Positions 1 to 64,000 of a DNA stretch of 64,000 nt are shown piece after piece. The position numbers and the translations under genes were made by a program. Position 1 is the stretch's first letter. Every line of letters begins with the position of its first letter. The notes under the pieces were generated by a model that did not search any database, was not told the DNA's origin, and worked only from the letters and a program-made list of their open reading frames with translations. The DNA comes from a virus. Taxonomy: Duplodnaviria; Caudoviricetes. The stretch lies in IMG/VR virus record IMGVR_UViG_3300037991_002562, positions 32,001 through 96,000 of that record. The stretch is one strand, 5' to 3'.

Positions 1-509
1 CCGTACATACCCGCGTTAATGCTTGTGCCACTTGAAACACCTGATATATCGACGGGAGTTCCTGCGCTCACACCGTTAACAAATACCTCAAGCGTGTTCG
101 CATCACCATCAACTTCAAGCCTTACAATGTCGTCTACTGCCACGCCAACAGGGTAAGTTGTAAGTATGGATTTACTCCCGTTATTACTAGCAAGTACGCT
201 TATGCTTGTGGCGGACGGAAGACGTATTGAAATCCAGTCCAAGCGTGAATCTGTGCGAACAGCAGGTCCACCATCCCTATTCGTTCCTGCAAACTGGTAC
301 TTCATCCTAACTTCTGAATACATGGACGTTGAGCCAGCATTGTAGCTCATCACCGTGTTGTCAGTGGCATCTATGACAAGTTGCTCACCTGTTATCCTTG
401 CAGCGTTTACATTAGCAGGGAATTGACCATAAACAGTCCATCCAGCAACGTCTTTTAATAACGTGCCATCTGGATATTCTGAAAAGTCTGTTTGAAATAC
501 CGATGCCAT
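1..509 (-). CDS. Partial ORF (runs off the left edge); beta-rich, possibly lectin/ConA-like virion-associated protein
   Basis: Not in the ORF track. Read manually: AGGTGA RBS, ATG at 509, MASVFQTDFSEYPDGTLLKDVAGWTVYG...LEVFVNGVSAG, open to the window edge. The fold is a guess. Confidence 0.6.
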   Translation of the reverse strand, partial: MASVFQTDFSEYPDGTLLKDVAGWTVYGQFPANVNAARITGEQLVIDATDNTVMSYNAGSTSMYSEVRMKYQFAGTNRDGGPAVRTDSRLDWISIRLPSATSISVLASNNGSKSILTTYPVGVAVDDIVRLEVDGDANTLEVFVNGVSAGTPVDISGVSSGTSINAGMY

Positions 510-576
510 TACAAATCACCTATAAAATTAATGACCTTCGTATACGCTATATACTTATTGTTTAAAAATTTTTTCA

Positions 577-1281
577 TTAGTTAACTATTCCTATATATTC
601 CACGCTAGTAAGGCTTCCGGCCCATGGCCCTTTTATTTCAACCTTAAACTGCTGGACTAGCCTATCAAAAGGCAATGTAATGTCGAAGAATATATCCTCG
701 TTTTTTACTAGAGGTATATTAATCATTCTTGTATTTTGTGGTATAGGTAAAAATTCGTCACTGTTTCCTAGTCTGCCAGATATTTTGTAAGTACAATCGT
801 ATTCTGTAGTAACTGCAGGACTTACTTTTATCCTAATAGTAGTAGTTTCTCTTCTATTGTTAATAATAGAGTCTGATACTAGCTTCCAAGTGTCAGGGTG
901 TAATATGCCCATAATATCCTCTAGTTTAACGTTGTAATATGGTGTCGAAGTCGGATTAGCTTCGGATATTAAGTCCTCTTTTAAAGCTGAAGTAGCAATT
1001 CCTGCTTCTATTAACAAGTCTAGATAAAATATATTCATAAGCCCCTTGCTCTGTGATAGTATAAAATTAAACTCACCTAAGCTAAATATTGTTCGCATAG
1101 TGGCTATACATAGCGGGTTATCGGAGTTTAGAAATATACTATATAAATTATGTTTTACCAAGTACATAGTAATTACTTCAGAAGACAGTAACTTTCCCTG
1201 AACCTCTTCATGATTCTTTACCTGTTCTAATATTTCTTCATCAGTACCGCTGTACTGGTTTACTACGGTCAGTAGGTTCAT
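577..1281 (-). CDS. Hypothetical protein (234 aa)
   Basis: ORF with AGGAGA RBS and its own upstream promoter; no recognised motif. Confidence 0.7.
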   Translation of the reverse strand: MNLLTVVNQYSGTDEEILEQVKNHEEVQGKLLSSEVITMYLVKHNLYSIFLNSDNPLCIATMRTIFSLGEFNFILSQSKGLMNIFYLDLLIEAGIATSALKEDLISEANPTSTPYYNVKLEDIMGILHPDTWKLVSDSIINNRRETTTIRIKVSPAVTTEYDCTYKISGRLGNSDEFLPIPQNTRMINIPLVKNEDIFFDITLPFDRLVQQFKVEIKGPWAGSLTSVEYIGIVN

Positions 1282-1303
1282 ATGTCTCTCCTAAATAAAA
1301 ATA

Positions 1304-1331
1304 ATTATACACGCCTAAAAATAAATTGCAA
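1304..1331 (-). promoter_or_regulatory. sigma70-type promoter TTGCAA-N16-TATAAT
   Basis: Hexamers read on the minus strand upstream of ORF 577-1281. Confidence 0.65.
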
Positions 1332-1353
1332 GAGATTATTTTTTACACATAAC

Positions 1354-1379
1354 AAAAAACCCGCACTAAGGCGGGTTTT
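1354..1379 (-). terminator. Intrinsic terminator after thyA
   Basis: AAACCCGC/GCGGGTTT stem with a T-run on the minus strand. Confidence 0.8.
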
Positions 1380-1380
1380 A

Positions 1381-1704
1381 TTATACTGCCATTCTGGCTT
1401 CTATTTTGCCATGGCTTTTATAGTTTTCTAATTGTATGTCTTTGGGGTCTACACAATGGCAATAATTTAAGAACTTTTGCCACGGCGTACTCCCTACTGC
1501 TTTTGGTAGTTTTAATGTAGGTAATGGGTATGACTCATTTTGCAACACTTGACCGCACTGGTCTAGGTGGTTGTTGTATATATGAGTATCTCCACCAGTA
1601 AAAATAAGCTTACCAGGCTTAAGTCCTATACACTCAGCTATAATGTGTGTCAATAGAGCGTAAGACGCTATGTTGAACGGCAAGCCCAAGAAAACGTCGA
1701 TTGA
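1381..1704 (-). CDS. thyA: Thymidylate synthase, exon 2
   Basis: SIDVFLGLPFNIASY, GDTHIY, C-terminal MAV. The ATG at 1705-1707 in the ORF track is really the intron 3' end. Confidence 0.95.
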   Translation of the reverse strand, partial: SIDVFLGLPFNIASYALLTHIIAECIGLKPGKLIFTGGDTHIYNNHLDQCGQVLQNESYPLPTLKLPKAVGSTPWQKFLNYCHCVDPKDIQLENYKSHGKIEARMAV

Positions 1705-1847
1705 CATTATGTTCGCAAGAGGTCGTTAATCTCTTGCCGGTACTAAACCAGCTGCAAGTTACCTTGCAGATCAGACTATATCACAACCCCAAAGGGGCTC
1801 TATCCGTTTCGGTCTTACTTAAGACCTACTCTCTTTCGAGATAGTCG

Positions 1848-2591
1848 TTAGGCATTTATGTAGAAAAAATCTTCCCATTTTTTAGCGGCACTATTTACTC
1901 TGTAATGAGCAGCTCCTGAAGTTATACCGTACTCTCTAGCCATAGCAGCTAGAGAAGGGAACTCTCTGCCTTCAGCGGAGATCTTCCTAGCATTGCTAGG
2001 GATACGTCCCTTGGCTTTATCTGAGAGCTTTTTTCTTGTTTCTTCGGAGTGTTTTTTGCCGTAAAATGGGTTGCTCTCCCCTCTCCTCTCTCTGCAAGAT
2101 AAGCAGGTTTTATTTATGGGCGCTATTTCTTTTTGTTTACAAACAGGACATAACTTCCTACTAATACCACCTTTCCAGTTATGGTTCTTGGCTCCAGGCA
2201 TCCCCCACTTTTCTTTTCTTTCCTCAGCTGTCATATTTTCTATATTGTTGAGTACAGTGGATCGTATTTTCTGTATTATTTGCTCTCTGTTGGGGTGCTT
2301 GGTAAGATTATCACCACCCCCAACAGACCCTATGTTGTACTGCGGAGATAGAGAGTCTATCCAATACTTCTCTTTTTCAAATAGGTTACAACTTTCGGAT
2401 AGCTCTTCTAAAATTTCAAAATGAAAAGATGACTCCCCGTATTTGTTGTAAGCGCGTTGCAAATATACATTACAGTGTTTGTTGTTTCGTAAGTCCGATA
2501 AGTGTCTTAACATTCTAGCCCTAAAGCTAGAAGCGGATCCTACGTAAAATTTTTCTGTCTGTTCGTTTATTATAGCGTAAATTACTTTCAT
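1848..2591 (-). CDS. Intron-encoded GIY-YIG homing endonuclease (I-TevI-like)
   Basis: VIY...FYVGS, R..H, FEILEE; CPVC...CLSC zinc finger; NUMOD3-like NPFYGKKHSEETRKK; C-terminal HTH. ATG at 2591 follows an AGAGGT RBS. Confidence 0.93.
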   Translation of the reverse strand: MKVIYAIINEQTEKFYVGSASSFRARMLRHLSDLRNNKHCNVYLQRAYNKYGESSFHFEILEELSESCNLFEKEKYWIDSLSPQYNIGSVGGGDNLTKHPNREQIIQKIRSTVLNNIENMTAEERKEKWGMPGAKNHNWKGGISRKLCPVCKQKEIAPINKTCLSCRERRGESNPFYGKKHSEETRKKLSDKAKGRIPSNARKISAEGREFPSLAAMAREYGITSGAAHYRVNSAAKKWEDFFYINA

Positions 2592-2614
2592 CAAATTCTG
2601 TACCTCTATTAAAT

Positions 2615-2643
2615 AGTATACCTAGAATTTGAATGGAAGTCCA
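2615..2643 (-). promoter_or_regulatory. Intron-internal promoter for the endonuclease, TGGACT-N17-TATACT
   Basis: Near-consensus hexamers about 25 nt upstream of the endonuclease start. Confidence 0.6.
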
Positions 2644-2754
2644 TAAAATATTTTATTTCTACAACTTAGCACGGGATTGTCCTAACTTATTAGGAGTTTC
2701 CCCGTTTAGGATAGTTTTTCGGGTACAATTACTTGTACAAGGCGCTCAAAGTTA

Positions 2755-3285
2755 ACGCTGATGCCACATTAATGATAGTCTTCCGTCCTTGGATACAAAA
2801 CACTGGAATGTGTGGTGGCAAGGTGGCAGAGCCATTTTATCTAGGTCGGATGGATTCCAAGCTGTGACTATATGTCGTCTATCGTAAGGGTCTTTTACTA
2901 ACCCTTCTATAAGCTTCTCCATCTGGTCTACACCATTAAAAGAACGCCACTGCTTACCGTATATAGGGCCTAAGTTACCGTTAGAGTATCCTAGTGCTTT
3001 TGCTTGCTTGTTGTAATTATCATCCCAGATAGTTTTCTTTATAGAAGTAGTAGAGCCGTGAGTTAGATATCTCAACTCGTTCACGTTAGTAGAGCCCCTC
3101 ATAAACCATATCAGTTCTGAACGTACTGCATTCCAAGCCAGGGCTTTCTCTGTTACAGCAGGAAAGCCTTCAGATAGGTCAAACTCCATTCGAGTACCGA
3201 ATACTCGTCTAGTGCCTACACCAGTTCGGTCTTCTACTCTATCACCTGTTAAAACTTGAGTAATTAAATCTTTATACTGTTTCAT
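2755..3285 (-). CDS. thyA: Thymidylate synthase, exon 1 (spliced product about 284 aa)
   Basis: DRTGVGT, LGPIYGKQWR, catalytic ALPPCH; ends WHQR at the splice site. Confidence 0.95.
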
Positions 3286-3769
3286 TTGTTACCTTATATA
3301 GCGTGAAGTCTTCACAGTCATCTAAAACTTCTTTTTCTTGTTCGGCTATCCAACTTAAAACTGATTTGTCTAAATACACATCAGCATCTGGGAACTCCCC
3401 CTTAAACTCTGTGTAATATATTTCATCACAGCGTTTTAAGTTTTCTACTGTTAATAAGCTAGTACCGCCTATAATACTATATGTTGCATCTATGCCTTGT
3501 TCTATAGATAGTCTTAAATATTCTAGTACATCGTGCTTAGTATAGTCTATAGTTATCCACTCATCGCTATGAGTACTGGACACTATGATAGGCACTCTAT
3601 AGGGTAGTGGTAGGGGTATCGAGTTGGCTGTGTCTTTACCCATTACCGTAAATGTGTTGTGTGTTAACTTCTTAAAGTTAGCCATATCTCTGGAGTTTCT
3701 AGGCCACGGCATTGTACATCCCTTACCGAATTCGCCTTTCTTACCGCTTGCAAATACTGCTTTAATCAT
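3272..3769 (-). CDS. folA: Dihydrofolate reductase
   Basis: MPW..D...FK..T, VMGKDT..S, IIGG, D.Y motifs; adjacent to thyA. Confidence 0.9.
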   Translation of the reverse strand: MIKAVFASGKKGEFGKGCTMPWPRNSRDMANFKKLTHNTFTVMGKDTANSIPLPLPYRVPIIVSSTHSDEWITIDYTKHDVLEYLRLSIEQGIDATYSIIGGTSLLTVENLKRCDEIYYTEFKGEFPDADVYLDKSVLSWIAEQEKEVLDDCEDFTLYKVTNETV

Positions 3770-4114
3770 TGTATTCCTCTACGTGTAATAGTTTGTTCTG
3801 TCTTCTGGCAATGTCTATCATGTGTGCAGTGCCTGGGCTGAATAAGTTCCAAAAGGCTACTACTTTATCACACTCTTCTAACATTTCACAGTTTCGTATT
3901 AGTCCTGCCCTTCTCCAAACTTATCCCAGTTTGGTCTAATTGATAGTACATCTATATCTCGATAGATAGCCCACTTTTTACCTAACTTATCAGCACCTAT
4001 AGCTTCACCACAGATTACCTTAGTTACGGGAGTTTGTTTGTGTATACTATCCATCACGTCTTGCATGAGGAAGTAAGAGCGAAAGCTCCTACCTCCAACA
4101 ATTGCTACTTTCAA
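3762..4114 (-). pseudogene. SLOG/YspA-like (DUF2493-type) gene with a frameshift near 3914-3916
   Basis: N-half KVAIVGGR...G.A.GAD...NWDKFG. The C-half RRAGLIRNCEML..CD.VVAFW...SPGTAHMID continues in the -1 frame to TAA at 3762-3764. Confidence 0.8.
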
Positions 4115-4123
4115 AGTCTCTCC

Positions 4124-5452
4124 TTAATATTGTGAGAATTGTTCTTTAAGTAGTGCTGAAATTTCGTCGTAATTTGAATTAGCCATATCTATAGAGTTAA
4201 GTAGGTAAGAAGAAAGTTGCATTTCTTGAGCCGCTACTTGTACTTTAGAAGAGTCTAAATATCTGCTCATATAAGGCAGTGGGTCTTCCTTAGGCGCTTC
4301 AAATTCAATATCTAGAGTATTAGCTACTTTAGCTGCGCGGAACTTAACGTAGTCAAATACTAAATTAGCATTAAGTCGTAGGATTTCTCTACCCTCAGAA
4401 AATAGATAGTTAGTCCATTGACGTTCTTGCTCTAGTATTTCGTTGAACACTTCTTCGATTTTAGGCTTAACTCGTTTATATGCTTCTGGGTTATTCTTGA
4501 ACTCAATACTAAGAATATGCATACCACCTTTAGCGTGTAGCATTTCGTCTCTAGCAATAAGAACTACTAACTGCGCAATACCTTGGAAGAATCCAAGTTC
4601 TGCAATGCCGAATGTGATAGCGAAGCTTGACATGAAGTTTACAGCTTCTAGCATGTATAATGCTGCCAGTGCTACATATAGCTTTTCGCGTCTTTCCTCC
4701 CTAGGAGCGTCGTGCGGTAAGTTACCTAAATCATCAAATACGTTACGTAGTACGTTTGAACGCTGAATAACTTCAAAGTTTTTATAACCTTCTCGTAGTG
4801 CGTCGTTAGGGTCTACGAACGTTTGCTTGATAATGTGTGAATATGTTCTAGCATGGATAGACTCGAACAATGCCACAGCATTGTACCAGTTCTCTAAGTC
4901 AGAGTTGGAAACGTTTTCTAGTAAAATACCTGTTATAGACCTAGAGGCTATAGAGTCAGCTAAGTGCTGCCACAGTATTGTTTTAACCATAGAGTCCACT
5001 ATAGGTTTAGGGGCGTTAAGCATGTCCTGTCTATCTTGTGTAATATCTACTTCAAACTCGTTCCATACCTGTGCCATTTGCTCTTGGAATAGCTTATCTA
5101 GGATAGGGTATGGTCGGTTAATAGTGTCAGCGAAACCTAGGTCGTCCCCAAGGAATAATGGGTATTCTGAGGTTTCGTGTCCTGTATTGTTTAAGTTAAA
5201 AACAGTCTTACGTTTAGGTGCTATGCCTAGATAGTTCTCTAGTTCTTGGTATCCACCTACGTGTACCTGCTGCTCTCTTTGGTCAACTATCTGAGGCACA
5301 GTATATGCCTCAGGGAAATAAGACCATAGCTCGTGTTTGTTGTTTACCACTACTGCAGTATACGTAAGTCCATGTCGATTTAGCAGTTCCTTGGCTTTAT
5401 CGCACCAAGGACAGTCTAATTTTGTTACAATAAAAAAGTCATTAGAATCCAT
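4124..5452 (-). CDS. nrdB: Class Ia ribonucleotide reductase beta subunit with N-terminal glutaredoxin domain
   Basis: CPWC...TVPQI...VGGY..L Grx domain; LADS, ESIHARTY, EAVNF, DEMLH di-metal ligands. Confidence 0.92.
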   Translation of the reverse strand: MDSNDFFIVTKLDCPWCDKAKELLNRHGLTYTAVVVNNKHELWSYFPEAYTVPQIVDQREQQVHVGGYQELENYLGIAPKRKTVFNLNNTGHETSEYPLFLGDDLGFADTINRPYPILDKLFQEQMAQVWNEFEVDITQDRQDMLNAPKPIVDSMVKTILWQHLADSIASRSITGILLENVSNSDLENWYNAVALFESIHARTYSHIIKQTFVDPNDALREGYKNFEVIQRSNVLRNVFDDLGNLPHDAPREERREKLYVALAALYMLEAVNFMSSFAITFGIAELGFFQGIAQLVVLIARDEMLHAKGGMHILSIEFKNNPEAYKRVKPKIEEVFNEILEQERQWTNYLFSEGREILRLNANLVFDYVKFRAAKVANTLDIEFEAPKEDPLPYMSRYLDSSKVQVAAQEMQLSSYLLNSIDMANSNYDEISALLKEQFSQY

Positions 5453-5461
5453 TAGTGCTCC

Positions 5462-7651
5462 TTATAATTTACACGCGCCACTATCGCACGTCTCTTCTTG
5501 TTCAATTACTTCCTCACTTTCTGTATCAATGAAGTTTTGGTAATATGCTGTTTTAATACCAGCTAATGCTTGTCTGACAAACCAATTAATAGTCTCTATT
5601 AAAGGTATTTTCTTGTTGTCATACTTAGTAAAGTCTGTGTAATAGTCACAAGAAATAGCTTGGTCTGTGTAGTTCTGGAAAGCTTGGTAGTATGGAATCA
5701 TGTCCACGTCCCATGCTTTTAAGTGTGTGCCTTCAACGAAATGTTTGGAGATAAACTGTACTTTTCCACGTCTAGCGCTCTTATAGATTACTCGCTGTCT
5801 GCTAGGGTAAATACCGTTTGTAGCATTACTAAATACAGAGCTTGATTCTGTAGGCATAAGCGCTACTAGAACTGAATGACCTCTAGGCTTACCGCGTCTA
5901 AGTTCCCAATCCATAGTAGGGAATCTATAACCGTGCATAGTATCGATAGGTAGCCAATTTAAGTCTACGCCTTCTACAGGAGGACAAGTACCGTCTTCAA
6001 CCATATCCTGACTAGCTTTAAGTAGGGAGTAGTAGTGAAGTTCCGCTAGGCTCTCAACAAAATCTAAAGATTCTTTAGATCCGTCGTAGTCTAAACCTTC
6101 TTGGTATAGTCTAGAAGCTAATCCTGTAACTCCAATACCTACAGAACGTCTACGTAATAGATTATGCTTAACGGAGTCTGTAAGTGCACACTCAGAAGCT
6201 TTAACCATCATTGCCTCTACTGTACGTAGTGCAATGTCAGCCATTTCAAAATACTCTTCATTAGAGATTTTTGCTACGTTTAGAGCTGCTAGTGAGCAAT
6301 ATGCAATTTCACCTTCAGATACGTAATTTCTGTAGATGTCGTGCATGTCCACAAAGCCTTTAGTAGGAAGCGCGATTTCAAGGCATAAATTGGATTGGGT
6401 AATCGTATCCATAAAAGGTGTATGTTCATTAGCACGGCTCAGGTTTATGCAGTATACTCTACCAGTCTCCCAACGTGCCTGTATAAAAGCAATAAGAACT
6501 TTTAAAGCTTTTACTTTAATATGCTTCTTACCGTCTAGTAATGCGTCTTGTACAAAGTCCATGTAATCTTCCCTATGGAAGGCTTCATGTACCTCAGGGG
6601 CTTCCTCTATCGAGAATAAATACCAGTCGTCGTTGTTTATAACTGCTCTAACAAAATCGTCGTTGTAAGCAAAGCTATAATCTATTTTATCAATACGTTG
6701 TGATAAGTCTATACGCTGGGTTTTCCAAAGTAGCATTGACTCAATATCTGGGTCAATACACTTCAAAGTCATTGTAGCTGAACCACCACGAGCTAGCTGA
6801 GTGAACTTTTTAACAGAAGCTTCAATTGATTTGTAAAGAGGTGCTTTACCTAAATGAGCTATGCGGCCTTCTTTAACGGGGTCTCCCTTGGAGCGAGTAT
6901 TAAGTGTAATACCAATTCCAGCTTTCTTAGAAGTCATTTTAGAAGCTAAGTGTTCTGCTACTTCTAATGAGTCTACAGTATCATTTGCTTCAATTACTGA
7001 GCATGAAATAGTATCAAAGTTACCATCCCTACATCCGGTGTTAACTGGCGTCGGAAGATTTAGCTTAGATAACATTACAGCCTTGGCGGTTCTATAAGCT
7101 AAGTCAGTTACTCCGTGCAAGGATATTGCAATACCTAATACTGCTTGAGCAGGAGTCTCTATAGCTTCTTCGTTTTCTTTGATAGCGTATTTATCAATGA
7201 ACTGTTTTACAGTTGGGAACTCTAAGTCTAGAGCTTCAAGCTCCGTGTACCATTCATTTATAAGTTCTCTTTTCTCGAAAAGAGCTACGTCGTCTACCCA
7301 ATGTTTCCAATAGCCTAAGTCCGACATTATTTCCATAAAATCATAGAAATCTATAGCTTCTGGATGCATAATGCCTAGAGTATTAGACTGTGTTTTATAG
7401 ATATTAGCTCTTTCCACCTCAGCCGCTATTCTACTCCACTCTACTTGCTCTTTGTCTAGACATACTTGAATTATTGTATCGTTTATGTCTGTGGTAGATA
7501 CTCCATCTATTAGACGAGGTATTACTTTACTAAGTAACTCGTACTCTTTTTCTACTTGGTCTTCAGAGTTACGAATAACATAAGTAACCCATTTTCTTAA
7601 TTTAGCGTGATTAAAAGGCTCTTTAGAACCGTTTCGTTTTGTCACTAACAA
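5462..7651 (-). CDS. nrdA: Class Ia ribonucleotide reductase alpha subunit
   Basis: N-terminal ATP-cone-like VTKRNG, PTP, SC, NLCLEI, MPTESSS, C-terminal CDSGACKL. Confidence 0.95.
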   Translation of the reverse strand: MLVTKRNGSKEPFNHAKLRKWVTYVIRNSEDQVEKEYELLSKVIPRLIDGVSTTDINDTIIQVCLDKEQVEWSRIAAEVERANIYKTQSNTLGIMHPEAIDFYDFMEIMSDLGYWKHWVDDVALFEKRELINEWYTELEALDLEFPTVKQFIDKYAIKENEEAIETPAQAVLGIAISLHGVTDLAYRTAKAVMLSKLNLPTPVNTGCRDGNFDTISCSVIEANDTVDSLEVAEHLASKMTSKKAGIGITLNTRSKGDPVKEGRIAHLGKAPLYKSIEASVKKFTQLARGGSATMTLKCIDPDIESMLLWKTQRIDLSQRIDKIDYSFAYNDDFVRAVINNDDWYLFSIEEAPEVHEAFHREDYMDFVQDALLDGKKHIKVKALKVLIAFIQARWETGRVYCINLSRANEHTPFMDTITQSNLCLEIALPTKGFVDMHDIYRNYVSEGEIAYCSLAALNVAKISNEEYFEMADIALRTVEAMMVKASECALTDSVKHNLLRRRSVGIGVTGLASRLYQEGLDYDGSKESLDFVESLAELHYYSLLKASQDMVEDGTCPPVEGVDLNWLPIDTMHGYRFPTMDWELRRGKPRGHSVLVALMPTESSSVFSNATNGIYPSRQRVIYKSARRGKVQFISKHFVEGTHLKAWDVDMIPYYQAFQNYTDQAISCDYYTDFTKYDNKKIPLIETINWFVRQALAGIKTAYYQNFIDTESEEVIEQEETCDSGACKL

Positions 7652-7681
7652 TAGTTTTTTCTCCTCTTATTATTTATGAAA

Positions 7682-7710
7682 ATTCTATACAAAATTATGT
7701 ATTTATGCAA
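7682..7710 (-). promoter_or_regulatory. Promoter TTGCAT-N17-TAGAAT for the nrdA operon
   Basis: Hexamers upstream of the AGGAG RBS of nrdA. Confidence 0.6.
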
Positions 7711-7724
7711 GAGATTTTTAGCCT

Positions 7725-7747
7725 AAAAAACCCTCCGAAGAGGGTTT
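7725..7747 (-). terminator. Intrinsic terminator after phoH
   Basis: CCCUC-UUCG-GAGGG hairpin followed by U6. Confidence 0.85.
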
Positions 7748-7749
7748 GA

Positions 7750-8451
7750 TTATAACTTCTCGTGTTCAAATAACTCTCCTAGAAGAGAGGATTCTTTGCT
7801 TCTCACGCAGTAAGACCAATCAGGGAAGTCAATATGTATAATAGGTAAATTATCGTAACGGCCTATAAAATCTGTAAGTACAGTTAGCCCACTAGTAGCC
7901 CTCATTGACGTCTGTCTAACATCACCATTGATAACAATCTTAGAGTCCCATCCGGTTCTAAGTAGTAGTGTTTTTAACACACTCCATTCGATATCTTCAG
8001 CTTCATCTATTATAACAAAGGCGTTATTGAATGTCAAGCCTTTTATATGCTCTAGAGGTAAAAGTTCTATCCTCTCTTGCTCTAGTAACCTTTCGTATCT
8101 ATGTTTTCCAATGCGTTCTTTAATTGCGTTAGAGACCGGTGCTGCCCACGGCTCCATCTTCTCGTTTTTTGTACCGGGAAGTAATCCAATAGACCTTGTA
8201 CCTTCTATTTGATTCGGGCGCGCAATTATTATTTTTTCGATAGGCGATGAATTATCGTCCAACATATCAATAGCTATCCAAGCTGCTATTGCTGATTTAC
8301 CAGAACCTGCAACACCTGTACCAACTATAATATTAAAATTCCTGATGGAATTAATATATGACTTTTGCTTATCATTCTTTGGTAAAATAGGCTTCCTTTC
8401 GTATACAGGGGAATCTCCGACAAATTTGTTCTTTCTATCTTTTTTAGACAT
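7750..8451 (-). CDS. phoH: PhoH-family ATPase
   Basis: GVAGSGKS Walker A, RP...IGLLPG...EKM.PW, GLTF.NAFVIIDEA, NGDVRQ. Confidence 0.92.
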   Translation of the reverse strand: MSKKDRKNKFVGDSPVYERKPILPKNDKQKSYINSIRNFNIIVGTGVAGSGKSAIAAWIAIDMLDDNSSPIEKIIIARPNQIEGTRSIGLLPGTKNEKMEPWAAPVSNAIKERIGKHRYERLLEQERIELLPLEHIKGLTFNNAFVIIDEAEDIEWSVLKTLLLRTGWDSKIVINGDVRQTSMRATSGLTVLTDFIGRYDNLPIIHIDFPDWSYCVRSKESSLLGELFEHEKL

Positions 8452-8498
8452 AGTGACCTTTACTAAAAATCTCTCCGTAAACCTTATCCATGAATACT

Positions 8499-8526
8499 AT
8501 TATACATACAACTTTCTAAAAATCAA
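8499..8526 (-). promoter_or_regulatory. Promoter TTGATT-N16-TATAAT (phoH)
   Basis: Minus-strand hexamers, divergent from the promoter at 8637. Confidence 0.6.
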
Positions 8527-8636
8527 GGGAAATATTCCAATTCACACCCGTAAATCAGACGGGTGCGCCCACCACCAATGCAAGAATTACCCTGAAAATA
8601 GAGTTACACACGCGTATTTATAATTTTAAAAAGTTG

Positions 8637-8665
8637 TTGACGAATAACCATAATTTTCGTATAAT
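8637..8665 (+). promoter_or_regulatory. Strong T5-type early promoter TTGACG-N17-TATAAT
   Basis: A-rich UP element and downstream ATTGAG, as in T5 early promoters. Confidence 0.85.
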
Positions 8666-8694
8666 ATGTACATTATTTTAATTGAGGAACGATA

Positions 8695-8985
8695 ATGAAA
8701 AAGAATAGTTCATTAGGTTTTGTAAACTTATATCGAGACAGTAACAACAGGTTACGTTTAGGTGCGTACCCTAAGCCTACGTATTTGGCTGCTGTAAACT
8801 CTAGAATAGATAACCCTATATCATTGTATGTAGGCACACACGAAATCTTTACCACCGAATTAGATGCAGAGCCAGACTGCGAGTCTAACTACTGGAGAGG
8901 CATGCGTAAGGGTCAACTTATAGGATTCCTCAAAGGTGTAGTATTTACTATTGCGGTTATTAGTTTATTCTTTGCAAGCTTGTAG
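8695..8985 (+). CDS. Hypothetical protein with C-terminal membrane anchor
   Basis: GAGG RBS; hydrophobic C-terminus. Confidence 0.65.
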   Translation: MKKNSSLGFVNLYRDSNNRLRLGAYPKPTYLAAVNSRIDNPISLYVGTHEIFTTELDAEPDCESNYWRGMRKGQLIGFLKGVVFTIAVISLFFASL

Positions 8986-8993
8986 GTGGCGGT

Positions 8994-9293
8994 ATGAGGT
9001 ACATGAAGCTACCACCAAAGGTAGATTTTAAAAAAGTTAAGCTACCAATCGGTACTAGGATTAAGTTTACAAAAGAGCTTAGTAGCGGCCCTGATGACTA
9101 TAGTCCCGGCAACCTATACGCTGAAAAAGATTCTACAGGTATAGTACACAGTCACGGTGGCTGGGAAGGCCACATGGTTAAATGGGACAAGTGGAATGCA
9201 GAGTTTGGAGCAATATACGGTGAGGAATTTGTAATTGATTATGAGTACTACAGAAAAAACAATATTAGCATTAGTGACTGGCTTAGAAAATGA
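8994..9293 (+). CDS. Hypothetical protein
   Basis: Tightly packed ORF in the early operon. Confidence 0.65.
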   Translation: MRYMKLPPKVDFKKVKLPIGTRIKFTKELSSGPDDYSPGNLYAEKDSTGIVHSHGGWEGHMVKWDKWNAEFGAIYGEEFVIDYEYYRKNNISISDWLRK

Positions 9294-9556
9294 ATAAACT
9301 AATACAACTACTTAATGAACTTGCTACTATGTATCCGTATAATGAGAAGATACGGCAAGCCCGTACTTTGGCGGTGGCAGAAGATTCGTTCTACCGTAAT
9401 AAGTTTGTGTTTTCTGGAGAGCAACTATTAGAGTATACAAAGAAAGTTCAGATTTCCGGTCTTAATTCTTTTAAGGCTAAGGTTGACCCTAGAATACATG
9501 CTGCTATTGACCAAGAAGTTAAGGGCATAGAAAGATTTGGAGAAAGCGATGTTTGA
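9290..9556 (+). CDS. Hypothetical protein
   Basis: ATGA overlap with the upstream ORF. Confidence 0.65.
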   Translation: MNKLIQLLNELATMYPYNEKIRQARTLAVAEDSFYRNKFVFSGEQLLEYTKKVQISGLNSFKAKVDPRIHAAIDQEVKGIERFGESDV

Positions 9557-9866
9557 TGCAAATTTAAGATTAGGCGTAGGAAACAACAAGGCGGTATTTG
9601 TTAAACCGTACAACTTAAACAGTGGATTACGAGAGATAGGATTAACCACTAAAGAAGTGTATCTGGCTATTAAGATAACAAAGCACAGTATACGTATTCT
9701 GATTGACGGGGTTTGGTTCTACCTAGAAGAAAACGAACGTAAAGACCGTGGTGCTTTAATAGTATACGAAGGTAATGCTGATTTTACAGGATTTATTGAC
9801 GAAAATAGCCTAGAGATGGCTAAGGAAATATTTGGGGTAGACCAAGAACTTGACTTAGGAGATTGA
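9549..9866 (+). CDS. Hypothetical protein
   Basis: GGAG RBS before the ATG at 9549; operon packing. Confidence 0.6.
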   Translation: MFDANLRLGVGNNKAVFVKPYNLNSGLREIGLTTKEVYLAIKITKHSIRILIDGVWFYLEENERKDRGALIVYEGNADFTGFIDENSLEMAKEIFGVDQELDLGD

Positions 9867-9867
9867 T

Positions 9868-10146
9868 ATGAAACTTGAACATAATAAGGTGTATTTAGTA
9901 CACGCTAGAAACAGCTATGTGGCCTTGTGGGATGAGCATGAAGAAGTGTTTATTGTGCCACGTTATAAGCTGGGGACTAGGGATACTATTTATGAGGTAT
10001 ACGTTGATGTTATAAAAGAACTTGATGTAGTTGTTCCAGAATGGCATGAAGCGGATGACCTTACTGAGTTCCTGCATAAATGCGCTGCGCAACACTATGA
10101 TGAGTATGACCCACGTTTAGAACCTGAGATTAAATACGGTAAATAG
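9868..10146 (+). CDS. Hypothetical protein
   Basis: AGGAG RBS; operon packing. Confidence 0.65.
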   Translation: MKLEHNKVYLVHARNSYVALWDEHEEVFIVPRYKLGTRDTIYEVYVDVIKELDVVVPEWHEADDLTEFLHKCAAQHYDEYDPRLEPEIKYGK

Positions 10147-10167
10147 TGGTGAAAATTAAAAAATCAC

Positions 10168-10196
10168 TTGCAAATTTGCTGTAAAATCTATATAAT
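10168..10196 (+). promoter_or_regulatory. Early promoter TTGCAA-N17-TATAAT
   Basis: UP element AAAATTAAAAAATC; downstream AATTGAGGG. Confidence 0.85.
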
Positions 10197-10267
10197 AGTT
10201 TACAGAAATTGAGGGAAAAACTATTTAAGGAGATTCCCATGTAATTAACGAACTAGGAGTTTATTTA

Positions 10268-10570
10268 GTGTCAGACAATAAAGATTGTAAAACGTCACAC
10301 TACGACTTTACGTATCATTTACGTAGAGACGATACACTAACTGGTCAGGTCGTCTTAGACCCGTACGCAGTTGCAAAAATTTGGAAGTTGGGTGAAAGAG
10401 ACCCATCTGGTTGCCTTTTTCATATATTGAAGACAGTCGCGAGACTTGGACAGAAAGAAGGCAATACCCTAGAACGTGAAATACAATCAATTGAACTTAC
10501 CTTACAACGTTATCGTGAGGTACGTAAGATTAATGAATTTGAAATAGATTCAGAAGAATACAACCTATAA
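10268..10570 (+). CDS. Hypothetical phage protein (possibly DUF3310-like)
   Basis: AGGAG RBS, GTG start; SHY...DPY...H.LK...R.G.K pattern (weak recall). Confidence 0.6.
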   Translation: MSDNKDCKTSHYDFTYHLRRDDTLTGQVVLDPYAVAKIWKLGERDPSGCLFHILKTVARLGQKEGNTLEREIQSIELTLQRYREVRKINEFEIDSEEYNL

Positions 10571-10830
10571 TGCAAGTGTAGCAGCCCTTACAACAATTTA
10601 GAGGGCTTACGTCTTCCGCTAGGAACTTTTGTTGTGGTTCAGAGTTGGCGTATACCTGTGTGGTGCATGTATCAGTTTAAGTTTAGCTGACAGTCTATAC
10701 ACAGAACAGAGCCTGGCGACCCTTACCGGTAGCCCGTTCTGGAAAGAGTATAGAGTGACTAACCAAAGGCAGAGAGGAACGGCATAATCGCACTCGCTGA
10801 CCGGCGACCGGAGTACCCCGCGCAAAAAAT
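10571..10830 (+). ncRNA. Putative structured non-coding RNA or leader (unclassified)
   Basis: GC-richer than its surroundings, no credible ORF, multiple nested stems with G.U pairs (see findings). Confidence 0.4.
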
Positions 10831-10857
10831 AGTAGACTTATTAGAGGAAGTATTTTA

Positions 10858-13584
10858 ATGACGTTACAAGTTCTTGAGGCTTGCGACTATAACGATAAAA
10901 ATGAAAACGGGTTCTACCGCGTATTAGCGGTAGATACCTATTTCTGTAAACGTTTTACGGGGAGCGGTGAAAAACCTGCTAATGCCCGTAAGCGATACAA
11001 GCTAGGGTCGTTTTACGACCCAGATTGCTTGCAACAACTCTTACCGGTACTTCAAAGCCTAGAAAATGACCCTCAAAAGTTGGTTATTAGGCATAAGTAT
11101 TGTAGAGCAAAACAAGGTGATAAGGTTTTTCGTCGAGTAGACGAGGTTGAACCACATCCATCGAAAATTATAGCAATAGACGTTGACGGAATCATTCGTC
11201 CAGCTCATATATCTGCTACTGACCTTATTTCGCAGGGAAATTACGTCTGTAATTTACTACATAAATGCGATCCGGAGGTCTTCCCTGACGACATGGCTTT
11301 TATTTGCCAAGCGTCTGCTAAAGCAGGTATGACTGAAAATATCCGTATTCACTTGTGGATAGAAAATGATTCTAATCTTACGCAAGGGCAACTTCGTAAT
11401 TTATTTATGCAAGTTAACTCTAGATATAAGGAAATTTTTGATACTAGCGATGAGTTAGTAGACACCGCATTGTACCATGACGTACAAGCGCATTATACGG
11501 CTGCCCCAATGTTCATTGGTGTAGACGACCCTTTTATTAGAAGCCCAAGAACCGTCTATGAATATGGAGTAGTAGCTAGAATACCTGATACTATTTCATC
11601 TTACGCAAAGACTGTGCGAGCCTCGGAAGAGGAGGTCTATGAGTACCTGCAACAAATAGATGGTGGTTCAGAAGCATCAGAAGCGTTTTGGAGAAAATGG
11701 TCTGTTGTAGAAAACTGGAATATAGCCGAATCCGGCTTGCGTACTAAAATAATTTCATTATACCATGAGGCTGTTCAGGATACCTTTAACATAGACTTAC
11801 TCGATTCTATGGTTAAAAAAGTCCTAGAGAAGAAACGTCCAGGTTCTGAGCAAGACTACGTAAACCAAGCCAAAGCCGCAGCTATAATAGAGATAAAAAA
11901 CAACTCTGTTAGAAGCATACCTAATGAGTATGAAAAACTTCCTATATCCACTATTCAAAGTGGGTCTTTACCAAAATACTTAGACATTAATAAAGAAAAA
12001 ATGCCTAGTGACGGTGTAGTATTTCTAAAGGCATCGTTGGGTACGGGTAAAACACATACTGTTGAAACTTGGTTAAGAAACGGCTATATTAAAGGAAAAT
12101 TCTTAGCACTTACTGATACATCCGCGTTAGTAGAATCAAACGCTGCCAGATTCAAAGCTGGAGACTTTCGCTCGCCTCAAGCAAGGTTAGACTTCGCGAC
12201 TGGATCACTGGATAGACTATCAGGAACTCTACATAGCTTAGTAAAGATTAAAGATTTCACTAGAGACTTTGACTTCTTGTTTATCGATGAAGCTGACTCG
12301 GTACTAAACAACCTATTGTTTGCTAAAATTATCGATGATGAGGTTAGGTTTCAAATTAGGGAAATTTTATTTGAATTACTCACTTATACTAAAGTGGTAG
12401 TTTTATCTGATGGGGACTTATCAGAAGAGACTGTAGCGCAATACATAGAGCTAGTTGAAGGTAACAGAGATTTTTACCGAGTAGATCACTATCGCCCAAA
12501 TTTAAAAAATATACCTGCTTATCGACACCACAAAGAATCCTCTATATGGGGAGCTGTTCAAGGGTCGTTAGAGACAGGTTCTAAGGCGCTGGTCGTTACC
12601 GACCAAGGGCCCGACAAGCTTAATATAATGCAGAAAACTCTATCAAGAGCCTGCCCAACCAAAAACATAAAGGTAGCCCATGCAAATTCTAAAATGGATT
12701 CAGACGTACAGCAAATCATTAACGATACAGACGTTGCACTCGAAGGCATGCGAGTGGATGCTCTCCTATGCTCCCCTAGCGTCACTAATGGAGTTGACTT
12801 TAGCTATTTCGATGCAGTTTTCGTAATAACTAAGACTTCTAACCATACTCCAAATATGCGATTTCAGGCTTTAATGCGTGAGCGTAGTCCTAGTGAAGTT
12901 CATTACTTTTTTAGTAATATCAAAGGTTACGTAACCGGATATAAGGACTCTAAGGTAGAATCGGGATGGTTTGAAAAAGCTAGACATAGTTTTGCTCTAA
13001 GACGAGAACGAGAGTTCAGGTCTTACTTAGGTACATTTAATTATTACCTAATTAGGGCAGGATGTAAAATAGAAGCCATTACAGACCCTTATGAGCCGCC
13101 AGATGAAGCCGCAGCTAAAGAAGATTACTATATCGAAAGAGCAACAGCGTTACTAAATTCTAAAGCAGAGTCATTCATACCAAGGCACAACGATGCCTAT
13201 GAGTTGAAAATGCTTTATTGTGCGTTATACGACGTAGATGAAGACAGTATCAGCTTTGACGATGCTCATGCTTTTGTTCAGTTAAAGATTGAAGAGAAGC
13301 TAGACTTCCTACACTCTATTATTCCAGTGTTCTGGGAAGAGATTAGTAAAGCATCTACTCAAAAGCTAATGGTAGCTCTTAGAGAGAAAGGTAAGCACTT
13401 TTACTTAGCGACAGGACAACAAGCTAGACCAAGCATGGCCTATGCTAAAAATGTCCTTAAAAGGTGTATGATAGAAACATTAGACGATGTAGAAGAGGTA
13501 AAAGAGTTGTATAGACGCTATTGCTTGTTCAAGGGCTACGAGAATCCACTTAACAAAGAGGAAAAAGCCTGTGAAATCGTTTGA
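10858..13584 (+). CDS. T5-like replication origin-binding protein (primase-like N-terminus plus SF2/UL9-like helicase)
   Basis: AIDVDG and RIHLW N-terminal motifs; ASLGTGKT, FIDEAD, SPSVTNGVDF, Q...RER; T5 synteny. Confidence 0.85.
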   Translation: MTLQVLEACDYNDKNENGFYRVLAVDTYFCKRFTGSGEKPANARKRYKLGSFYDPDCLQQLLPVLQSLENDPQKLVIRHKYCRAKQGDKVFRRVDEVEPHPSKIIAIDVDGIIRPAHISATDLISQGNYVCNLLHKCDPEVFPDDMAFICQASAKAGMTENIRIHLWIENDSNLTQGQLRNLFMQVNSRYKEIFDTSDELVDTALYHDVQAHYTAAPMFIGVDDPFIRSPRTVYEYGVVARIPDTISSYAKTVRASEEEVYEYLQQIDGGSEASEAFWRKWSVVENWNIAESGLRTKIISLYHEAVQDTFNIDLLDSMVKKVLEKKRPGSEQDYVNQAKAAAIIEIKNNSVRSIPNEYEKLPISTIQSGSLPKYLDINKEKMPSDGVVFLKASLGTGKTHTVETWLRNGYIKGKFLALTDTSALVESNAARFKAGDFRSPQARLDFATGSLDRLSGTLHSLVKIKDFTRDFDFLFIDEADSVLNNLLFAKIIDDEVRFQIREILFELLTYTKVVVLSDGDLSEETVAQYIELVEGNRDFYRVDHYRPNLKNIPAYRHHKESSIWGAVQGSLETGSKALVVTDQGPDKLNIMQKTLSRACPTKNIKVAHANSKMDSDVQQIINDTDVALEGMRVDALLCSPSVTNGVDFSYFDAVFVITKTSNHTPNMRFQALMRERSPSEVHYFFSNIKGYVTGYKDSKVESGWFEKARHSFALRREREFRSYLGTFNYYLIRAGCKIEAITDPYEPPDEAAAKEDYYIERATALLNSKAESFIPRHNDAYELKMLYCALYDVDEDSISFDDAHAFVQLKIEEKLDFLHSIIPVFWEEISKASTQKLMVALREKGKHFYLATGQQARPSMAYAKNVLKRCMIETLDDVEEVKELYRRYCLFKGYENPLNKEEKACEIV

Positions 13585-13834
13585 TGACTTAGCTAACCCA
13601 CATAAAGCACGCCCGCCTAGAAAGCGTAGGCGTGCTCCAACCAAAAACCCTAACCAACCAAAACTTAAAGAGGTAGACAAAACCAGATGTCAAGTAGTAC
13701 CCCTTGTGGTACGATTATTTCCAGAGTTATTAGAGCATAGCTTTAGAATAGATAACTTCAACCCTCACAACACATATATTCAGATACTCTCAGAAGCAGG
13801 AAAATTAAGAAAAGAATTGCTAAATCTCTTATAA
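13571..13834 (+). CDS. Hypothetical basic protein
   Basis: Overlaps the end of the origin-binding gene. Confidence 0.55.
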   Translation: MKSFDDLANPHKARPPRKRRRAPTKNPNQPKLKEVDKTRCQVVPLVVRLFPELLEHSFRIDNFNPHNTYIQILSEAGKLRKELLNLL

Positions 13835-13845
13835 TCTAATATAAT
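13817..13845 (+). promoter_or_regulatory. Early promoter TTGCTA-N17-TATAAT
   Basis: Consensus-like hexamers with A-rich upstream sequence. Confidence 0.75.
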
Positions 13846-13874
13846 ATACGTATATTAAGAAATGAGGAAAGATT

Positions 13875-14120
13875 ATGAAATTCGATAGAGTTAAGTTTGT
13901 AGAAGATGCAAAACAAGGCGCTATGGTAGTAACATTTCAGAAAGTTGACAAATCTATCCGCAAGATGGTTTGTACCTTGCAACCAGAAATCGTAAATCCT
14001 ACACTTAAAGGCGGAATGCGTAACACACGTCCGGAGGACGTTACGCCTGTTTACGACCTTGAAGCAAAAGGTTGGCGTTCTTTTAGAAACGATAGTGTAA
14101 TGTCAGTAGAGGAGCTATAA
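13875..14120 (+). CDS. Small SH3/WYL-like (DUF2693-type) protein
   Basis: VTFQKVD..IR.M.CTL...VYDLE.KGWRSFR pattern. Confidence 0.75.
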   Translation: MKFDRVKFVEDAKQGAMVVTFQKVDKSIRKMVCTLQPEIVNPTLKGGMRNTRPEDVTPVYDLEAKGWRSFRNDSVMSVEEL

Positions 14121-14122
14121 TT

Positions 14123-14791
14123 ATGGCTAGAGCTAAACTTGATGTAACTCCAGAACAAATGGAGAGTGTAATCGCTTATTTGGAAACAGATAAAGCGACT
14201 AAAAAAGCTGCCTGTGAGATGCTTGGCATTGCGTATAATACTAAGCGTCTAGGTACGCTTATCGAAGATTATCAGCAAGGTCTAGAAAGAGACAAGCGAC
14301 TTCGCGCTAAGAAGCGTAAAGAACCTGTTACAAAAGCCGAAGTAGTAAATATCATCACAGATTATTTGTCTGGTGATTCTTTAGCTGAACTATCAGATAA
14401 CTACTACCGTAGCACAGCTATTCTTAAATACCATCTAGAAAAGCACGGTGCTCTTCTTAGAACTAACGAGCGTGTAAACGAGCTTAACCCGCCTTTGTTA
14501 CCTGATGAATGTATGGCGGATTCTTTTGAAAACGGACAATACGTATGGGTAGCCAAGTATGGCTCGATTGGTATCGTTAAGGCGAAATTTAAAAATGCGT
14601 ATCGTGTCAAAGTAATCAACGAGTCTATGAACCAGTATTGTTATCAACCTCCAGAAGAGCTTGGGTCGCTTGAGCATCTGATAGAGCTTGGGGTGGATGT
14701 TAAAGGACTTATCAAGTCTGCAATGTCCGATGACGATATTTTGATAAAAGTTAACGAGGGTGTAAAAAATGCCAACAAACGAACTAAGTAA
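14123..14791 (+). CDS. D2: T5 D2-like DNA-binding protein
   Basis: TKKAACEMLG, YLSGDS...YYRS...LE.HGALLR resemble T5 D2; synteny. Confidence 0.8.
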   Translation: MARAKLDVTPEQMESVIAYLETDKATKKAACEMLGIAYNTKRLGTLIEDYQQGLERDKRLRAKKRKEPVTKAEVVNIITDYLSGDSLAELSDNYYRSTAILKYHLEKHGALLRTNERVNELNPPLLPDECMADSFENGQYVWVAKYGSIGIVKAKFKNAYRVKVINESMNQYCYQPPEELGSLEHLIELGVDVKGLIKSAMSDDDILIKVNEGVKNANKRTK

Positions 14792-14906
14792 TTTTGTGAT
14801 GCCGTATACTATGGCATCGCAGCAAGAATTAACCGACCTAACTAAGCGCGAGCTTGAAGCTAGTAAATAGATCATAGATAAACTAACTAGGATTATAGAA
14901 TATATT

Positions 14907-15473
14907 ATGACTAAACAAACCGATGAAAACTTTGCAACGTGTGCAGACGCAGTACGAAAAGAGAATACTGCGCTGAAAAAGCGTATTGCTGAAATAAAAC
15001 AACTAATGGAGAACGACTTAGTCGTTGTTACACGTAAAAAAGATTTTCAGATTAAAGAGCTCCAAAGTAAACTTGAGCAAACTGTCTCTGAAAAAGAAAT
15101 GATAGTTAATGAAACCAAGTGTATGGTTAATAAGCTTGAGAAGCGATGTGAAGACTATGAGAAGAAAGAGCAATGCGTGAAACAGTACGTAACTGATATT
15201 GAGTCAAAACTGTTTAAGGCTAATAGTACCATCAAGGATATAACCCAGGATCTTGATAAGAAGCAAGAAATAATCAATGAACAACAAAAAGAGCTAGAGA
15301 CAGCTAGTATAGAACTACGTCATTATCGCTTTAAGGATGAAGTCAACCAACTACTGTCTGATGTAGCTACGGGGTTAGATAGTGAGATTAAGAGCTTAAT
15401 GGAAGAGTACGGTGTCGAAACCTCTGGCTTCTCCGTAAAATTTGTAGTAGAAGAAGAGTATGAAGATGAGTAA
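14907..15473 (+). CDS. Coiled-coil hypothetical protein
   Basis: E/K/Q-rich heptad pattern. Confidence 0.7.
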   Translation: MTKQTDENFATCADAVRKENTALKKRIAEIKQLMENDLVVVTRKKDFQIKELQSKLEQTVSEKEMIVNETKCMVNKLEKRCEDYEKKEQCVKQYVTDIESKLFKANSTIKDITQDLDKKQEIINEQQKELETASIELRHYRFKDEVNQLLSDVATGLDSEIKSLMEEYGVETSGFSVKFVVEEEYEDE

Positions 15474-15558
15474 TATTACCACAGCAGAAGCAGCTAGCTC
15501 TGGTAAGCTAGACACACGAGTAGACGCGTTAGGGTTTAGTAAGTCAGAAATTCATTAA
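15466..15558 (+). CDS. Possible 30-aa small protein
   Basis: ATG overlaps the upstream stop region; MSNITTAEAASSGKLDTRVDALGFSKSEIH fills the gap to the next promoter. Confidence 0.35.
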   Translation: MSNITTAEAASSGKLDTRVDALGFSKSEIH

Positions 15559-15563
15559 ATTTC

Positions 15564-15592
15564 TTGACCAAAAGCCCAAATCATAATATAAT
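15564..15592 (+). promoter_or_regulatory. Early promoter TTGACC-N17-TATAAT
   Basis: Consensus hexamers. Confidence 0.85.
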
Positions 15593-15624
15593 ACCTTTTC
15601 AATAATAAAAGAAGGAAATAAAAA

Positions 15625-16020
15625 ATGTCTGACTGGACACCTGAATCAAAAGATGAACTAATTGCGCAATACGTAACGGAAATTGAAAAATTTCCAGAAG
15701 AAGAGCGCGGCGACCACAGTGCGGGTATCGTAAAGAGCTTATCAGAGCAGTTTGATAAGACCGTTAACGGTGTGCGTATTATTTTATCGAAAGCTGACGT
15801 TTACGTCAAGAAAACTCCAACCGCTAAAGCAGCTAAATCTGCTGACGGCTCAACTGGCGCTAAGCGTGTTAATAAAGCACAAGCAATTGAAGAACTAAAA
15901 ACTGCGATTGCAACTATCGACGAAGACCTAATCGACGAAGATATCGTGACTAAACTAACAGGTAAAGCTGCGCAGTACTTCACAAGCGTTCTAACACAAG
16001 CAACAGCACTAAAGGGGTAA
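15625..16020 (+). CDS. D3: T5 D3-like DNA-binding protein
   Basis: W..E...L...Y, T.NGVR.ILSKA.VY, KLTGKAA.YF; synteny. Confidence 0.75.
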   Translation: MSDWTPESKDELIAQYVTEIEKFPEEERGDHSAGIVKSLSEQFDKTVNGVRIILSKADVYVKKTPTAKAAKSADGSTGAKRVNKAQAIEELKTAIATIDEDLIDEDIVTKLTGKAAQYFTSVLTQATALKG

Positions 16021-16024
16021 TAAT

Positions 16025-16369
16025 ATGGATGCAAAAACTTTTGAGCGTAACGCACAAGGCGACTTCTACCTGTATTACCGAAAAAGTGGTAGCAATCAAA
16101 TTACCTACCTTACGGGGACTCGTGACTTACACGAGTCTTCCTACATAGAAAAGGAATTACCTGATAATGCCAGACGTAAAAACTCCGATGGTAGTTATCA
16201 TATAGTAGCCAATGAGGATGGTAGTGTAAATGTGCTGAATAACAACAGAGTTGCGGTGTGGAGTTGGAACTCATACAAGTTACGATTCTTACCACTATCT
16301 AGAATTGTTAAGATTGTACCCCTGAGTTCTGTACTAGGGAATAGCAATGCTGGAAGGTCACGTAGATAA
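16025..16369 (+). CDS. Conserved T5-like hypothetical protein
   Basis: Synteny between D3 and the PC4-like gene. Confidence 0.65.
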   Translation: MDAKTFERNAQGDFYLYYRKSGSNQITYLTGTRDLHESSYIEKELPDNARRKNSDGSYHIVANEDGSVNVLNNNRVAVWSWNSYKLRFLPLSRIVKIVPLSSVLGNSNAGRSRR

Positions 16370-16631
16370 ACTAGAAGTCGAACTATTCAAAAACGACGAA
16401 AAAGGAATCTTATACAAGCTGTCAGTAACCGAGTTCAGAGGTAAGTCTTATCTTTCAGTTCGGGAATGGTATTTAGATTTTGAAGGAGTTTACGCTCCAA
16501 CAAAGAACGGATTTACAGTCCCGTATACTCTAGATACCACACTGGCTCTGTTTGAAGCCTTGGTAGATCTTCTGTCTAAAGCAGAAGTGTTAGAAACTTT
16601 ACTAGAGAAACGAAATGAAAGAACTACTTAA
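16347..16631 (+). CDS. PC4/p15-like ssDNA-binding protein
   Basis: LSV.EFRG..Y.SVREWY.D..G...PTK.G motif. Confidence 0.8.
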   Translation: MLEGHVDKLEVELFKNDEKGILYKLSVTEFRGKSYLSVREWYLDFEGVYAPTKNGFTVPYTLDTTLALFEALVDLLSKAEVLETLLEKRNERTT

Positions 16632-17586
16632 AACTGCTTCTGAAGCCTACTACGATGGAAACCCAATCCTTACTAATGAGCAATACGACACATTAGAACG
16701 TATGTACGGCCAAACTATCTCTGGTAACGGAGACACACCTCACGCATTTAGAATGTACTCACTTCAAAAGTGCTACGACATGCAGGATGCCCCACTAAGC
16801 ATCGAAAGATGTACCGAGACTCCCAAGCTAGACGGAGCTGCTATCTCAATATTATACGTCCAAGGAAATTATACATTGTCTCTTACTAGAGGCGATGGAT
16901 TTAAAGGGCGCGATATAACAGATAAAATCCGACAGCTTGTTCCACATAAGATCGAAACCGACAAGGATTTAGTACAAATTACTGGAGAAGTAGTTTGTAG
17001 CCACACTATGCCTAATGCACGGAATTACGTATCTGGAGCTTTAAACCTTAAAGACTTCGACGAGTACTCTAGCAAGGTTGTAGAAGGATCTATTGAATTT
17101 GTTGCCTACTCTGTACAAACCTCGGAATCTTCTATTGGTATTACTACCTCATATCCGGATGACATGAAGTTATTATACCGAAACGGATTTTTGCCTGTAA
17201 CTGAACTACAGATAGAAGATGGTTTAGCCTCTGCTTATGGAACAGCAAGCTTTCTAACAGACGGAATTGTGTACAGACTATCTAGTAACGCTCAATTCAA
17301 AGCGCATGGCTTTACCTCTAAGTTTCCAAAAGGAGCTTTTGCTTTCAAGGAGAATGCTGAGGCTGTGGAGACTACTCTTTTAGACGTAGTTTGGCAGACT
17401 GGAAAAAGCGGCAAGGTTTCTCCAGTGGCGATTCTAGAACCTGTTATGGTAGGGGATGCGAAAGTATCTCGCGCTACTCTTAACAATATAGAATTTATAA
17501 AGGCGCTAGACTTAGAAATAGGATGCAAGGTAGGCATTGTTCGCAGCGGTGAGATTATACCTTGTGTAGTTTCCCGTATTGATTAG
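16615..17586 (+). CDS. ligA: NAD-dependent DNA ligase, subunit A (adenylation and OB domains)
   Basis: AYY.G.P......YD, MYSL, KLDG, TRGDG, TDGIV, W.TG..G...PVA..EPV, RATL.N, RSGEIIP. Confidence 0.92.
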   Translation: MKELLKTASEAYYDGNPILTNEQYDTLERMYGQTISGNGDTPHAFRMYSLQKCYDMQDAPLSIERCTETPKLDGAAISILYVQGNYTLSLTRGDGFKGRDITDKIRQLVPHKIETDKDLVQITGEVVCSHTMPNARNYVSGALNLKDFDEYSSKVVEGSIEFVAYSVQTSESSIGITTSYPDDMKLLYRNGFLPVTELQIEDGLASAYGTASFLTDGIVYRLSSNAQFKAHGFTSKFPKGAFAFKENAEAVETTLLDVVWQTGKSGKVSPVAILEPVMVGDAKVSRATLNNIEFIKALDLEIGCKVGIVRSGEIIPCVVSRID

Positions 17587-17616
17587 AGTACACGGTGATA
17601 TAAATCAAAAAATCAC

Positions 17617-17645
17617 TTGTAATTTTTGACAAACGTGTATATAAT
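17617..17645 (+). promoter_or_regulatory. Promoter TTGTAA-N17-TATAAT between the ligase halves
   Basis: UP element AAAAAATCAC shared with the promoter at 10168. Confidence 0.8.
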
Positions 17646-17723
17646 ACTTTCATGGTTTGGGGGAGATAAGAACTTCTCCGTAAACCTAGGAAGTTCTCTC
17701 CCAGACCTGACCAAGGAATAACT

Positions 17724-18488
17724 ATGGAAATTTTAGTACCAACAGAATGTCCCTCCTGCGGAAGTGAGCTAGAGACAGTAAACAGTCAATTGTTCTGTCG
17801 AAACTCTAAATCATGTCCTGCACAATCTACTAAGCGCGTACAGCACTTTTGTAAGATTTTAAAAATCAAGGGATTCGGAGAGGTCACTGTTAATAAACTA
17901 GAGATTTCTCATATTAACGAGCTATTAACTCTTACGGAAGAGTTTTGTAAAACAAAAGGGATAGGGGATAAAACCTCAAGCAACTTAGTAGCTCAGATTC
18001 AAGACCGACTTAATAAAAAAATCTACGTATCAGATTTTATCTCAGGAATGTCAATACCTTTAGTAGGTACTTCACTAGCCAAGAAGCTAGGCTCAATTAA
18101 AATAGACGACCTGACGTATGAAGCTATACGCGAAGTAGGTGGTGGCGATAAAGCTGCAAACAACTTAATGGCTTGGATCGAAACAGACTGGATTCCAGAA
18201 TTACAAACCGAATGGAATCAGTATTTAGTAACAGAAAAACCAGTCAGTAATACTATACAGCAAAAAGGTGTAGTGTGTATTACAGGCAAACTAAACGACT
18301 TTCCTAATCGAAATGCCGCAGCAACACATTTAGCGTCACTCGGTTGGGAAGTAAAATCATCAGTAACCAAAACAACACAATACTTAGTCTGCGAAGATGA
18401 TTCAAAGACAGGTTCAAGCTCTTACAAAAAAGCAGAGAAACTTGGACTACCTATTGTGACAATCAAAGAATTAGAGGATAATTATTAA
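17724..18488 (+). CDS. ligB: NAD-dependent DNA ligase, subunit B (Zn finger, HhH, BRCT)
   Basis: CPSC...C....CPAQ, IKGFG, GIG.K, VCITG.L, SSVTK.T.YLV, KA..LG.PI; T5-type split ligase. Confidence 0.9.
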   Translation: MEILVPTECPSCGSELETVNSQLFCRNSKSCPAQSTKRVQHFCKILKIKGFGEVTVNKLEISHINELLTLTEEFCKTKGIGDKTSSNLVAQIQDRLNKKIYVSDFISGMSIPLVGTSLAKKLGSIKIDDLTYEAIREVGGGDKAANNLMAWIETDWIPELQTEWNQYLVTEKPVSNTIQQKGVVCITGKLNDFPNRNAAATHLASLGWEVKSSVTKTTQYLVCEDDSKTGSSSYKKAEKLGLPIVTIKELEDNY

Positions 18489-18489
18489 T

Positions 18490-19224
18490 ATGGCAAAATT
18501 TAGCTGGAATGAAGATAACACTGCGCAACTAGTAGACATGGTAGGCGCTCCTGACGAGACAATTACTCAAGCGCAACTAATCGAAGTAGCAGAACAACTT
18601 GGAACATCAGCACGTTCTGTAGGTTCTAAACTTCGTAAAATGGACTACAGCGTACAGAAAGCTAGCGAAGCTCGTAGCTCAGCATGGTCTGAAGCAGAAG
18701 AAGCAGAATTAGTAGCATTCTTAGACGCGAACAGCGGTGATTACACTTACGGCGAAATCAGCTCTGCTATCCTAGGCGGGAAGTTCTCTCCTAAACAAGT
18801 ACAAGGTAAAGTACTTAGCCTAGAAAAAACATCTGACGTAAAGCCAACTGAAAAAGTTGCTCCACCACGTAAATATACTGAAGAGCAAGAAGCTAAGTTT
18901 GTAGAGATGGCTCAAGCCGGTGAAAGCCTTGAAGCAATTGCAGAAGCGTTAGGTGTAAGCCTTAACTCTGCTCGCGGTAAAGCTCTAGCGCTAACTAAGT
19001 CTCATAATATCGAGATGCCTAAGCAAGCGAAAAGCAACGCACAAGCTCGCGTAGACGTATTTGAAGGCGTTGACGTTGAAACAATGACAGTAGAACAACT
19101 AGTAGAAGCTACTGGACGTACTGCTCGCGGTATTCGTTCTACACTATCTCGTCGTGGCTTAACATGCGTAGACTACGATGGTGCTGCAAAGCGTAAGAAG
19201 TTAGACGAAGCATCTGCTGAGTAA
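18490..19224 (+). CDS. D5: T5 D5-like DNA-binding protein / transcription factor
   Basis: Repeated W/Y..E.E..L HTH units; synteny. Confidence 0.85.
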   Translation: MAKFSWNEDNTAQLVDMVGAPDETITQAQLIEVAEQLGTSARSVGSKLRKMDYSVQKASEARSSAWSEAEEAELVAFLDANSGDYTYGEISSAILGGKFSPKQVQGKVLSLEKTSDVKPTEKVAPPRKYTEEQEAKFVEMAQAGESLEAIAEALGVSLNSARGKALALTKSHNIEMPKQAKSNAQARVDVFEGVDVETMTVEQLVEATGRTARGIRSTLSRRGLTCVDYDGAAKRKKLDEASAE

Positions 19225-19239
19225 TATTTAGTACTACCT

Positions 19240-19274
19240 AAGAGGGAGTGAGTGAGTTACTCACTCCCTTTTTT
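19240..19274 (+). terminator. Intrinsic terminator after D5
   Basis: AGGGAGTGAGT/ACTCACTCCCT stem followed by a T-run. Confidence 0.85.
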
Positions 19275-19289
19275 CTTATAGGGGCAATA

Positions 19290-20678
19290 ATGATAAATAC
19301 TGAAGGCTTAGTCCTTAAATTGCTGATGCACAGTAAAGAGTCAGAACAAGCATTATTAGCCTTCTCAAGAATAAAAGAAAAGCACTTCTCAGAATCCTTC
19401 AAACCCGTATTTACTGCTATTAAAGATTTCTACCACGAGTTCAACACTCTGCCATCTAGTAACGACATTTCTATTTATAGAGGAAGGTCGGCTAGGGTTC
19501 AAGTAGTTCTAAAGTCTATTCAGAATTTAGATATTACTAACCTAGACTTGGATGTAGCGGTGGAAGCTTTATTAGATAACCACTCCCAAGAGGTTGCACT
19601 AGATTTAATAACCGACTTTGTAGACAACGTATCTCTCCTTTCTAGGAACGAAATGTTGGATACTTTGGCAAGACTACCTATCTACTTTGAACAAGAGATT
19701 GAGTCTCCAGAGAAAGTATTAACTGCGCATGAACTAACAGCGTTCAAACCTAAAGAAGACATTCTTAAAGACGCAGTTCTACTTGGGTTATCTAATACGT
19801 GGGACAGTAAAATAACGTGTCAAATAGAAGACCTAATACTGTTAGGGGGAAGAAGAGGATCCGGTAAAAGTATTGTATGCTCCAATATTGTAGCAAATCA
19901 AATGGAGCAAGGAAACGTTGGTGTCTATTTCACAATAGAAATGACTGGACAGGAGACATTCCAGAGGATACTTTCTATAGTTACTGGTGTTAACTATGGG
20001 AATATAAAAGCTGGTGAATTTAGTGTTGAAGAGCAAAAGGCTATCGCAGAATGGCTGGCTAGTCAATACGAAGAGTCAGAAGATATTTTAGATGAATTTT
20101 TAAAGTCTGACGACCCTGACCCTTACTTATTCGAAAAACAACTAAAATCAACTTGCACACCTATTAAGGACAGTAAGTTAGTTGTTATAGATGACAGGGA
20201 ACTTTCACTAGCATCAATCGATGTTCAGCTATCAAAACTAAAAGCCAAGTATGGCGATAGGTTCAAGGTTGCCGTAATAGATTACGTTAACCAAGTGGTT
20301 TGGGATGGTCACGAATCTGAAATGTATGATTGGAAGATACAGACTATTATAGCTAAGCAACTTAAAAACTTAGCTAGGAAATATGGAATACTAATTGTTT
20401 CACCTTACCAGATAGACTCTACCGGAGAAGCTAGACTTTCTAAAGGTATACTAGATGCTTGCGATACAGCACAGCTACTCGAACCAGATAAGGAAACCAG
20501 CACAATTACATTCATACCGTCAAAAGTTAGAAGCAGTTCTGACGAAGTTACATCGACGGTAGCAATAGCATGGAATTGTCTAAAGATACATCCTAAAGAA
20601 GTCAATATAGACGACTTGAGACCAGAAGAAGAAAGTAAAGAAAATACTTTCCCATCTGGCGCAGGAGAGTTAGTGTAA
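19290..20678 (+). CDS. dnaB: Replicative DnaB-like helicase
   Basis: GGRRGSGKS, FTIEM, IDY, LK.LA...Q, D.D. Start moved to the ATG at 19290, downstream of the terminator. Confidence 0.9.
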   Translation: MINTEGLVLKLLMHSKESEQALLAFSRIKEKHFSESFKPVFTAIKDFYHEFNTLPSSNDISIYRGRSARVQVVLKSIQNLDITNLDLDVAVEALLDNHSQEVALDLITDFVDNVSLLSRNEMLDTLARLPIYFEQEIESPEKVLTAHELTAFKPKEDILKDAVLLGLSNTWDSKITCQIEDLILLGGRRGSGKSIVCSNIVANQMEQGNVGVYFTIEMTGQETFQRILSIVTGVNYGNIKAGEFSVEEQKAIAEWLASQYEESEDILDEFLKSDDPDPYLFEKQLKSTCTPIKDSKLVVIDDRELSLASIDVQLSKLKAKYGDRFKVAVIDYVNQVVWDGHESEMYDWKIQTIIAKQLKNLARKYGILIVSPYQIDSTGEARLSKGILDACDTAQLLEPDKETSTITFIPSKVRSSSDEVTSTVAIAWNCLKIHPKEVNIDDLRPEEESKENTFPSGAGELV

Positions 20679-21532
20679 TGTCTAGAGTTGAAGAGATTTT
20701 AGATAGAAAGAAAATTCACTACGTTCCTAAGGGTAAAGATGTATTAGTTAAGTGCTTCAACCCAGAGCACGAAGATACGCATCCTTCATTACGTATAGAC
20801 CGGGAAACTGGTCTATACCACTGTTTAAGTTGTGGTTATAGAGGAAACATACTTACTCAATTACGAGATCCTACCCCAGCGTACACCGCAAAAGTAGCAA
20901 AAATAAAACAGTCAATTTCTAAGCTTCGCGCCCACCGCGTAGTTTCGTATCCTGCCGATATGCATTCACCTATTACGTATGAGTATCGGGGAATTGGTAT
21001 AGATACGCTAGAGAAATTTGGTGCGTTTAAATCGGAAGAGATGTTTCCAGATAGGATAGTAATACCTATCTCAGACTATAACGAAAACCTAGTGTGTATG
21101 ATTGGTAGATATGAAAACACTGACATATCTCCTAAATACCTAATGAAGCCCAAAGACGTTCAAACTCCTTTGTTTCCGTCACCTATTAAATGTGACCTAT
21201 CCTCAGGCGTTTTGATACTAGTGGAAGGTTTATTCGACGTAATTAACTTACACGACAAATCTCTTACTAACGTCGCGGCAACGCTAGGAACAAAACAATT
21301 GACAGCCAAGAACATATTTGATAAACTATTACCATATATGTCGAGTGGCGTCTCGAAAATAGTAATCGTATTTGACCCTGATAAATCAGGAATCGAATCC
21401 GCAGATAAACTAAAAAAGCTAATAGACTACAATACGGACTTAGTATGCGAGGTTTACAAGTTACCTGGCTCTAAAGACCCCGGTAGCCTAACTTATGACG
21501 AGGTTCAGACTCTTAAGTCTAGAATCATGTAG
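20678..21532 (+). CDS. dnaG: DNA primase (Zn finger plus TOPRIM)
   Basis: CFNPEH.D..PS...CLSCG; LVEG.FD; FDPD..G; KDP. Confidence 0.9.
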   Translation: MSRVEEILDRKKIHYVPKGKDVLVKCFNPEHEDTHPSLRIDRETGLYHCLSCGYRGNILTQLRDPTPAYTAKVAKIKQSISKLRAHRVVSYPADMHSPITYEYRGIGIDTLEKFGAFKSEEMFPDRIVIPISDYNENLVCMIGRYENTDISPKYLMKPKDVQTPLFPSPIKCDLSSGVLILVEGLFDVINLHDKSLTNVAATLGTKQLTAKNIFDKLLPYMSSGVSKIVIVFDPDKSGIESADKLKKLIDYNTDLVCEVYKLPGSKDPGSLTYDEVQTLKSRIM

Positions 21533-21565
21533 CACACTAACTCAGTGTATAAACTAAGGAATTAT

Positions 21566-23920
21566 ATGAAAATAGCAATCATCCAAAAATGCCCATCCAA
21601 GACTGAATACCAGAAACTGTTCATGTTACAGAATCACGAGGTAGAAGTCTACAACCTATCAAGTACTAAGGTTTCTCGGCTACTTAAACGAGATATAGAC
21701 CTTACAGACTTCGACCCAACTAAATTCGACTACGTAATCCTCGTAGGTTCTGAAGCTCTAAAAAACTATACAAAACAAACATCAGTAACCGATTATACCG
21801 GAAAACAAGTTGAAGGTAAATGCGGTTATCCTAATTTCATTGCTAGTATATCACCAGCGATGTTAGCATTTAAACCAGAAAACAAGCCTGTGTTTGACTT
21901 AACTGTAAAAGCTATCCATAATATATTTGGTGGCGTTGAAGAAGACATGGCAAATAAAAACTACGAGTTCTACAGAGAGACTGAAGATATTAAGAAGTTT
22001 CTTAGAAGAGCTGAAGCCCACGGAACTGACGTAGTAGCGCTCGACTCCGAAACCAGTGCATTAGAACCTAGAGAAGGGTACATGCTCGGTATCTCTGTAA
22101 CATACGAGCTTCACCAAGGAGCTTACCTAGACTCGGATGGACTAGACCAAGAATGTGTTGATATTCTACAAAAAATTATCGATACTAAGGACGTAGTATT
22201 CCACAATGCTAAGTTCGATATGAAGTGGTTTCTTTACCATTTAGGCGTAAGGTTTGACCACAGAGAAGGTCACGTACACGATACAATGATTCTTCACTAT
22301 CTGTTAGACGAGCGACAAGGTACTCACGGACTGAAATCTTTGGCACTTAAATACACAGACTTAGGGGCATACGATGATGAACTTGACGAGTGGAAGAAAG
22401 ATTACATAAAACAGTATTCTATTGACCCAGACACATTCTCGTATGACCTAATACCTTGGGACATAATCAAGGTGTATGCAGCAAAAGATACAGATGCTAC
22501 ATTCCAACTGTTCCGTAAGTTCTACCCTATTCTTATTAAGAACAACAAATTAAAATACTGTTACGAAGAGCTACAACTACCAGCACTTCACTTCTTAACT
22601 AGAATGGAAGACCGTGGAGTTCCGGTATCTGCTAACAGACTTCTAGAAGCTAATAACTACCTAGACAGTCAGCTATCAGCTTACCGTAAGCAGCTATGGG
22701 AAGTAGAAGAAGTAATAGAGCTAGAGCAAGAGCAAGGAGCAGTGTTTAATCCTAACTCTGTTCAGCAAATTAGAAAGCTACTGTTTGATAAAGTAGGCTT
22801 AAAACCGACAGGTAAATTGACAGGCACAGGTGCAATCTCAGTAGACAAAGAGGTGCTAGACACTCTAGCTGCTCAGCATAAAGTACCAAAGCTTATTAAG
22901 AATATCAGAACGCATTTAAAACTTAAATCAACCTACATATCTAAGCTAATACCGTGTATTAATTCAGATAGTAGAGTACGAACAGGGTTTCACCAAACCA
23001 CGACCACTTCGGGTCGATTGTCCTCATCAGGTCGATTTAACATGCAGCAGCTCCCAAGAGATAATCCTATTATCAAAGGTTGTGTAGTTCCTCCTGAAGG
23101 TTATAAAATAGTAGCCTTGGACTTAACCACCGCAGAAATTTATTTTGCGGCTGTCTTATCGGAAGATAAGGCAATGCAGCAAGTATTTATCAACATGAAG
23201 AAAGACCCTGATAAATACCCTGATTTTCATAGCAACATAGCACATATGGTGTTTAACTTACCATGCGAACCTAAAGATGTAAAAGAGTTATATCCTGCGC
23301 TAAGACAGGCAGCAAAAGCCATTAGCTTCGGCATTTTATACGGGTCAGGCCCAGCTAAGGTAGCAGAAGCGGTTAACCTAGCGTTCCTAGAGAATGACCA
23401 ACCTGCAACTTGTACTGTAGAAGATGCTAAAGGATATATCCAAGACTACTTCCGCAGATTCAAGCAGCTTAAACGTTGGATTGATGAATGTCATAACCAA
23501 ATCAAAGAGCATGGTTTCATCTATAACCACTTTGGTAGAAAGCGCAGACTACGCAATATTAACTCTAAAGACAGAGGTATTGCTTCTGGTGAAGTTCGTT
23601 CAGGATTTAACGCAATCATCCAGTCTATCTCTAGTGATTCATTGCTACTAGGTGCGATTGATGCTGATAAGGAAATCATAGAAAAAGGATTCCCTGCTGA
23701 AATCTTCGCTCTAGTACATGACTCCATCGTGGCAATTGTTAGAGAAGACAAAGTAGAAGAGTACATCGAGCTAGTAACTAGAAATGTACAAAAAGACCGT
23801 GGATGTTCAATCCCTGATTGTCCTGTTGGTCTAGAGGCGGACTCAGAGCCAGGTGGTTCTAGAGACTATTCTTGTGGTAAATTAGAAGCTAAGTATCCAG
23901 ACTTAGCTAAGGTAGCATAA
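21566..23920 (+). CDS. polA: Family A DNA polymerase with 3'-5' exonuclease
   Basis: ALDSET, HNAKFD, YAAKD, TTSGRLSS, D...AE, RQAAKAISFGILYG, VHDS; AGGA RBS before 21566. Confidence 0.95.
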   Translation: MKIAIIQKCPSKTEYQKLFMLQNHEVEVYNLSSTKVSRLLKRDIDLTDFDPTKFDYVILVGSEALKNYTKQTSVTDYTGKQVEGKCGYPNFIASISPAMLAFKPENKPVFDLTVKAIHNIFGGVEEDMANKNYEFYRETEDIKKFLRRAEAHGTDVVALDSETSALEPREGYMLGISVTYELHQGAYLDSDGLDQECVDILQKIIDTKDVVFHNAKFDMKWFLYHLGVRFDHREGHVHDTMILHYLLDERQGTHGLKSLALKYTDLGAYDDELDEWKKDYIKQYSIDPDTFSYDLIPWDIIKVYAAKDTDATFQLFRKFYPILIKNNKLKYCYEELQLPALHFLTRMEDRGVPVSANRLLEANNYLDSQLSAYRKQLWEVEEVIELEQEQGAVFNPNSVQQIRKLLFDKVGLKPTGKLTGTGAISVDKEVLDTLAAQHKVPKLIKNIRTHLKLKSTYISKLIPCINSDSRVRTGFHQTTTTSGRLSSSGRFNMQQLPRDNPIIKGCVVPPEGYKIVALDLTTAEIYFAAVLSEDKAMQQVFINMKKDPDKYPDFHSNIAHMVFNLPCEPKDVKELYPALRQAAKAISFGILYGSGPAKVAEAVNLAFLENDQPATCTVEDAKGYIQDYFRRFKQLKRWIDECHNQIKEHGFIYNHFGRKRRLRNINSKDRGIASGEVRSGFNAIIQSISSDSLLLGAIDADKEIIEKGFPAEIFALVHDSIVAIVREDKVEEYIELVTRNVQKDRGCSIPDCPVGLEADSEPGGSRDYSCGKLEAKYPDLAKVA

Positions 23921-24258
23921 TGAGAAAATTACTTAAAGTTTTTGGAGCTGAGGGAAGCTCTGATGATAGTAGCTTTGTAACCTATCTATACAAGCTGGTT
24001 CTGCATAGAACCGGCCCTACTTCCCCACAGTCTGAGATCCCTATATACTTGGACAACAACAAAGTAGGTACTGTATTACTACCTAATGTGACAGATGGTA
24101 CTTTATATCTAGCTTGTGACTTGACTATATCAGAAGAGTTGCTAAAGTTCTTAGTACCTTCGTTAACATTAGCTAATTCTGGTTACGTTCATGTAGAGTT
24201 GAGAGTAAAAGAGGTGTTTGATGTTTCTGGAGTGCCAATTCCCGATCTACGAAATTAG
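23920..24258 (+). CDS. Hypothetical protein
   Basis: TAATG coupling to the polymerase gene. Confidence 0.6.
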   Translation: MRKLLKVFGAEGSSDDSSFVTYLYKLVLHRTGPTSPQSEIPIYLDNNKVGTVLLPNVTDGTLYLACDLTISEELLKFLVPSLTLANSGYVHVELRVKEVFDVSGVPIPDLRN

Positions 24259-24730
24259 GAAGTACGTAGATAAATTCGAGGAAGGTAACTACATTGTTAT
24301 TCAAACTAACAGAACTAGATGGGTGCTTGACTATAAGTACAAAACCGACGACGATTATGCTATACGCAGAATGAAGTTAAAAACCGACCCACTTTGTCCG
24401 TACAAAGTGTATCCGCTATATAAGATGCACAGGACAATAGGGCAGGTAATTCGTTCTAAGCATAGAGAGTTTATAGATAGCACAGGTCGTATGATTTTAT
24501 ATAAGCCTGCTAAGTTCTATAATATTAAAATAGCCAAGATAAGAGCGTCTTGGCTAACTCAAACAGGGCATCGAGCGTATAAGGTTTTAGAAACTAATAG
24601 AACATTTGTATCTATTGACGGTCAGTACACCCATATAGCCTATGTTGAAGTAGGTAGGCGTACCTTTTTAATTGATTTAATAACTTCCAAGGAGCTTCCA
24701 GAGTTCAAAACAGTTAGAACAAAAATATGA
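24218..24730 (+). CDS. Conserved T5-like hypothetical protein upstream of D10
   Basis: GAGG RBS, synteny, FIDS.G..I.YK motif. Confidence 0.7.
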   Translation: MMFLECQFPIYEIRKYVDKFEEGNYIVIQTNRTRWVLDYKYKTDDDYAIRRMKLKTDPLCPYKVYPLYKMHRTIGQVIRSKHREFIDSTGRMILYKPAKFYNIKIAKIRASWLTQTGHRAYKVLETNRTFVSIDGQYTHIAYVEVGRRTFLIDLITSKELPEFKTVRTKI

Positions 24731-25068
24731 GAAAAAAGGCAGTAATATCTAACAAGATATATTTGAACTGTTCTAAAGGTTCGGACTTACAGCACAAGCT
24801 AGAGTCCGAACTAACTTATGAAATAAATCAACAACCTATCTCAGAGTTCCCTTTGGTTATTAGACACCTTACTAGGATATCTGATATGGTTGTTTCATTC
24901 CCCGCAGGTAGAGTAGACCTAATACCAGATGATTACGAAATTGTAGACAAACGTAGTTATGAAGAAGCTGAAATACCAGAGCCTAGTTTTACGCTAAGAG
25001 AGAATCAAGCAGAAGCTAATGATTATTTCAGCGATGGTATGTCTGGTATTATCAACTGTAAACCGGGT
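24727..25068 (+). CDS. D10: SF2 (DExH) helicase D10, exon 1
   Basis: KAVISNKIY...LRENQ Q-motif; ends INCKPG, the first half of Walker A. Confidence 0.9.
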
Positions 25069-25358
25069 TAGTGTAACCTTAGCTCGGTATAAACTCTTCT
25101 AATTGCTGGAACGTCCTTAGAGCTTTTTAACTACAGCGTAACTGGAAACGGTAAGCGCGAATGTTTGAAAATAAAAAGATTGGATAATCAGCAGCTAAGA
25201 CCCTAAAATGGGTAAAGTTCAGAGACTATCCCTATATGGGAGTAGGCTTCAACGGAAGTCGAAATGGAGAGTAATATCATTAAGATATTAAAGATATAGT
25301 CCGATCTTTATCGAAAGATAAAGAGCGTCAGGTAACGGTCTGACGCGTAACATAAATG
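25069..25358 (+). mobile_element. ORF-less group I intron (290 nt) in the D10 helicase gene
   Basis: P1: exon ACCGGGU pairs with GCUCGGU. P AAUUGCUGGAA (25101), Q AAUCAGCAG (25186), R GUUCAGAGACUA (25217), S AAGAUAUAGUCC (25291); ends CAUAAAUG. Removal restores CKPG|WGKS in frame. Confidence 0.93.
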
Positions 25359-26375
25359 TGGGGTAAGTCCATATGTGCTATGGGCTTAATAGCTAAGTAC
25401 CAATTAAAGACCTTAATAGTAACTACTACCACAGTTATACGTGATATGTGGGTTAAGGAAATAAAACAGCACTTTGGTATAGAGCCTTGTGTTATTGGAG
25501 GTGGGAAGGTTATAAATCCCGAATCTCCAATAGCCGTAGGTAATATACAAACAGTAGAGAAGATTATCCAAAAGGAAAGCGGTACGTATGGAATGCTGAT
25601 AATCGACGAGTGCCACCATTGTTCTGCCAATACATTTACCAAAGTTCTGAACGTATCTAGAGCATCTATAAAAATAGGTCTTAGTGGTACATTGACCAGA
25701 CGAGACGGTAAACACGTACTGTTTAACGACTTCTTTGGTTCCAAGAGGTTTGTTGGTAAAGATGAAAACCGTATGAAGCCTACTGTGTGGGTTTATAGGT
25801 CAGCAGTACAAATTCCATCCAACTCTATGATTCCGTGGGCACGCCGCGCCAACGCAGTTATGGAAGACCCACGACATTTAAGTGATGTTATTTTTATAAC
25901 TAAAATATTGGAGCAGCTAGGGCACAGAGTTTTGGTGGTTGCAGATAGGGTAGAGTTTTTAGAAAAAGCTCACAAGGCATTACCTTATAGCTTAATAATA
26001 GCTAAGAACATGGCCGCTACCGCCGAAGAGCGGGAGATAGTCATGAATGCTGTTAAACAAGGAAAAGCATTATCATTGTGTGCAACACAATCTATTTTCT
26101 CCGAAGGTGTGTCACTTAACGAACTATCTGCATTAGTTGCAGGGTCTTTAATCAGCTCTGAAGAGTTACTTGAGCAGCTTATTGGTAGGGTTCAAAGACC
26201 TGCTAATAATAAGCTACCTCCTATAGTAGTAGATATAAGACTAGAGGGTGAAACAGCTAGAAGACAGTTCTATAACAGGAAAGCTCTGTATACAAGAGAG
26301 GGCTGGGAAGTTAAAGAAATAAGCAGGGCGGCAATGCTGGACTTGGTGAAACAACATGAGCAAACAATTAGCTAG
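25359..26375 (+). CDS. D10: SF2 helicase D10, exon 2 (spliced product about 452 aa)
   Basis: WGKS, IIDECHH, GLSGT..R.DG, SEGVS, QLIGRVQR. Confidence 0.9.
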   Translation, partial: WGKSICAMGLIAKYQLKTLIVTTTTVIRDMWVKEIKQHFGIEPCVIGGGKVINPESPIAVGNIQTVEKIIQKESGTYGMLIIDECHHCSANTFTKVLNVSRASIKIGLSGTLTRRDGKHVLFNDFFGSKRFVGKDENRMKPTVWVYRSAVQIPSNSMIPWARRANAVMEDPRHLSDVIFITKILEQLGHRVLVVADRVEFLEKAHKALPYSLIIAKNMAATAEEREIVMNAVKQGKALSLCATQSIFSEGVSLNELSALVAGSLISSEELLEQLIGRVQRPANNKLPPIVVDIRLEGETARRQFYNRKALYTREGWEVKEISRAAMLDLVKQHEQTIS

Positions 26376-26655
26376 CACTACACTTAACCTCATACTTGCA
26401 GAGGTTTCTAAAGACTTAGTAGACCCTAGCATGGGAGACCATAAGAAGTATTGGCAAATACTATCTACAGGTATAGAGAAGTTTATACAGAAAATGGCCT
26501 CCTGTGAACATAGCAATACCGTAACCAAGTTGAGCAACGGTGGCTTGTCTGGGTCAGGTAAGAAAATAATAAGCAAAATAACTCACTGCGAAGATTGTGG
26601 TAGAGTTTTAAGCACAGAAGTATTTGGAAAGGCTAATAATCTAGATACCCTGTAG
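26356..26655 (+). CDS. Hypothetical protein with possible Zn ribbon
   Basis: CEH...CEDCG. Confidence 0.55.
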   Translation: MSKQLASTTLNLILAEVSKDLVDPSMGDHKKYWQILSTGIEKFIQKMASCEHSNTVTKLSNGGLSGSGKKIISKITHCEDCGRVLSTEVFGKANNLDTL

Positions 26656-26678
26656 TGCAAATAAAATTAAAATATTTC

Positions 26679-26707
26679 TTGACATTTCGATCTATTATGT
26701 ATATAAT
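26679..26707 (+). promoter_or_regulatory. Perfect consensus promoter TTGACA-N17-TATAAT
   Basis: Exact hexamers, UP element, downstream AATTGAGGG. Confidence 0.92.
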
Positions 26708-26735
26708 GACTTTTCAAATTGAGGGATTAAACAAA

Positions 26736-27059
26736 ATGACATACTTCGATTATGAATACTGTTACATATTAGGTGCAGGAATGCCTAAGAAAATACTGCG
26801 AGCTTTCGAGCTAACAAAAAACAGACGTGGCAACGATTTCCTAATAAATGAAGAGGGCTTACTTAAATCTAAAGCTTCTGCCTTACATAAGGCTCAATAC
26901 TTAGGACTTGCTGCGTTACGTAACTATGATGACTACGCAGAGTCTCAAAGAAAAACACTCAGTAGAGGGCTTATCCCAAACTGGATTAAACTAGGGGAGT
27001 TAGAAACCAACCCCCTGATTACTATAACAGAAACAGAAATTATTTTAAATAAGGAATAA
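26736..27059 (+). CDS. Conserved T5-like hypothetical protein
   Basis: The start must lie downstream of the promoter (ATG 26736, GAGGG RBS); YLGLAALRNY..Y. Confidence 0.75.
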   Translation: MTYFDYEYCYILGAGMPKKILRAFELTKNRRGNDFLINEEGLLKSKASALHKAQYLGLAALRNYDDYAESQRKTLSRGLIPNWIKLGELETNPLITITETEIILNKE

Positions 27060-27065
27060 ATACAT

Positions 27066-27737
27066 ATGCTATCATTTGACGATTTACAAGGCGAAGCTAA
27101 AAAAGGCTCTAAAGTTAATTACATGAAACTACAAGACGGCACTAACCGTTTCCGTATTGTTGGTGACATTCTACCAGGTTACTTTTACTGGGTGAAAGGA
27201 GCAACTGGCGACGACCGCTCATTTGAATGCTTGCAGTTTGATCGTAACACAGAGAAGTTTAATTCTAGCTTACCAGACCCTGTTAAAGAGCTTAACCTAC
27301 AGGATGGTAAAGGTAACGACTTACGTTGCGGTTGGGGATACCGTTGCCAAGTAATAAACGAAGCAACAGGCAACCTAGAGGTACTAACTCTTAAGAAAGG
27401 TATGCTACAAGATATCATCAAGTTTGCTAAAAAGCAAAAAATCAACCCAACTAGCTACGAGAAAGGTTGCTGGATTACAGTAGAGCGTAAGAAAACTGGC
27501 CCGAAAGTGTTCAACGTAGCTTACGATGTAGACCCATTCAGCTTTGTATCTGAGCCTCTATTAGAGGAGCACATGGAAAAGGTTAAAGACCTTAAACCAA
27601 TGGCTGAAATTTTCCCACGTGAGACAGCAGAAGAACAACGTGCTCGTCTTAAAGTTCACCTAGAAGGTGCTCCGGCGGAAAACTCAGAGTCTGAAGAAGA
27701 AGCGACAGCAGAAGCAATGAACGAACTAGAAGACTAA
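27066..27737 (+). CDS. D11: T5 D11-like single-stranded DNA-binding protein
   Basis: G.NRFRIVG..LP...YW, KTGP...NV.Y, acidic tail; synteny. Confidence 0.8.
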   Translation: MLSFDDLQGEAKKGSKVNYMKLQDGTNRFRIVGDILPGYFYWVKGATGDDRSFECLQFDRNTEKFNSSLPDPVKELNLQDGKGNDLRCGWGYRCQVINEATGNLEVLTLKKGMLQDIIKFAKKQKINPTSYEKGCWITVERKKTGPKVFNVAYDVDPFSFVSEPLLEEHMEKVKDLKPMAEIFPRETAEEQRARLKVHLEGAPAENSESEEEATAEAMNELED

Positions 27738-27744
27738 TTAGTTC

Positions 27745-27774
27745 GAAGAGGGTGGCGAAAGTCACCCTTCTTTT
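27745..27774 (+). terminator. Intrinsic terminator after D11
   Basis: AGGGUGGC-GAAA-GUCACCCU followed by a U-run. Confidence 0.8.
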
Positions 27775-27784
27775 AAGGAATTAC

Positions 27785-28732
27785 ATGGATCATATTTTCG
27801 TAGCAGACATTCACATAAAGTTAGGACAAAAGAATGTACCTAGTGAATGGCAGCGCAATCGAGTAATGCTACTAGCAAAAGAGTTAAATGAATACAAAGA
27901 TAAAACATTGGTAATTGGTGGAGACTTGCTTGATGTAGCTAAGCCTACTATGCCAGAAGTGTGTTTGATGTATGACTTCCTTAGAGCGCTAGAGCACGAA
28001 GAAATAATTTTAATACCTGGAAACCATGAAATGCTTACTAAGAAAAAGGATTGCTTTGAAGTTTGCGACCAAATATTTAAAGACCTTAATATAACATTAG
28101 TTAGAGATTTCCAGACGATAAACAATGTAGACTACATCCCGTATAACATACTATTATCAGATAGTTGGAGCACTCCAAAGTCTACACTAGCAGTAACCCA
28201 CGTACGCGGGGAAATCCCACCACACGTTAAACCAGAAGTAGAGCTTTCCAAGTTCTCCCACTATGAAAAAGTATTCTGCGGAGATTTACACTCTCGTAAA
28301 AACTCCCAGTTAAATCTTATATATCCAGGTAGCCCATACACTACTAGCTTTCATAGAAGTGTATCAAAGGGAGCAAATGGTATTGTATTATTTGATTCTA
28401 ATACCGGAGAGCATGAGTGGAAAGAGCTAAACCTACCACAACTATTAAGACTTACTATTACCGACCCTGAAGAAGCAATACCTGGCGAGTATCACCACAC
28501 TCTTTATGAGATTGAGGGTAACTTAGCCGACCTATCTAAAGTTAAGAATAACGAACTATTAGATAAGAAAGTAGCAAAAGATATTGTAACTCCTCCAACT
28601 CTAGAGCTAACAGGTGACATATCCGACGAGCTTCAAACATATCTTAAAGGAGTTAAGGATATTAAGGGAGAAGGTATGTCAAGACTTCTTACTATATTTA
28701 AAGAAGCACTACAAGGAGTAGACGACGTATGA
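27785..28732 (+). CDS. D12: SbcD/Mre11-like nuclease
   Basis: ADIH, GGDLLD, PGNHE, GDLH, YPGSP; AAGGA RBS before 27785. Confidence 0.9.
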   Translation: MDHIFVADIHIKLGQKNVPSEWQRNRVMLLAKELNEYKDKTLVIGGDLLDVAKPTMPEVCLMYDFLRALEHEEIILIPGNHEMLTKKKDCFEVCDQIFKDLNITLVRDFQTINNVDYIPYNILLSDSWSTPKSTLAVTHVRGEIPPHVKPEVELSKFSHYEKVFCGDLHSRKNSQLNLIYPGSPYTTSFHRSVSKGANGIVLFDSNTGEHEWKELNLPQLLRLTITDPEEAIPGEYHHTLYEIEGNLADLSKVKNNELLDKKVAKDIVTPPTLELTGDISDELQTYLKGVKDIKGEGMSRLLTIFKEALQGVDDV

Positions 28733-30567
28733 TTACGATAAAAAAGCTAAAATTTAGCAATATGTTCTCCTATGGTGAGAATAATGAGATTATCCTAAAC
28801 AACTCTAACGTGCTTCAACTTGTAGGTAAGAACGGTGCAGGTAAAAGTTCAATACCGACAATACTTGAAGAGCTTCTGTATAATAAAAACTCTAGAGGCA
28901 CTAAAAAGGCAGATATAAAAAACCGATACACGGACGCTAACTATTACTCAGGTACAGTTGAGTTTGACGTAGACGGTGACGAATATATACTAGAGAAAGT
29001 AGTAAAGAGCAGCACAAAACTTACGCTAACTAAAAACGGGGAAGATATATCAGGACACACCCCTACTCAGACTTACAAAAAGTTAGAAACGGAAATTCTA
29101 AAACTAGATTTCAACACATTTAGTAAGTTAGTGTACCAGTCAATGAACAGCTCTTTGGACTTCTTGAAAGCTACCGACTCTAAGAGAAAAGAGTTCTTAA
29201 TATCACTTCTATCCTTAGACAAATACGTTACTATTCACAATAGAATTAAAGAAGTTGTGAAAGAGGCTAAAGACGTATTAACAGGACATAAGGCCGTCGC
29301 TGCGGCCAAAGAATCCGAAATAAAGTCTAACAGAGCTATTGAGGTTACGTATAATGCAAAAGAAGTACCTGTAGTAGACGAAACTATTAGAGACGAGATT
29401 GCGAATCTTAAAGCTATAGAGTCTCAGCGTGAAAAGATTCAGGAAAGAACTATTAGATACGCTAGGGCTTTTAAAGCAAAAGAAGCTGCTAAGCTGGCGT
29501 GGGAAGTTTTTGAACTCCCAAAAGATAAACCTGAAGCTCCCGATACTGAGCACTTAAAAAATCTATACAAAGAAGCTCAAAATGTACAAGGACAAATTAA
29601 CTCTTTAAGAAAGAGTATTAGGGAGCTAGAGTCCGGAGTAGGAAAATGTTCCGCATGTGGACAAGAATTGCCGGACAGCGAAAGTAAACAAGAACATTTA
29701 CTATGCCTTAAAAAGGAGCTGAATGAGCTCGTAGAGTACCAACAAGGTAAGCAAAGAGAGCATGAAGAAGGTAATCGCAAAGCTAGTGAATATTCCAAGC
29801 ATCAATTACTTGTAGAGAAGCAAGCAGACCTTAAAACAGCCTTTGAAAACGCACAAGAAGCACTAGAAAATACTGAAAAGCCGGATGCTTTACCTGACTC
29901 TGTTGAGGACGAAATAACTAGACTTACTGCTGAATACAATAGACAAACTGTTGCTAAGCAACAAGCTGAACAGCACAACACTCTGCGCGCTAAGCAAATT
30001 GCTAAATACGAAGCGCAGAAAGAGTTAGTAGCTCAAGCTAAAGAGAAACTAAAATCTACTCAAGAGTCTATACGAGAATACGAAGCTTATTTAGAAGATG
30101 TGAAGATACTAGAGAGTGCGTTCGGGCCGAAAGGTCTTGTACAGTATAAGATAGAATCTAACATCAAAGTATTTGAAGCACTAATTAACGAATACTTAGT
30201 TCTATTAAGTAATGGTGACTTCAACATTAGATTCCAGATTGAGGATTCTAAACTTCGTATAGTAGTGTTCCAACACGGTGAAGAAATCGATATAAACTCA
30301 GCATCTAGTGGTGAGTTCAACAATATTAACACAGCTACCTTACTAGCGGTAAGGAAGATGATGACTTCAATCTCTAAAGTAAGTATTAATATACTATTCT
30401 TAGATGAAGTTATTTCTGTACTAGACGTAGAGTCTAGAGAGAATTTGATAGATATTTTAGTTAAAGAGCAGAACCTTAACTCAGTAGTGGTTAGTCATGG
30501 GTTTGAGCATCCTTTAGCAGACACGGTATCTATAGTTAAAGAAGGAAAAACTTCAAAATGCAAATAA
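28729..30567 (+). CDS. D13: SbcC/Rad50-like ATPase
   Basis: GKNGAGKSS, CSACG zinc hook, SSGE signature, LFLDE, SH. Confidence 0.92.
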   Translation: MITIKKLKFSNMFSYGENNEIILNNSNVLQLVGKNGAGKSSIPTILEELLYNKNSRGTKKADIKNRYTDANYYSGTVEFDVDGDEYILEKVVKSSTKLTLTKNGEDISGHTPTQTYKKLETEILKLDFNTFSKLVYQSMNSSLDFLKATDSKRKEFLISLLSLDKYVTIHNRIKEVVKEAKDVLTGHKAVAAAKESEIKSNRAIEVTYNAKEVPVVDETIRDEIANLKAIESQREKIQERTIRYARAFKAKEAAKLAWEVFELPKDKPEAPDTEHLKNLYKEAQNVQGQINSLRKSIRELESGVGKCSACGQELPDSESKQEHLLCLKKELNELVEYQQGKQREHEEGNRKASEYSKHQLLVEKQADLKTAFENAQEALENTEKPDALPDSVEDEITRLTAEYNRQTVAKQQAEQHNTLRAKQIAKYEAQKELVAQAKEKLKSTQESIREYEAYLEDVKILESAFGPKGLVQYKIESNIKVFEALINEYLVLLSNGDFNIRFQIEDSKLRIVVFQHGEEIDINSASSGEFNNINTATLLAVRKMMTSISKVSINILFLDEVISVLDVESRENLIDILVKEQNLNSVVVSHGFEHPLADTVSIVKEGKTSKCK

Positions 30568-30827
30568 AGAAAACACTATCCACAGATGGACTACGTAGAC
30601 TAAGCAGTAAAATAGATGAGTTAATAATAAGCGGAGCTTATAAACATGCTCAGGTAGTTTATGTAGAACCTTTCGATGACCACTATATGCAAATGCTACA
30701 AACTAAGCACTATGAGTTGCCGGAAAAAGAGCAAGAAGAGAAACTTAGAGAGTTGTTACACGCTAAAGAGCAAATTCAAAACGCTCTTATCGATAGGTTA
30801 GCAGAGGAAATAAAGAGTGGGAAGTAA
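30558..30827 (+). CDS. Hypothetical protein
   Basis: Overlapping ORF with AAGGA RBS. Confidence 0.6.
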   Translation: MQIKKTLSTDGLRRLSSKIDELIISGAYKHAQVVYVEPFDDHYMQMLQTKHYELPEKEQEEKLRELLHAKEQIQNALIDRLAEEIKSGK

Positions 30828-31266
30828 ACAGTCAGCAAAAGGTTCTCGATTCGAGTACAAGATAAGAGATATGCTTACTGAGAAAACTGGCGTTAAGTGG
30901 GACAGAGTTCCACTTAGCGGAGCAGGTACAATGAAAGGTGATTTATACTGCCTGACTAACCACTATTACTATTGCTTTGAATGCAAGTCTTTTAAAGACA
31001 CAGTAATTCAAGAGAACCTACTATCAGCTAAATCAAATAACATATTCTCTTGGTGGGAACAAACGCTTAGAGAAGCAAAAGAAATGAATAGAAAGCCTGC
31101 TCTAGTATTTAAGAAAGACAGGGGCAAACCTATTATAGCAGTCGAAGAAGACATTGAAGGAATTAATAAATTCTCCATTACCGCTTTTGGCATGGAGGGA
31201 GTTAACCTTTATCTGTTCACCGACTGGCTAGCAGTTAAAAAAGTAGAGGAAATAATACTAGTATGA
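30817..31266 (+). CDS. D14: D14-like Holliday junction resolvase (PD-(D/E)XK)
   Basis: KG.RFE, RVPLSGA, GD, ECK, WWEQ..RE. Confidence 0.85.
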   Translation: MGSKQSAKGSRFEYKIRDMLTEKTGVKWDRVPLSGAGTMKGDLYCLTNHYYYCFECKSFKDTVIQENLLSAKSNNIFSWWEQTLREAKEMNRKPALVFKKDRGKPIIAVEEDIEGINKFSITAFGMEGVNLYLFTDWLAVKKVEEIILV

Positions 31267-32150
31267 AGGGAATTTTCGAATTAGAAGACGAAGGACTAGA
31301 CACTAGAGACTTTGATGGGCAAAATAACTTGCTCCTAGTTGACGGTCTTAACCTAGGATTTAGATATAAACAACAAAGCTTATTTGACCACGCTGCTCCT
31401 TATATGAATACTGTTAACTCCTTAGCTAAATCCTACGGTTGCAATCATGTAATCGTAGGATCAGACTACGGAAAATCTACTTTCAGAAAGGAAGTAAGCG
31501 AAGGCGAGTACAAAGCAAATCGTGAAATAATGCGAAAAGAACAGACTGAAGAAGAAGCCGAGAAATTTAAGAAGTTCTTGGAGGGCTTTGAAAAAGCCCT
31601 TGCTTTAGTCGGTACTATGCATCACACAATAAAACTTCGCAATGTGGAAATGGACGACATTGCTGCTTACATTGTTAAAAAGTACGGACACTTATTTGAC
31701 AACATTTGGTTAATCTCTTCAGATAAAGACTGGGATTTACTATTAAAGCCAAACGTACATAGGTTCTCCTACGTTACTAGAAAAGAGTACACTGTAGATA
31801 ACTTTGCAGAATCCCATGAAGGTTGTGAAAATCCTGAGGACTACGTGTCTATGAAAGTGTTTTCTGGAGACCCCGGAGACAATGTTGCAGGGTTCCCAGG
31901 CGTAGGCGCAAAACGAGCTTACAATCTAATACGTGAGCATGGCTCAGCATTAGACGTATACGACGCGTTACCTCTAGCAGGTAAACAAAAATATATACAG
32001 TCAATTAATAACGACCCTGAGAAAATTCTTAGGAACTACGAATTAATGGACTTGCTTAGCTACTGCGAAGAAGCTATAAACCACCCAGACAATAACAATA
32101 CAAAATTAATTGACGATATTATGCAGGAGATAATTAATGAGCTTGATTAA
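31263..32150 (+). CDS. D15: Flap endonuclease / 5'-3' exonuclease
   Basis: LVDG.NL.FR, YKANR, EMDD, SSDKDW, GD.GDNV.G.PGVG.KRA. Confidence 0.92.
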   Translation: MKGIFELEDEGLDTRDFDGQNNLLLVDGLNLGFRYKQQSLFDHAAPYMNTVNSLAKSYGCNHVIVGSDYGKSTFRKEVSEGEYKANREIMRKEQTEEEAEKFKKFLEGFEKALALVGTMHHTIKLRNVEMDDIAAYIVKKYGHLFDNIWLISSDKDWDLLLKPNVHRFSYVTRKEYTVDNFAESHEGCENPEDYVSMKVFSGDPGDNVAGFPGVGAKRAYNLIREHGSALDVYDALPLAGKQKYIQSINNDPEKILRNYELMDLLSYCEEAINHPDNNNTKLIDDIMQEIINELD

Positions 32151-32571
32151 AGTTAAATACGAAGAAATGCAGGAAGCTAAACTGCGTAAGGCTACCGATG
32201 GATCTGCAGGCTACGACATAGCTGCTAACGACACAGTGGTTATACCTAGAGGCTGCAAGTCGAAAGTAACTACGGGAGTAGCTTTAGAAGTACCTGAAGA
32301 TATGTATGCAGAGCTAGTTCCTAGGTCTAGCTCTGGTAATAAAGGATACCGATTAGCTAATACTATGGGTATTATCGACTCAGACTTTAGAGGCTACATC
32401 GATATGTACATAGAGAATACAGGGTCTGCGGAGCTAATCATATACCCCGGTGACTATCTATGTCAGCTTATATTTAAGAAGAAAGAAAAAGTAACCTTTA
32501 AAGAGGTTAAAGAACTAAACGAAACTGCGCGCGGCGACGGCGGTTTTGGAAGTACAGACGAACTAGTATAA
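32137..32571 (+). CDS. dut: Trimeric dUTPase
   Basis: SAGYD, PRSS, GIIDSDFRG, RGDGGFGST. Confidence 0.95.
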   Translation: MSLIKVKYEEMQEAKLRKATDGSAGYDIAANDTVVIPRGCKSKVTTGVALEVPEDMYAELVPRSSSGNKGYRLANTMGIIDSDFRGYIDMYIENTGSAELIIYPGDYLCQLIFKKKEKVTFKEVKELNETARGDGGFGSTDELV

Positions 32572-32581
32572 GGAAAAACTA

Positions 32582-32773
32582 ATGAACGATGAAACTCAAT
32601 TAACGCTTTTAAAAGCAAAAATTTATGATGCTAACGAAGCACTTGACAATATGAATAGAATCCTTTCAGAGGTAGTAAAAGTATCGGGACTAGATACAGA
32701 GAAAGATATAACAGCAGAAGATATTATAGATAGAGTTAAATATCTAGCTTCTTTAGAAGACTATAAAGAATAA
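32582..32773 (+). CDS. T4 gp57A-like tail-fibre assembly chaperone
   Basis: LKAKIYD...L.EV....G......EDII..VK.L matches the recalled gp57A pattern. Confidence 0.65.
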   Translation: MNDETQLTLLKAKIYDANEALDNMNRILSEVVKVSGLDTEKDITAEDIIDRVKYLASLEDYKE

Positions 32774-32776
32774 AAT

Positions 32777-32810
32777 AAAACCCCTTAGGCCGAAACCTAA
32801 GGGGTTTTTT
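32777..32810. terminator. Bidirectional terminator between the early and late arms
   Basis: AAAACCCCTTAGG/CCTAAGGGGTTTT at the point where the two arms converge. Confidence 0.9.
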
Positions 32811-32814
32811 GCTA

Positions 32815-34098
32815 TTACGGGCCGTACCACCTTAAAGTTCCGGTAGCCGTGCTTTCTACAATAGTTGAGTTATCTTGCCTAAACCTTACTTCAATAGTAA
32901 CACCAATGGTATAAAAACCTTCAGTGTTTTGTTTAGGTCTAGTTTTAAAACCTACGTAGTGAAACTGAGCAGGTATATCTTGCCATGTATTAATTTGAGA
33001 TCCGTTTATCAAAACTACATCAACACCTTCCCCTCTACCTTCCTGATTTAGAATTTGCCAATTAAATCTTACTTGACAATTATCCCGTATAAGACCATAA
33101 CCTAAAGTGTAGTCTACAGACTCTTCCCACCCTATTTCTATTTCAGCGGGGGTGGAACCAGTGTCTGTCCTAGATACAGCAGATTTATCATTAGGGTATT
33201 TATCAAAGTATAGGGATGTACCTGTGCCTGGAAAATCACTTAAACGTATTGGAGGACTTGTTGGTACTCCGTTATTTTGCGTAATATTAGGTAGGAAGTC
33301 ACCACCTCTTAAATAGTCGGTTAACTTAGCAGGTTCATAATCTGTACTAGCGTACTGTCTACGTCTTCCGAAGAACCCGAATACTTCCGAGAACTTTATA
33401 GGTAGTCCTGTTATACCTGAAGGTATAAATTGAACGCTGTTACTACTACCTGTTGTAACGGACACATCATCATAAACTGTCCCTATAGTTAGCCTATTTG
33501 TAACTGTCTGACTGAAGGCTTGAGGAGTATTACACTTTAACTCCACCAAATCCCCAGAATTCACTGTAGTACTAGAAGTACGCCAACTACCTCCGTTAAC
33601 CCTAAACTTAAAGTACGTACTATTATTAATACTACAAGTTACAGGTACGTTAATACCACGAACAGTAACCGAGCCAATGTATACCTCTATACCCGGTGCT
33701 TTGCTTGTCTGATTACCCATATTCCAAGAATCAGGAGTATTATCGTTAGGGTTTAATACTCGTATGTTTACGGTGAAATTTCTGGTCTTACCGTTAGCAG
33801 AAAAAGTACAAACAACCCCATCAGTTACATAACTAGCATTACTTTTTATTACTTTAGAGGCTGTTTGGTTAACTTCGTATAAGTAAGCAACGGTAGTATT
33901 AGTCCACACCGAAGAGTCTAAACTACCTATACCTATATTATAGTTAGAGGGGCTGCCTGATTTACTACTCCACCTAAATACTATAGTGTCCCCTCTATTA
34001 ACTTCTATAGGATCACCAGGGCCAGTTATATTTATAGTATGGCCTAGCTCTGGTTCGTAGAAGTGAGTAGTAGCTAAATTAACAGTTATAGTCGCCAT
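32815..34098 (-). CDS. Putative tail-fibre-associated adhesin / virion protein
   Basis: Directly after the fibre; beta-rich; internal PIKFSEVF...PAKLTDY...PIRLSDF repeats. Confidence 0.6.
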   Translation of the reverse strand: MATITVNLATTHFYEPELGHTINITGPGDPIEVNRGDTIVFRWSSKSGSPSNYNIGIGSLDSSVWTNTTVAYLYEVNQTASKVIKSNASYVTDGVVCTFSANGKTRNFTVNIRVLNPNDNTPDSWNMGNQTSKAPGIEVYIGSVTVRGINVPVTCSINNSTYFKFRVNGGSWRTSSTTVNSGDLVELKCNTPQAFSQTVTNRLTIGTVYDDVSVTTGSSNSVQFIPSGITGLPIKFSEVFGFFGRRRQYASTDYEPAKLTDYLRGGDFLPNITQNNGVPTSPPIRLSDFPGTGTSLYFDKYPNDKSAVSRTDTGSTPAEIEIGWEESVDYTLGYGLIRDNCQVRFNWQILNQEGRGEGVDVVLINGSQINTWQDIPAQFHYVGFKTRPKQNTEGFYTIGVTIEVRFRQDNSTIVESTATGTLRWYGP

Positions 34099-37000
34099 TT
34101 TCTTTTAACTCCTTAACTTCTCTGGCCAGGTCGTTAACTGCGTTAACTAGAAGGGCCAGGACTGCCATAGGGGATACGTTTAACATCCCTTCGTCATCTT
34201 GTCCTACTGCTTCTGGAAGCACTTCTTGTACGTCCTGAGCAACAATACCTGCCTTTTTCTGCTTTAGATTAATCTGGTCATACGTATATCCAGTTAGCTT
34301 AGCTACCTTATTTAACGAGCTATCTATCTTCTCTAGGTTTTCCTTGACCCTAATATCAGAAGTAGCAACCCAGTCATCTGCCCAGCCCTCGCCACGCACA
34401 ATAAACTTAGTATCAGACTCAGTACCAGATAATTCAAACGCATCCCCAGAAGGTACCCCAAAAGCGTTGTCGGAATGCTTGTAGATTAAGAAGCCTCTTT
34501 GAGCGTATCCATTAGAAGCGTTATCAGAAAAAGTAATTTTAGCACCGGCCCCGTTGGTAGGCGTTCTAATTACTAAACCATTATTATGATTAATTAAAAT
34601 TTCACTGTTAGCAACAAGCTGAGTACTGTTAATTCTTAAAGGTTCTCTATACGTACCGGAGCTTCCTGCATCATACATTCTAAACGCAAAAGGCTCCCCA
34701 TAGTCGTCATTTGTCCAGAACTCCATAGCTCCGTCATTACCGTTGGTACCGATGTATCTAATACCCCCTTGGTCATTATAACCTGCTGGATTGAAATAAA
34801 TACCTTTGTTAATTCCAGTAACTTCTATACCGTTAACTATATCTAGACGGTTGCTCAGGCTCATATAACTTCCGTAGAAGTTATTAGAGTATGTACTATT
34901 GAACCTCCAACTAGAAGTACCTAAACTACTAGAACCTCCAGACTGGTAAGGTATTATTCCATTAGACGTGGTACGAATCCAAGTTGAATCGCTACCTTCG
35001 GAAGTACCCATCCCAGCATATCCATTTTTGAAAACCTCCCTAAATCTAGGCTCTCTGCTAGTGTACACCTCATACCAACTAGACCAGTTATCTCCAGTGT
35101 CTCTAAGCGCTCTAGTATATAGCCTGCCCCAGCCCCCACTAGTCCATCCTCCCCACAGCTCGATTGATCCGCCTGTACCGCTCCCCCACACTATAGACTC
35201 GCCATAGTTTGAAGAGTGAGGTGGATTGTCAGTAGCTGCTCTAGTACCGTAGTGAAATAGTCCGTCTCTAAGGGTGTTTCTACTGCTCGGAACAGTAGCA
35301 GTACCTATACTTCTAACTAGACTAGCCTCGTCCGAATACTTAGTCTTGGAATCAAAAGTGTAAGTGCCTGCGTTAGAGTGAGACCTCATACCGTGTAAGT
35401 ATCCATCACTATCCACAGTTAAATGTATAGACCTAGAACTGGATGTTTGAGCACTTAGTATAGCTGTGTATGTTGGGTTTAGAGTAGTACCTTGAGCAGT
35501 AACTGAGCTTACATAAATACCGGAATCTTGAGCCCCCGGGCCAGTACCATTAATATCAAAACTACCTACAAAGTTTACTTCTGAGTATGGGTGAGTATGT
35601 GCTGCAGGGGTAAATGTTGTGGGCTTACCTGTTACCTCATTCCAGGTAGGCTTGTGCTGTTCGCTATAGACTTTGTACCAACCTGTCCAAGAATCACCAC
35701 CACTACTTCCCTGACTAGTCCTAAACTGTAACTGAGCATCAGTACCATTAGAAAGTTCTATAGCCAACTGAGAACCGAACCCATTATTGTCTCCGTGTTT
35801 GAAATTAAGAACATGCCACCAAGAACTTTCTTCAACCCCTGAGTTATCAGCGTTACCTAGACCTTGGGAGGTTGTGTAAAACCCAGGCTCTAGGGTAGAG
35901 CTGTCGTGTAGTGTGGTTCTAGATGCTCCATAGACTACAGCAGGTAGTCTAGGTTTATCCTGTATATCAGACCATCGAATATCCATAGCATCTCTAACGT
36001 CATTAGGGGTATATACGTACGATTGTTGGCTATTTCCTGAAGAGCCCCATATATGTGTAGGTGCGCTAGACCCCCATGACCAGTTAAATGATATATTCTT
36101 AACCAGACCTAACCCAACATCTGAGGCCGTTGGTTTATTACCCTCATGATAGACCCCATTATTACCAATAGTTAATCCAGCAAAATTAGGGCTAGAGTTA
36201 GTATTTAAGTTCTGGTTAGCGAAGTTTACCATAGAATAGGTTATAGTTGGCAACCTTGCGGAATTTAAAGTACCTGAGGTTATGTTAGCAGCACTGTGGT
36301 TATGGCTCGCGGCAGCAGCTCCTAATTCTCCTAAGGTAGGCTTAAGACCTTCATGGTATACGTTGTTGCCTCTATAGGTAAATGTAGATTCGGACAGAAA
36401 CATTACTTGGTTAAGTGCTACTGACTGACCGGCAGTAACCCCACTCTTTACTTCAAAGCTAAAACTAGCGTTAGTGTTGGAGTCTTTATTAAACTCTATA
36501 CGTCCAGAGTTACCACTTATATCTGGTACTCCGGATACATGGTTAAAGGTAAGGTTAGCATTTCCTTGACCGTCATTTGTAGTAAGAGCAGGTCCTCCGT
36601 TACCTAATCCACCTACCACTTGCCCGCTGACGTATAAATTACTAAATGTAGGACTAGAGTTAGTATTAACACCTTGGTTAGCAAAGTTAACATGCGAGGT
36701 TGAAAGTTGACCATTTGCAGAAACTAACTTACTCCAGGTAGGTACTTTAGGAGTAAAGATCACAGAAGTACCACTTACTGCAATAGTTAGTAGGTCAATG
36801 TCCTGTGAGAATAAAGACCTAAACTGCAAATCACCGCTTGAGTTGGCGTGGAACACGCCTGCTCCTGTGCCAACGTTAGAGGCGGAGTTTACTAGGCCAC
36901 CTCCTCCACCGCTTCCTCCGCCTCCATCATACCCAGAGAACATAGCATCAATTTCTGCCTTTGTATATAGAGAGGCAGCAGGGTACGTTTGGGACTTTGT

Positions 37001-37177
37001 ATAAGCGTCAGCTTTTAATATATACCTACCATCATGGTTATGGGTATTAGCAGAATACCTACCATCTAGGATTCCGAAGAATCCTGAGATGTTAGAGTTA
37101 ATCCAGCTACCGTTAGAGTATATAAGTATATCTTGGTTCTGCGCACTAGTTATTGTAAAGTTATTAAGAGTAGCCAT
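34079..37177 (-). CDS. Long (side) tail fibre with C-terminal intramolecular chaperone (peptidase S74)
   Basis: SD.R.KEN...GY.Y...GIVAQDV..VLPEAV; VYHEG.KPT repeats; HxH motifs; pb1 position. Confidence 0.88.
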   Translation of the reverse strand: MATLNNFTITSAQNQDILIYSNGSWINSNISGFFGILDGRYSANTHNHDGRYILKADAYTKSQTYPAASLYTKAEIDAMFSGYDGGGGSGGGGGLVNSASNVGTGAGVFHANSSGDLQFRSLFSQDIDLLTIAVSGTSVIFTPKVPTWSKLVSANGQLSTSHVNFANQGVNTNSSPTFSNLYVSGQVVGGLGNGGPALTTNDGQGNANLTFNHVSGVPDISGNSGRIEFNKDSNTNASFSFEVKSGVTAGQSVALNQVMFLSESTFTYRGNNVYHEGLKPTLGELGAAAASHNHSAANITSGTLNSARLPTITYSMVNFANQNLNTNSSPNFAGLTIGNNGVYHEGNKPTASDVGLGLVKNISFNWSWGSSAPTHIWGSSGNSQQSYVYTPNDVRDAMDIRWSDIQDKPRLPAVVYGASRTTLHDSSTLEPGFYTTSQGLGNADNSGVEESSWWHVLNFKHGDNNGFGSQLAIELSNGTDAQLQFRTSQGSSGGDSWTGWYKVYSEQHKPTWNEVTGKPTTFTPAAHTHPYSEVNFVGSFDINGTGPGAQDSGIYVSSVTAQGTTLNPTYTAILSAQTSSSRSIHLTVDSDGYLHGMRSHSNAGTYTFDSKTKYSDEASLVRSIGTATVPSSRNTLRDGLFHYGTRAATDNPPHSSNYGESIVWGSGTGGSIELWGGWTSGGWGRLYTRALRDTGDNWSSWYEVYTSREPRFREVFKNGYAGMGTSEGSDSTWIRTTSNGIIPYQSGGSSSLGTSSWRFNSTYSNNFYGSYMSLSNRLDIVNGIEVTGINKGIYFNPAGYNDQGGIRYIGTNGNDGAMEFWTNDDYGEPFAFRMYDAGSSGTYREPLRINSTQLVANSEILINHNNGLVIRTPTNGAGAKITFSDNASNGYAQRGFLIYKHSDNAFGVPSGDAFELSGTESDTKFIVRGEGWADDWVATSDIRVKENLEKIDSSLNKVAKLTGYTYDQINLKQKKAGIVAQDVQEVLPEAVGQDDEGMLNVSPMAVLALLVNAVNDLAREVKELKENGDYNC

Positions 37178-40100
37178 TAATTACCTCCTCTGATATGGAT
37201 GGCCCCGTTCTGGAAATCAATCATCATTTTATAGTTACCAGAATTACCTCCATGGTTGTATATTCTGTCAACTTGAATTTCTTCAAAGAAGCCTTCGTCA
37301 GCGGCTATTGCTCTAGCCCTAACAGTCCCATCAGCAATAATGTTACCATTAATCTTTACGGCGGCTTCCCAAGTAGCCCCGTTCCACATATAAGTGTCTG
37401 TTTGACTTGGATTGCTTGAGTTATATAATGTTAGTGTGTCGTAAGCAAACACAGGCCCTACTAGCCCCTGTAATTTAGAGTAAGCATGGGAGCTTGTGCC
37501 TCCTGACCACACTGAAGAGTTTAGTGGGTTTTGCGTAGTACTAGCTTCAAACCAACCTGGAGCTCTCTGTCCAGTATCGCCATCAGCACCTGTAGCACCG
37601 GGCGCTCCGTCCTCTCCTTGTTCACCTTTAAACTTAGACCAAGTATAGTCCGCTTTATTAGTGCTCTCAGTAGGTGTAGTCTTATTTACTGCTATACCTA
37701 TATATTGAGTATTAGCTTGAGGGGTATCAGTTAAGTTAGAACCGTCTGAGCTAGGGCTATACTTAATCCAAGTGTAGAGAGTTTGGCCGTCAGCTCCAGG
37801 CTCTCCAGGAACCCCTTGACCACCTTGCATTTTAGACCAAGTGTAATCAGAAGGTGTATTACTCTCTGTAGCCGTAGTCTTGTTATATGCAAAACCTATG
37901 TAGGTCTTTCCAGTAGGGTTATTACTAATACCCCCACCAGAAGCATTATCAGCGTAGCGTATCCATGTGTATCTAGACTGACCATCCGCTCCAGGGTCAC
38001 CTGGAACACCCTGAGGTCCGGGCTCTCCTTGTTCACCTTTAGGGCCTTGTTTAGATACGAACAACGAAAATACTCTATCGTACGTTATAGTGCCTTCACC
38101 AGTATTGTAGGTAGCTCTAATAGTAATAGCAAACGTGTCTTTTGTAGGTGCTCCGTTTGTAAGAGGGACTCCTGTAACTGTGTACGTACTTCCTGATAGT
38201 GTAACAGTACATCCATCAGCTGAAACAATAGAGTAGCTAGTGCTAGGACTATTAGAAAGATCGGAAGTACCCTGGTATAGTTTGAACTGACCACTAGCAT
38301 CTGCTAAGTAAGGGTTTTTGCCTTCAGCATCTACTGGTACTGCTTGGTTATCGTTAGTAAGGTAGGCATAAAATGGCTCTTCTAATCCAGCTATTTCATC
38401 GAAAGATTTAACTTTTCCAATGTTAGTAAAATCTTTAATGTTGGAAGTTGCCCAAGTCTCAGCATTAGGTTTGTAGTAAACCCTAACAACCATATTGTTG
38501 TAGCTAGACAACGCTCCGTTGGCTGTGCTTATTGTAAGTTTTTTAGCACTGTTAGGCGCTCCTGTGTACTGAGCACTAAGAACTTGAGAAGTGATATCAT
38601 TATCATTACCGTCTAGTACTTGCCATACTAAGTTACTAATAAAATCGGCATTACCATTAGTACTAGCGTTTAGATTGATTACTGTAGGGTTTTCTCTGAG
38701 GCTATTGTCTTCACCCTTAAATAATACAATATTGTTCGTAGCGGTTAAGCTAAGTGTAGTATATCCAATAGACCCAGGAGGTAACGTACTAGCATCGTCA
38801 GGTAGATCTATAGTAACACCACCAGATATTGTAAGGTCATTACCATCCCATCTAAGATATTTACTATCATCACCTAAATCAAACTGAAAAGTATTCTGAG
38901 AAGAATACCCTGCCCACATACCAGCCCCGCCTGTAGCGTATCCAGTTTTTGTACTAGTTCTAATACTAGGTGCTACTCCGTTTAGCCAGTCTAAAACTAC
39001 TGAGGCTGCAGTAATATCATTTATTACTGCTTCACCGTCTATTTGCAGTCTCTCTTGAACTGCATCATAGATGAAGCTATCTCCGATAGTGACATTACCT
39101 GTGTCTGCATCGACGTGAAATGTCCTATACTGGCCTGCTTGCCCCCAATCTTTGTATGCGCTAATACCTTGGTCAGTAACTTGAATATTAGTAGATACAG
39201 GAGGAGTGCTGTTACTTGGAACAATTTCAAAGTTAAGTGAGCCAGTCGCGCCCGCAAGCAATACTACTTTAGAGTATAACCAATCCGAGTAACGTGTCTC
39301 TTCAGCACCCCAACCAACAGCACGTATTCTAAATGCATACCTATTACCTAAAGGTATAGCAGGCATTATAAGGTCTGTAGTACTCGCAGCTTGGCTGTAC
39401 TGTATAGCATTAGCCCAGTCTAGGGTAGATAGGTTAGTGGTATTGTTGATACTGTCGTTGCGCACTCTCTGAATTTCAAAATGCCTTATTCTACCAATAT
39501 CCGTACCAGCCCAATCCCAAGACATTATTAGTTCATAGGTAGGAGTACCATCCCAGCTAGTAAAAGCTTCGAAAGATATAGAGTTTAAGTTATCAGGAGC
39601 AGAGGCAGAAGATGCGTATTCAATTTCTTGCAGGGGAAGTTGTAGTCCTCTATCACTTATGTCGGAATCGAAATATTCGATTGACGTTGAACCATCTCCG
39701 AACGTCGATTTAACTCTAAAGACGTAAGTCTCTCCTAGTTGAAGACCTGAACTTACGCTTAGATTATAAGAGAGATTACCGGAATAAATGGGATTCCAAG
39801 TCAATCCGGCTAGACTTCCAGAATAATTTGTCGCAACTTCTATCTGGATACTAGAAACCCTAGTGTTCTCAATATTGTCCGCTCCTAGTTCTAACACTAA
39901 GTACGGAGGAGCTGAGTTGCTTAAAGTGTCAGGGGTATTAACTAGTACATTAGTTAAGTAAGCTCCTCTAATAGAACTAACTCTAACAGGGTCGCTAATA
40001 TTAATAGCAGTACCCAGTCGCGAAGTGACAAGAGCATTGGAGCAAGTACCAAAGCTTTCACCTTTGTAGTTAATCTTTTTAATAGACGAACCAGCTAGAG

Positions 40101-40392
40101 TAGCTCCATCTGCCATAGCGTCCATAACAGCCACTTCTATAACGTACTCTTGCGAACTATCTATAGAAGGTATTGGCAGGTCAAAGAAGTTAACTTCAGC
40201 CTTATCAATTCGGTACAGTTCAAATTGAGTAGCATTAGTTATATAGTCTGAAGTACCAACAGGTACTACGTATAGATAACATGCTATAGCACTAGCATCG
40301 TAATCTACTAGGCTAGAGTGGTTAACTCTAGCCTTATTACCTAGTAAAGTAACTGACACTATACTAGGGGTTTGTGGTATAATATTCTTCAT
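37177..40392 (-). CDS. Central fibre/spike protein (pb4 position) with FN3-like and collagen-like segments
   Basis: Y.FR.RA FN3-like motifs; Gly-X-Y tracts; synteny after the pb3-like gene. Confidence 0.75.
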   Translation of the reverse strand: MKNIIPQTPSIVSVTLLGNKARVNHSSLVDYDASAIACYLYVVPVGTSDYITNATQFELYRIDKAEVNFFDLPIPSIDSSQEYVIEVAVMDAMADGATLAGSSIKKINYKGESFGTCSNALVTSRLGTAINISDPVRVSSIRGAYLTNVLVNTPDTLSNSAPPYLVLELGADNIENTRVSSIQIEVATNYSGSLAGLTWNPIYSGNLSYNLSVSSGLQLGETYVFRVKSTFGDGSTSIEYFDSDISDRGLQLPLQEIEYASSASAPDNLNSISFEAFTSWDGTPTYELIMSWDWAGTDIGRIRHFEIQRVRNDSINNTTNLSTLDWANAIQYSQAASTTDLIMPAIPLGNRYAFRIRAVGWGAEETRYSDWLYSKVVLLAGATGSLNFEIVPSNSTPPVSTNIQVTDQGISAYKDWGQAGQYRTFHVDADTGNVTIGDSFIYDAVQERLQIDGEAVINDITAASVVLDWLNGVAPSIRTSTKTGYATGGAGMWAGYSSQNTFQFDLGDDSKYLRWDGNDLTISGGVTIDLPDDASTLPPGSIGYTTLSLTATNNIVLFKGEDNSLRENPTVINLNASTNGNADFISNLVWQVLDGNDNDITSQVLSAQYTGAPNSAKKLTISTANGALSSYNNMVVRVYYKPNAETWATSNIKDFTNIGKVKSFDEIAGLEEPFYAYLTNDNQAVPVDAEGKNPYLADASGQFKLYQGTSDLSNSPSTSYSIVSADGCTVTLSGSTYTVTGVPLTNGAPTKDTFAITIRATYNTGEGTITYDRVFSLFVSKQGPKGEQGEPGPQGVPGDPGADGQSRYTWIRYADNASGGGISNNPTGKTYIGFAYNKTTATESNTPSDYTWSKMQGGQGVPGEPGADGQTLYTWIKYSPSSDGSNLTDTPQANTQYIGIAVNKTTPTESTNKADYTWSKFKGEQGEDGAPGATGADGDTGQRAPGWFEASTTQNPLNSSVWSGGTSSHAYSKLQGLVGPVFAYDTLTLYNSSNPSQTDTYMWNGATWEAAVKINGNIIADGTVRARAIAADEGFFEEIQVDRIYNHGGNSGNYKMMIDFQNGAIHIRGGN

Positions 40393-43300
40393 TTATATCT
40401 CTAAGTATGCCCACGGGCCGAAGCCTAACTGACTGTACCCTGGAACCTGCTTCCCCGGTGTAAGGGCTGGGTCAGACCTAGCTCTTACTTTTATTCCTAG
40501 GTTTCTAATCAGTCCAGCACTACCATGGTAAGCTTGATAATCATCCATATTGTTTTCTACGGTGTAGCTAAATCCAGTAGTTTCATCAAGAGTAGATGGA
40601 ACAATCCATTGACTGTATTGCTCACCTTCTTGGTCGAACTTAAAGAATATAACTTCGTAAGCGTTAGTAATACTGTCTTGCGTATCCCACACTATATCAA
40701 TACTAGGGCCGAAGAACTGATTAGTAGTTCCGGGCACTCTGTTAGTTACGTTTAGTCCTGTTATAGGTGGAAGCTTGTCTGGGAATAATGGGTCAGTAGA
40801 ATTTAAGCTCTTGGATACCCAAGTACTAAACCCACCAGATGCTAACACAGCCCTAACTCGGAAAGTAAATGTCCATTCATCTGTCCTACTACTAATGTCG
40901 TTTACGAAATCGTAAATCTTACCATTCTCGTCTAACCTATCAGGCTGAACTTGGATTGTACCGCTAGTCTCATCAGGGTCTCCATCAGTAGGCCCTATAA
41001 ACCATTGGTACTCGTATCTCAGTATAGGTTGAGAAGCGGAAGGCTTCCACCTTAACAAGAATGTAGAGTAGTCTGGCTCTCCAGTAACTTCCCAAGAGGT
41101 TAATATCTCAAGTTGGGTAGGTGCTCGTACACCTATAATTGGAGGTATTTGAACATCAGTCCTATCAGTCTGGTCAATGTTACTATAGATTTCTGCATCA
41201 AAGTCTGTAAGAGTTAGATTAACTAGCCCGTCTTTTCTAAGTGTTATAGCAGATACTCTAAGCTTTTCAGGCCCTGTAGGAAAGAATCTAGGATAGTTAA
41301 ATAGGACGTTATCGTTGATCTTTAAGTAAGAGTATTTGTAGTATGTAACTATAGAGAAAGTTCTGTTATATCTACTTCTCTTCAACTCTAAAGCTGCTAA
41401 GTTACGTCCGGTGTAGTAGTTGGTAATATATGAGAACTCAAGTCTACCTTTCTTCTCAATACCATTATCTGCCTCCTTATATCTAGAGTCAAAGAATACT
41501 ACGTTGTTAGCGTCATAGCCCTTAGCAGGATCGGATATTCTAGCATCAATAGTATTGTAACTGTCTTTAGAAGACGTATTCTTGGAGCTAATAGCATCTT
41601 TTGTCTCAGTCCAATCTATAACCGTAGGATTACCATCACCGTCAGTAACCACATCATTGTTGTTCTCAACACTAAGAGTATATTTACCTCCTATGTAGTT
41701 AAGAGTACCGTTAATCTGAGCTAGCATGCTACTAACATTTTTAAACACAGTTTGGTCAGTACTAATATGAGTATTACACTGATACTTAGCTCTTGTAGGT
41801 ACTATATTACCGTGAACGTCTTCATAAGTGTTAGACAGTGTCTCCCATCCTAAGTACCTCCAGTACGGAACCCATCCAATGTCGTAGGAGTCATCCTCTT
41901 CATTTAATAGCTGAGCAGTTTCCCAGAATGACCTTATATTAACATCATCTAGGTCTATTTGTCCACCACTATCACTAACTAAGTAATCTAGAAGCTGCCA
42001 TGCCATGTTTAGAGTATGGTCTGGTATTCCACCATTTACTGATAAGTCTGAAGAGTCCCAAATATCAGGCTTAGAGCCTTGAACTACCACTTCTATCTCT
42101 GGTAGCTCTGTTTTGTCTTCAGTAAGTTTAGTATGTACAACTACATAAGCAGTATCTAGAAGCCTGTGGTTAGTACCCCAGTATTCTTCTCCAGGTGTAG
42201 TACCTTGCAATAAAAATCCTTGATTAGCTGCTATGGCTACTAAGTCAGGGTCTGCTGTTTGGTTGTCCTTACCGTGGTATACTGTAATGTCAATAGTAGA
42301 AGTTTCGTCCTCTATCTCGTATTTAGTGCCGTGTATAGAGGGTATACCTATTTGCCCAGTACCCCCCTTTGCAGAAGTTTCTATTGTGTGACCAGCTCTC
42401 TGAGAACCTACACATATAGTAACTTCTGACTCAGCTTGTTCATCAGGCTGTCCACAGATAACAGTTTTGTTATCTATGTATAAGTTTAAGAATCCGTCAA
42501 TTTCACCTTCACATACAGTATAAACTGCGTATACTTCGGAAGGGTCACTAGCATCTACACCTGCGAAAACAGGATGTAGGGGAAGTCGTCTAACTCCGTA
42601 CACCTTAGGTAGATAAGCAGCAGATAAGTTAAATCTTAGGTCTATTTCCCTAGTAACCTCTACTTCATACTCTACTAGACGTTTCATACCTGCTAGGCCA
42701 GCTAAACCGCCACGCTTTTTCATCTTGTAGCGGGTTTCTTTAGCTTTATATTGAGCTTCTAAGTTAATAGCTGTATTAGCATGCATGAAGCCTAAATCTG
42801 ATGTGTGTGCTGGTTTTCTAGCAACTGTAGGATCGGGTAAGTCTTCGAATACTCCAGGTGAAGTTTCAACACTTACTAAACCTCGATGGGCGGTATCATC
42901 GGCCAACCTTCCTGTAACATTTTGGAAGTAGGCAAAATGGTTGGCGGCCTCCCATGTAACTTCTGAAGACCCGCGTTGTACTGCCTCTTTAACAGATATG
43001 TCTGTTATAATACCTTTAAAGTATTTAAGAGGGCCACCGTCTACATCCATGTCTATAATGTTACCATCATCGTCTAGGAATGCTCTGTAGATAGTGATTT
43101 TCTTGTGTACATAACTAACGTCGTTAGGTTGTTTTAATGCTCTGTCTAGTTCTTCTTGCCACTCACCCGCGACAGTTATAGAAATAGAGTTTACCTTGAT
43201 TCCTTGGTCTTCCTTAATATCACTAATTCGAGATATTCTATTAGTAAGGTAGGTAACACCATTGTACTCTATCGGTGCCCCATAGTCGGTATAGTAACCA

Positions 43301-43419
43301 CTAACAGATTCACCTTCGATTGTAGGTAACTCAAGCTCTACAAGGTGAGCAATCGTAACATTTGGTTTAGTAGCTAAATACTGCAATGCAGCGTTACTAT
43401 ATCCTCTATGAGTAGTCAT
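40393..43419 (-). CDS. Baseplate hub / tail tip protein (pb3-like)
   Basis: LPKVYG.R, VCEGEIDG, L.DYL...G, C-terminal FN3-like domains; synteny. Confidence 0.85.
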   Translation of the reverse strand: MTTHRGYSNAALQYLATKPNVTIAHLVELELPTIEGESVSGYYTDYGAPIEYNGVTYLTNRISRISDIKEDQGIKVNSISITVAGEWQEELDRALKQPNDVSYVHKKITIYRAFLDDDGNIIDMDVDGGPLKYFKGIITDISVKEAVQRGSSEVTWEAANHFAYFQNVTGRLADDTAHRGLVSVETSPGVFEDLPDPTVARKPAHTSDLGFMHANTAINLEAQYKAKETRYKMKKRGGLAGLAGMKRLVEYEVEVTREIDLRFNLSAAYLPKVYGVRRLPLHPVFAGVDASDPSEVYAVYTVCEGEIDGFLNLYIDNKTVICGQPDEQAESEVTICVGSQRAGHTIETSAKGGTGQIGIPSIHGTKYEIEDETSTIDITVYHGKDNQTADPDLVAIAANQGFLLQGTTPGEEYWGTNHRLLDTAYVVVHTKLTEDKTELPEIEVVVQGSKPDIWDSSDLSVNGGIPDHTLNMAWQLLDYLVSDSGGQIDLDDVNIRSFWETAQLLNEEDDSYDIGWVPYWRYLGWETLSNTYEDVHGNIVPTRAKYQCNTHISTDQTVFKNVSSMLAQINGTLNYIGGKYTLSVENNNDVVTDGDGNPTVIDWTETKDAISSKNTSSKDSYNTIDARISDPAKGYDANNVVFFDSRYKEADNGIEKKGRLEFSYITNYYTGRNLAALELKRSRYNRTFSIVTYYKYSYLKINDNVLFNYPRFFPTGPEKLRVSAITLRKDGLVNLTLTDFDAEIYSNIDQTDRTDVQIPPIIGVRAPTQLEILTSWEVTGEPDYSTFLLRWKPSASQPILRYEYQWFIGPTDGDPDETSGTIQVQPDRLDENGKIYDFVNDISSRTDEWTFTFRVRAVLASGGFSTWVSKSLNSTDPLFPDKLPPITGLNVTNRVPGTTNQFFGPSIDIVWDTQDSITNAYEVIFFKFDQEGEQYSQWIVPSTLDETTGFSYTVENNMDDYQAYHGSAGLIRNLGIKVRARSDPALTPGKQVPGYSQLGFGPWAYLEI

Positions 43420-44063
43420 TATAGAACCGTACCTCTAAGTGCTAGAGAAAAGCCTTGCACTAGTCCTGAGGCAGTGACCTCTTCGCGAGGCTTATCTCCT
43501 ACTAGTACGCATTTAAATTTAATTTCATTTGGCTCAAGCTCAGTGGTATTATCAATAGGACTGTCTATTACACAATGTAGTGTGTAACGCACGGAAGTAC
43601 TAATGTTCTCTACCTTGATAACTTTATAGATTCTATCGTTACCTGATAGTTTTAAGTAATCTCCGGCTACTAGAGTACCTCCTAGGGACGCTCTATTAGC
43701 TACCTCTATAGTTTGAGCATTAATTTTTGTTATGAGACCCTGTCCCCGTTGAGGGCCAGATCCTACCCAGGCCCCGTTTTTAGGATTCGCTCTGTCAGGA
43801 AACCTGACATAGAACCTTGACGCCGAGCCTTGTAAAGAACTAAGAAAAACCCCTAGTTCGTTGTAAGTTTCAGGCAACATACTGTTGTATGATAAGCTGA
43901 TGTTCCAGTAGTTCCCACCTTGGTAAACTGCAATTGTAGAACCCCCGTTTAGTTCCGTTGATTGAACGGGTGCAATATCGTATATTGTCTGAGATGCCCA
44001 ACCCGGCCCTACAGGTGTAGTAGTGGGGTCTGGCAATTGTGGAATTGATGTATTGTAAGCCAC
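43419..44063 (-). CDS. Distal tail protein (pb9-like)
   Basis: LPDP...PG N-terminus; size and position after the tape measure gene. Confidence 0.8.
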   Translation of the reverse strand: MAYNTSIPQLPDPTTTPVGPGWASQTIYDIAPVQSTELNGGSTIAVYQGGNYWNISLSYNSMLPETYNELGVFLSSLQGSASRFYVRFPDRANPKNGAWVGSGPQRGQGLITKINAQTIEVANRASLGGTLVAGDYLKLSGNDRIYKVIKVENISTSVRYTLHCVIDSPIDNTTELEPNEIKFKCVLVGDKPREEVTASGLVQGFSLALRGTVL

Positions 44064-44090
44064 GAGTTACCTCCTTAATTTATACTTACT

Positions 44091-44118
44091 ATTATACCCA
44101 ATAAACAAGTTTTGTCAA
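44091..44118 (-). promoter_or_regulatory. Promoter TTGACA-N16-TATAAT for tail-tip genes
   Basis: Exact hexamers, 16-bp spacer. Confidence 0.8.
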
Positions 44119-44173
44119 TACCTAACTTCGCATATTTTTTAAAGGCACAAAAGAAAAAAGCGCAGGGATAACC

Positions 44174-47100
44174 CTACGCTTCTAAAGATGCCAAAGTGAA
44201 ACCTTTGGAGTTGGCTGCCCTTTCTAGAGCTTCCCAAATGTCGTCTGACCTATCAACAATACTTTGACTATCTAGAGCTGTAATGTTTAGGTTAAGATTA
44301 TTTTTGGTAACTGGTTTAGACTCAGTTTCAGATTCTGATGCTGGTTTAACGTATAATGGTTGAGTTGGAACAATTTGCTCTGCTCCTCTCTCACCTACAG
44401 TTATAGAACCACCACCTGATCTACCAGGAGTAAAGTTATTAGCTCCTGTACCAAATCCAGACTCTCCACGTAAGTAGGATAGCTCACCCATAGATGCTCC
44501 CATAGAGGTATCTACAGCGTTATTTCTAGAACCTACTGAAAGTGATAAGCCTCCAGTGTCCGCGTCTAGTGCTGCTAGTTGTCCAGCAGATGCCTTCTTA
44601 ATATTATTAATCTGCATCATACCCATAGCAGCCATAACAGCAGCCATTGCACCACCTACTATAGGGCCTAGCTGAGCAACGGATTGCATCATAGCAAGCG
44701 ACGTAGCCATAGCAGTCTGAGCAATACTAGACTTTTCTTTCTCTTTGATCTTTTTCTTTTCTAAGGCTCTAATCTTAGCTAAGGATTCCTGAGATTTTCC
44801 GTCACGTTTTTTCTCTGCTGCAATCTGGTTATCAATATCAGCAACAATCCCGTTAGTCATCTCACTAAACATTGAAGACGCCATTGTACCAACTGCTATT
44901 ATACTATCTGAGAAGTCCGCCAGCACTAGCTCTTGATTACTGGCCAGTAGTTCGGTGACATTACCCATAGTGTCTACAATAGTACCAGACATGGATATAA
45001 ACTCATTCTGCAGACTGGTTAATCCTGGTACTGAACCAGCCACCTCAGAAATAGCAGCACCTATTTCCCTATACGCAGATGCTTCCTCTTTAGCTTTAGC
45101 TATTCTTACGTCTGCTTCCGCGGCTATAACCTCAGCGGACAATACTCTAATCTCTGCATTGTTAGCACCGCTAGCTTTAGCCGCAGCTAAGTTAGCACGT
45201 GCAACGTCTAAGTCTAGAGCTGCTTGAGTAACTGCTCTGGCTGCCTCAACTTCTTCATTAAGTCTTCTACCTCCTAAGGATTCTCTACTTCTGGCCATAT
45301 CATCCATAATAGAGTTTACTGTTGAATCAGCCTCTGCCTGTCTAACAGCTTTTTGAGCCTTGGCTAAATCTTTGTAGTACCTAACTTCATCTTTAAGTAA
45401 GTCAACTTTACTTTGTTGAATTATCTCTGCTTCAGTTTGAGTACTGCTCAGTGCTTTCATAGTAGCCAGTAGCTTATCTTCCGCATCTAGTTCTTGCTGT
45501 ATCAGTTCATATTTATCTCTGTACACCCCTAAACCTGCGGATTCAAATCTGTTAGCTGCTAAAGTATTATTAAGTTTAACTTGGTTAATCTTCTCTAACT
45601 GCTTTTGGTACTCAATCTGCTTCTCTAGTAAGTAGATTTCGTTGCGCTTCTCTCTAATAGCTTCAACATTATTCTTATCTGCGTTATCCATAAAGTCTAA
45701 AAGATTTTTCTGAATGTCTAGTTGTGACTCTAGTCCTTGCAGCTGAGAGTTTCCTTGTAGCGTGTTATCTAGAGCTGCTGCTGATAATGTAACGGATAAG
45801 TCTCTAACTTTTTCGTTTAACTTTTCAGCATACTCGTACAGTTCGTCAAAGCTATTTATAGTAGCATCTAACCCTAAAGATTTAGATATTTTTTCAAACT
45901 CTTCTCTAGTTTTAGCAGTAACCGTCTCAATATCTTGGATATTTGCTGGTATATTAGCTTCTCTAAGGCTCATAGCAGTCTTAACAAATTCGGACATAGG
46001 CCCAGTTACTTGTTGGGAGCTAGTTGATAAAGACTCCATATCTCTAGCTGCTATCTCGAAGTCTCTGTTAAATGCTATAATAGCCGCCCCCATCTCAGCT
46101 ATTTCATCATCGCTGAAACTGGACACTGCAATGCCTGCCTCACCTAGGACTTTATAGTAGTCACGAAGTGACTTGGTCGCGGCGTCAACAGTGATTTTCT
46201 GCCTATCCATTGCCTGCTCTGTATTATCCAATCCTGGAATTAATCCTACTAAGCTGTTAGACAATTCTTTAAGTTCATCAGAGAAAGCGTATAACAACCC
46301 CCCTGTAACAGCAGTGGCTATTAGGAATAAGGGATTTTTAACCATTGCTATAGTTGCTGCTTTTACTGCGGAGGCTATAGCAACAAAACCACCAGCTACT
46401 GCTGCAAGGGCAGTAGGTATTCTACCAGCTGTAAGAACTGTCATTGCTACAGCATTAGAACGTGCCGCCGCAGTTAGTCCTACAACAGCTGTGGTAATTG
46501 CTTTAGTGGATACTACAGCCAGTAGCGATTTAGTAGCGTATACTGTAGTAATAGCTACCAGAGCTTGCAGAGCTATAGTGAAGTTTTCTACTGTATCTTT
46601 TGCATCCTCTAAATATCCAGCGCTTTCCTCAGTAGACTCACCAAGTTCTTTGGTAGCCTTGCTAAGTTCAGAAGCAGCTACTAAAGCTTGCCCCCAGTGT
46701 TCACCTTCTAGAGCTAACTTTAAGGTTTTTTGAGACTCAGTTACATCATCAGTAGCAGCCTTAAACTTATTAGTCTCGTTTATAGTATTAAGTAAGGAAG
46801 TACTTACCTTAGCTAAAGGTTCTAATAGTTTAGATAGCCCTACTAGCATGTTGTCAATAGCATTCTTTGCCGCAACGCCTAGCTCTTCCCACTTAGTAGC
46901 TCCTGCGTCAATTCCAGAGAATCTAGTATCTAACTGACGTTGAACTTCGTTAGTTAGTGCTAGTTGACGTTCGTAATCAGATAGCTCGTCTACGGTCTTA
47001 TCCACCGTTTTAGCATATGCTTCGAACGCTGGAGTCAATCTTGTAACAACACCTAGTTCGTCAAATAATTCAATCTCTTGCTTAGAGATACCGCGAAGTA

Positions 47101-48079
47101 CTCTATCCATAGAGTCGTTGAAGTCTCTACCTAGCGCTATTGACGCTTTACGCGCTCCTACTGTTAGGTTCTCTAACTGTTCCGCAGTAAAGTTAAATGC
47201 AGCACCTTTAGTAGCGAATGACATACTTTCTCTAACCGACAATGCACCTTGAGAAAGCTCTGACATATCTCTAGCTAGACCTTTAACGTTAATACCTGAA
47301 ACGGCTGCCGAGAAGCTAGCTGTTTGAGTCATTAGCCTATCGAAGTTAGCAGCTTCATTTAGTACCCTAAAGGCTTCTGAAACCGCGTAAACGTTAATAG
47401 CTATACTAGCGTACGCAGATGTTAATGGGTTCATAGAGAACGCTAATTCACTGAAAGCTCGCTTCTGGTTTCTTCCACTACCTGCTAGACCCCTAGCAGA
47501 GTTGTTGAAACCGTCTTGGCTTTGAGTAGCTCTGCCAACAGACTTGCTGTATTCGTTCATAGCCTCAGCAGAAGCTTGAGTTGCGTCCCTAGTAGTTTTT
47601 AAACGTTTAGCTGTTTTACCAGTGTTCTCTTCCATAGCTTCTAGCTGTATGTTAGATACTCTAATACGTTCTTCAATTCTATCTAGACCTATAACTACTT
47701 GGTTCAATATTTTTTCTAGAGACTGCATTCCTGCTGCCCCTGTAGTGCTATCGTTTACGCTTTTAAGCGACTTGGCAGCACTAGATGCTGTTTTGTTAAC
47801 CATGTCTAGTGTTTTGTTAACTTCTTGCATCCTTTTCTGGTATGTTTCTAATCCTTTAGTTTTTATCTTATTAGCACTCATAGAGGAGTTAATAGTTTTC
47901 ATACTATTAGACATTGACTCTAATGCGGTGTTAATGGACTTGAAACTTCTACCAGACCCTTTGACTGTCTCTATAACAGCTTTAAGGTTTTCATTAAGCT
48001 TACCAGACTCACGAGCAGCAGTGGTAATATCCTTACCACTTACTTTAATCATTATGTCTCTTATATTTCGTTGTGCCAT
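44174..48079 (-). CDS. Tape measure protein (pb2-like)
   Basis: 1301 aa, Ala-rich helical, hydrophobic segments, E..DELG, VGE.G.E motifs. Confidence 0.92.
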   Translation of the reverse strand: MAQRNIRDIMIKVSGKDITTAARESGKLNENLKAVIETVKGSGRSFKSINTALESMSNSMKTINSSMSANKIKTKGLETYQKRMQEVNKTLDMVNKTASSAAKSLKSVNDSTTGAAGMQSLEKILNQVVIGLDRIEERIRVSNIQLEAMEENTGKTAKRLKTTRDATQASAEAMNEYSKSVGRATQSQDGFNNSARGLAGSGRNQKRAFSELAFSMNPLTSAYASIAINVYAVSEAFRVLNEAANFDRLMTQTASFSAAVSGINVKGLARDMSELSQGALSVRESMSFATKGAAFNFTAEQLENLTVGARKASIALGRDFNDSMDRVLRGISKQEIELFDELGVVTRLTPAFEAYAKTVDKTVDELSDYERQLALTNEVQRQLDTRFSGIDAGATKWEELGVAAKNAIDNMLVGLSKLLEPLAKVSTSLLNTINETNKFKAATDDVTESQKTLKLALEGEHWGQALVAASELSKATKELGESTEESAGYLEDAKDTVENFTIALQALVAITTVYATKSLLAVVSTKAITTAVVGLTAAARSNAVAMTVLTAGRIPTALAAVAGGFVAIASAVKAATIAMVKNPLFLIATAVTGGLLYAFSDELKELSNSLVGLIPGLDNTEQAMDRQKITVDAATKSLRDYYKVLGEAGIAVSSFSDDEIAEMGAAIIAFNRDFEIAARDMESLSTSSQQVTGPMSEFVKTAMSLREANIPANIQDIETVTAKTREEFEKISKSLGLDATINSFDELYEYAEKLNEKVRDLSVTLSAAALDNTLQGNSQLQGLESQLDIQKNLLDFMDNADKNNVEAIREKRNEIYLLEKQIEYQKQLEKINQVKLNNTLAANRFESAGLGVYRDKYELIQQELDAEDKLLATMKALSSTQTEAEIIQQSKVDLLKDEVRYYKDLAKAQKAVRQAEADSTVNSIMDDMARSRESLGGRRLNEEVEAARAVTQAALDLDVARANLAAAKASGANNAEIRVLSAEVIAAEADVRIAKAKEEASAYREIGAAISEVAGSVPGLTSLQNEFISMSGTIVDTMGNVTELLASNQELVLADFSDSIIAVGTMASSMFSEMTNGIVADIDNQIAAEKKRDGKSQESLAKIRALEKKKIKEKEKSSIAQTAMATSLAMMQSVAQLGPIVGGAMAAVMAAMGMMQINNIKKASAGQLAALDADTGGLSLSVGSRNNAVDTSMGASMGELSYLRGESGFGTGANNFTPGRSGGGSITVGERGAEQIVPTQPLYVKPASESETESKPVTKNNLNLNITALDSQSIVDRSDDIWEALERAANSKGFTLASLEA

Positions 48080-48174
48080 TAATTATTACCTTATATAAAA
48101 AAGGCCCTAAGCCTTTCGACCTAGAGCCAAACGTGAAACACAGGTGCTTCACTCCAGAGGATAACTTTGTACTC

Positions 48175-48576
48175 CTAGCGACCCTTGCTGATTTCTTTTT
48201 TAGCTTTCTCAACAGAGTTTTTCACATTAATTCTGTCTAGGTGTAGAATTGCTTCCGTTATCTCCATTCTGCTCCAAAAGTCCGTTATTAAGTATGTATC
48301 TAGTAAGAACGGTAGAGCAGATACGTTTTTTCCTGCGTAAGTACTAACATTACCTCCTGTATACGTATCTGGAAGCTTAGAGTAAATCTCTAGAGAGTCC
48401 TGTACAAACTGAGGCAAGTCCGAAAAATCCGGGGGCATCTTGTCAGGGTCGGGTTCATCACCCATACGCTCACAGATTTCCAAGTACTGTTCTTTAGTAA
48501 TATTATGTTGCTGGTTGCTTTGGTATTTATCGAGTAGGTCTAAACCCTTACTTAGATTGCTCTCCGCGAAAGTATT
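48175..48576 (-). CDS. Tail assembly chaperone, downstream (gpT-like) frame, probably reached by a +1 frameshift
   Basis: Frame is open from 48576 without a good start; YLEICERMG.EPDP..MP. Confidence 0.7.
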   Translation of the reverse strand, partial: NTFAESNLSKGLDLLDKYQSNQQHNITKEQYLEICERMGDEPDPDKMPPDFSDLPQFVQDSLEIYSKLPDTYTGGNVSTYAGKNVSALPFLLDTYLITDFWSRMEITEAILHLDRINVKNSVEKAKKEISKGR

Positions 48577-48964
48577 TTAGTTTAAACGCCACCTCGTTTA
48601 CCCAAGCTTCAAAAGCAGTACTATTTTTGATAAGTAATACAGCGTTGTCATGGTTGTACGGGATCTCGTCTTCGTCGTTTACTTGATCGTCATTAACTGG
48701 TAATAAGTCTTTAACGTATTCTCCTGTTAGACCTTCCCAACCCTTGATAGCAGCATTGGTGAATTTCTCTGCGAACTTGTTCTCGTCTAGAGTTTCTTCC
48801 ATGCTAGAGTAGCGGTCTGACATTCTTGTAACTGTGCAGTCTTTACGAATCTTGTTCGCTAGCTGTCTGCTTATTAGACCAATTTTAACTTTAAATCCTT
48901 TGTAGCCTGGGAACTCTAGTTCCGCAGTTTTTGATTCCTGTAATACATCTTTTAAATTAACCAT
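48548..48964 (-). CDS. Tail assembly chaperone (gpG-like)
   Basis: IKGWEGL, .Y...NA..L, F..WV motifs; position before the tape measure gene. Confidence 0.85.
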   Translation of the reverse strand: MVNLKDVLQESKTAELEFPGYKGFKVKIGLISRQLANKIRKDCTVTRMSDRYSSMEETLDENKFAEKFTNAAIKGWEGLTGEYVKDLLPVNDDQVNDEDEIPYNHDNAVLLIKNSTAFEAWVNEVAFKLKYFRGEQSK

Positions 48965-48971
48965 ATTTCCT

Positions 48972-49838
48972 CTAGATTATTATTTGTGAGTCTACGCTAT
49001 TTAGTAGCTTAAAGTCTGATACCGACTGTAGTACTCCTGAGCCAAAATCAGCTCTCTGTGTTATGTTGCAATGTCCTAGGTTGACTGTCATGTAGTCGCC
49101 TAGGGATATAGATACTGGCACATCAGGTAAATACTTGGGCTCTTCTGTCCCTCTTTTTATGGTTGTTATATTACCTGCTACTGCCAAGTTTGACCCTACT
49201 ACATCCTCAGGAATAAACATAGTTCCAGAAAATGCGTCGTGTACTGATTGATTATTTAGCCAATTTATATCTCTAGTTAATTCTAATGTAGCTCCTGCTA
49301 CTCTAGAAACATCAATACCGGGTACAGATGCTGAGATATATGCGTTTGTAAATGACCCTTGAGAGTATAATGTTCCGTTAGAAGGTAGAACTATTGAATC
49401 CGTCATAGAAGTAAATCCTCTAGCTGTCACAGACATACCAAGAACCCCTCTAGGATTTAGTTTAAAGCTAAGATTTTCTAGTACCACATTATCTATAAAT
49501 ACTATCTTTGCTCCTAAATCTACGTAAACATCAAACTTTTTAGTCAACTGTCCATTAACTGCTGGGAAGTTACCTGAAGCATCAAAGCCGTACCATTCCA
49601 AGACTTTTTTCTCAACTGTAATATTATCGCTGAAATACATTTCAAAGTCAAAGGAGCAATTAGACTTGGCATTTACATAAGTTTTGTTATTAATAGCTAC
49701 TGGGTTATGTACTGTTGATACATCGTACCCTCGCTCAATAAAGGTTTCGGAGAAGTTAAAGTCCGCTACCTTTAGCAGGTAGCGGTCAGTACCGTCGTCT
49801 ATAATGAGCTTAGAGCCTCTTTTAAAACTAAAGCTCAT
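48972..49838 (-). CDS. Baseplate tube / minor tail protein (p140-like)
   Basis: Size and synteny after the tail tube gene. Confidence 0.75.
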   Translation of the reverse strand: MSFSFKRGSKLIIDDGTDRYLLKVADFNFSETFIERGYDVSTVHNPVAINNKTYVNAKSNCSFDFEMYFSDNITVEKKVLEWYGFDASGNFPAVNGQLTKKFDVYVDLGAKIVFIDNVVLENLSFKLNPRGVLGMSVTARGFTSMTDSIVLPSNGTLYSQGSFTNAYISASVPGIDVSRVAGATLELTRDINWLNNQSVHDAFSGTMFIPEDVVGSNLAVAGNITTIKRGTEEPKYLPDVPVSISLGDYMTVNLGHCNITQRADFGSGVLQSVSDFKLLNSVDSQIII

Positions 49839-49847
49839 TTAGTCTCC

Positions 49848-50999
49848 TTATCGGAAAAACGTAATGTTTACTTCGTCACCGTCGTCCATATCAGCGCTGC
49901 TAGGAATACCTTTAAATTCTAGAGACTGAGATATGATGGAGTCTACTGAAACAGCTGGGATACCAATATGCGCTTGAGGAAGGTTCACTTCCACACGACT
50001 ACTATTAGATTTACCACCTAGTTCAAAAGTGATGTTAGAAACGTTAATAACGTTTTTGTTTTGTACCATTTGTTTTAGTAAGTCCGCAGAACCGTAAGCG
50101 TTTGCGTCACTAGAACCGTCGGCTAAACCAACACCGTCACGTAGATAACTATCCATTGATCCAGATACATCGAATGTACCAGTAAATGAGCCTACCGGAG
50201 TATCTACTTCAGCTAATGTTGAAGGAGTTACATAACTGATGTTGTTGTTGATAGTTAGTGAGCCACCTGTTAGAGCAATACGGTAGTATGAAGTGCTACC
50301 ACCTGCGTTAGACTGCATAGTAACAGTTGTTAACTTACTTAGGATGTAAGAACGGTCAGCTGGAATACCTACGAAAGAATCCGCTGTTGGAATATCAGGG
50401 TTGAATGTTTCCGCTGTAGCCGACATAAATGCAGGAGCTGCGATTTCAACCATCTCTGTACCTTGTCCAGACCAGTTAGTCATAGCAATGTCAGCAATGT
50501 CTAGAGGTATTGACGCTTCATTAACCTGAGCTTCTTTAACTAGATAAACCTTGTTATCAATCTTAAAGTAAAGGTTAAGCTTAGTTAGTACGTGAGCACC
50601 GTTTTTAGTGAATCCGATTTTAAACTCTGAACCTGTTGAGTAAACGTCAGTTTGACCAGCATTACCTGCGCCATCGCCTTGTAGTTCAAGAGGAAGGTCA
50701 TTGCTGGTTGCTAGAGCATGCCATAAGATAGCATCTAGAGCATATACATCACCGTTTACTAAGTATGGGTTTAGGTATGTTGAGAAGCTCCAGTCAACAG
50801 GGTCTAGATTGGTATTGAAACGTCTAGAACCACGAGTTGGTGTAGGGCCTGCCTCTTCTGGGGAAATATCCTCAGAAGCCATGTTCTGACCTAAACTATA
50901 CCCGTCTTGAATTGGGATCTCAAATGTGTTTGAGTTATCGTGTCCAGTGTCCACTGTACTAACCCAAAGTCTGGTATTACGTGATAAATTTAAAGACAT
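49848..50999 (-). CDS. Major tail tube protein (pb6-like)
   Basis: MSL.L.RNTR.WVSTV, RGS.RFN..L.P.DWSFSTY..P. Confidence 0.9.
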   Translation of the reverse strand: MSLNLSRNTRLWVSTVDTGHDNSNTFEIPIQDGYSLGQNMASEDISPEEAGPTPTRGSRRFNTNLDPVDWSFSTYLNPYLVNGDVYALDAILWHALATSNDLPLELQGDGAGNAGQTDVYSTGSEFKIGFTKNGAHVLTKLNLYFKIDNKVYLVKEAQVNEASIPLDIADIAMTNWSGQGTEMVEIAAPAFMSATAETFNPDIPTADSFVGIPADRSYILSKLTTVTMQSNAGGSTSYYRIALTGGSLTINNNISYVTPSTLAEVDTPVGSFTGTFDVSGSMDSYLRDGVGLADGSSDANAYGSADLLKQMVQNKNVINVSNITFELGGKSNSSRVEVNLPQAHIGIPAVSVDSIISQSLEFKGIPSSADMDDGDEVNITFFR

Positions 51000-51010
51000 T
51001 AATTATTCTC

Positions 51011-51478
51011 CTAGTAATCTCTTCTTTTTTCATATTCTACAGAGAGTAGTATCTCCCCAATTCCTTGAGGCTGTAATAGACCTTCATCTGTAGTGATAGA
51101 CAATATAGTGTTGGATATAGTTTTATTGGTCTCCTGACCACTACTTGTAATTAAATTATACGCCATATCCAAATTCTTGTCAAAAAACTTTTCTAAGTCA
51201 CCAATGATTTGCTCAAGTTCCCCTTGGGCATCATCTTGGTTTTTTACATATACTCGTACAGCAACTTCAAGCCTACAAAGGGTAAAGTTGGAGGGCATGT
51301 CTTCTCTAGTCTCAGGCCCAGGAGTAACAGTAATAGTAGGGAAATTCTCTATATCTTGGAAATGTCGAACTCTAGATTCCACATTCCCGTACATGTTAGT
51401 AAGGTAATCCCCAGTACCATTTAATACTTGTTGTAACTTTTCTACATATGCGACTGGAATCGCTGTTCTGGCATTCAT
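51011..51478 (-). CDS. Tail terminator protein
   Basis: FP.ITV.PGPETR, I.TDEGLL.P.G.GE. Confidence 0.8.
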   Translation of the reverse strand: MNARTAIPVAYVEKLQQVLNGTGDYLTNMYGNVESRVRHFQDIENFPTITVTPGPETREDMPSNFTLCRLEVAVRVYVKNQDDAQGELEQIIGDLEKFFDKNLDMAYNLITSSGQETNKTISNTILSITTDEGLLQPQGIGEILLSVEYEKRRDY

Positions 51479-52185
51479 CTAAAGTCACCATTAATAATAT
51501 TGCCGTGTTTACTTCTTCCTGAGTACACGCTAAATCTAGTATTAGCTAAATCCTGGTCACTTATTAGTAACGATAAAGCATCAGCTATTGCGTTAGAGAA
51601 TATATCCCTAGGGTCACGGCCTTTCTTATACTGAGCAAATCCCGGTTCAAATGTTTGATACGGGTAATACAGATAAGTAAAGTGTATGCTACTTCTCTTT
51701 AGGTTAAAGCTAGTAATATTAACAGAGTTGGCTAACCTACCAGTCCTAAAGTTTAGTGTGTTTCCGTACTTGTGCCCTTTCATAATTTCTTTAGCTTTTA
51801 TCTTAACCATACTATTAAGAAGAGTAGCTAATTTAAGAGCACCAATAAATCTTCCAGACCTAGAGCGGAGTGCCTGGGCCGACTTGGTAACATTGATTCT
51901 TTTAGTTCTAGAGAAACCTTTTATCTTATTACCTGTGCTATCACCTACTATAGTAGATACAATACCATCTACTTCCGATTCTAATACCTCTATAGCAGCA
52001 TCTATAATTTGCTCTATACTCTTCTCAGAGGTCTCTATTCCTCTAGAGTCCAGTGTATAAGCTAAATCCGCTCCACGCTCTACTAACATTTCTCTGTATT
52101 CTTGAACTCGTCCTAAAGCTATAGAATCTAATAGTTTAGCTTCTACTAATTTTCGATATTCTAAATCTAGGAAACTGGTAAACAT
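51475..52185 (-). CDS. Tail completion protein
   Basis: L.FRTGRLANSV, Y.YYPY.TFE, RDP..I; synteny. Confidence 0.75.
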   Translation of the reverse strand: MFTSFLDLEYRKLVEAKLLDSIALGRVQEYREMLVERGADLAYTLDSRGIETSEKSIEQIIDAAIEVLESEVDGIVSTIVGDSTGNKIKGFSRTKRINVTKSAQALRSRSGRFIGALKLATLLNSMVKIKAKEIMKGHKYGNTLNFRTGRLANSVNITSFNLKRSSIHFTYLYYPYQTFEPGFAQYKKGRDPRDIFSNAIADALSLLISDQDLANTRFSVYSGRSKHGNIINGDFR

Positions 52186-52727
52186 TATAACACCCTGAAC
52201 ATATCTAATATAGTTCTAATGTGACTTGGTAAAATACTAGCATCAGTAAAGTCTACTGACTGTCCATTACCTATATCTTTAGACTTATTAAATTCCCTTT
52301 TATCGTAGTAAGTTGTTAGCTCTACTGCTGCTTGTTTAAGTGCAAAAGGCACTACAGTATACCCATAAGTATAGTCAACAATAAAGGCTCTAGGATTTCT
52401 AGGTAGGTTTATTGAGGGATCGATTAGTTCTATCGTGCCCTCTTGAGGGTGCAGAATGTATTGGGAAGAATCAAGCTCTTCGGTATACTCAGATGACCTT
52501 TTAATCCCTAAATACTCTACACTTATGATAGGAGTATCTGGTAATATGATGTAGTAATTGCTTTGGTTTAGTCGTACTCCGGTAGCTACCGAACCGCTAA
52601 AACTAACTTGACAGTATTCTTCTATAATACTATTAACAGCATCAATTAAAGGCTGGAGCTGAGTATCTTGTTTAGGATTGTTTATACCCTTAAATAATTT
52701 GTATTCGTTTAGAGTTATAACACTCAT
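52185..52727 (-). CDS. Head completion / head-tail adaptor protein
   Basis: ITL.EYK...G, Y..GY..VP..LK.A, P.HI..ILD..R; GGGAG RBS before 52727. Confidence 0.85.
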   Translation of the reverse strand: MSVITLNEYKLFKGINNPKQDTQLQPLIDAVNSIIEEYCQVSFSGSVATGVRLNQSNYYIILPDTPIISVEYLGIKRSSEYTEELDSSQYILHPQEGTIELIDPSINLPRNPRAFIVDYTYGYTVVPFALKQAAVELTTYYDKREFNKSKDIGNGQSVDFTDASILPSHIRTILDMFRVL

Positions 52728-52739
52728 ATTTGCTCCCAA

Positions 52740-52772
52740 TAAAAAAGCCCCACCCAAAGGTGGGCAGGGCTT
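52740..52772 (-). terminator. Intrinsic terminator after the capsid gene
   Basis: GCCC..CCCAC/GUGGGGC stem followed by a U-run. Confidence 0.8.
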
Positions 52773-52791
52773 CTGTTTTAAGTATTATCTA

Positions 52792-54729
52792 TTACGCCGC
52801 TGCGTAAGTAACTGCAACAACACCTTTGTCTTGTCCGTCAGTGTCACGGATTAGAGACTCTAGGTTTAGACGTTGTGTAGCAACGATAACACGACGATCT
52901 TTCTCTACGTCGAAGTCAGTACGTACTGTAACTGTACGCTGAGTTGGAACTAGGAAGTTCTTAGTGTTAACTAGTACTGCGTATGCTTTAGCAACTCCAG
53001 GAGCTTCGAAGTGGTCAGATACGATAACTGGCATACCGTAGATAGAACCTACTTGACCAGATAGCTTAGTAGCTGCCCCGCCTACTAGGTTAACATCAGC
53101 CCATGCGTCGTCTTCGATTAGCGCGTAGTAAGCCTCTGTAGAAACTACTAGAGTAACATCACGTACGTTTAGACCATAAAGCTTCATTTTCTTACGAGCT
53201 TTAAGAATCATCTTAGCTGTAATTGGAGTGTTACCATTAGCTGTCGCTGTAGATGTTTCAACACCACCAGCTTTGTTAGTGTCGCTAGAAGCTTCAGCAG
53301 CTGTAGCACGTGGAACTAGACCTTTAGGTTCTGTAGTACCGTTACCTAGTAAGAATGCACGGTCAATTTCGTTAGCGTGAGACTCAACTAAGTGTTGACG
53401 AATTAGAGGTAGAAGAGGTATGATAGCATCTTCTGATGTTTCGTCAGTGATGTAGCTCTTAGCAGCAAGCTTCATTGTTTTAAGCGTGATTTCGCTTAGA
53501 GCTGCTGTGATCTCGCTACCAGTACTTGCGTCAGTACCGTAAGCTGTACCAGATACCCATGAAGCGTTCTTACGGTCAGGGTTTACTGGGATAGTTAGGT
53601 TAGCAGACGTCATTGTAATGTCGCGGAAAAGTGGAGCGATAACAAGTTCTGCTTGAATGTCGCGGATTAGGTCAGTAGAGAACACTGTCTCGTACGCTTC
53701 GCTAGAAACTTCGATTGAAGAAGAATCATTTACCGCTTTAACTGTTTCACCGAATTTAGTACCAAAAGTACCTTTCTGTGTAACGATACCTAGTAATACT
53801 GCGTCATTAACAGACTTACGAGTATCGGGGTTCATTCCGTCAGTTACCTTGTTATAAGAGAACGACTTAGTACGAGATGCAACTACTTGCTTGATTTCTT
53901 CACGTAGTGCTTCGATTTCGTCTTCGCGAGCTTTAAGAGTATCTGCGAAACTCTTTTGGTTGCTAGCAATCTTGCCTTCAAGCTCGTCTACGATAGACTT
54001 AGCAGCTTCGCGAGCTTGAGTTTTAATTTCTTCAGCTTGCTTAGCAGCTGCGGCTTTAGCAGCGGCTTCTTTAGCCTTTGCGTCAGCTTCTTTTTGGCGT
54101 TCTTTATCTAATAGGCCCATAACGTCGTCTAGGGTTAAGCCTGTGTTTTCATTTTTTGTTGACATATCTTGGATTTCCTTAATATCTGTATTTTCAGCCT
54201 CTTCAGCAGGAGGCACGAATTCTTTTTTAAATGCCTCTGCGTCAACGAGTGACTTAGAGACCGAAAATGTAGAGTCTTGGTTGCAAGGAACGGAAACTAC
54301 CGAAACCTCTAGTAACTCTAGGTCTGTAATCATATAAGTGTCGGTTTTACTATGATACTCAGCATCATGAATATAAAAACCTACACTAAATGTGGACAAT
54401 ACGCCATCTTTGATAAGGTGGTATACGTCTCCAGCTCCCTTGCTAATCTTAGCTTCGATGAAAAATCCATTATCATCTGCGTACCAGTTAGTAGCTTTAC
54501 CGATTGGCTTGCTATGGTCGTGGAAGGCTAAAATTATTGGGTTCTTTGAATAGTTTTTAGTAGCATTGCCTTTTAACCAAGTATCCTTTGGTATAACATC
54601 GCCAGCTCGGTCCTTAGTGACCGTATTGGCGTAGCCACTAATTATAATATCAGAAGATTCATCGTCAGCCATCTTAACTGTTTTAATCTGACTGACAATC
54701 TTACCTTCGTACTTATTCTTTAGAGTCAT
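52792..54729 (-). CDS. Prohead protease fused in frame to the HK97-fold major capsid protein (internal start at 54165)
   Basis: GYA....DR.GD, H....PIG, FSVGF, EVSVVSVP.N protease motifs, then a coiled-coil scaffold and the capsid domain; AAGGA RBS before M189. Confidence 0.9.
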   Translation of the reverse strand: MTLKNKYEGKIVSQIKTVKMADDESSDIIISGYANTVTKDRAGDVIPKDTWLKGNATKNYSKNPIILAFHDHSKPIGKATNWYADDNGFFIEAKISKGAGDVYHLIKDGVLSTFSVGFYIHDAEYHSKTDTYMITDLELLEVSVVSVPCNQDSTFSVSKSLVDAEAFKKEFVPPAEEAENTDIKEIQDMSTKNENTGLTLDDVMGLLDKERQKEADAKAKEAAAKAAAAKQAEEIKTQAREAAKSIVDELEGKIASNQKSFADTLKAREDEIEALREEIKQVVASRTKSFSYNKVTDGMNPDTRKSVNDAVLLGIVTQKGTFGTKFGETVKAVNDSSSIEVSSEAYETVFSTDLIRDIQAELVIAPLFRDITMTSANLTIPVNPDRKNASWVSGTAYGTDASTGSEITAALSEITLKTMKLAAKSYITDETSEDAIIPLLPLIRQHLVESHANEIDRAFLLGNGTTEPKGLVPRATAAEASSDTNKAGGVETSTATANGNTPITAKMILKARKKMKLYGLNVRDVTLVVSTEAYYALIEDDAWADVNLVGGAATKLSGQVGSIYGMPVIVSDHFEAPGVAKAYAVLVNTKNFLVPTQRTVTVRTDFDVEKDRRVIVATQRLNLESLIRDTDGQDKGVVAVTYAAA

Positions 54730-54946
54730 TAGCTTGGTTACCTGATTTTCCTGCTGGTGCTTTCTTAGTAGGAGCTTTTGTTTCTTCTCCAGCTAGTGCA
54801 TCTTGGTAACGAACAACGAAGTTGTCCCACGTACCGTACTCTTTAGAAATATCAGCCACTAGGCATGGTGCTTCTGGGTCGTTACGGAACGCTGTTTTAC
54901 CTGGCAGGTCTTTGCCGTAATGTTTCATTATTTTCTCTAGTAACAT
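54713..54946 (-). CDS. Capsid decoration protein (pb10 capsid-binding domain only)
   Basis: G..LP....F...P......E.G.W..FV..Y resembles the recalled T5 pb10 N-domain; same position. Confidence 0.55.
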   Translation of the reverse strand: MLLEKIMKHYGKDLPGKTAFRNDPEAPCLVADISKEYGTWDNFVVRYQDALAGEETKAPTKKAPAGKSGNQANDSKE

Positions 54947-56157
54947 TATTTGTCATCTTCATTTGTTGAAGGCTTGCCGCCTTCCTGACCTGATACTCCG
55001 GTAGCAGAACCTGCAACGTTTGCAGGAATTCTGATTTCGTCTAGTAATGGGTCTTCTAAAGGTTCTAGTCTTAGTATTGAACGAGCTTCTTTGCCCAGCA
55101 TAATACCATTGTTGACTAGAGATGAAAGTCTGTCTGACTCTGCTTTTAAGTCTGGTCTTAGAGCGACCACTTTATGAGTAGTTAACTCAATATCATAAGC
55201 AAAGAAAAACTCAAATGCAGACTCAAATTTTCTCATCATCGGAAGAATGGTAGTGGAGAATAACAACTCCATATTCGGCCTAAGGTTAGCATTATTACCA
55301 GAATCTAGTAGTATATGAGGTATACCCAGTGCTAAGGCTATTCGTTTTTCCATCGCTTCCATGGATTCGTTAAAGTCTAAATCTCTAAAGCTATTTGTAT
55401 TTAGTGACTTAGCCTTCATTCCAGCATCAAGAATCATAGGTCTACCCTGCGAGTCTTTAGGGTTAAACTTAGACATCCACTCTTTTTCGCGTCTATCTTT
55501 TAATCTGGTAGATAGTACTGCTTCAGTCTCTACGACTAGGCCAATCATTGTACCATTTTCGTAGAATCTAGCCTGAAAATCTAGAGCGGTTTCGTGTGTA
55601 AGGATTGTCTTGATAGCTGCTAGTAATCTTGAACGCCCTCTGAAGTTTCGGTACTCGGAACTTGAGGAATTGTCTCTGATGTGTATGATTTCATTAGGTT
55701 TAAACTTAACAATAGAATTATAAACATACTCGCTAACGTACGCCTTTTCATCAGTTTTAATCTCCATGTGTCTTGCAGGTACATGGTAGAAGCCTGAACC
55801 GTCAAAGTGAACAAAAACGTTACCCTCGATAATCATGTCTAGAAGTAATAGCCTTTTAAACGTATTGATATCCATGTAAGGGTTAGGTCTGTTGTTCATT
55901 AAAGTACTGAGCGTTTTGCCGCGCATGTTACCATCAGCTCTAGCCGTGAAACTAAGTTTGTCTTTTACGTCAAACTCAATATCCGAACCTAAGTCTACTA
56001 GAAGATTAACACAGCGGTTAACAATTTCCATTAGGTTGTACGCGTTTTCAGTTGTTCTAATTTTGTTCTGGTTTGTCCCAACGTGTGTACCCGCCTCTTC
56101 AGCTATGTACCTTTGGGCGGGGTTTGCTTTAGAATGAATTTTGCTTCGTAAGCTCAC
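54946..56157 (-). CDS. Portal protein (HK97 family)
   Basis: L...PNPY, ..GN.F, EIIHIR, F..NG, ILD.G, IA.ALGIP; 403 aa. Confidence 0.92.
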   Translation of the reverse strand: MSLRSKIHSKANPAQRYIAEEAGTHVGTNQNKIRTTENAYNLMEIVNRCVNLLVDLGSDIEFDVKDKLSFTARADGNMRGKTLSTLMNNRPNPYMDINTFKRLLLLDMIIEGNVFVHFDGSGFYHVPARHMEIKTDEKAYVSEYVYNSIVKFKPNEIIHIRDNSSSSEYRNFRGRSRLLAAIKTILTHETALDFQARFYENGTMIGLVVETEAVLSTRLKDRREKEWMSKFNPKDSQGRPMILDAGMKAKSLNTNSFRDLDFNESMEAMEKRIALALGIPHILLDSGNNANLRPNMELLFSTTILPMMRKFESAFEFFFAYDIELTTHKVVALRPDLKAESDRLSSLVNNGIMLGKEARSILRLEPLEDPLLDEIRIPANVAGSATGVSGQEGGKPSTNEDDK

Positions 56158-56169
56158 TTAACGCTGTCC

Positions 56170-56580
56170 TCAAATCAAAGAGGCAAATCTACCTTTAGTA
56201 GTCTTGCCCTCTGCTTTGTCGCGCTGTTTTTCAACCCAACGCTCCTGTTTCTTAGCGGTGTGCAAAGGAGGCTCACGTCCATAGATAGAATGTAGTTTTC
56301 TATGATGCTCTTCGCAAAGAGTAACAGTGTAGTCTACAAGCTCATACCAATACATCTTATAAAAGTCATCTCGCATTGCTCGGACTTCTTCATCTGTATC
56401 TACTGGAATATTATGCTCCTCTACGTAATTCTTGAAGAGGGTAGAAACCGTGGTATAGTGGTGTAATTCCAGTTTTTCTTCCGTACTACATATTGCACAC
56501 TTACAGTCCTTTTTATAGTTGGACTTTATACCGTCTCTAATATGTTTTACGGCAACCCGCTTTTTGGTATTTGCTGCCAT
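56170..56580 (-). CDS. HNH nicking endonuclease (T5-type, between terminase and portal)
   Basis: CAIC....LELHH...TLCEEHH..LH; AGGAGG RBS before the ATG at 56580. Confidence 0.8.
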   Translation of the reverse strand: MAANTKKRVAVKHIRDGIKSNYKKDCKCAICSTEEKLELHHYTTVSTLFKNYVEEHNIPVDTDEEVRAMRDDFYKMYWYELVDYTVTLCEEHHRKLHSIYGREPPLHTAKKQERWVEKQRDKAEGKTTKGRFASLI

Positions 56581-56609
56581 AAATTTTTTCCTCCTAATCA
56601 ATATAAGCT

Positions 56610-56637
56610 ATTATAAACACTTTTATAAATTTGTAAA
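56610..56637 (-). promoter_or_regulatory. Promoter TTTACA-N16-TATAAT for head genes
   Basis: Near-consensus hexamers. Confidence 0.7.
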
Positions 56638-56662
56638 GTATTTAATTTAGTGCTACTTCTGT

Positions 56663-57946
56663 CTATACAGTAAAGCTATATAAAGCATATCTCAACGCGT
56701 CAGCTATGTGGGAAAATGCATCATGGATAGGTTTAGGCTTTAGTAGCTCAGGACGAGGATCCCACCTATAGTTAGCTAACATATCTATAGTGTGTATACA
56801 AGATTTGTCAACTATTAGCTTACCGCTATCTACCATACTCTGAACATATGCTATACCGTCCAGTACTGATTTTTTACTGGGGTTGGATGGTATATCGTGT
56901 AGCTCTGCTAAATCCTGCCTAAACTGTGCAGCGGCAGAATCACAGAAGACAAAGTCTGTGTCTTCTCCCATCATCTTTCTTATATGTTCTGCGTGTTGGT
57001 CTGTATTTCTTTGCGCTTCCAAGTACTCATCAACGATATAAAATACCTTAGAGTCGAAGTCATAATAGATTTTAAGTACCGCAGTAGGGTCTTTATAACC
57101 AGCGTCAATACCCATAATAGCATCGCAATTTTTAAAGTCACGTCCAGACAAGTCCTGAACATACTTATCGGCATCGAACCCTTCGTATATCTGACCTTCG
57201 AACGTTGTAAAGTCCGCTTCATACTCTTGTCTAAACTCCGCATTAGACATTGAAAGCTTAGCCTCTGCAATGTCAGCCTCAGACGTTCTAGGATTATCTC
57301 TCCATGTAGAGTGTATTGAAGCCCAGAAAGGGTACTTGTCGTCATATCCACGCATGTAGAAGTCATGGAAGTAGTTAGTACCACGAGGTGTTGAAATAAA
57401 TATAGCTTTAGAATTGTCTTTGTCTAGAGTAGGACGTAGCTGGATGTTGAAAGCATCCACACCTTTAGGGTCTAGTGCAGCTTCGTCAAATAGTATTAGG
57501 TCATAAGAACGACCTACACAAGAGTTAGCCTGAGATACAGAACCTAGCTTTATTAGAGAACCATTCTCTAGTACAATCTCTTTATCCTTAGCATTCATTT
57601 TCTCAGTTTGTATATCGTGCTTCTTAATAAGCTTTAACTGCTCTGTCCATGAAATGTTAGATAGTGAGTAGTTAGGCGATATAATAAGTATTTGTGTGCC
57701 AGGCTCTAGAGCCTTTAGGAACGCTATGTGGTTAGCACTAAATGTCTTACCTGTACGTCTCGAAAGACACCCCACCACGAAACGATGGGCAGGGTCATTG
57801 ATAGCATTGATAAGAGCTATCTGAGGAGGTATTAACTCTACCCCCTCTAACTCGAAGAATTGGTCGACTGGAAGCTTTAGAAATCGTTTCTCTAAAGGAA
57901 AGTCTTGCAGCTCTTCAAAGTTAATACTGGCTCTAGATACTTCCAT
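56663..57946 (-). CDS. terL: Terminase large subunit
   Basis: SRRTGKT, FDEAA, ISTPRG, QEY.A.F, GID.GY.D, H.ADALRY. Confidence 0.95.
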   Translation of the reverse strand: MEVSRASINFEELQDFPLEKRFLKLPVDQFFELEGVELIPPQIALINAINDPAHRFVVGCLSRRTGKTFSANHIAFLKALEPGTQILIISPNYSLSNISWTEQLKLIKKHDIQTEKMNAKDKEIVLENGSLIKLGSVSQANSCVGRSYDLILFDEAALDPKGVDAFNIQLRPTLDKDNSKAIFISTPRGTNYFHDFYMRGYDDKYPFWASIHSTWRDNPRTSEADIAEAKLSMSNAEFRQEYEADFTTFEGQIYEGFDADKYVQDLSGRDFKNCDAIMGIDAGYKDPTAVLKIYYDFDSKVFYIVDEYLEAQRNTDQHAEHIRKMMGEDTDFVFCDSAAAQFRQDLAELHDIPSNPSKKSVLDGIAYVQSMVDSGKLIVDKSCIHTIDMLANYRWDPRPELLKPKPIHDAFSHIADALRYALYSFTV

Positions 57947-58437
57947 TAACTACTCCCTAGCTTGCTAATTAGCTTATCGTACGAAGACTCCTCAATAACG
58001 TAGTTGTTATACTGGTTATTAGTCTGGTTCTTAATTTGAACTTCTTCTTTCTTACGCTCAAGTTCTAGAAGCTCTTTCTTAACCTTAGCCTCGAATTCAA
58101 GTTCTTTCATCTTCATAGCATGCTGTGCTTGCAGCAGGTCTAGAATATCTTTACTAGAGCCCATATCGGTATCGTCCATTTCCTCTAGTTTCTTAGCAAT
58201 AAGTTCATCCATGACTCTAGCCATCTTAAAGCGATTTCGGAATCCTGCTTCGTGATAGATTCTATCTACATATTCCTTGATCTCACGCTTGTTTAGTTCT
58301 GATTGTAAGTCCGCTACTGGAAGCCCTAGCTCTAGACTAGTCTTCTCTATATCGCCGCCCGACATTATATATGCCTCGGCTACTTTTAACCCTTCTGGAC
58401 TTAGCTTTTCTGGGTCTATTAATTCTGTACTGCTCAT
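57946..58437 (-). CDS. terS: Terminase small subunit (T5-type)
   Basis: SPEGL.V.EAY...G, G.RNR, SSKDI..LL; coupled to terL. Confidence 0.8.
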   Translation of the reverse strand: MSSTELIDPEKLSPEGLKVAEAYIMSGGDIEKTSLELGLPVADLQSELNKREIKEYVDRIYHEAGFRNRFKMARVMDELIAKKLEEMDDTDMGSSKDILDLLQAQHAMKMKELEFEAKVKKELLELERKKEEVQIKNQTNNQYNNYVIEESSYDKLISKLGSS

Positions 58438-58438
58438 G

Positions 58439-60412
58439 TTAATTTAATCCTATGAATGAAAAGGAGAAACCTGGAATAGTAACACTATTTTCTAGTCCTC
58501 CACTACCGTTAAAGGAGAAGTATGAATAATCGTACTCTATACCTATAAGGGTGTCTGTAATTTTTACTAAATAAAAGGTACAACGTATAGTATACCATGT
58601 ATTCCAATAGGGGTCTCCACTAGGAAGCTCCTCCTTGTCAAATCTATATGTCTCGGAAGTGGAGTAGAAAGGCACTCTAGAAGAGAATGATGAAAATCCT
58701 ATAATGCCTTTGTCTTGTGCATATAGCTCTTCCCATGACTGCTGGTCACTAGAGTAATCCCATTCCACGGGGGTAACTGAGTAACCCCAACAACTAGAAC
58801 TCCTAACACTATCAAGTATTATTGTTAGGTCTGTCAATATACCTGTACCAGAAATAAACCCTTCTCCTTGGGAGTTAGTCCCATGAGACGGTATATTAAA
58901 TGTATAAACAGGAGTAGTGTGGTCTGTACTCTTACCCATGTACCTCATACGAGTCCTTCCACGACCTGCATTAAACCAAGTGTTACCCCCTCGTTTAATT
59001 ATCCCCTTAGTCATTTCAATGTCCCATCCAGAACCACCAGACCCACCAAGAATTTGCACAGCATCGCTAGGGTTCTGGCCGGAATACACCCCTAAGGGGT
59101 CTATCAGGCCGACCACTGGTATTATAGGATCAGATAGATTCATACTATTAACATACGAACCGTCATTGACAATACCTGCATAGGCTAGGAACATACCTGA
59201 GAAATCTGCCCCATCTACTGTAAAATTATTAGAGTCTAATAGTATACCCGATGCTCCGGTTTTAGCGGTTTCATAGTTTAAGTCTCTACCACTACTCACT
59301 ATATTGAATTCATATATCTCAACAGAGTTTATATCCTGAGGTGTCCTAATGTAAGTGTCCCCTGAGGCGTAGTAAGCCCCTCCTGAACCATAAGCGAAAG
59401 ACCCGAGAGTATATTCAGCCTGAGCCAAGTTCTCGTTACTAAAATTAATTTTTCTAGTTATTACAGGTGCTCCGCCTCTTCGGTTGCCTAACTTATCTAC
59501 AGTAACTACCATAGTTAGACGAGTAGAACTAGGAGTGTAAGATACTGAGTTTCCTGTAGTGCCGTCTAATGCATCTGAGAAATAAAACTTTCTAAAGGCA
59601 TCGTCGGTATACTCAGTTATTCTAATATACTTTAAGCATTTAATATAGTCAAACATACTATGCATGTAAGTATCGTCACCGTAGTCTACATTAATACCTA
59701 CCCAATCCTGAAACCAATCTGTAGCAGTCTTGCCCGACTCCACGGCGGGCGGAGCCGCCGGGACTACGTTAGGATTACATATATGAAGTATCTCATCTCC
59801 GGCCCGGTTTACACCAAGAAAGAAGTCGCACGGAGCCTCTGGCTCAGGTCTAGGGGGTGGAGGTGAAAGTAGGGACGCAGATACTGTGTTTGAGAAAGGC
59901 CCGTAAACTACGTCACTGCCTGTGCCCTTCACCATGCGGATTTTAAAGCTACCGCCAGTTTCATGTATATAGCTACTACCCGTGCCAGTAAATACCGTAG
60001 TACCGTTTCTTACGACTTCTACCCTTTCCCCAATATCTGTGTTGGGAGTCCAGTCTAATAATACTCCGTCATATCTACTAGTAGCAGTTAGTACCCTAGT
60101 TTCAGGCTTCACGTGAAATATGATGTTTATGGTGTTACTAGGATATAAATTATCTGTTCTTATCTGGGCTTTTGTAGCGTTAGCTGGTGGTATTACCTTT
60201 AACGAATTGGAACTAGTAGAGGTATTAGCCGACTGCCAGTTTCCACCTACTAGCCAATATAAATGGTACATCCCTGGACTACTAGGCTCAGTCCATTGCA
60301 AGTTAGCATATTTATAGATAGGACTGGTAGAGTTTGATAAGTTTGTTACTTTTTTAGCAGGGTTGTCCGCCACGAAGTAGACGGATACCGTTCCAGTTGT
60401 ATATATAGCCAT
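58439..60412 (-). CDS. Putative receptor-binding protein (pb5 position)
   Basis: 657 aa, beta-rich, FN3-like N-part and Pro-rich linker; position upstream of terS. Confidence 0.55.
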   Translation of the reverse strand: MAIYTTGTVSVYFVADNPAKKVTNLSNSTSPIYKYANLQWTEPSSPGMYHLYWLVGGNWQSANTSTSSNSLKVIPPANATKAQIRTDNLYPSNTINIIFHVKPETRVLTATSRYDGVLLDWTPNTDIGERVEVVRNGTTVFTGTGSSYIHETGGSFKIRMVKGTGSDVVYGPFSNTVSASLLSPPPPRPEPEAPCDFFLGVNRAGDEILHICNPNVVPAAPPAVESGKTATDWFQDWVGINVDYGDDTYMHSMFDYIKCLKYIRITEYTDDAFRKFYFSDALDGTTGNSVSYTPSSTRLTMVVTVDKLGNRRGGAPVITRKINFSNENLAQAEYTLGSFAYGSGGAYYASGDTYIRTPQDINSVEIYEFNIVSSGRDLNYETAKTGASGILLDSNNFTVDGADFSGMFLAYAGIVNDGSYVNSMNLSDPIIPVVGLIDPLGVYSGQNPSDAVQILGGSGGSGWDIEMTKGIIKRGGNTWFNAGRGRTRMRYMGKSTDHTTPVYTFNIPSHGTNSQGEGFISGTGILTDLTIILDSVRSSSCWGYSVTPVEWDYSSDQQSWEELYAQDKGIIGFSSFSSRVPFYSTSETYRFDKEELPSGDPYWNTWYTIRCTFYLVKITDTLIGIEYDYSYFSFNGSGGLENSVTIPGFSFSFIGLN

Positions 60413-60747
60413 TATAGTGGTTCCGTACCAGGGCCCCCAGGAGGAGTTCCGGCCTCTTCGTTGATTTCCATCTCAAAGTAATATTTATAAGTATTTTGAT
60501 TAGACACATTAGAATCTGTGTATGTTATGTCACGTTGTATAAAAAATCCCTCGCCCCCGTCCGTTGGTAAGCTGTAATTTCCAGAAACTTTAGAGAAAGA
60601 CCCATTGTTAGTAGACCTCATTACATATCCGTATCCATTTTCCTTAAGCTTTGTCGCAGTACCCCCAGAATTTACCCTAACACGTATAGATACTTCTATG
60701 GTAGACCCTACTATCTCTGCATTTATTGTACTGTTGTTATTTGCCAT
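60412..60747 (-). CDS. Hypothetical Ig/FN3-like small protein
   Basis: AGGAGG RBS; YTD..V...NTYKY motif; coupled to the downstream gene. Confidence 0.65.
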   Translation of the reverse strand: MANNNSTINAEIVGSTIEVSIRVRVNSGGTATKLKENGYGYVMRSTNNGSFSKVSGNYSLPTDGGEGFFIQRDITYTDSNVSNQNTYKYYFEMEINEEAGTPPGGPGTEPL

Positions 60748-60768
60748 GGTTTCCTCCTAATATTTAGT

Positions 60769-60797
60769 ATTATACGGTAAGCTATGCAAATTTTCAA
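60769..60797 (-). promoter_or_regulatory. Promoter TTGAAA-N17-TATAAT at the head of the late arm
   Basis: Near-consensus hexamers. Confidence 0.7.
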
Positions 60798-60839
60798 TTG
60801 TATTATTTTTACCCACGGTTAGGTAATGTGCTGTTTAAG

Positions 60840-60966
60840 TTTGAGATCAGCGCTGTATAGTACTTCTATAGTTTAGTCATTTTTCTAAGTGTTACACGCG
60901 TTTGAGATCAGCGCTGTATAGCACTTCTATAATTTAGTAATTTTTCTAAGTGTTACACGCGTGTAA
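60840..60966. repeat. Two 61-bp tandem direct repeats ending in a 14-bp palindrome
   Basis: 60840-60900 and 60901-60961 differ at 3 positions; TTACACGCGTGTAA at 60953-60966. Confidence 0.95.
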
Positions 60967-60983
60967 GAGTACCCCCGTATCTA

Positions 60984-61002
60984 AATGAGAACAAGTCTCA
61001 TT
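60984..61002. promoter_or_regulatory. Fur-box-like 19-bp inverted repeat
   Basis: AATGAGA-ACAAG-TCTCATT. Confidence 0.45.
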
Positions 61003-61053
61003 ACCGCCCTATGGGTATGGGATCGCATACCTTAGTACACGATCCCGATCTTA

Positions 61054-61437
61054 CTACTCTGTGTCGTCATCAGATCCCATTTCTAGATCGTCAATGATTG
61101 CCGCTTGCTGCTCAACGAATGCCGCTAACGCTTCTAACTCGCCCTTGTTCGCTTTCTCCAAGCTGTCAACCGTTAGACCTGTTGTTTCAGCGATTTGCTT
61201 AACAACTTCGATTTTACGCGTTGCGCTTGGGTTGCCAACCTTAGCTTTGGCATCTGGTGAAACATATTCTTTCATGCTAACCAACTTCTGACGGACGCTG
61301 TTTTCTGTTACGTCAAACTGTTGACCGATAGCTTTAAGCTGCGCCTGTTCAAGCGCTTTGCCGCTATTAGCTTCAATAGCTGCCGCGTATGTTGCGCTCA
61401 ATTTCGCTGTTGTTTCTTCTGTCCAAATTTTAGCCAT
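61054..61437 (-). CDS. A2: T5 A2-like pre-early DNA-binding protein
   Basis: W.EE.T......Y, SVR.KL.S...Y, RK, SLE.A motifs; AAGGAG RBS. Confidence 0.8.
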   Translation of the reverse strand: MAKIWTEETTAKLSATYAAAIEANSGKALEQAQLKAIGQQFDVTENSVRQKLVSMKEYVSPDAKAKVGNPSATRKIEVVKQIAETTGLTVDSLEKANKGELEALAAFVEQQAAIIDDLEMGSDDDTE

Positions 61438-61532
61438 GATTTGATCTCCTTAGATCGTAAATTAAATGTTGGTTTGTGTTTGCGGTCGTATTTTGCCCCG
61501 ACCGCTTGAGCATTAAAACAAATTTCGCTTAA

Positions 61533-63194
61533 CTATGCAATAACTTTTTGGGGGTTCAAGGTGATTAATTGAACTTGCCCGTTGCTGTATTCCATCATGT
61601 GACCGTGATCCCACGATGACGCGCCCCCACGGTTATAGCCTTGGTTCAGTCGAGCGGTAACGCCTGTCGTAAACACTGAGCCTATTATGCATGGGCTATG
61701 GGTGTGTCCTGTTATTAGGTTTAAATTCCAGTCCTTGAACTGATTTGGGTTTCCTGCGCTCCCGTTAGCTCCTTTATGTCCGTGTTGCGAGTAATCGAAT
61801 TTTAACGGTTTAAATGGCTTGTCCATTCGACCAAAGTGCACATTAGTCGGCAACTCTGGCAACGTGGTTAAATCAGCATTTTCTAGGGCGATTTGCAACG
61901 CATTTTTCTCATGTTCGCCTTGGTCTAAGGTATCGCACACTAGCCAGTTAAGCAGATAGTATAATTTGCTGTTGTGGCTGTCCTGCTTGGGGTTGACGCT
62001 GCTATCATCCAGCCAGTTGTCTAGGGCTGAGTTATGGTTGCTTTCAGTAATTGAAACGGTATCAACTAGGGTTGATAGTTCGGTCAACTGATAGATCACC
62101 TGTTTAAGATCGTTCTCAACGCTTTCATGTCGATTTGCGTACAAGTGTTTCCCACTGTTACGGTTATGGTGAGATCTTGTGCTAAAGTGTAAAATATCAT
62201 CAACTGCGATCACACTTGGTTTAATCCGATCCAAAAATTCAACTGTTTTTTCCCAATACGCTTGGTCATAAACTTCACAGTGTAGATCACCTAGCTTTCC
62301 GGCTTCTGGTAACTTGCCATAAAAATATTCGAGTTCAGGTAACACCACATTCAACGATCCGTCATCGCCTTGAAAGACGTTGGTAACATTATAGCCACCG
62401 TCGCACTTGTAAACGATCATGGCTGCCTGCTTGTGATCTTTTTCCGCTTCTGCCCCTGCGCGGCTTCTGGTGTAGTTGTACGCGGTACAGCTACCAGTAG
62501 TGACCGCCTTTGTGACAGATTGATCATTGAGTCGCGGCAATGTTTTATACTGTTGCTTGGGGCTTGCTACTACCGTGATCAATTCACCGCTGTTCAGCTT
62601 TGCCGCTGCGTTAACTGGTACTTTGTTAGTCGGTAGCACTGCCGCTGTGCTGGCAACTAGGCAAGCGTTTTTCTCGAATAGCCAACAATCATCAAGCTGT
62701 AAATATTGTAGGATCTTAGGATTGAAAACTTCTTCCTCTTTCTCTACCGCTGGACTAAAGGCGTTTTTGTTATAGTAAACGGGCATTACCATTAAACGCG
62801 CATCTAGGCTGGCAGATTTCATGTCATCGACTAAGGCAAGAAGTTGATCCTCAAAGCCTGTGGTAATAGTGTTATTTTGTGCGCTTGTAATTACGAAAAC
62901 ATCACCGTCTAGAACTGGTAATAAATCGCGCTGTGATTGCGTGTAACCAACTTGTGTATCTGCCGCTGGTTTAGTCGCTGCGCTTGGCTTTTTCGCTTTC
63001 TCTGCCTCTCTCTGGCGTTCTAGCTCCTCAATAACTAGCGGCATTAAGATAGATGCGTCACCATTAAGATCAAGGTTATGGATCGCATCCTCAACAACTT
63101 CCAAGCGTGAATCACGTTTACGCTTGCCTAAAAGGTTATTTTCTGCGCACTCTGCGCAGAGTAGATCAAATTTCTTATCGTTTAAAGGTTTCAT
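61533..63194 (-). CDS. A1: T5 A1-like pre-early protein (metallophosphoesterase-type nuclease)
   Basis: ITSAQNNT, TTGSCT..NY....AG..A, GDLH, ESNH, QHGHKG.NGS.G, GHTHSP, GYN.GGASSW; 553 aa. Confidence 0.88.
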   Translation of the reverse strand: MKPLNDKKFDLLCAECAENNLLGKRKRDSRLEVVEDAIHNLDLNGDASILMPLVIEELERQREAEKAKKPSAATKPAADTQVGYTQSQRDLLPVLDGDVFVITSAQNNTITTGFEDQLLALVDDMKSASLDARLMVMPVYYNKNAFSPAVEKEEEVFNPKILQYLQLDDCWLFEKNACLVASTAAVLPTNKVPVNAAAKLNSGELITVVASPKQQYKTLPRLNDQSVTKAVTTGSCTAYNYTRSRAGAEAEKDHKQAAMIVYKCDGGYNVTNVFQGDDGSLNVVLPELEYFYGKLPEAGKLGDLHCEVYDQAYWEKTVEFLDRIKPSVIAVDDILHFSTRSHHNRNSGKHLYANRHESVENDLKQVIYQLTELSTLVDTVSITESNHNSALDNWLDDSSVNPKQDSHNSKLYYLLNWLVCDTLDQGEHEKNALQIALENADLTTLPELPTNVHFGRMDKPFKPLKFDYSQHGHKGANGSAGNPNQFKDWNLNLITGHTHSPCIIGSVFTTGVTARLNQGYNRGGASSWDHGHMMEYSNGQVQLITLNPQKVIA

Positions 63195-63259
63195 ATATAA
63201 CGGTTTCCCTATTAAGGTTTTTTAAGGGGCTATGAAGCCCCCGTTACGGGTTGATCAAA

Positions 63260-63775
63260 TTAATGACCGTGAAAAGGAACGTGAATTGCTTTCATGTTCA
63301 AGCGCTGTGCCATTTGGCAGTTTGCTAGATTATCATCGACCAAAAATGATCGCGATAGCTCAAGCGATGAAAACGCGCGGGTTAAGTGGTACTCTTTTAA
63401 CTCAAAATCACGACGGCGATCATTCTCGCCCTCTCTGGAAAAGATCGCGGTAGGTTTGATTCCGTTCTTGCGTAGCCACTTGTTAGAATTATTGCACATA
63501 ACGCGAGCAGTGCAAACAAAAAATGATCTTCCTGCATCAGTTAGGAACTGCGGCACTTCTGCCAGTGGCATAACTTGATCTTTTGCAATGTTTGCCGCTG
63601 TCGATAATTTGCGGTACATTTCAAGGTTAAGCGATCCATCTGGGTGTATCGCTTGGCGGTGTGTAGCATCGATCACCACACCATCAAGATCAAAAATAGG
63701 TATAATGCTCTGATCCAATAGGATCGCATCAGTCATTTGAAGCGCTGCGGCTCTGGTATTTTGAATTGTTAACAT
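63260..63775 (-). CDS. HAD-superfamily phosphatase (pre-early; possible nucleotidase)
   Basis: FDLDGV, CTAR, K, VDD motifs I-IV. Confidence 0.8.
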   Translation of the reverse strand: MLTIQNTRAAALQMTDAILLDQSIIPIFDLDGVVIDATHRQAIHPDGSLNLEMYRKLSTAANIAKDQVMPLAEVPQFLTDAGRSFFVCTARVMCNNSNKWLRKNGIKPTAIFSREGENDRRRDFELKEYHLTRAFSSLELSRSFLVDDNLANCQMAQRLNMKAIHVPFHGH

Positions 63776-63842
63776 CTGGTTAACTCCCGTTTAAGGTATA
63801 TAAAAATATACGTTGGGGCGTTGTGCCTCTCAACTGTTACCC

Positions 63843-63870
63843 ATTATATATAGCAATAAACTTTTGTCTA
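63843..63870 (-). promoter_or_regulatory. Pre-early promoter TAGACA-N16-TATAAT
   Basis: Near-consensus hexamers upstream of the HAD-A1-A2 operon. Confidence 0.7.
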
Positions 63871-63947
63871 CATTAGTTTTTATACGTATGTATGAAATTA
63901 TATACTTTTCATTTGCTCTATTATGTGCTACCCTACCAGCAAATGCA

Positions 63948-63966
63948 AATGAGAATGATTCTCAAT
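63948..63966. promoter_or_regulatory. Fur-box-like site
   Basis: AATGAGAATGATTCTCAAT preceded by an extra AAATGC hexamer. Confidence 0.55.
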
Positions 63967-64000
63967 TGACCGGCTCCGCCAGGTCGGAACGACCAAACGC

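What the first reader, a model, noticed from the sequence alone, without database searches (positions are those of the whole stretch)
10571..10857. Unclassified GC-rich structured non-coding segment directly upstream of the origin-binding helicase gene
Seen: about 290 nt without a credible ORF in an otherwise tightly packed operon. By-eye stems: AGCCCU/AGGGCU hairpin; a long interrupted rod UUUUGUU/GGCAGAG, UGGUU/AACCA, AGUU/GACU, UAUAC/GUAUA enclosing CUGUGU/ACACAG with UCAGUU/AGCUGA and AGAAC/GUUCU with CUGG/CCGG; then UCGCU/GGCGA. The many G.U pairs favour RNA structure on the + strand. It does not resemble tRNA, tmRNA, RNase P, SRP or an intron core. Inference: an undescribed phage ncRNA or a cis-regulatory leader controlling the replication initiator, alternatively an origin/primer element.
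Basis: partly seen in the sequence, partly recalled or inferred. Interest (0 to 1): 0.7.

Follow-up and report, generated by a model that had tools for sequence, protein, structure and literature searches.

The report
Non-coding leader before phage replication helicase
A 287-base stretch with no gene sits just ahead of the replication-initiator helicase gene of a marine T5-like phage; it is well conserved and is probably an untranslated leader of that gene's message, but neither its fold nor its role could be proven.

Summary
The gap is real. Window 10571-10857 lies between a conserved 100-aa gene (10268-10570) and the 908-aa D2-type origin-binding helicase gene (10858-13584) of a complete 108,868-bp T5-like marine phage. 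It is non-coding by codon usage and by protein searches. Its GC content is 47%, against 40% for the genome.

It has no Rfam match. Its only copies are in near-identical strains, so covariation could not be tested. That test has little power, because a covariation-proven RNA in relatives scores only z -1.24.

Points in favour of function:
- 1 variable site in 287 nt, against 20 in 415 third-codon positions of the flanks (p 4e-4; p 0.056 against the nearer gene alone).
- All seven cultured T5-like phages examined have 350 to over 1,000 nt without a credible gene directly upstream of D2.
- A sister clade carries a promoter-driven leader of about 400 nt with strong covariation. The window's element does not match it.

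Most likely this is a constrained cis-acting leader of the D2 message. An origin site or an inert remnant remain open. Interest is modest.

The parts
10168..10196 (+). Sigma70-like promoter (TTGCAA, 17 nt, TATAAT) after an A-tract. It is the likely start of the transcript that carries the 100-aa gene, the element and D2.
   Evidence: It is the only promoter-like site found in 9800-11200 (sequence). It has the same style as the promoters that drive the leader RNA in relatives.
10268..10570 (+). Conserved 100-aa gene of unknown function that precedes the element.
   Evidence: Weak PHROG matches. The exact protein occurs on 210 contigs. It has 16 homologues, 47-85% identical in the alignment. Its three variable sites are two third-codon positions and one first position that gives AGA to CGA, which is synonymous. 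Its codon score is that of a coding region.
10571..10857 (+). The element: a 287-nt non-coding spacer that serves as leader of the D2 gene.
10584..10606 (+). Hairpin AGCCCU(11-nt loop)AGGGCU, 14 nt after the stop codon. No U-run follows it.
   Evidence: It is in the MFE fold. z is -3.16 for 10580-10612 on + and -1.55 on -. The terminator scan does not call it.
10625..10780 (+).
10690..10760 (+). The most stable local hairpin: a lower stem, a 6x6 internal loop and a bulged upper stem.
   Evidence: -26.7 kcal/mol, z -5.35 against shuffles. It ranks 108 of 21,758 windows genome-wide. The only natural variant, G10736A in L019, breaks the predicted C10712-G10736 pair.
10843..10860 (+). Shine-Dalgarno-like AGAGGAAG and the ATG of D2.
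   Evidence: Sequence. D2 relatives align from residue M1. Long-range pairing of the SD with CUUCC at 10613-10617 is no better than in shuffles, p 0.07.
10858..13584 (+). D2-type SF2 helicase, annotated as a replication origin binding protein.
   Evidence: phrog_3712 at E 7e-226. It is 37% identical to the homologues in T5-like phages.

Best explanation
The 287 nt are a functional, non-coding, cis-acting leader inside the early replication operon. I infer that transcription starts at the sigma70-like promoter at 10168-10196, runs through the 100-aa gene and the spacer, and continues into D2. On this reading the spacer RNA folds into a few hairpins: one at 10584-10606, and a rod at 10625-10780 with its core hairpin at 10690-10760. 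These would set how much D2 is made, by controlling processing, stability or translational coupling of the D2 part of the message.

Shown: the stretch is non-coding; it is placed between two real genes without its own promoter or terminator; it varies little among strains; and gene-free regions upstream of D2 occur across the phage family.

Inferred: that the active form is RNA, that the predicted hairpins exist, and that the target is D2 expression.
For: - Non-coding status.
- No promoter or terminator lies inside the stretch. The only promoter-like site lies upstream of the 100-aa gene.
- Across seven variant genomes (four loci, plus contigs from three of the four runs laid; the fourth run's contig was identical) there is 1 variable site in 287 nt. 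The flanks have 20 in 415 third-codon positions. Fisher p is 3.9e-4.
- GC is 47%, against 26% in the adjacent promoter gap. Idle spacers in this genome are AT-rich.
- The + strand folds better than the - strand in every sub-interval tested.
- Context: a gene-free 350 to over 1,000 nt lies directly upstream of D2 in 7 of 7 GenBank T5-like phages examined. They are DT571/2 (715 nt), My1 (590), phiKp_27 (598), AAS21 (352), Noelle (634), JSF12 (1041 or more) and D432 (about 730 nt holding only 29-55-aa calls).
- In DT571/2 and My1 this region starts with a terminator and a strong promoter.
- The four enterobacterial phages share conserved blocks in this region.
- Sister-clade phages (D2 about 48% identical) carry a promoter-driven leader of 360-420 nt that is a structured RNA. 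Of 37 pairs, 24 have compensatory changes. 90% of cells are paired, against 36-46% in slid controls, and 0 of 500 shuffles do as well.
- The weak whole-region z-score is not informative. That proven RNA scores only z -1.24.
Against: - Fold statistics are weak: whole region z -0.96; the best hairpin is only in the top 0.5% of genome windows, and with about 58 windows in the element that is expected by chance roughly one time in four.
- The one natural variant (G10736A) breaks a predicted G-C pair.
- There are no homologues outside near-identical strains, so there is no covariation.
- The element matches neither the sister-clade leader (nhmmer gives no hit; models R1 and R2 give at most 2.0 bits inside it) nor the enterobacterial leader. 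Shared ancestry or shared mechanism is therefore unproven.
- Low variation may reflect a recent recombination block. The whole interval 10152-10907 is low in diversity, and against the 100-aa gene alone p is 0.056.
- SD sequestration by an upstream anti-SD is not better than chance.
- Transcription was not shown. RNA-library contigs span the region in multi-kb pieces that may be DNA.
Confidence: 0.4

Rival explanations
1. It is an inert spacer or remnant. It could be what is left of an ancestral long D2 leader, or of a lost gene, after the 100-aa gene came to lie between promoter and D2. Its apparent conservation would then be a by-product of a recently exchanged DNA block.
For: - The region upstream of 10147 is mosaic among strains, and 10152-10907 is one low-diversity block.
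- Fold statistics are near chance.
- The single variant breaks a predicted pair.
- Leaders of different clades share no detectable sequence, so turnover is fast.
Against: - 1 of 287 sites varies, against 20 of 415 synonymous-type sites in the flanks.
- GC is far above that of the idle spacer next door.
- No trace of a decayed gene was found in six-frame and protein searches.
- A tightly packed lytic phage rarely keeps 287 idle bases (inference).
Confidence: 0.25
2. It is a DNA-level site for replication: an origin, or a loading or binding region for the D2 helicase encoded next to it. Transcription from the upstream promoter might help to open it or prime it.
For: - It lies next to the gene of the putative initiator. 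D2 has a UL9/RepA-like helicase core and an HTH motif, and is needed for T5 DNA synthesis (passages of PMC3632103).
- A gene-free region upstream of D2 is family-wide.
- It has a GC-rich body followed by an AT-rich tail at about 10821-10857.
- The T5 origin has not been mapped at sequence level, going by one passage of PMC10055335, which reports multiple origins in old work and a strand bias suggesting replication from one end.
Against: - There are no iterons beyond chance. The direct repeats are two-copy families of 9-18 nt. The GGCGACC pair is within my own rough estimate of chance, which was not run through a tool.
- The strand asymmetry of folding favours RNA.
- In the sister clade the equivalent region evolves by compensatory changes, which points to RNA rather than protein-binding DNA.
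- The recombitron data favour an origin at a genome end in T5.
Confidence: 0.2
3. It is a stable trans-acting small RNA that is cut out of the operon transcript.
For: It has a compact hairpin-rich core and sequence constraint. Phages do make processed stable RNAs (general knowledge, recalled).
Against: It has no promoter or terminator of its own. It has no Rfam family. There is no evidence of a discrete RNA species, because contigs cannot show ends.
Confidence: 0.1
4. It encodes a small protein, the 52-aa TTG-start ORF at 10629-10787.
For: It has an N-terminal hydrophobic stretch, and an AGGAA lies 3 nt upstream of the TTG. The variant at 10736 falls on its third codon position.
Against: - Its codon score is -0.08, below the 5th percentile of coding chunks, which is 0.137.
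- It is not called on any contig of a 15-billion-protein collection.
- It has 0 hits among 1.84 billion representatives and only tblastn hits at E 3 or worse.
Confidence: 0.03

Closest known systems
Gene-free region upstream of the D2 gene in cultured T5-like phages (Demerecviridae: DT571/2, My1, phiKp_27, AAS21, Noelle, D432, JSF12)
   Same: It occupies the same place, directly 5' of the D2-type helicase gene on the same strand, and holds no credible gene. In DT571/2 and My1 it lies downstream of a strong early-type promoter that is followed by ATTGAGAG. The window's promoter at 10168-10196 is followed by AAATTGAGGG.
   Different: Those regions are 350 to over 1,000 nt long, and in DT571/2 and My1 they run straight from promoter to D2. 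In the window a 100-aa gene sits between promoter and spacer, and the spacer is only 287 nt. A profile of the four enterobacterial leaders finds nothing in the window. The only likeness is short words: ACAGAACAG, and CTTACCGG against CTTAGCGG. I estimate that is near chance. As far as I could see, none of these regions has a described function. Most records leave them unannotated, and my paper searches found nothing on them.
Promoter-driven structured leader RNA of the sister clade
   Same: It is a non-coding stretch in the same operon just upstream of D2, on the same strand, in marine T5-like phages. It has no Rfam match.
   Different: It is 360-420 nt long, starts at its own strong promoter, and is followed by a 110-132-aa gene that abuts D2. 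It has GNRA-capped hairpins and strong covariation. The window's element has no promoter and no detectable match: nhmmer finds none, and models R1 and R2 give at most 2.0 bits inside it.
Intercistronic RNase III processing hairpins of phage T7 early mRNA (recalled, not tested)
   Same: It is an interrupted hairpin of roughly two helical turns with a central internal loop, sitting between cistrons of an early polycistronic message.
   Different: No cleavage data exist, and no sequence family could be tested. The host and its RNases are unknown.
Primer or R-loop origins that depend on a folded transcript (ColE1 RNA II; T4 ori(uvsY) and ori(34)) (recalled, not tested)
   Same: A promoter lies a few hundred bases upstream of a region next to replication genes, and the transcript could fold.
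   Different: There is no evidence of an R-loop, of RNase H processing, or of origin activity here.

Membership tests
Any Rfam 15 family | Covariance-model match at or near the gathering score | tested here: not met
   No match inside 10571-10857, even at E<=10 with lax filters. The same library finds a group I intron at 25039-25323 at 91.1 bits, so the scan does work on this genome.
tRNA / tmRNA | Cloverleaf or tmRNA architecture | tested here: not met
   ARAGORN finds no gene in the window. It finds 22 tRNAs elsewhere in the genome.
   nhmmer with the 6-sequence profile, filters off, finds no hit in 10540-10880 even at E<=1000. In the whole genome only the promoter part resembles 8628-8677.
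   For R2 with filters off, the best hit anywhere in 10100-11100 is 1.3 bits. Inside the element there is only -0.6 bits, on the - strand. R1 gives only 2.0 bits, on the - strand, at 10812-10862. True members score 92-145 bits, and a new divergent member, L008, scores 27 bits.
   There is no promoter-like site within 10571-10857. The nearest is 10168-10196, upstream of the 100-aa gene.
Enterobacterial T5-like D2 leader | Conserved blocks ATACRGAACRGTYMGGCYGC and CTTAGCGG, and profile similarity | tested here: not met
   The profile of the four leaders gives no hit in the window's promoter-to-D2 stretch at E<=100. Only short word matches are present.
Intrinsic terminator or attenuator | GC-rich stem followed by a U-run on the + strand | tested here: not met
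   There is no + strand terminator-like site in 9800-11200. The 10584-10606 hairpin is followed by UACGUCUUCC.
Replication origin of the iteron type | Several repeated initiator-binding sites beside an AT-rich unwinding stretch, next to the initiator gene | tested here: inconclusive
   Adjacency to the initiator gene is met. An AT-rich tail at about 10821-10857 is present. The repeats found are two-copy families of 9-18 nt, which is no more than such a scan often gives by chance. Binding and origin activity cannot be tested with these tools.
RNase III-type processing hairpin | Cleavage by host RNase III at an interrupted hairpin of about 20 bp | not testable with these tools
   The shape of the 10690-10760 hairpin is compatible. 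The criterion itself is recalled, not tested.
Protein-coding gene or decayed gene | Coding-type codon usage, or homologues at protein level | tested here: not met
   Codon scores are non-coding in all six frames. No exact entries exist. No homologues were found.

The most novel reading that the evidence does not exclude
T5-like phages as a family keep a fast-evolving but functional non-coding RNA domain in front of the D2 initiator-helicase gene. It would be a replication-control leader or a transcript-dependent origin. The window's 287 nt would be its minimal form, and the sister clade's covarying leader of about 400 nt, with GNRA-capped hairpins, would be its elaborate form. Neither form has been described, and neither is in Rfam.
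Probability: 0.22. Interest if true: 0.65.

Novelty: new member of a known kind. Interest (0 to 1): 0.32.

Why it matters
How T5-like phages start and time DNA replication is poorly known. Their origin has not been mapped at sequence level, and D2 is only inferred to be the initiator (PMC3632103 passages; PMC10055335 passage).

A conserved gene-free region in front of D2 in every examined member of the family is an obvious candidate for the missing cis-acting control element or origin. In one clade it is a proven structured RNA.

The window's element alone adds one more poorly resolved instance. Its value is mainly that it pointed to this family-wide feature, which could be tested directly in T5 and E. 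coli.

Tried and rejected
**Known RNA classes**
- Rfam at gathering score on the whole window, and at E<=10 on 10450-10950, found nothing in the element.
- ARAGORN found nothing in the window.

**DNA similarity**
- No match to GenBank phages.
- No match in five related virus records. The best hits were 14-18-nt words at E 0.05-0.36.
- No second copy in its own genome.

**Decayed gene or small protein**
- tblastx against all loci held, best E 0.95.
- tblastn of the 68-aa and 52-aa ORFs, best E 2 and 3.
- Word-index search of the 68-aa ORF found none.
- Full HMMER search of the 52-aa ORF over 1.84 billion representatives gave 0 hits.

**Intermediate relatives for covariation**
- D2 homologues of 56-79% identity (P0002-P0010) and homologues of the 100-aa protein of 63-85% identity (P0072-P0082) exist.
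- Their contigs could not be fetched. They are not in IMG/VR. Two genome-collection scans found nothing.

**Other contexts of the 100-aa gene**
- Loci L145-L150 carry it as the C-terminal part of 144-200-aa proteins with no D2 nearby, so they say nothing about the element.

**Expression**
- Three runs labelled metatranscriptomic hold contigs of 3.7-10 kb that cover 9800-11800 in one piece. These may be DNA, and contigs show no ends or levels, so this is not evidence of transcription.

**Anti-SD pairing**
- Pairing of 10613-10622 with the D2 SD is no better than in shuffles: p 0.07 for the SD alone and 0.55 for the whole initiation region.

**A shared pattern for the sister-clade RNA**

**Literature**
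- Three full-text searches found nothing on a non-coding RNA or mapped origin upstream of T5 D2.
- The 1976 electron-microscopy paper on T5 origins is not held. My recollection that a primary origin lies near the middle of the genome is therefore unverified and is not used as evidence.

**Tools not open**
- Earlier findings of this scan were not open to the session.

Full report
**Where we are.** The window is bases 32001-96000 of a complete 108,868-bp virus record with direct terminal repeats. The genome is 40.0% GC and carries 22 tRNA genes. The gene after the finding encodes a 908-aa protein that matches phrog_3712 'replication origin binding' at E 7e-226. It is about 37% identical to the D2-type helicase of T5-like phages of Escherichia, Salmonella, Klebsiella and Vibrio. 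This is a marine T5-like (Demerecviridae-type) phage. Runs labelled 'marine metagenome' hold near-identical copies.

**The observation.** The finding's coordinates are exact. 10571-10857 runs from the base after the stop codon of a 100-aa ORF (10268-10570) to the base before the ATG of D2.

The 100-aa ORF is a real gene.
- The exact protein is on 210 contigs.
- It has 16 homologues, 47-85% identical in the alignment, and all end at the same place.
- Its three variable sites among strains are all of the synonymous kind (codon read).

The 287 nt are non-coding.
- All six frames score -0.43 to +0.03 per codon on a coding-versus-off-frame codon score trained on this phage's 31 ORFs of 250 aa or more. 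The neighbouring small ORFs score 0.14-0.47, and the 5th percentile of 52-codon coding chunks is 0.137.
- The 52-aa (+) and 68-aa (-) ORFs are in no contig's gene calls.
- Neither has a homologue.
- tblastx against all related loci finds nothing better than E 0.95.

GC is 47%, peaking at 51.5% over 10625-10824. The 121-nt gap just upstream (10147-10267) holds a promoter and is 26% GC.

The AGCCCU/AGGGCU hairpin is in the MFE of the whole region. The rod, with the UUUUGUU/GGCAGAG and UGGUU/AACCA outer stems, the UCAGUU/AGCUGA hairpin and the UAUAC/GUAUA stem, is the MFE of 10625-10780.

The statistics are weak.
- Whole region: z -0.96 on +, with 33 of 200 shuffles as good, and +0.51 on -.
- Rod: z -2.18.
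- First hairpin: z -3.16.
- Inner hairpin 10690-10760: z -5.35 on + and -1.44 on -. I chose those borders after seeing the fold.

To correct for that choice I folded 21,758 windows of 71 nt over both strands of the genome and regressed energy on composition. This hairpin ranks 108th, with z -3.30. At least 30 separate places rank higher. One of them is inside the D2 coding region, at 10910.

About 58 such windows fit in the element. One top-0.5% window is therefore expected by chance about one time in four.

The criterion has little power, however. The sister-clade leader described below is proven by covariation, yet its whole-sequence z is only -1.24.

**Homologues and covariation.** The element has no Rfam match, while Rfam does find the group I intron at 25039-25323 in the same window. 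It matches no GenBank phage DNA. It has no second copy in its genome.

Copies were found only in near-identical phages. L002, L018 and L020 are 100% identical to it, and L019 differs by one base. Phages whose D2 is about 48% identical, or 33-36% identical, have no similar sequence in the loci or whole records searched. Relatives at 56-79% D2 identity exist as proteins, and they also carry the 100-aa gene. Their DNA could not be reached with the caps and tools available. No covariation test was therefore possible. That is the main gap in this report.

**Variation among strains.** The four loci, together with contigs from three of the four public runs laid (the fourth was identical), differ from the window by 3-7% over neighbouring kilobases.

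| Interval | Variable sites |
|---|---|
| 100-aa gene | 3 of 303 |
| Element | 1 of 287 |
| First 943 nt of D2 | 23, of which 17 at third codon positions |
| Next 700 nt of D2 | 48 |

These counts come from the union of variable sites in 10100-12500.

The element's 1 of 287 compares with 20 of 415 third-codon positions in the two flanks, Fisher p 3.9e-4. Against the 100-aa gene alone p is 0.056. This is the best positive evidence that the sequence is under constraint.

There are three caveats.
- The strains are few and not independent.
- The whole interval 10152-10907 is a low-diversity block next to a mosaic break at 10147-10151, so a recent exchange could contribute.
- The one variant, G10736A in L019, turns the predicted C10712-G10736 pair into C-A and costs about 3.5 kcal/mol.

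**Transcription context.** In 9800-11200 the scan finds one promoter-like site, TTGCAA-17-TATAAT at 10168-10196, and no + strand terminator. That promoter follows an A-tract and is followed by AAATTGAGGG. Next come a start-stop mini-ORF with its own AAGGAG (ATG TAA at 10239-10244) and then the GTG of the 100-aa gene.

The simplest reading is one transcript: promoter, 100-aa gene, 287-nt spacer, D2. This is inferred, not shown. Three runs labelled metatranscriptomic contain multi-kb contigs across the region, but these can be DNA and contigs show no ends.

**The family picture.** Following D2 into other phages gave the most informative result. Directly upstream of the D2 gene, seven of the seven GenBank T5-like phages I opened have a long stretch without a credible gene.

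| Phage | Stretch upstream of D2 |
|---|---|
| DT571/2 | 715 nt |
| My1 | 590 nt |
| phiKp_27 | 598 nt |
| AAS21 | 352 nt beyond a 39-aa call |
| Noelle | 634 nt |
| JSF12 | at least 1,041 nt, 50% GC |
| D432 | about 730 nt holding only 29-55-aa calls |

- The DT571/2 stretch matches 540 records. At least 80% of it is covered in 259 of them. In the 40 rows shown it is mostly unannotated.
- In DT571/2 and My1 the stretch begins with a terminator and a strong promoter followed by ATTGAGAG.
- The four enterobacterial leaders share conserved blocks (ATACRGAACRGTYMGGCYGC and CTTAGCGG) across subfamilies.
- The DT571/2 leader folds with z -2.59, and 0 of 100 shuffles fold as well.
- None of these regions has an Rfam match.

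The metagenomic clades vary. L015 has a 239-nt gap. L013 has a 368-nt AT-rich divergent gap. L016 and L025 have none.

**The sister-clade RNA.** In the clade with D2 about 48% identical, a 110-132-aa gene abuts D2. One step further upstream lies a gap of about 450 nt. That gap consists of a strong promoter (A-tract, TTGACA, 17 nt, TATAAT-like) and a non-coding leader of 360-420 nt that runs to the ribosome-binding site of the small gene.

The leader is a structured RNA.
- Six distinct sequences match at nhmmer E 1e-46 to 1e-97.
- RNAalifold predicts 43 pairs, 25 of them with compensatory changes.
- On the central 153-nt domain, 24 of 37 pairs change on both sides. 90.0% of cells are paired, against 36-46% when partners are slid by 1-3 columns. 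0 of 500 shuffles reach any of the five measures.
- Several hairpins keep GNRA loops while their stems change.
- A model of this domain finds a seventh, divergent member in L008 at 27.1 bits, E 4.7e-4.
- It has no Rfam match.

**Is the window's element one of these?** It is not, by any test I could run.
- The sister-clade sequence profile gives no hit in 10540-10880 even at E<=1000.
- In the whole genome that profile matches only a promoter at 8628-8677.
- The structure models give at most 2.0 bits inside the element, on the wrong strand.
- Model R2 finds nothing anywhere in the window, in the T5-like locus, or in the loci of the more distant clades.
- The enterobacterial leader profile finds nothing in the window.
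- Short word likenesses exist: ACAGAACAG as in phiKp_27, CTTACCGG against CTTAGCGG, and GGCGACCC as in L007. I estimate they are near what chance gives, and I do not rely on them.

The element therefore shares place and non-coding nature with the other D2 leaders, but not detectable ancestry.

**Mechanism.** My preferred reading (0.4) is a cis-acting untranslated leader of the D2 message under sequence constraint. Its hairpins would set D2 output through processing, stability or re-initiation after the 100-aa gene.

The interrupted 71-nt hairpin has the general shape of phage intercistronic RNase III sites. That comparison is recalled and not tested. Sequestration of the D2 Shine-Dalgarno by an upstream CUUCC is not better than chance.

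The rivals are these.
- An inert remnant inside a recently exchanged block (0.25).
- A DNA-level origin or D2-loading site (0.2). It is attractive because D2 is the presumed initiator (PMC3632103 passages), and one passage I read calls T5 replication 'less well studied' and reports no mapped origin (PMC10055335). Against it, there are no iterons beyond chance and the sister-clade counterpart evolves as RNA.
- A processed trans-acting RNA (0.1).
- A 52-aa protein (0.03).

**Verdict.** The gap is real, non-coding and probably constrained. Its predicted structure is plausible but statistically unproven, and it belongs to no known or newly defined RNA family. As an isolated finding it is of modest interest.

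The wider pattern it led to deserves follow-up. Every examined T5-like phage has a gene-free region in front of D2, and one clade has a covariation-proven RNA there that is not in Rfam.

Noticed in passing
L005 2185-2630; L007 802-1276; L022 about 1790-2260; L011 1813-2268; L003 about 1180-1670; L009 about 2240-2670; L008 184-333: Marine T5-like phages of a sister clade (D2 about 48% identical) carry a strong sigma70 promoter followed by a non-coding leader of 360-420 nt, ahead of a small gene and D2. It is a structured RNA: 24 of 37 central pairs show compensatory changes, 90% of cells are paired against 36-46% in slid controls, and GNRA-capped hairpins covary. It has no Rfam 15 match. It is a candidate new cis-regulatory or replication-linked RNA family.
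   Followed up: partly
L028 2736-3449 (DT571/2); L152 1184-1773 (My1); L153 1164-1761 (phiKp_27); L154 1274-1776 (AAS21); L155 927-1560 (Noelle); L156 749-1476 (D432); L151 1-1041 (JSF12): Seven of the seven cultured T5-like phages examined have 350 to over 1,000 nt without a credible gene directly upstream of the D2 helicase gene. The four enterobacterial ones share the blocks ATACRGAACRGTYMGGCYGC and CTTAGCGG, which I judged by eye could pair with each other. The JSF12 region is 50% GC over about 1 kb. Records mostly leave the region unannotated.
   Followed up: partly
window 25039-25323: A group I intron (Rfam RF00028, 91.1 bits) lies between a 114-aa ORF (24727-25071) and a 339-aa ORF (25356-26375). 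The 339-aa ORF matches a DNA helicase PHROG only from profile position 302 onward, so the intron probably splits a helicase gene.
   Followed up: partly
window 10239-10244: A start-stop mini-ORF (ATG TAA) with its own AAGGAG lies in the short leader between the promoter at 10168-10196 and the GTG of the 100-aa gene.
   Followed up: no
window 10903-10944: An 18-nt inverted repeat lies inside the 5' part of the D2 coding region. The 71-nt window starting at 10910 ranks among the 30 most stable local folds of the genome, above the element's own hairpin.
   Followed up: no
window 10147-10151 and upstream: A mosaic breakpoint among otherwise 93-98% identical strains falls at the start of the promoter gap. 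Upstream gene content differs between L018, L019, L020 and the window.
   Followed up: partly
L013 204-501 (- strand): A second group I intron (RF00028, 95.3 bits) lies in a distant T5-like metagenomic phage near its D2 locus.
   Followed up: no
L145-L150, match at 2501-2734: The 100-aa protein's conserved core (DPY..V...W, LFH.LKT) also occurs as the C-terminal part of 144-200-aa proteins in unrelated viral contigs with no D2 nearby.
   Followed up: no

Follow-up and report, generated by a model that had tools for sequence, protein, structure and literature searches.

The split helicase gene

The window, by which we mean the whole 64 kb stretch of DNA analysed here, belongs to the 108,868-bp genome of a marine T5-like phage and carries a gene for a D10-type SF2 helicase, an enzyme of replication and recombination. 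The gene and the sequence that interrupts it are laid out as follows.

24727 to 25068, + strand: helicase exon 1, 114 codons, ending ...INCKPG (from the open reading frame, tblastn and a gap-free alignment)
25069 to 25358, + strand: ORF-less group I intron, 290 nt (RF00028; exactly this stretch is absent from contig L011 and is skipped in RNA-library contigs)
25359 to 26375, + strand: helicase exon 2, 338 codons plus stop, starting WGKS... and running from the rest of motif I to motif VI

In the list of open reading frames the helicase appears as two ORFs (24727-25071 and 25356-26375), the first closed in frame by the TAG at 25069-25071 that forms the first three bases of the intron and the second by the stop codon at 26373-26375. 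By tblastn, exon 1 aligned with the N-terminal part of T5-like helicases at 39-45% identity among the matches listed and was at least 80% covered in 899 of 902 records; exon 2 matched 1029 phage records and was at least 80% covered in 927 of them. The helicase is 37-46% identical to those of cultured T5-like phages, some of which are annotated 'putative helicase D10', and it matches the Pfam families ResIII (1.6e-17) and Helicase_C (3.7e-07). The local gene order is polymerase - hypothetical - helicase - hypothetical - D11 - D12/SbcD, with a Metallophos/SbcD-like gene placed by Pfam at 27752-28732, and the assignment of the host gene to the T5 D10 type in the preliminary description is upheld by these matches. 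T5 D10 is described as an SF2 enzyme of branch migration that has an arginine finger besides Walker A and Walker B (PMC5180179), features that the window helicase appears to share along with the gene neighbourhood. At the DNA level the exons found no match in the phage collection, a query with the whole gene retrieving the intron alone, and judged by its sequence the lineage of the window is one without a close cultured relative.

Joining 25068 to 25359 in silico yields a 452-aa protein in which ...INCKPG runs directly into WGKSI..., the insertion point lying between Gly114 and Trp115 in the Walker A motif (motif I). Across ...KPG-x-GK(S/T) this product aligns without gaps to three helicases that have no interruption, those of PVo5, D149 and VspSw_1; its KPGWGKS faces their KPGFGKT, and motif I is intact. 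The IMG/VR contig L011 shows the same joint: its two exons are contiguous at the exact ligated junction with the 290 nt absent, they are identical to the exons of the intron-bearing contig L007, and 75 exon positions separate them from the window. The prediction that splicing would produce CKPGWGKS and a protein of about 452 aa thus agrees with both the homologues and L011. The contig may represent a DNA allele that lacks the intron or else an assembled transcript, and the joint alone is therefore no proof of splicing.

Structure and kinship of the ribozyme

The Rfam group I intron model RF00028 matched the window at 25039-25323 on the + strand with a score of 91.1 bits (E 5e-22; gathering score 50), covering model positions 1-253 of 253. 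No other match in the 64 kb window exceeded the gathering score, and a scan of the whole 108,868-bp genome had the same outcome. Because T stands at both 25069 and 25359, the boundary is ambiguous by one base, and 25069-25358 was chosen by the U.G and terminal-G rules, which makes G25358 the terminal intron base. The stretch 25069-25358 contains no ORF that reaches 30 aa, as the preliminary description had held, and every element that it listed for a complete group I intron was found in place. The parts of the ribozyme are these.

25062 to 25088, + strand: P1, exon bases 25062-25068 and intron bases 25069-25071 against 25079-25088 (fold)
25076 to 25081, + strand: P10 guide (ACCUUA), 6 bp with the start of exon 2 at 25359-25364 (from sequence)
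25094 to 25099, + strand: P3 5' strand, pairing with 25266-25271 (CUCUUC/GGAGAG; fold)
25104 to 25193, + strand: P4 (25104-25109 with 25188-25193) and the P5 arm, P5 with an extended P5a/b/c (25113-25185) and a GAAA loop
25194 to 25218, + strand: P6 (fold), inner pairs with both-side changes in 4 of 4
25224 to 25228, + strand: P7 5' strand, pairing with 25297-25301, its sequence unvarying among same-site introns
25229 to 25260, + strand: hairpins P7.1 (25229-25241) and P7.2 (25245-25260) (fold)
25272 to 25290, + strand: P8 hairpin, 7-bp stem and 5-nt loop, the position of the ORF in relatives
25305 to 25346, + strand: P9 (25305-25324, GAAA loop) and P9.1 (25325-25346) (fold)

An unconstrained minimum-energy fold recovered P1, P3, P4, P5 with its extension, P6, P7.1, P7.2, P8, P9 and P9.1, and P7 was the one helix that it missed. 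Covariation was scored over 59 pairs in 13 introns (12 distinct sequences). In this set 90.9% of cells were paired, against 34-44% when the partners were slid, and both-side changes were present in 40 of the 59 pairs, against 9-20 with slid partners; none of 500 shuffles reached the observed values. By helix, both-side changes occurred in 6 of 10 pairs of P1, 5 of 6 of P3 (95.8% of cells paired), 16 of 21 of the P5-arm helices, 4 of 4 of P7.1 and 4 of 6 of P7.2. P4 is unvarying in all 12 distinct sequences and, with P7 and part of P6, is therefore uninformative on structure. These formal counts refer to P1 and P3-P7.2, because the full-length alignment of ORF-less and ORF-bearing introns misplaced the 3' parts; P8, P9, P9.1 and P10 were inspected by eye in a separate alignment. 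Read in this way, the inner triplet of P9 changes in a paired manner among relatives (AUC/GAU, AGA/UCU, AGG/CCU and AUA/UAU).

The splice-site guides follow the exons in the same fashion. In the window, exon bases 25063-25068 pair with the guide at 25082-25087, and U25068.G25082 stands at the 5' splice site; one ORF-bearing relative, L014, has a U-U mismatch within P1. The P1 and P10 guides of L032, L048, L081 and L086 track codon changes next to the intron, whether synonymous or replacement, the P10 guide co-varying with the first codon of exon 2 (UGG, UUC or UUU), and in L032 an exon change from CCG to CCA is balanced by a C to U change in the P1 guide. The U.G splice pair, the CUCUUC/GGAGAG form of P3 and the terminal G proposed earlier accordingly stand, by fold and by sequence. 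So do the two extra hairpins after P7, with 8 of their 10 pairs co-varying. Hairpins P7.1 and P7.2 between P7 and the 3' strand of P3 are typical of subgroup IA (IA2-like) in the scheme of Michel and Westhof, and by their presence the window intron is assigned an architecture of subgroup-IA-like type.

The group I introns of T4 td, nrdB and nrdD (sunY), which are of subgroup IA2, lie in the codons of conserved catalytic motifs of DNA-metabolism genes, have P7.1 and P7.2 and an in-frame stop at their start, and circularise. The window intron resembles them in its position in catalytic-motif codons of a DNA-metabolism gene, in P7.1/P7.2, in its early stop and in forming circles, and differs in its host gene and site, its lack of an endonuclease gene, its long P5 arm and the absence of a visible P2 between the guide sequence and P3. 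The window also contains a td-like intron in thyA, which has an I-TevI-like GIY-YIG ORF and scores only 28.7 and 22 bits against RF00028; matches found by blastn between the helicase and thyA introns did not exceed 19 nt (E 0.18 or worse), in keeping with the earlier statement that their cores differ. Outside the helicase site the nearest cores by DNA (71-77% identity over 53-81%) are those of introns in jumbo-phage RNA polymerase beta genes, in the major capsid gene of crAss-like phages and in ICP1, all in host genes unrelated to the helicase. PhiPA3 (gp209-211 region), Serratia 2050HW, cr118_1, bajarodcaudo virus 1 and ICP1 have the P4/P6/P7 consensus and helices in common with the window. 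The 'putative endonuclease' of PhiPA3 and Serratia 2050HW and the 'HNH homing endonuclease' of ICP1 are encoded 5' of the core and not in P8; an 'intron associated endonuclease' lies about 1.7 kb upstream in bajarodcaudo virus 1, and no endonuclease is annotated within the stretch of cr118_1 that was examined.

Occupied and empty sites in related phages

The same point is occupied in 9 of 68 related IMG/VR helicase loci, and two more were found by way of the ORF described below, so that 11 further IMG/VR contigs and three GenBank Tequintavirus genomes carry an intron at this site. The three, the Salmonella phages Kenya-K44, phA11 and phC11, are 3 of 207 matched Tequintavirus records, T5 and the remaining 204 having no intron there; T5 D10 DNA is 95.8% identical to the end of exon 1 of the split Kenya-K44 gene. 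In all three the intron is unannotated in GenBank and the split gene is recorded as a pair of 'DNA helicase' CDS. When the phage collection was probed with 60 aa spanning the junction, a query unable to list split helicases, most T5-like helicases proved continuous across the site. In the clade of the window L007-L010 bear the intron, and L011 lacks exactly 290 nt, possibly as an assembled transcript.

Rfam at its gathering score misses L032, L048 and L072, with L032, L048 and L081 at a sub-threshold 35-42 bits and L072 giving no Rfam match even at E 0.01. L072 is a case apart, encoding a LAGLIDADG enzyme in an insertion 6 nt beyond the KPG site. The same-site introns all lie between KPG and xGK[ST], and the ORF-less form is confined to the window's own clade. 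The introns of Kenya-K44, phA11, phC11, L014, L032-34, L048 and L085/86 share the insertion point and the core of the window intron, with P1, P10, P3, P6, P7.1, P7.2, P8 and P9 co-varying; the core of L014 is 77-89% identical to the window's. The window copy differs from these relatives in having neither an ORF in P8 nor a P6a extension.

The ORF-bearing introns are 980-1028 nt long and loop a 227-250-aa ORF out of P8, whose strands close around the 227-250 codons in L014, L032, L048 and L081; the 3' end of the ORF is encoded by P8'-P7'-P9. They occur in five clades (L014, L032-34, L048, L085/86 and Kenya-K44) whose helicases are 37-69% identical to that of the window, and the ORFs show a divergence similar to that of the helicases (33-37% against 43-44%). 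The ORF has tandem Cys4-type zinc-ribbon modules at its N-terminus, and it matched no Pfam or PHROG family and no PDB sequence. A word-index protein search returned 3 clusters and an exhaustive profile search 76 representatives; run on 32 of these 76, Pfam gave no more than weak zinc-ribbon matches and two DUF4379 matches, one above the curated cut-off. An AF2 model (pLDDT 73.6) retrieved nothing with Foldseek at E 0.001 or better when used in full. Its C-terminal part (140-219, VIA-align) fitted I-Bth0305I best, at a middling level (PDB 3r3p; Z 6.0, rmsd 4.5, 69 aligned), followed by TnsA (Z 5.5), Vsr (5.1) and other PD-(D/E)xK nucleases. Residues E138, D166 and E175 are invariant in the ORF alignment, in which no EDxHD motif was seen. 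The model hints weakly at a PD-(D/E)xK fold of the I-Bth0305I/Vsr kind at the C-terminus of this candidate endonuclease. An outgroup among phage introns is described as having 'CapR/DUF4379-like repeats plus EDxHD/Vsr-like domain' (PMC12350094), which the ORF of the relatives, absent from the window, appears to resemble in its zinc-ribbon repeats, distant DUF4379 matches and weakly Vsr-like C-terminus.

This ORF has no match in the 108,868-bp genome of the window. With no endonuclease gene, the window copy is non-autonomous and cannot home by itself, and it is plausible, as proposed, that any mobility requires an endonuclease supplied in trans, given the candidate carried by same-site relatives. 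A co-infecting relative that provided the endonuclease could allow the ORF-less intron to be copied into empty sites, and the intron, while present, would remove the presumed target of that enzyme.

The survey of T5-like genomes for split D10 genes and endonuclease-bearing versions proposed in the preliminary description turned up split genes, and versions with a candidate endonuclease ORF, in the three Salmonella phages and in IMG/VR contigs. Its suggestion that the site is new holds in part: searches of PMC and bioRxiv full text yielded no description of this intron, and the words intron, helicase, homing and endonuclease are all absent from the phA11/phC11 paper, but introns at the site already stood, unannotated, in three GenBank genomes. 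The site seems to be undescribed rather than unseen, and the type of intron itself is classic in phages.

Splicing in marine RNA and the origin of the ORF-less form

Contigs from four marine metatranscriptome runs (X8, X17, X18 and X19) of four studies were compared with the window. These are assembled contigs rather than reads, they come with neither strand nor a usable measure of abundance, and DNA may occur in RNA libraries. The joint of 25068 to 25359, which skips 290 nt with the ends TA..TG, is present in contigs of three of the four runs (X8, X17 and X19), on at least three distinct exon haplotypes. The joined contig of X8, 13,207 nt long, has 0 differences from the window over 24700-26400 (1411 exon bases). 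In X8 and X19, one contig each repeats 25329-25358 at both ends, as an intron circle does, with part or all of the following segment missing.

25069 to 25074, + strand: 5' leader lost on circularisation (circular contigs in X8 and X19)

The X8 circle is 286 nt, with G25358 joined to G25073, and the X19 circle 284 nt, with G25358 joined to A25075; both junctions fall just after a U. Such circles can arise neither from an intronless DNA allele nor from integrated intron DNA; contaminating DNA could explain the joint but not the circles. X18 offered the unspliced 3' junction, with neither joint nor circle among its contigs; X17 had no circle and X8 no contig across either unspliced junction, missing contig cover not being evidential. 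Contig depths in X8 were 198.8 for the joined form and 16.7 for the circle, which are not comparable measures.

We conclude, with a probability of about 0.93, that the 290 nt at 25069-25358 form a functional group I intron, ORF-less and of subgroup-IA-like architecture, in the Walker A codons of a D10-type helicase, and it is very probably active. According to this reading the gene would be transcribed as a single pre-mRNA, and translation of unspliced RNA would halt at the TAG of intron bases 1-3. The ribozyme would fold so that P1 presents U25068.G25082, and an external guanosine would attack after U25068 and release exon 1, which P10 would align with exon 2 for its own attack after G25358, giving an mRNA for the 452-aa helicase with its KPGWGKS loop intact. 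The excised intron would circularise by attack of the terminal G after U25072 or U25074. We infer the dependence on guanosine and the protein-free nature of the reaction.

Two readings would deprive the locus of splicing or of its RNA evidence. The insertion could be a dead relic, leaving an inactive gene or two assembling polypeptides (114 aa, and about 339 aa from the ATG at 25356); 'genes in pieces' do exist for some phage enzymes, and two ORFs are predicted here just as two 'DNA helicase' CDS are annotated in the three GenBank relatives. The cut, however, lies within the P-loop and would leave both pieces with an incomplete Walker A, and the ribozyme core is intact at 41 bits above the cut-off. 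Two compensatory pairs distinguish P8 of the window from that of L007, although the intron copies are 96.5-99.3% identical, and with the exact joint and the circles in RNA libraries this makes a relic very improbable. A real intron might instead coexist with intronless genomes in the same waters, from which the joined RNA contigs and L011 would derive. Presence/absence polymorphism is expected at a homing site, DNA may be present in RNA libraries, L011 is an IMG/VR contig of the joined form, and at 13,207 nt the joined contig of X8 is more genome-like than transcript-like. Such genomes would not account for the X8 and X19 circles; moreover the X8 contig equals the window over its 1411 exon bases, whereas L011 differs at 75, and the exons of L011 equal those of the intron-bearing L007. 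We regard this explanation of the joints as unlikely, if less so than a relic.

How the ORF-less form arose is a separate matter, on which parsimony over a few clades and one protein, P0003, can be brought to bear. The last 19 residues of that protein match the translated P8'-P9.1 of the window exactly. It would stem from the ORF-bearing copy nearest to the window's intron, and no relative turned up when metagenomes were scanned for its coding DNA. The window copy probably descends from an ORF-bearing same-site intron by loss of the P8 insert. The reverse, an ancestral ORF-less form whose P8 was later invaded by the endonuclease gene in other lineages, would suit the clean 7-bp hairpin and 5-nt loop of the window's P8, which has no ORF debris, and the jumbo-phage RNA polymerase and ICP1 introns keep their endonuclease upstream of the core and not in P8, so that ORFs move independently of the core. 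It sits less well with P0003, with ORF-bearing introns in five helicase clades of 37-69% identity against an ORF-less form in the window's clade alone, and with the similar divergence of ORFs and helicases, and we hold it to be somewhat unlikely. A more tentative reading, which we would not put above a possibility, is that the D10 Walker A codons are a contested homing hotspot in T5-like phages, visited by two endonuclease lineages on related ribozymes, a zinc-ribbon plus Vsr/EDxHD-like one after KPG and the LAGLIDADG one 6 nt beyond it in L072, and that the ORF-less copy is kept as armour in competition between phages. If so, it would shield an essential gene from the endonucleases of co-infecting relatives rather than being a decaying passenger, and it would be an efficiently spliced intron whose RNA circles accumulate in the sea.

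For annotation, recognition of the intron restores an intact 452-aa helicase where two fragments would otherwise be called, and it adds a conserved helicase motif to the short list of phage genes targeted by group I introns. Empty, ORF-less and ORF-bearing states, the expected stages of a homing cycle, are found at one site in phages of marine and enteric bacteria, and the splicing and circularisation of an intron from an uncultured phage are, as is rare, readable from environmental RNA assemblies. The ORF family of the relatives is a compact candidate site-specific nuclease whose presumed target is present in T5 and hundreds of its relatives. D10-like helicases are reportedly triggers of a retron defence and, speculatively, an intron that controls D10 expression may also touch on the conflict between phage and host.

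A D10-type helicase gene interrupted within its P-loop

The parent virus record is 108,868 bp long with direct terminal repeats (the window being its bases 32001-96000), and the helicase intron (25069-25358, +, 290 nt) lies in the following neighbourhood.

Genes around the helicase intron
21545-23920: family A DNA polymerase
between polymerase and helicase exon 1: two small ORFs
24727-25068 (+): helicase exon 1, a 114-codon ORF that reads into TAG 25069-25071
between the exons: 290 bases, ORF-free
25359-26375 (+): helicase exon 2, a 338-codon frame with ResIII and Helicase_C domains
downstream: a small ORF, a gene in the D11 position, then a calcineurin-like/SbcD-like gene

This gene order is identical in T5-like Vibrio phages, in which the helicase is continuous (446-451 aa). 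Together with the annotation 'putative helicase D10' in some relatives, and the 95.8% match between the T5 D10 gene and a split Tequintavirus homologue at the end of exon 1, it identifies the host gene by homology as a D10-type SF2 helicase. The protein is merely 37-46% identical to the helicases of cultured phages, and a DNA-level search of the phage collection with the gene gave no match outside the intron. The polymerase-helicase interval includes a 170-aa ORF (24218-24730, +) of phrog_4386 (unknown function; E 4.3e-31), whose position is conserved in contig L014 and the Vibrio T5-like phages. A free-standing HNH endonuclease gene in Vibrio phage D149 (L002, 2504-3001) and in many records like it ends exactly at the start of the uninterrupted helicase gene, and could be a further mobile nuclease linked to that gene.

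Across the window Rfam gives a single hit that passes the gathering score: the full RF00028 model at 25039-25323, with 91.1 bits (cut-off 50) and E 5e-22. Rfam's alignment shifts P1 into exon 1; in the true P1, taken from the fold, the guide 25082-25087 pairs with the exon end at 25063-25068, including U25068.G25082, and there is no space for P2 between guide and P3. Unconstrained folding yields P1, P3, P4, P6, P7.1, P7.2, P8, P9, P9.1 and an extended P5 arm, with GAAA loops in the P5 arm and P9, and is compatible with P7 (25224-25228 with 25297-25301) once that helix is imposed. Bases 25076-25081 could form P10 with exon 2 bases 25359-25364. The last intron base is G25358. The Rfam match, the fold and this terminal G agree with the preliminary description on every structural point.

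Covariation was scored over 59 pairs of P1 and P3-P7.2 in 13 introns (12 distinct): four ORF-less introns of the window's clade, four ORF-bearing introns at the same site (L014, L032, L048 and phage Kenya-K44) and five found in different genes (those for crAss-like capsids and jumbo-phage RNA polymerases, and one set in ICP1). Standard pairs fill 90.9% of cells and both sides have changed in 40 of the 59 pairs; sliding the 3' partners by 1-3 columns lowers these values to 34-44% and 9-20 pairs, and in 500 shuffles no observed covariation measure was ever reached. P4 does not vary among the aligned introns, and the P1 of L014 has a single U-U mismatch. P8, P9 and P10 were taken from a separate alignment, the long one having placed the 3' ends wrongly. 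P8 has two compensatory pairs already between the window and L007, and the inner triplet of P9 reads AUC/GAU, AGA/UCU, AGG/CCU or AUA/UAU among the relatives. The P10 guide tracks the first codon of exon 2 (window, UGG; L032 and L086, UUC; L048 and Kenya-K44, UUU), and a C-to-U change in the P1 guide of L032 accompanies its synonymous exon 1 change from CCG to CCA.

Splice boundaries and RNA evidence

Joining 25068 to 25359 in silico gives 452 aa, and the sequence INCKPG/WGKSI aligns without a gap across the junction to KPGFGKTI of three uninterrupted helicases, which bears out the proposed protein of about 452 aa with an intact P-loop. The same 290 bases recur, at 96.5-99.3% identity, in four IMG/VR contigs (L007-L010) whose helicases are 98-99% identical to that of the window. 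A fifth, L011, with a helicase likewise 98-99% identical, lacks exactly those 290 bases and is continuous over the predicted ligation point. In its exons, each of the 75 positions that differ from the window has the same base as in L007, and outside those exons the two are 99.1-99.7% alike. L011 represents an empty or cured allele of very recent origin, or else an assembly of a spliced transcript; the boundaries are fixed to within one shared T under either reading.

A search of public runs gave 20 rows with the stretch, six of them RNA libraries, all marine. The labels of all 20 runs, from 11 studies of 2014-2025, are marine, seawater or marine sediment metagenome, no more than a lead as to habitat; seven of the runs may be the source sample itself. 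From four metatranscriptome runs, each of a different study, contigs were aligned to 24700-26400.

Intron-related contigs in the four metatranscriptome runs
X8: joint 25068-25359 on a 13,207-nt contig, zero differences from the window over the aligned stretch; circle, a 316-nt contig of 25073-25358 then 25329-25358 again
X17: joint on a 507-nt contig; no circle
X19: joint on a 470-nt contig (short side 30 bases), unspliced 3' junction also present; circle, a 314-nt contig of 25329-25358 then 25075-25358
X18: unspliced 3' junction only; no joint, no circle

The joint skips 290 bases with ends TA..TG and a one-base ambiguity, and occurs with three or more exon haplotypes, among them exactly that of the intron-bearing window. 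The contigs carry neither strand nor level and RNA libraries may contain DNA, so the joint by itself could be explained by empty-site genomes; the circles could not. A 31-mer assembler prints a circle as a contig with the same 30 bases at both ends, as in X8 and X19, where the intron forms circles of 286 and 284 nt respectively. Their junctions link G25358 to G25073 or A25075, with loss of 4 or 6 leader bases, both directly after a U; U25072 or U25074 could face G25082, the partner of the splice-site U. This is the cyclisation that classically follows splicing in group I introns (Tetrahymena, T4).

The insertion site and the ORF of related introns

The preliminary description had proposed a search of T5-like genomes for split D10 genes and endonuclease-bearing versions; split D10 genes were found, as were versions with a candidate endonuclease ORF.

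Insertion site in 68 related IMG/VR loci (tblastn)
55/68: continuous over the site (seven of the 55 distant, 26-32% identity)
9/68: insertion exactly after KPG (L007-L010, 290 nt; L014, 980 nt; L032-L034, 1020 nt; L048, ~1020 nt)
1/68: insertion 6 nt downstream, ~987 nt, LAGLIDADG ORF (L072)
3/68: truncated (L012, L013, L031; L013 retains the 3' part of the intron)

A search with the ORF of the relatives added two occupied contigs, L085 and L086; all eight loci it returned are at the helicase site. The GenBank records of Salmonella Tequintavirus Kenya-K44, phA11 and phC11 list D10 as a pair of 'DNA helicase' CDS flanking a 'hypothetical protein' and show no intron feature; these loci include OQ291036.1 67616-73344 and OQ680478.1 91030-96758. 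The 5' part of the Kenya-K44 intron scores 40.8 bits (Rfam), and among 207 megablast records matching its exon-intron boundary the match continues into the intron only in these three phages. phA11 and phC11 have the intron ORF annotated as two CDS, and it may be disrupted there. The L072 insertion (1514-2500) is a different intron with a related core and a 253-aa LAGLIDADG_3 ORF, placed after the second P-loop Gly (WG/KT), 6 nt 3' of the window's site; just four bases follow P7', so it is without P9.

The ORF of the same-site relatives (227-250 aa) starts directly 3' of the 5' strand of P8 and ends within P9 or P9.1, and its last residues (...KDIVRSLSKDKE...) are therefore translated ribozyme core. 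The protein combines two Cys4-type modules with a conserved C-terminal block, in which E138, D166 and E175 are invariant; sequence searches of Pfam, PHROG and PDB gave no match. Homologues fell into 3 clusters in a word-index search as against 76 representatives in an exhaustive profile search, and two of 32 distant family members scanned matched DUF4379. Foldseek found nothing with the AF2 model (pLDDT 73.6); in VIA-align the C-terminal 80 residues fitted best to the homing endonuclease I-Bth0305I, at a middling Z of 6.0, then to TnsA, Vsr, tRNA-splicing endonucleases and VRR-NUC, a coherently PD-(D/E)xK list. With these features the ORF product may resemble a recently described phage-intron group with 'zinc-finger repeats plus EDxHD/Vsr-like domain' (PMC12350094).

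Two further observations concern other genes. The thymidylate synthase gene (-, 1381-3285) is split at Pfam profile position 168/169.

Thymidylate synthase exons
3285-2752 (-): exon 1
1707-1381 (-): exon 2

The ~1044-nt intervening sequence holds an I-TevI-like GIY-YIG/NUMOD3 endonuclease ORF (2594-1848), and its flanks match RF00028 below threshold (28.7 and 22 bits). It is a td-like intron with no sequence relationship to the helicase intron, whose core had been described as different. In L007/L009 (1-366) and L008 (1-264) alignment with the window stops inside the DNA polymerase gene (23224/23225 and 23122/23123), and the sequence just upstream resembles the helicase intron's 3' part (75-83% identity); from these breaks and resemblances the three contigs seem to carry one of two different polymerase introns, absent in the window.

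History, mobility and consequence of the intron

The ORF-bearing form occurs in five helicase clades and the ORF-less form in one only, and on parsimony we therefore consider loss of the P8 ORF from the window's intron most likely (about 70%). P0003, a protein related to this ORF, ends as an exact translation of the window's P8'-P9.1, which suggests that an ORF-bearing twin exists. The window's 108,868-bp genome has no copy of the ORF, in line with the earlier view that mobility would require an endonuclease in trans. Overall the element is best read as an active yet non-autonomous group I intron. That helicase production depends on splicing, also proposed at the outset, is supported by the interruption within the P-loop.

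In the PMC and bioRxiv full text searched, no intron is described in D10 or any T5-like helicase; within that literature the site is novel, although it is present, unannotated, in the GenBank records of Kenya-K44, phA11 and phC11. Phage group I introns as a kind are textbook; new details are the insertion point and its three states, a second intron at a distance of 6 nt, and the RNA evidence from environmental samples. By interrupting the presumed endonuclease target, the intron may protect the helicase gene from cleavage in mixed infections.
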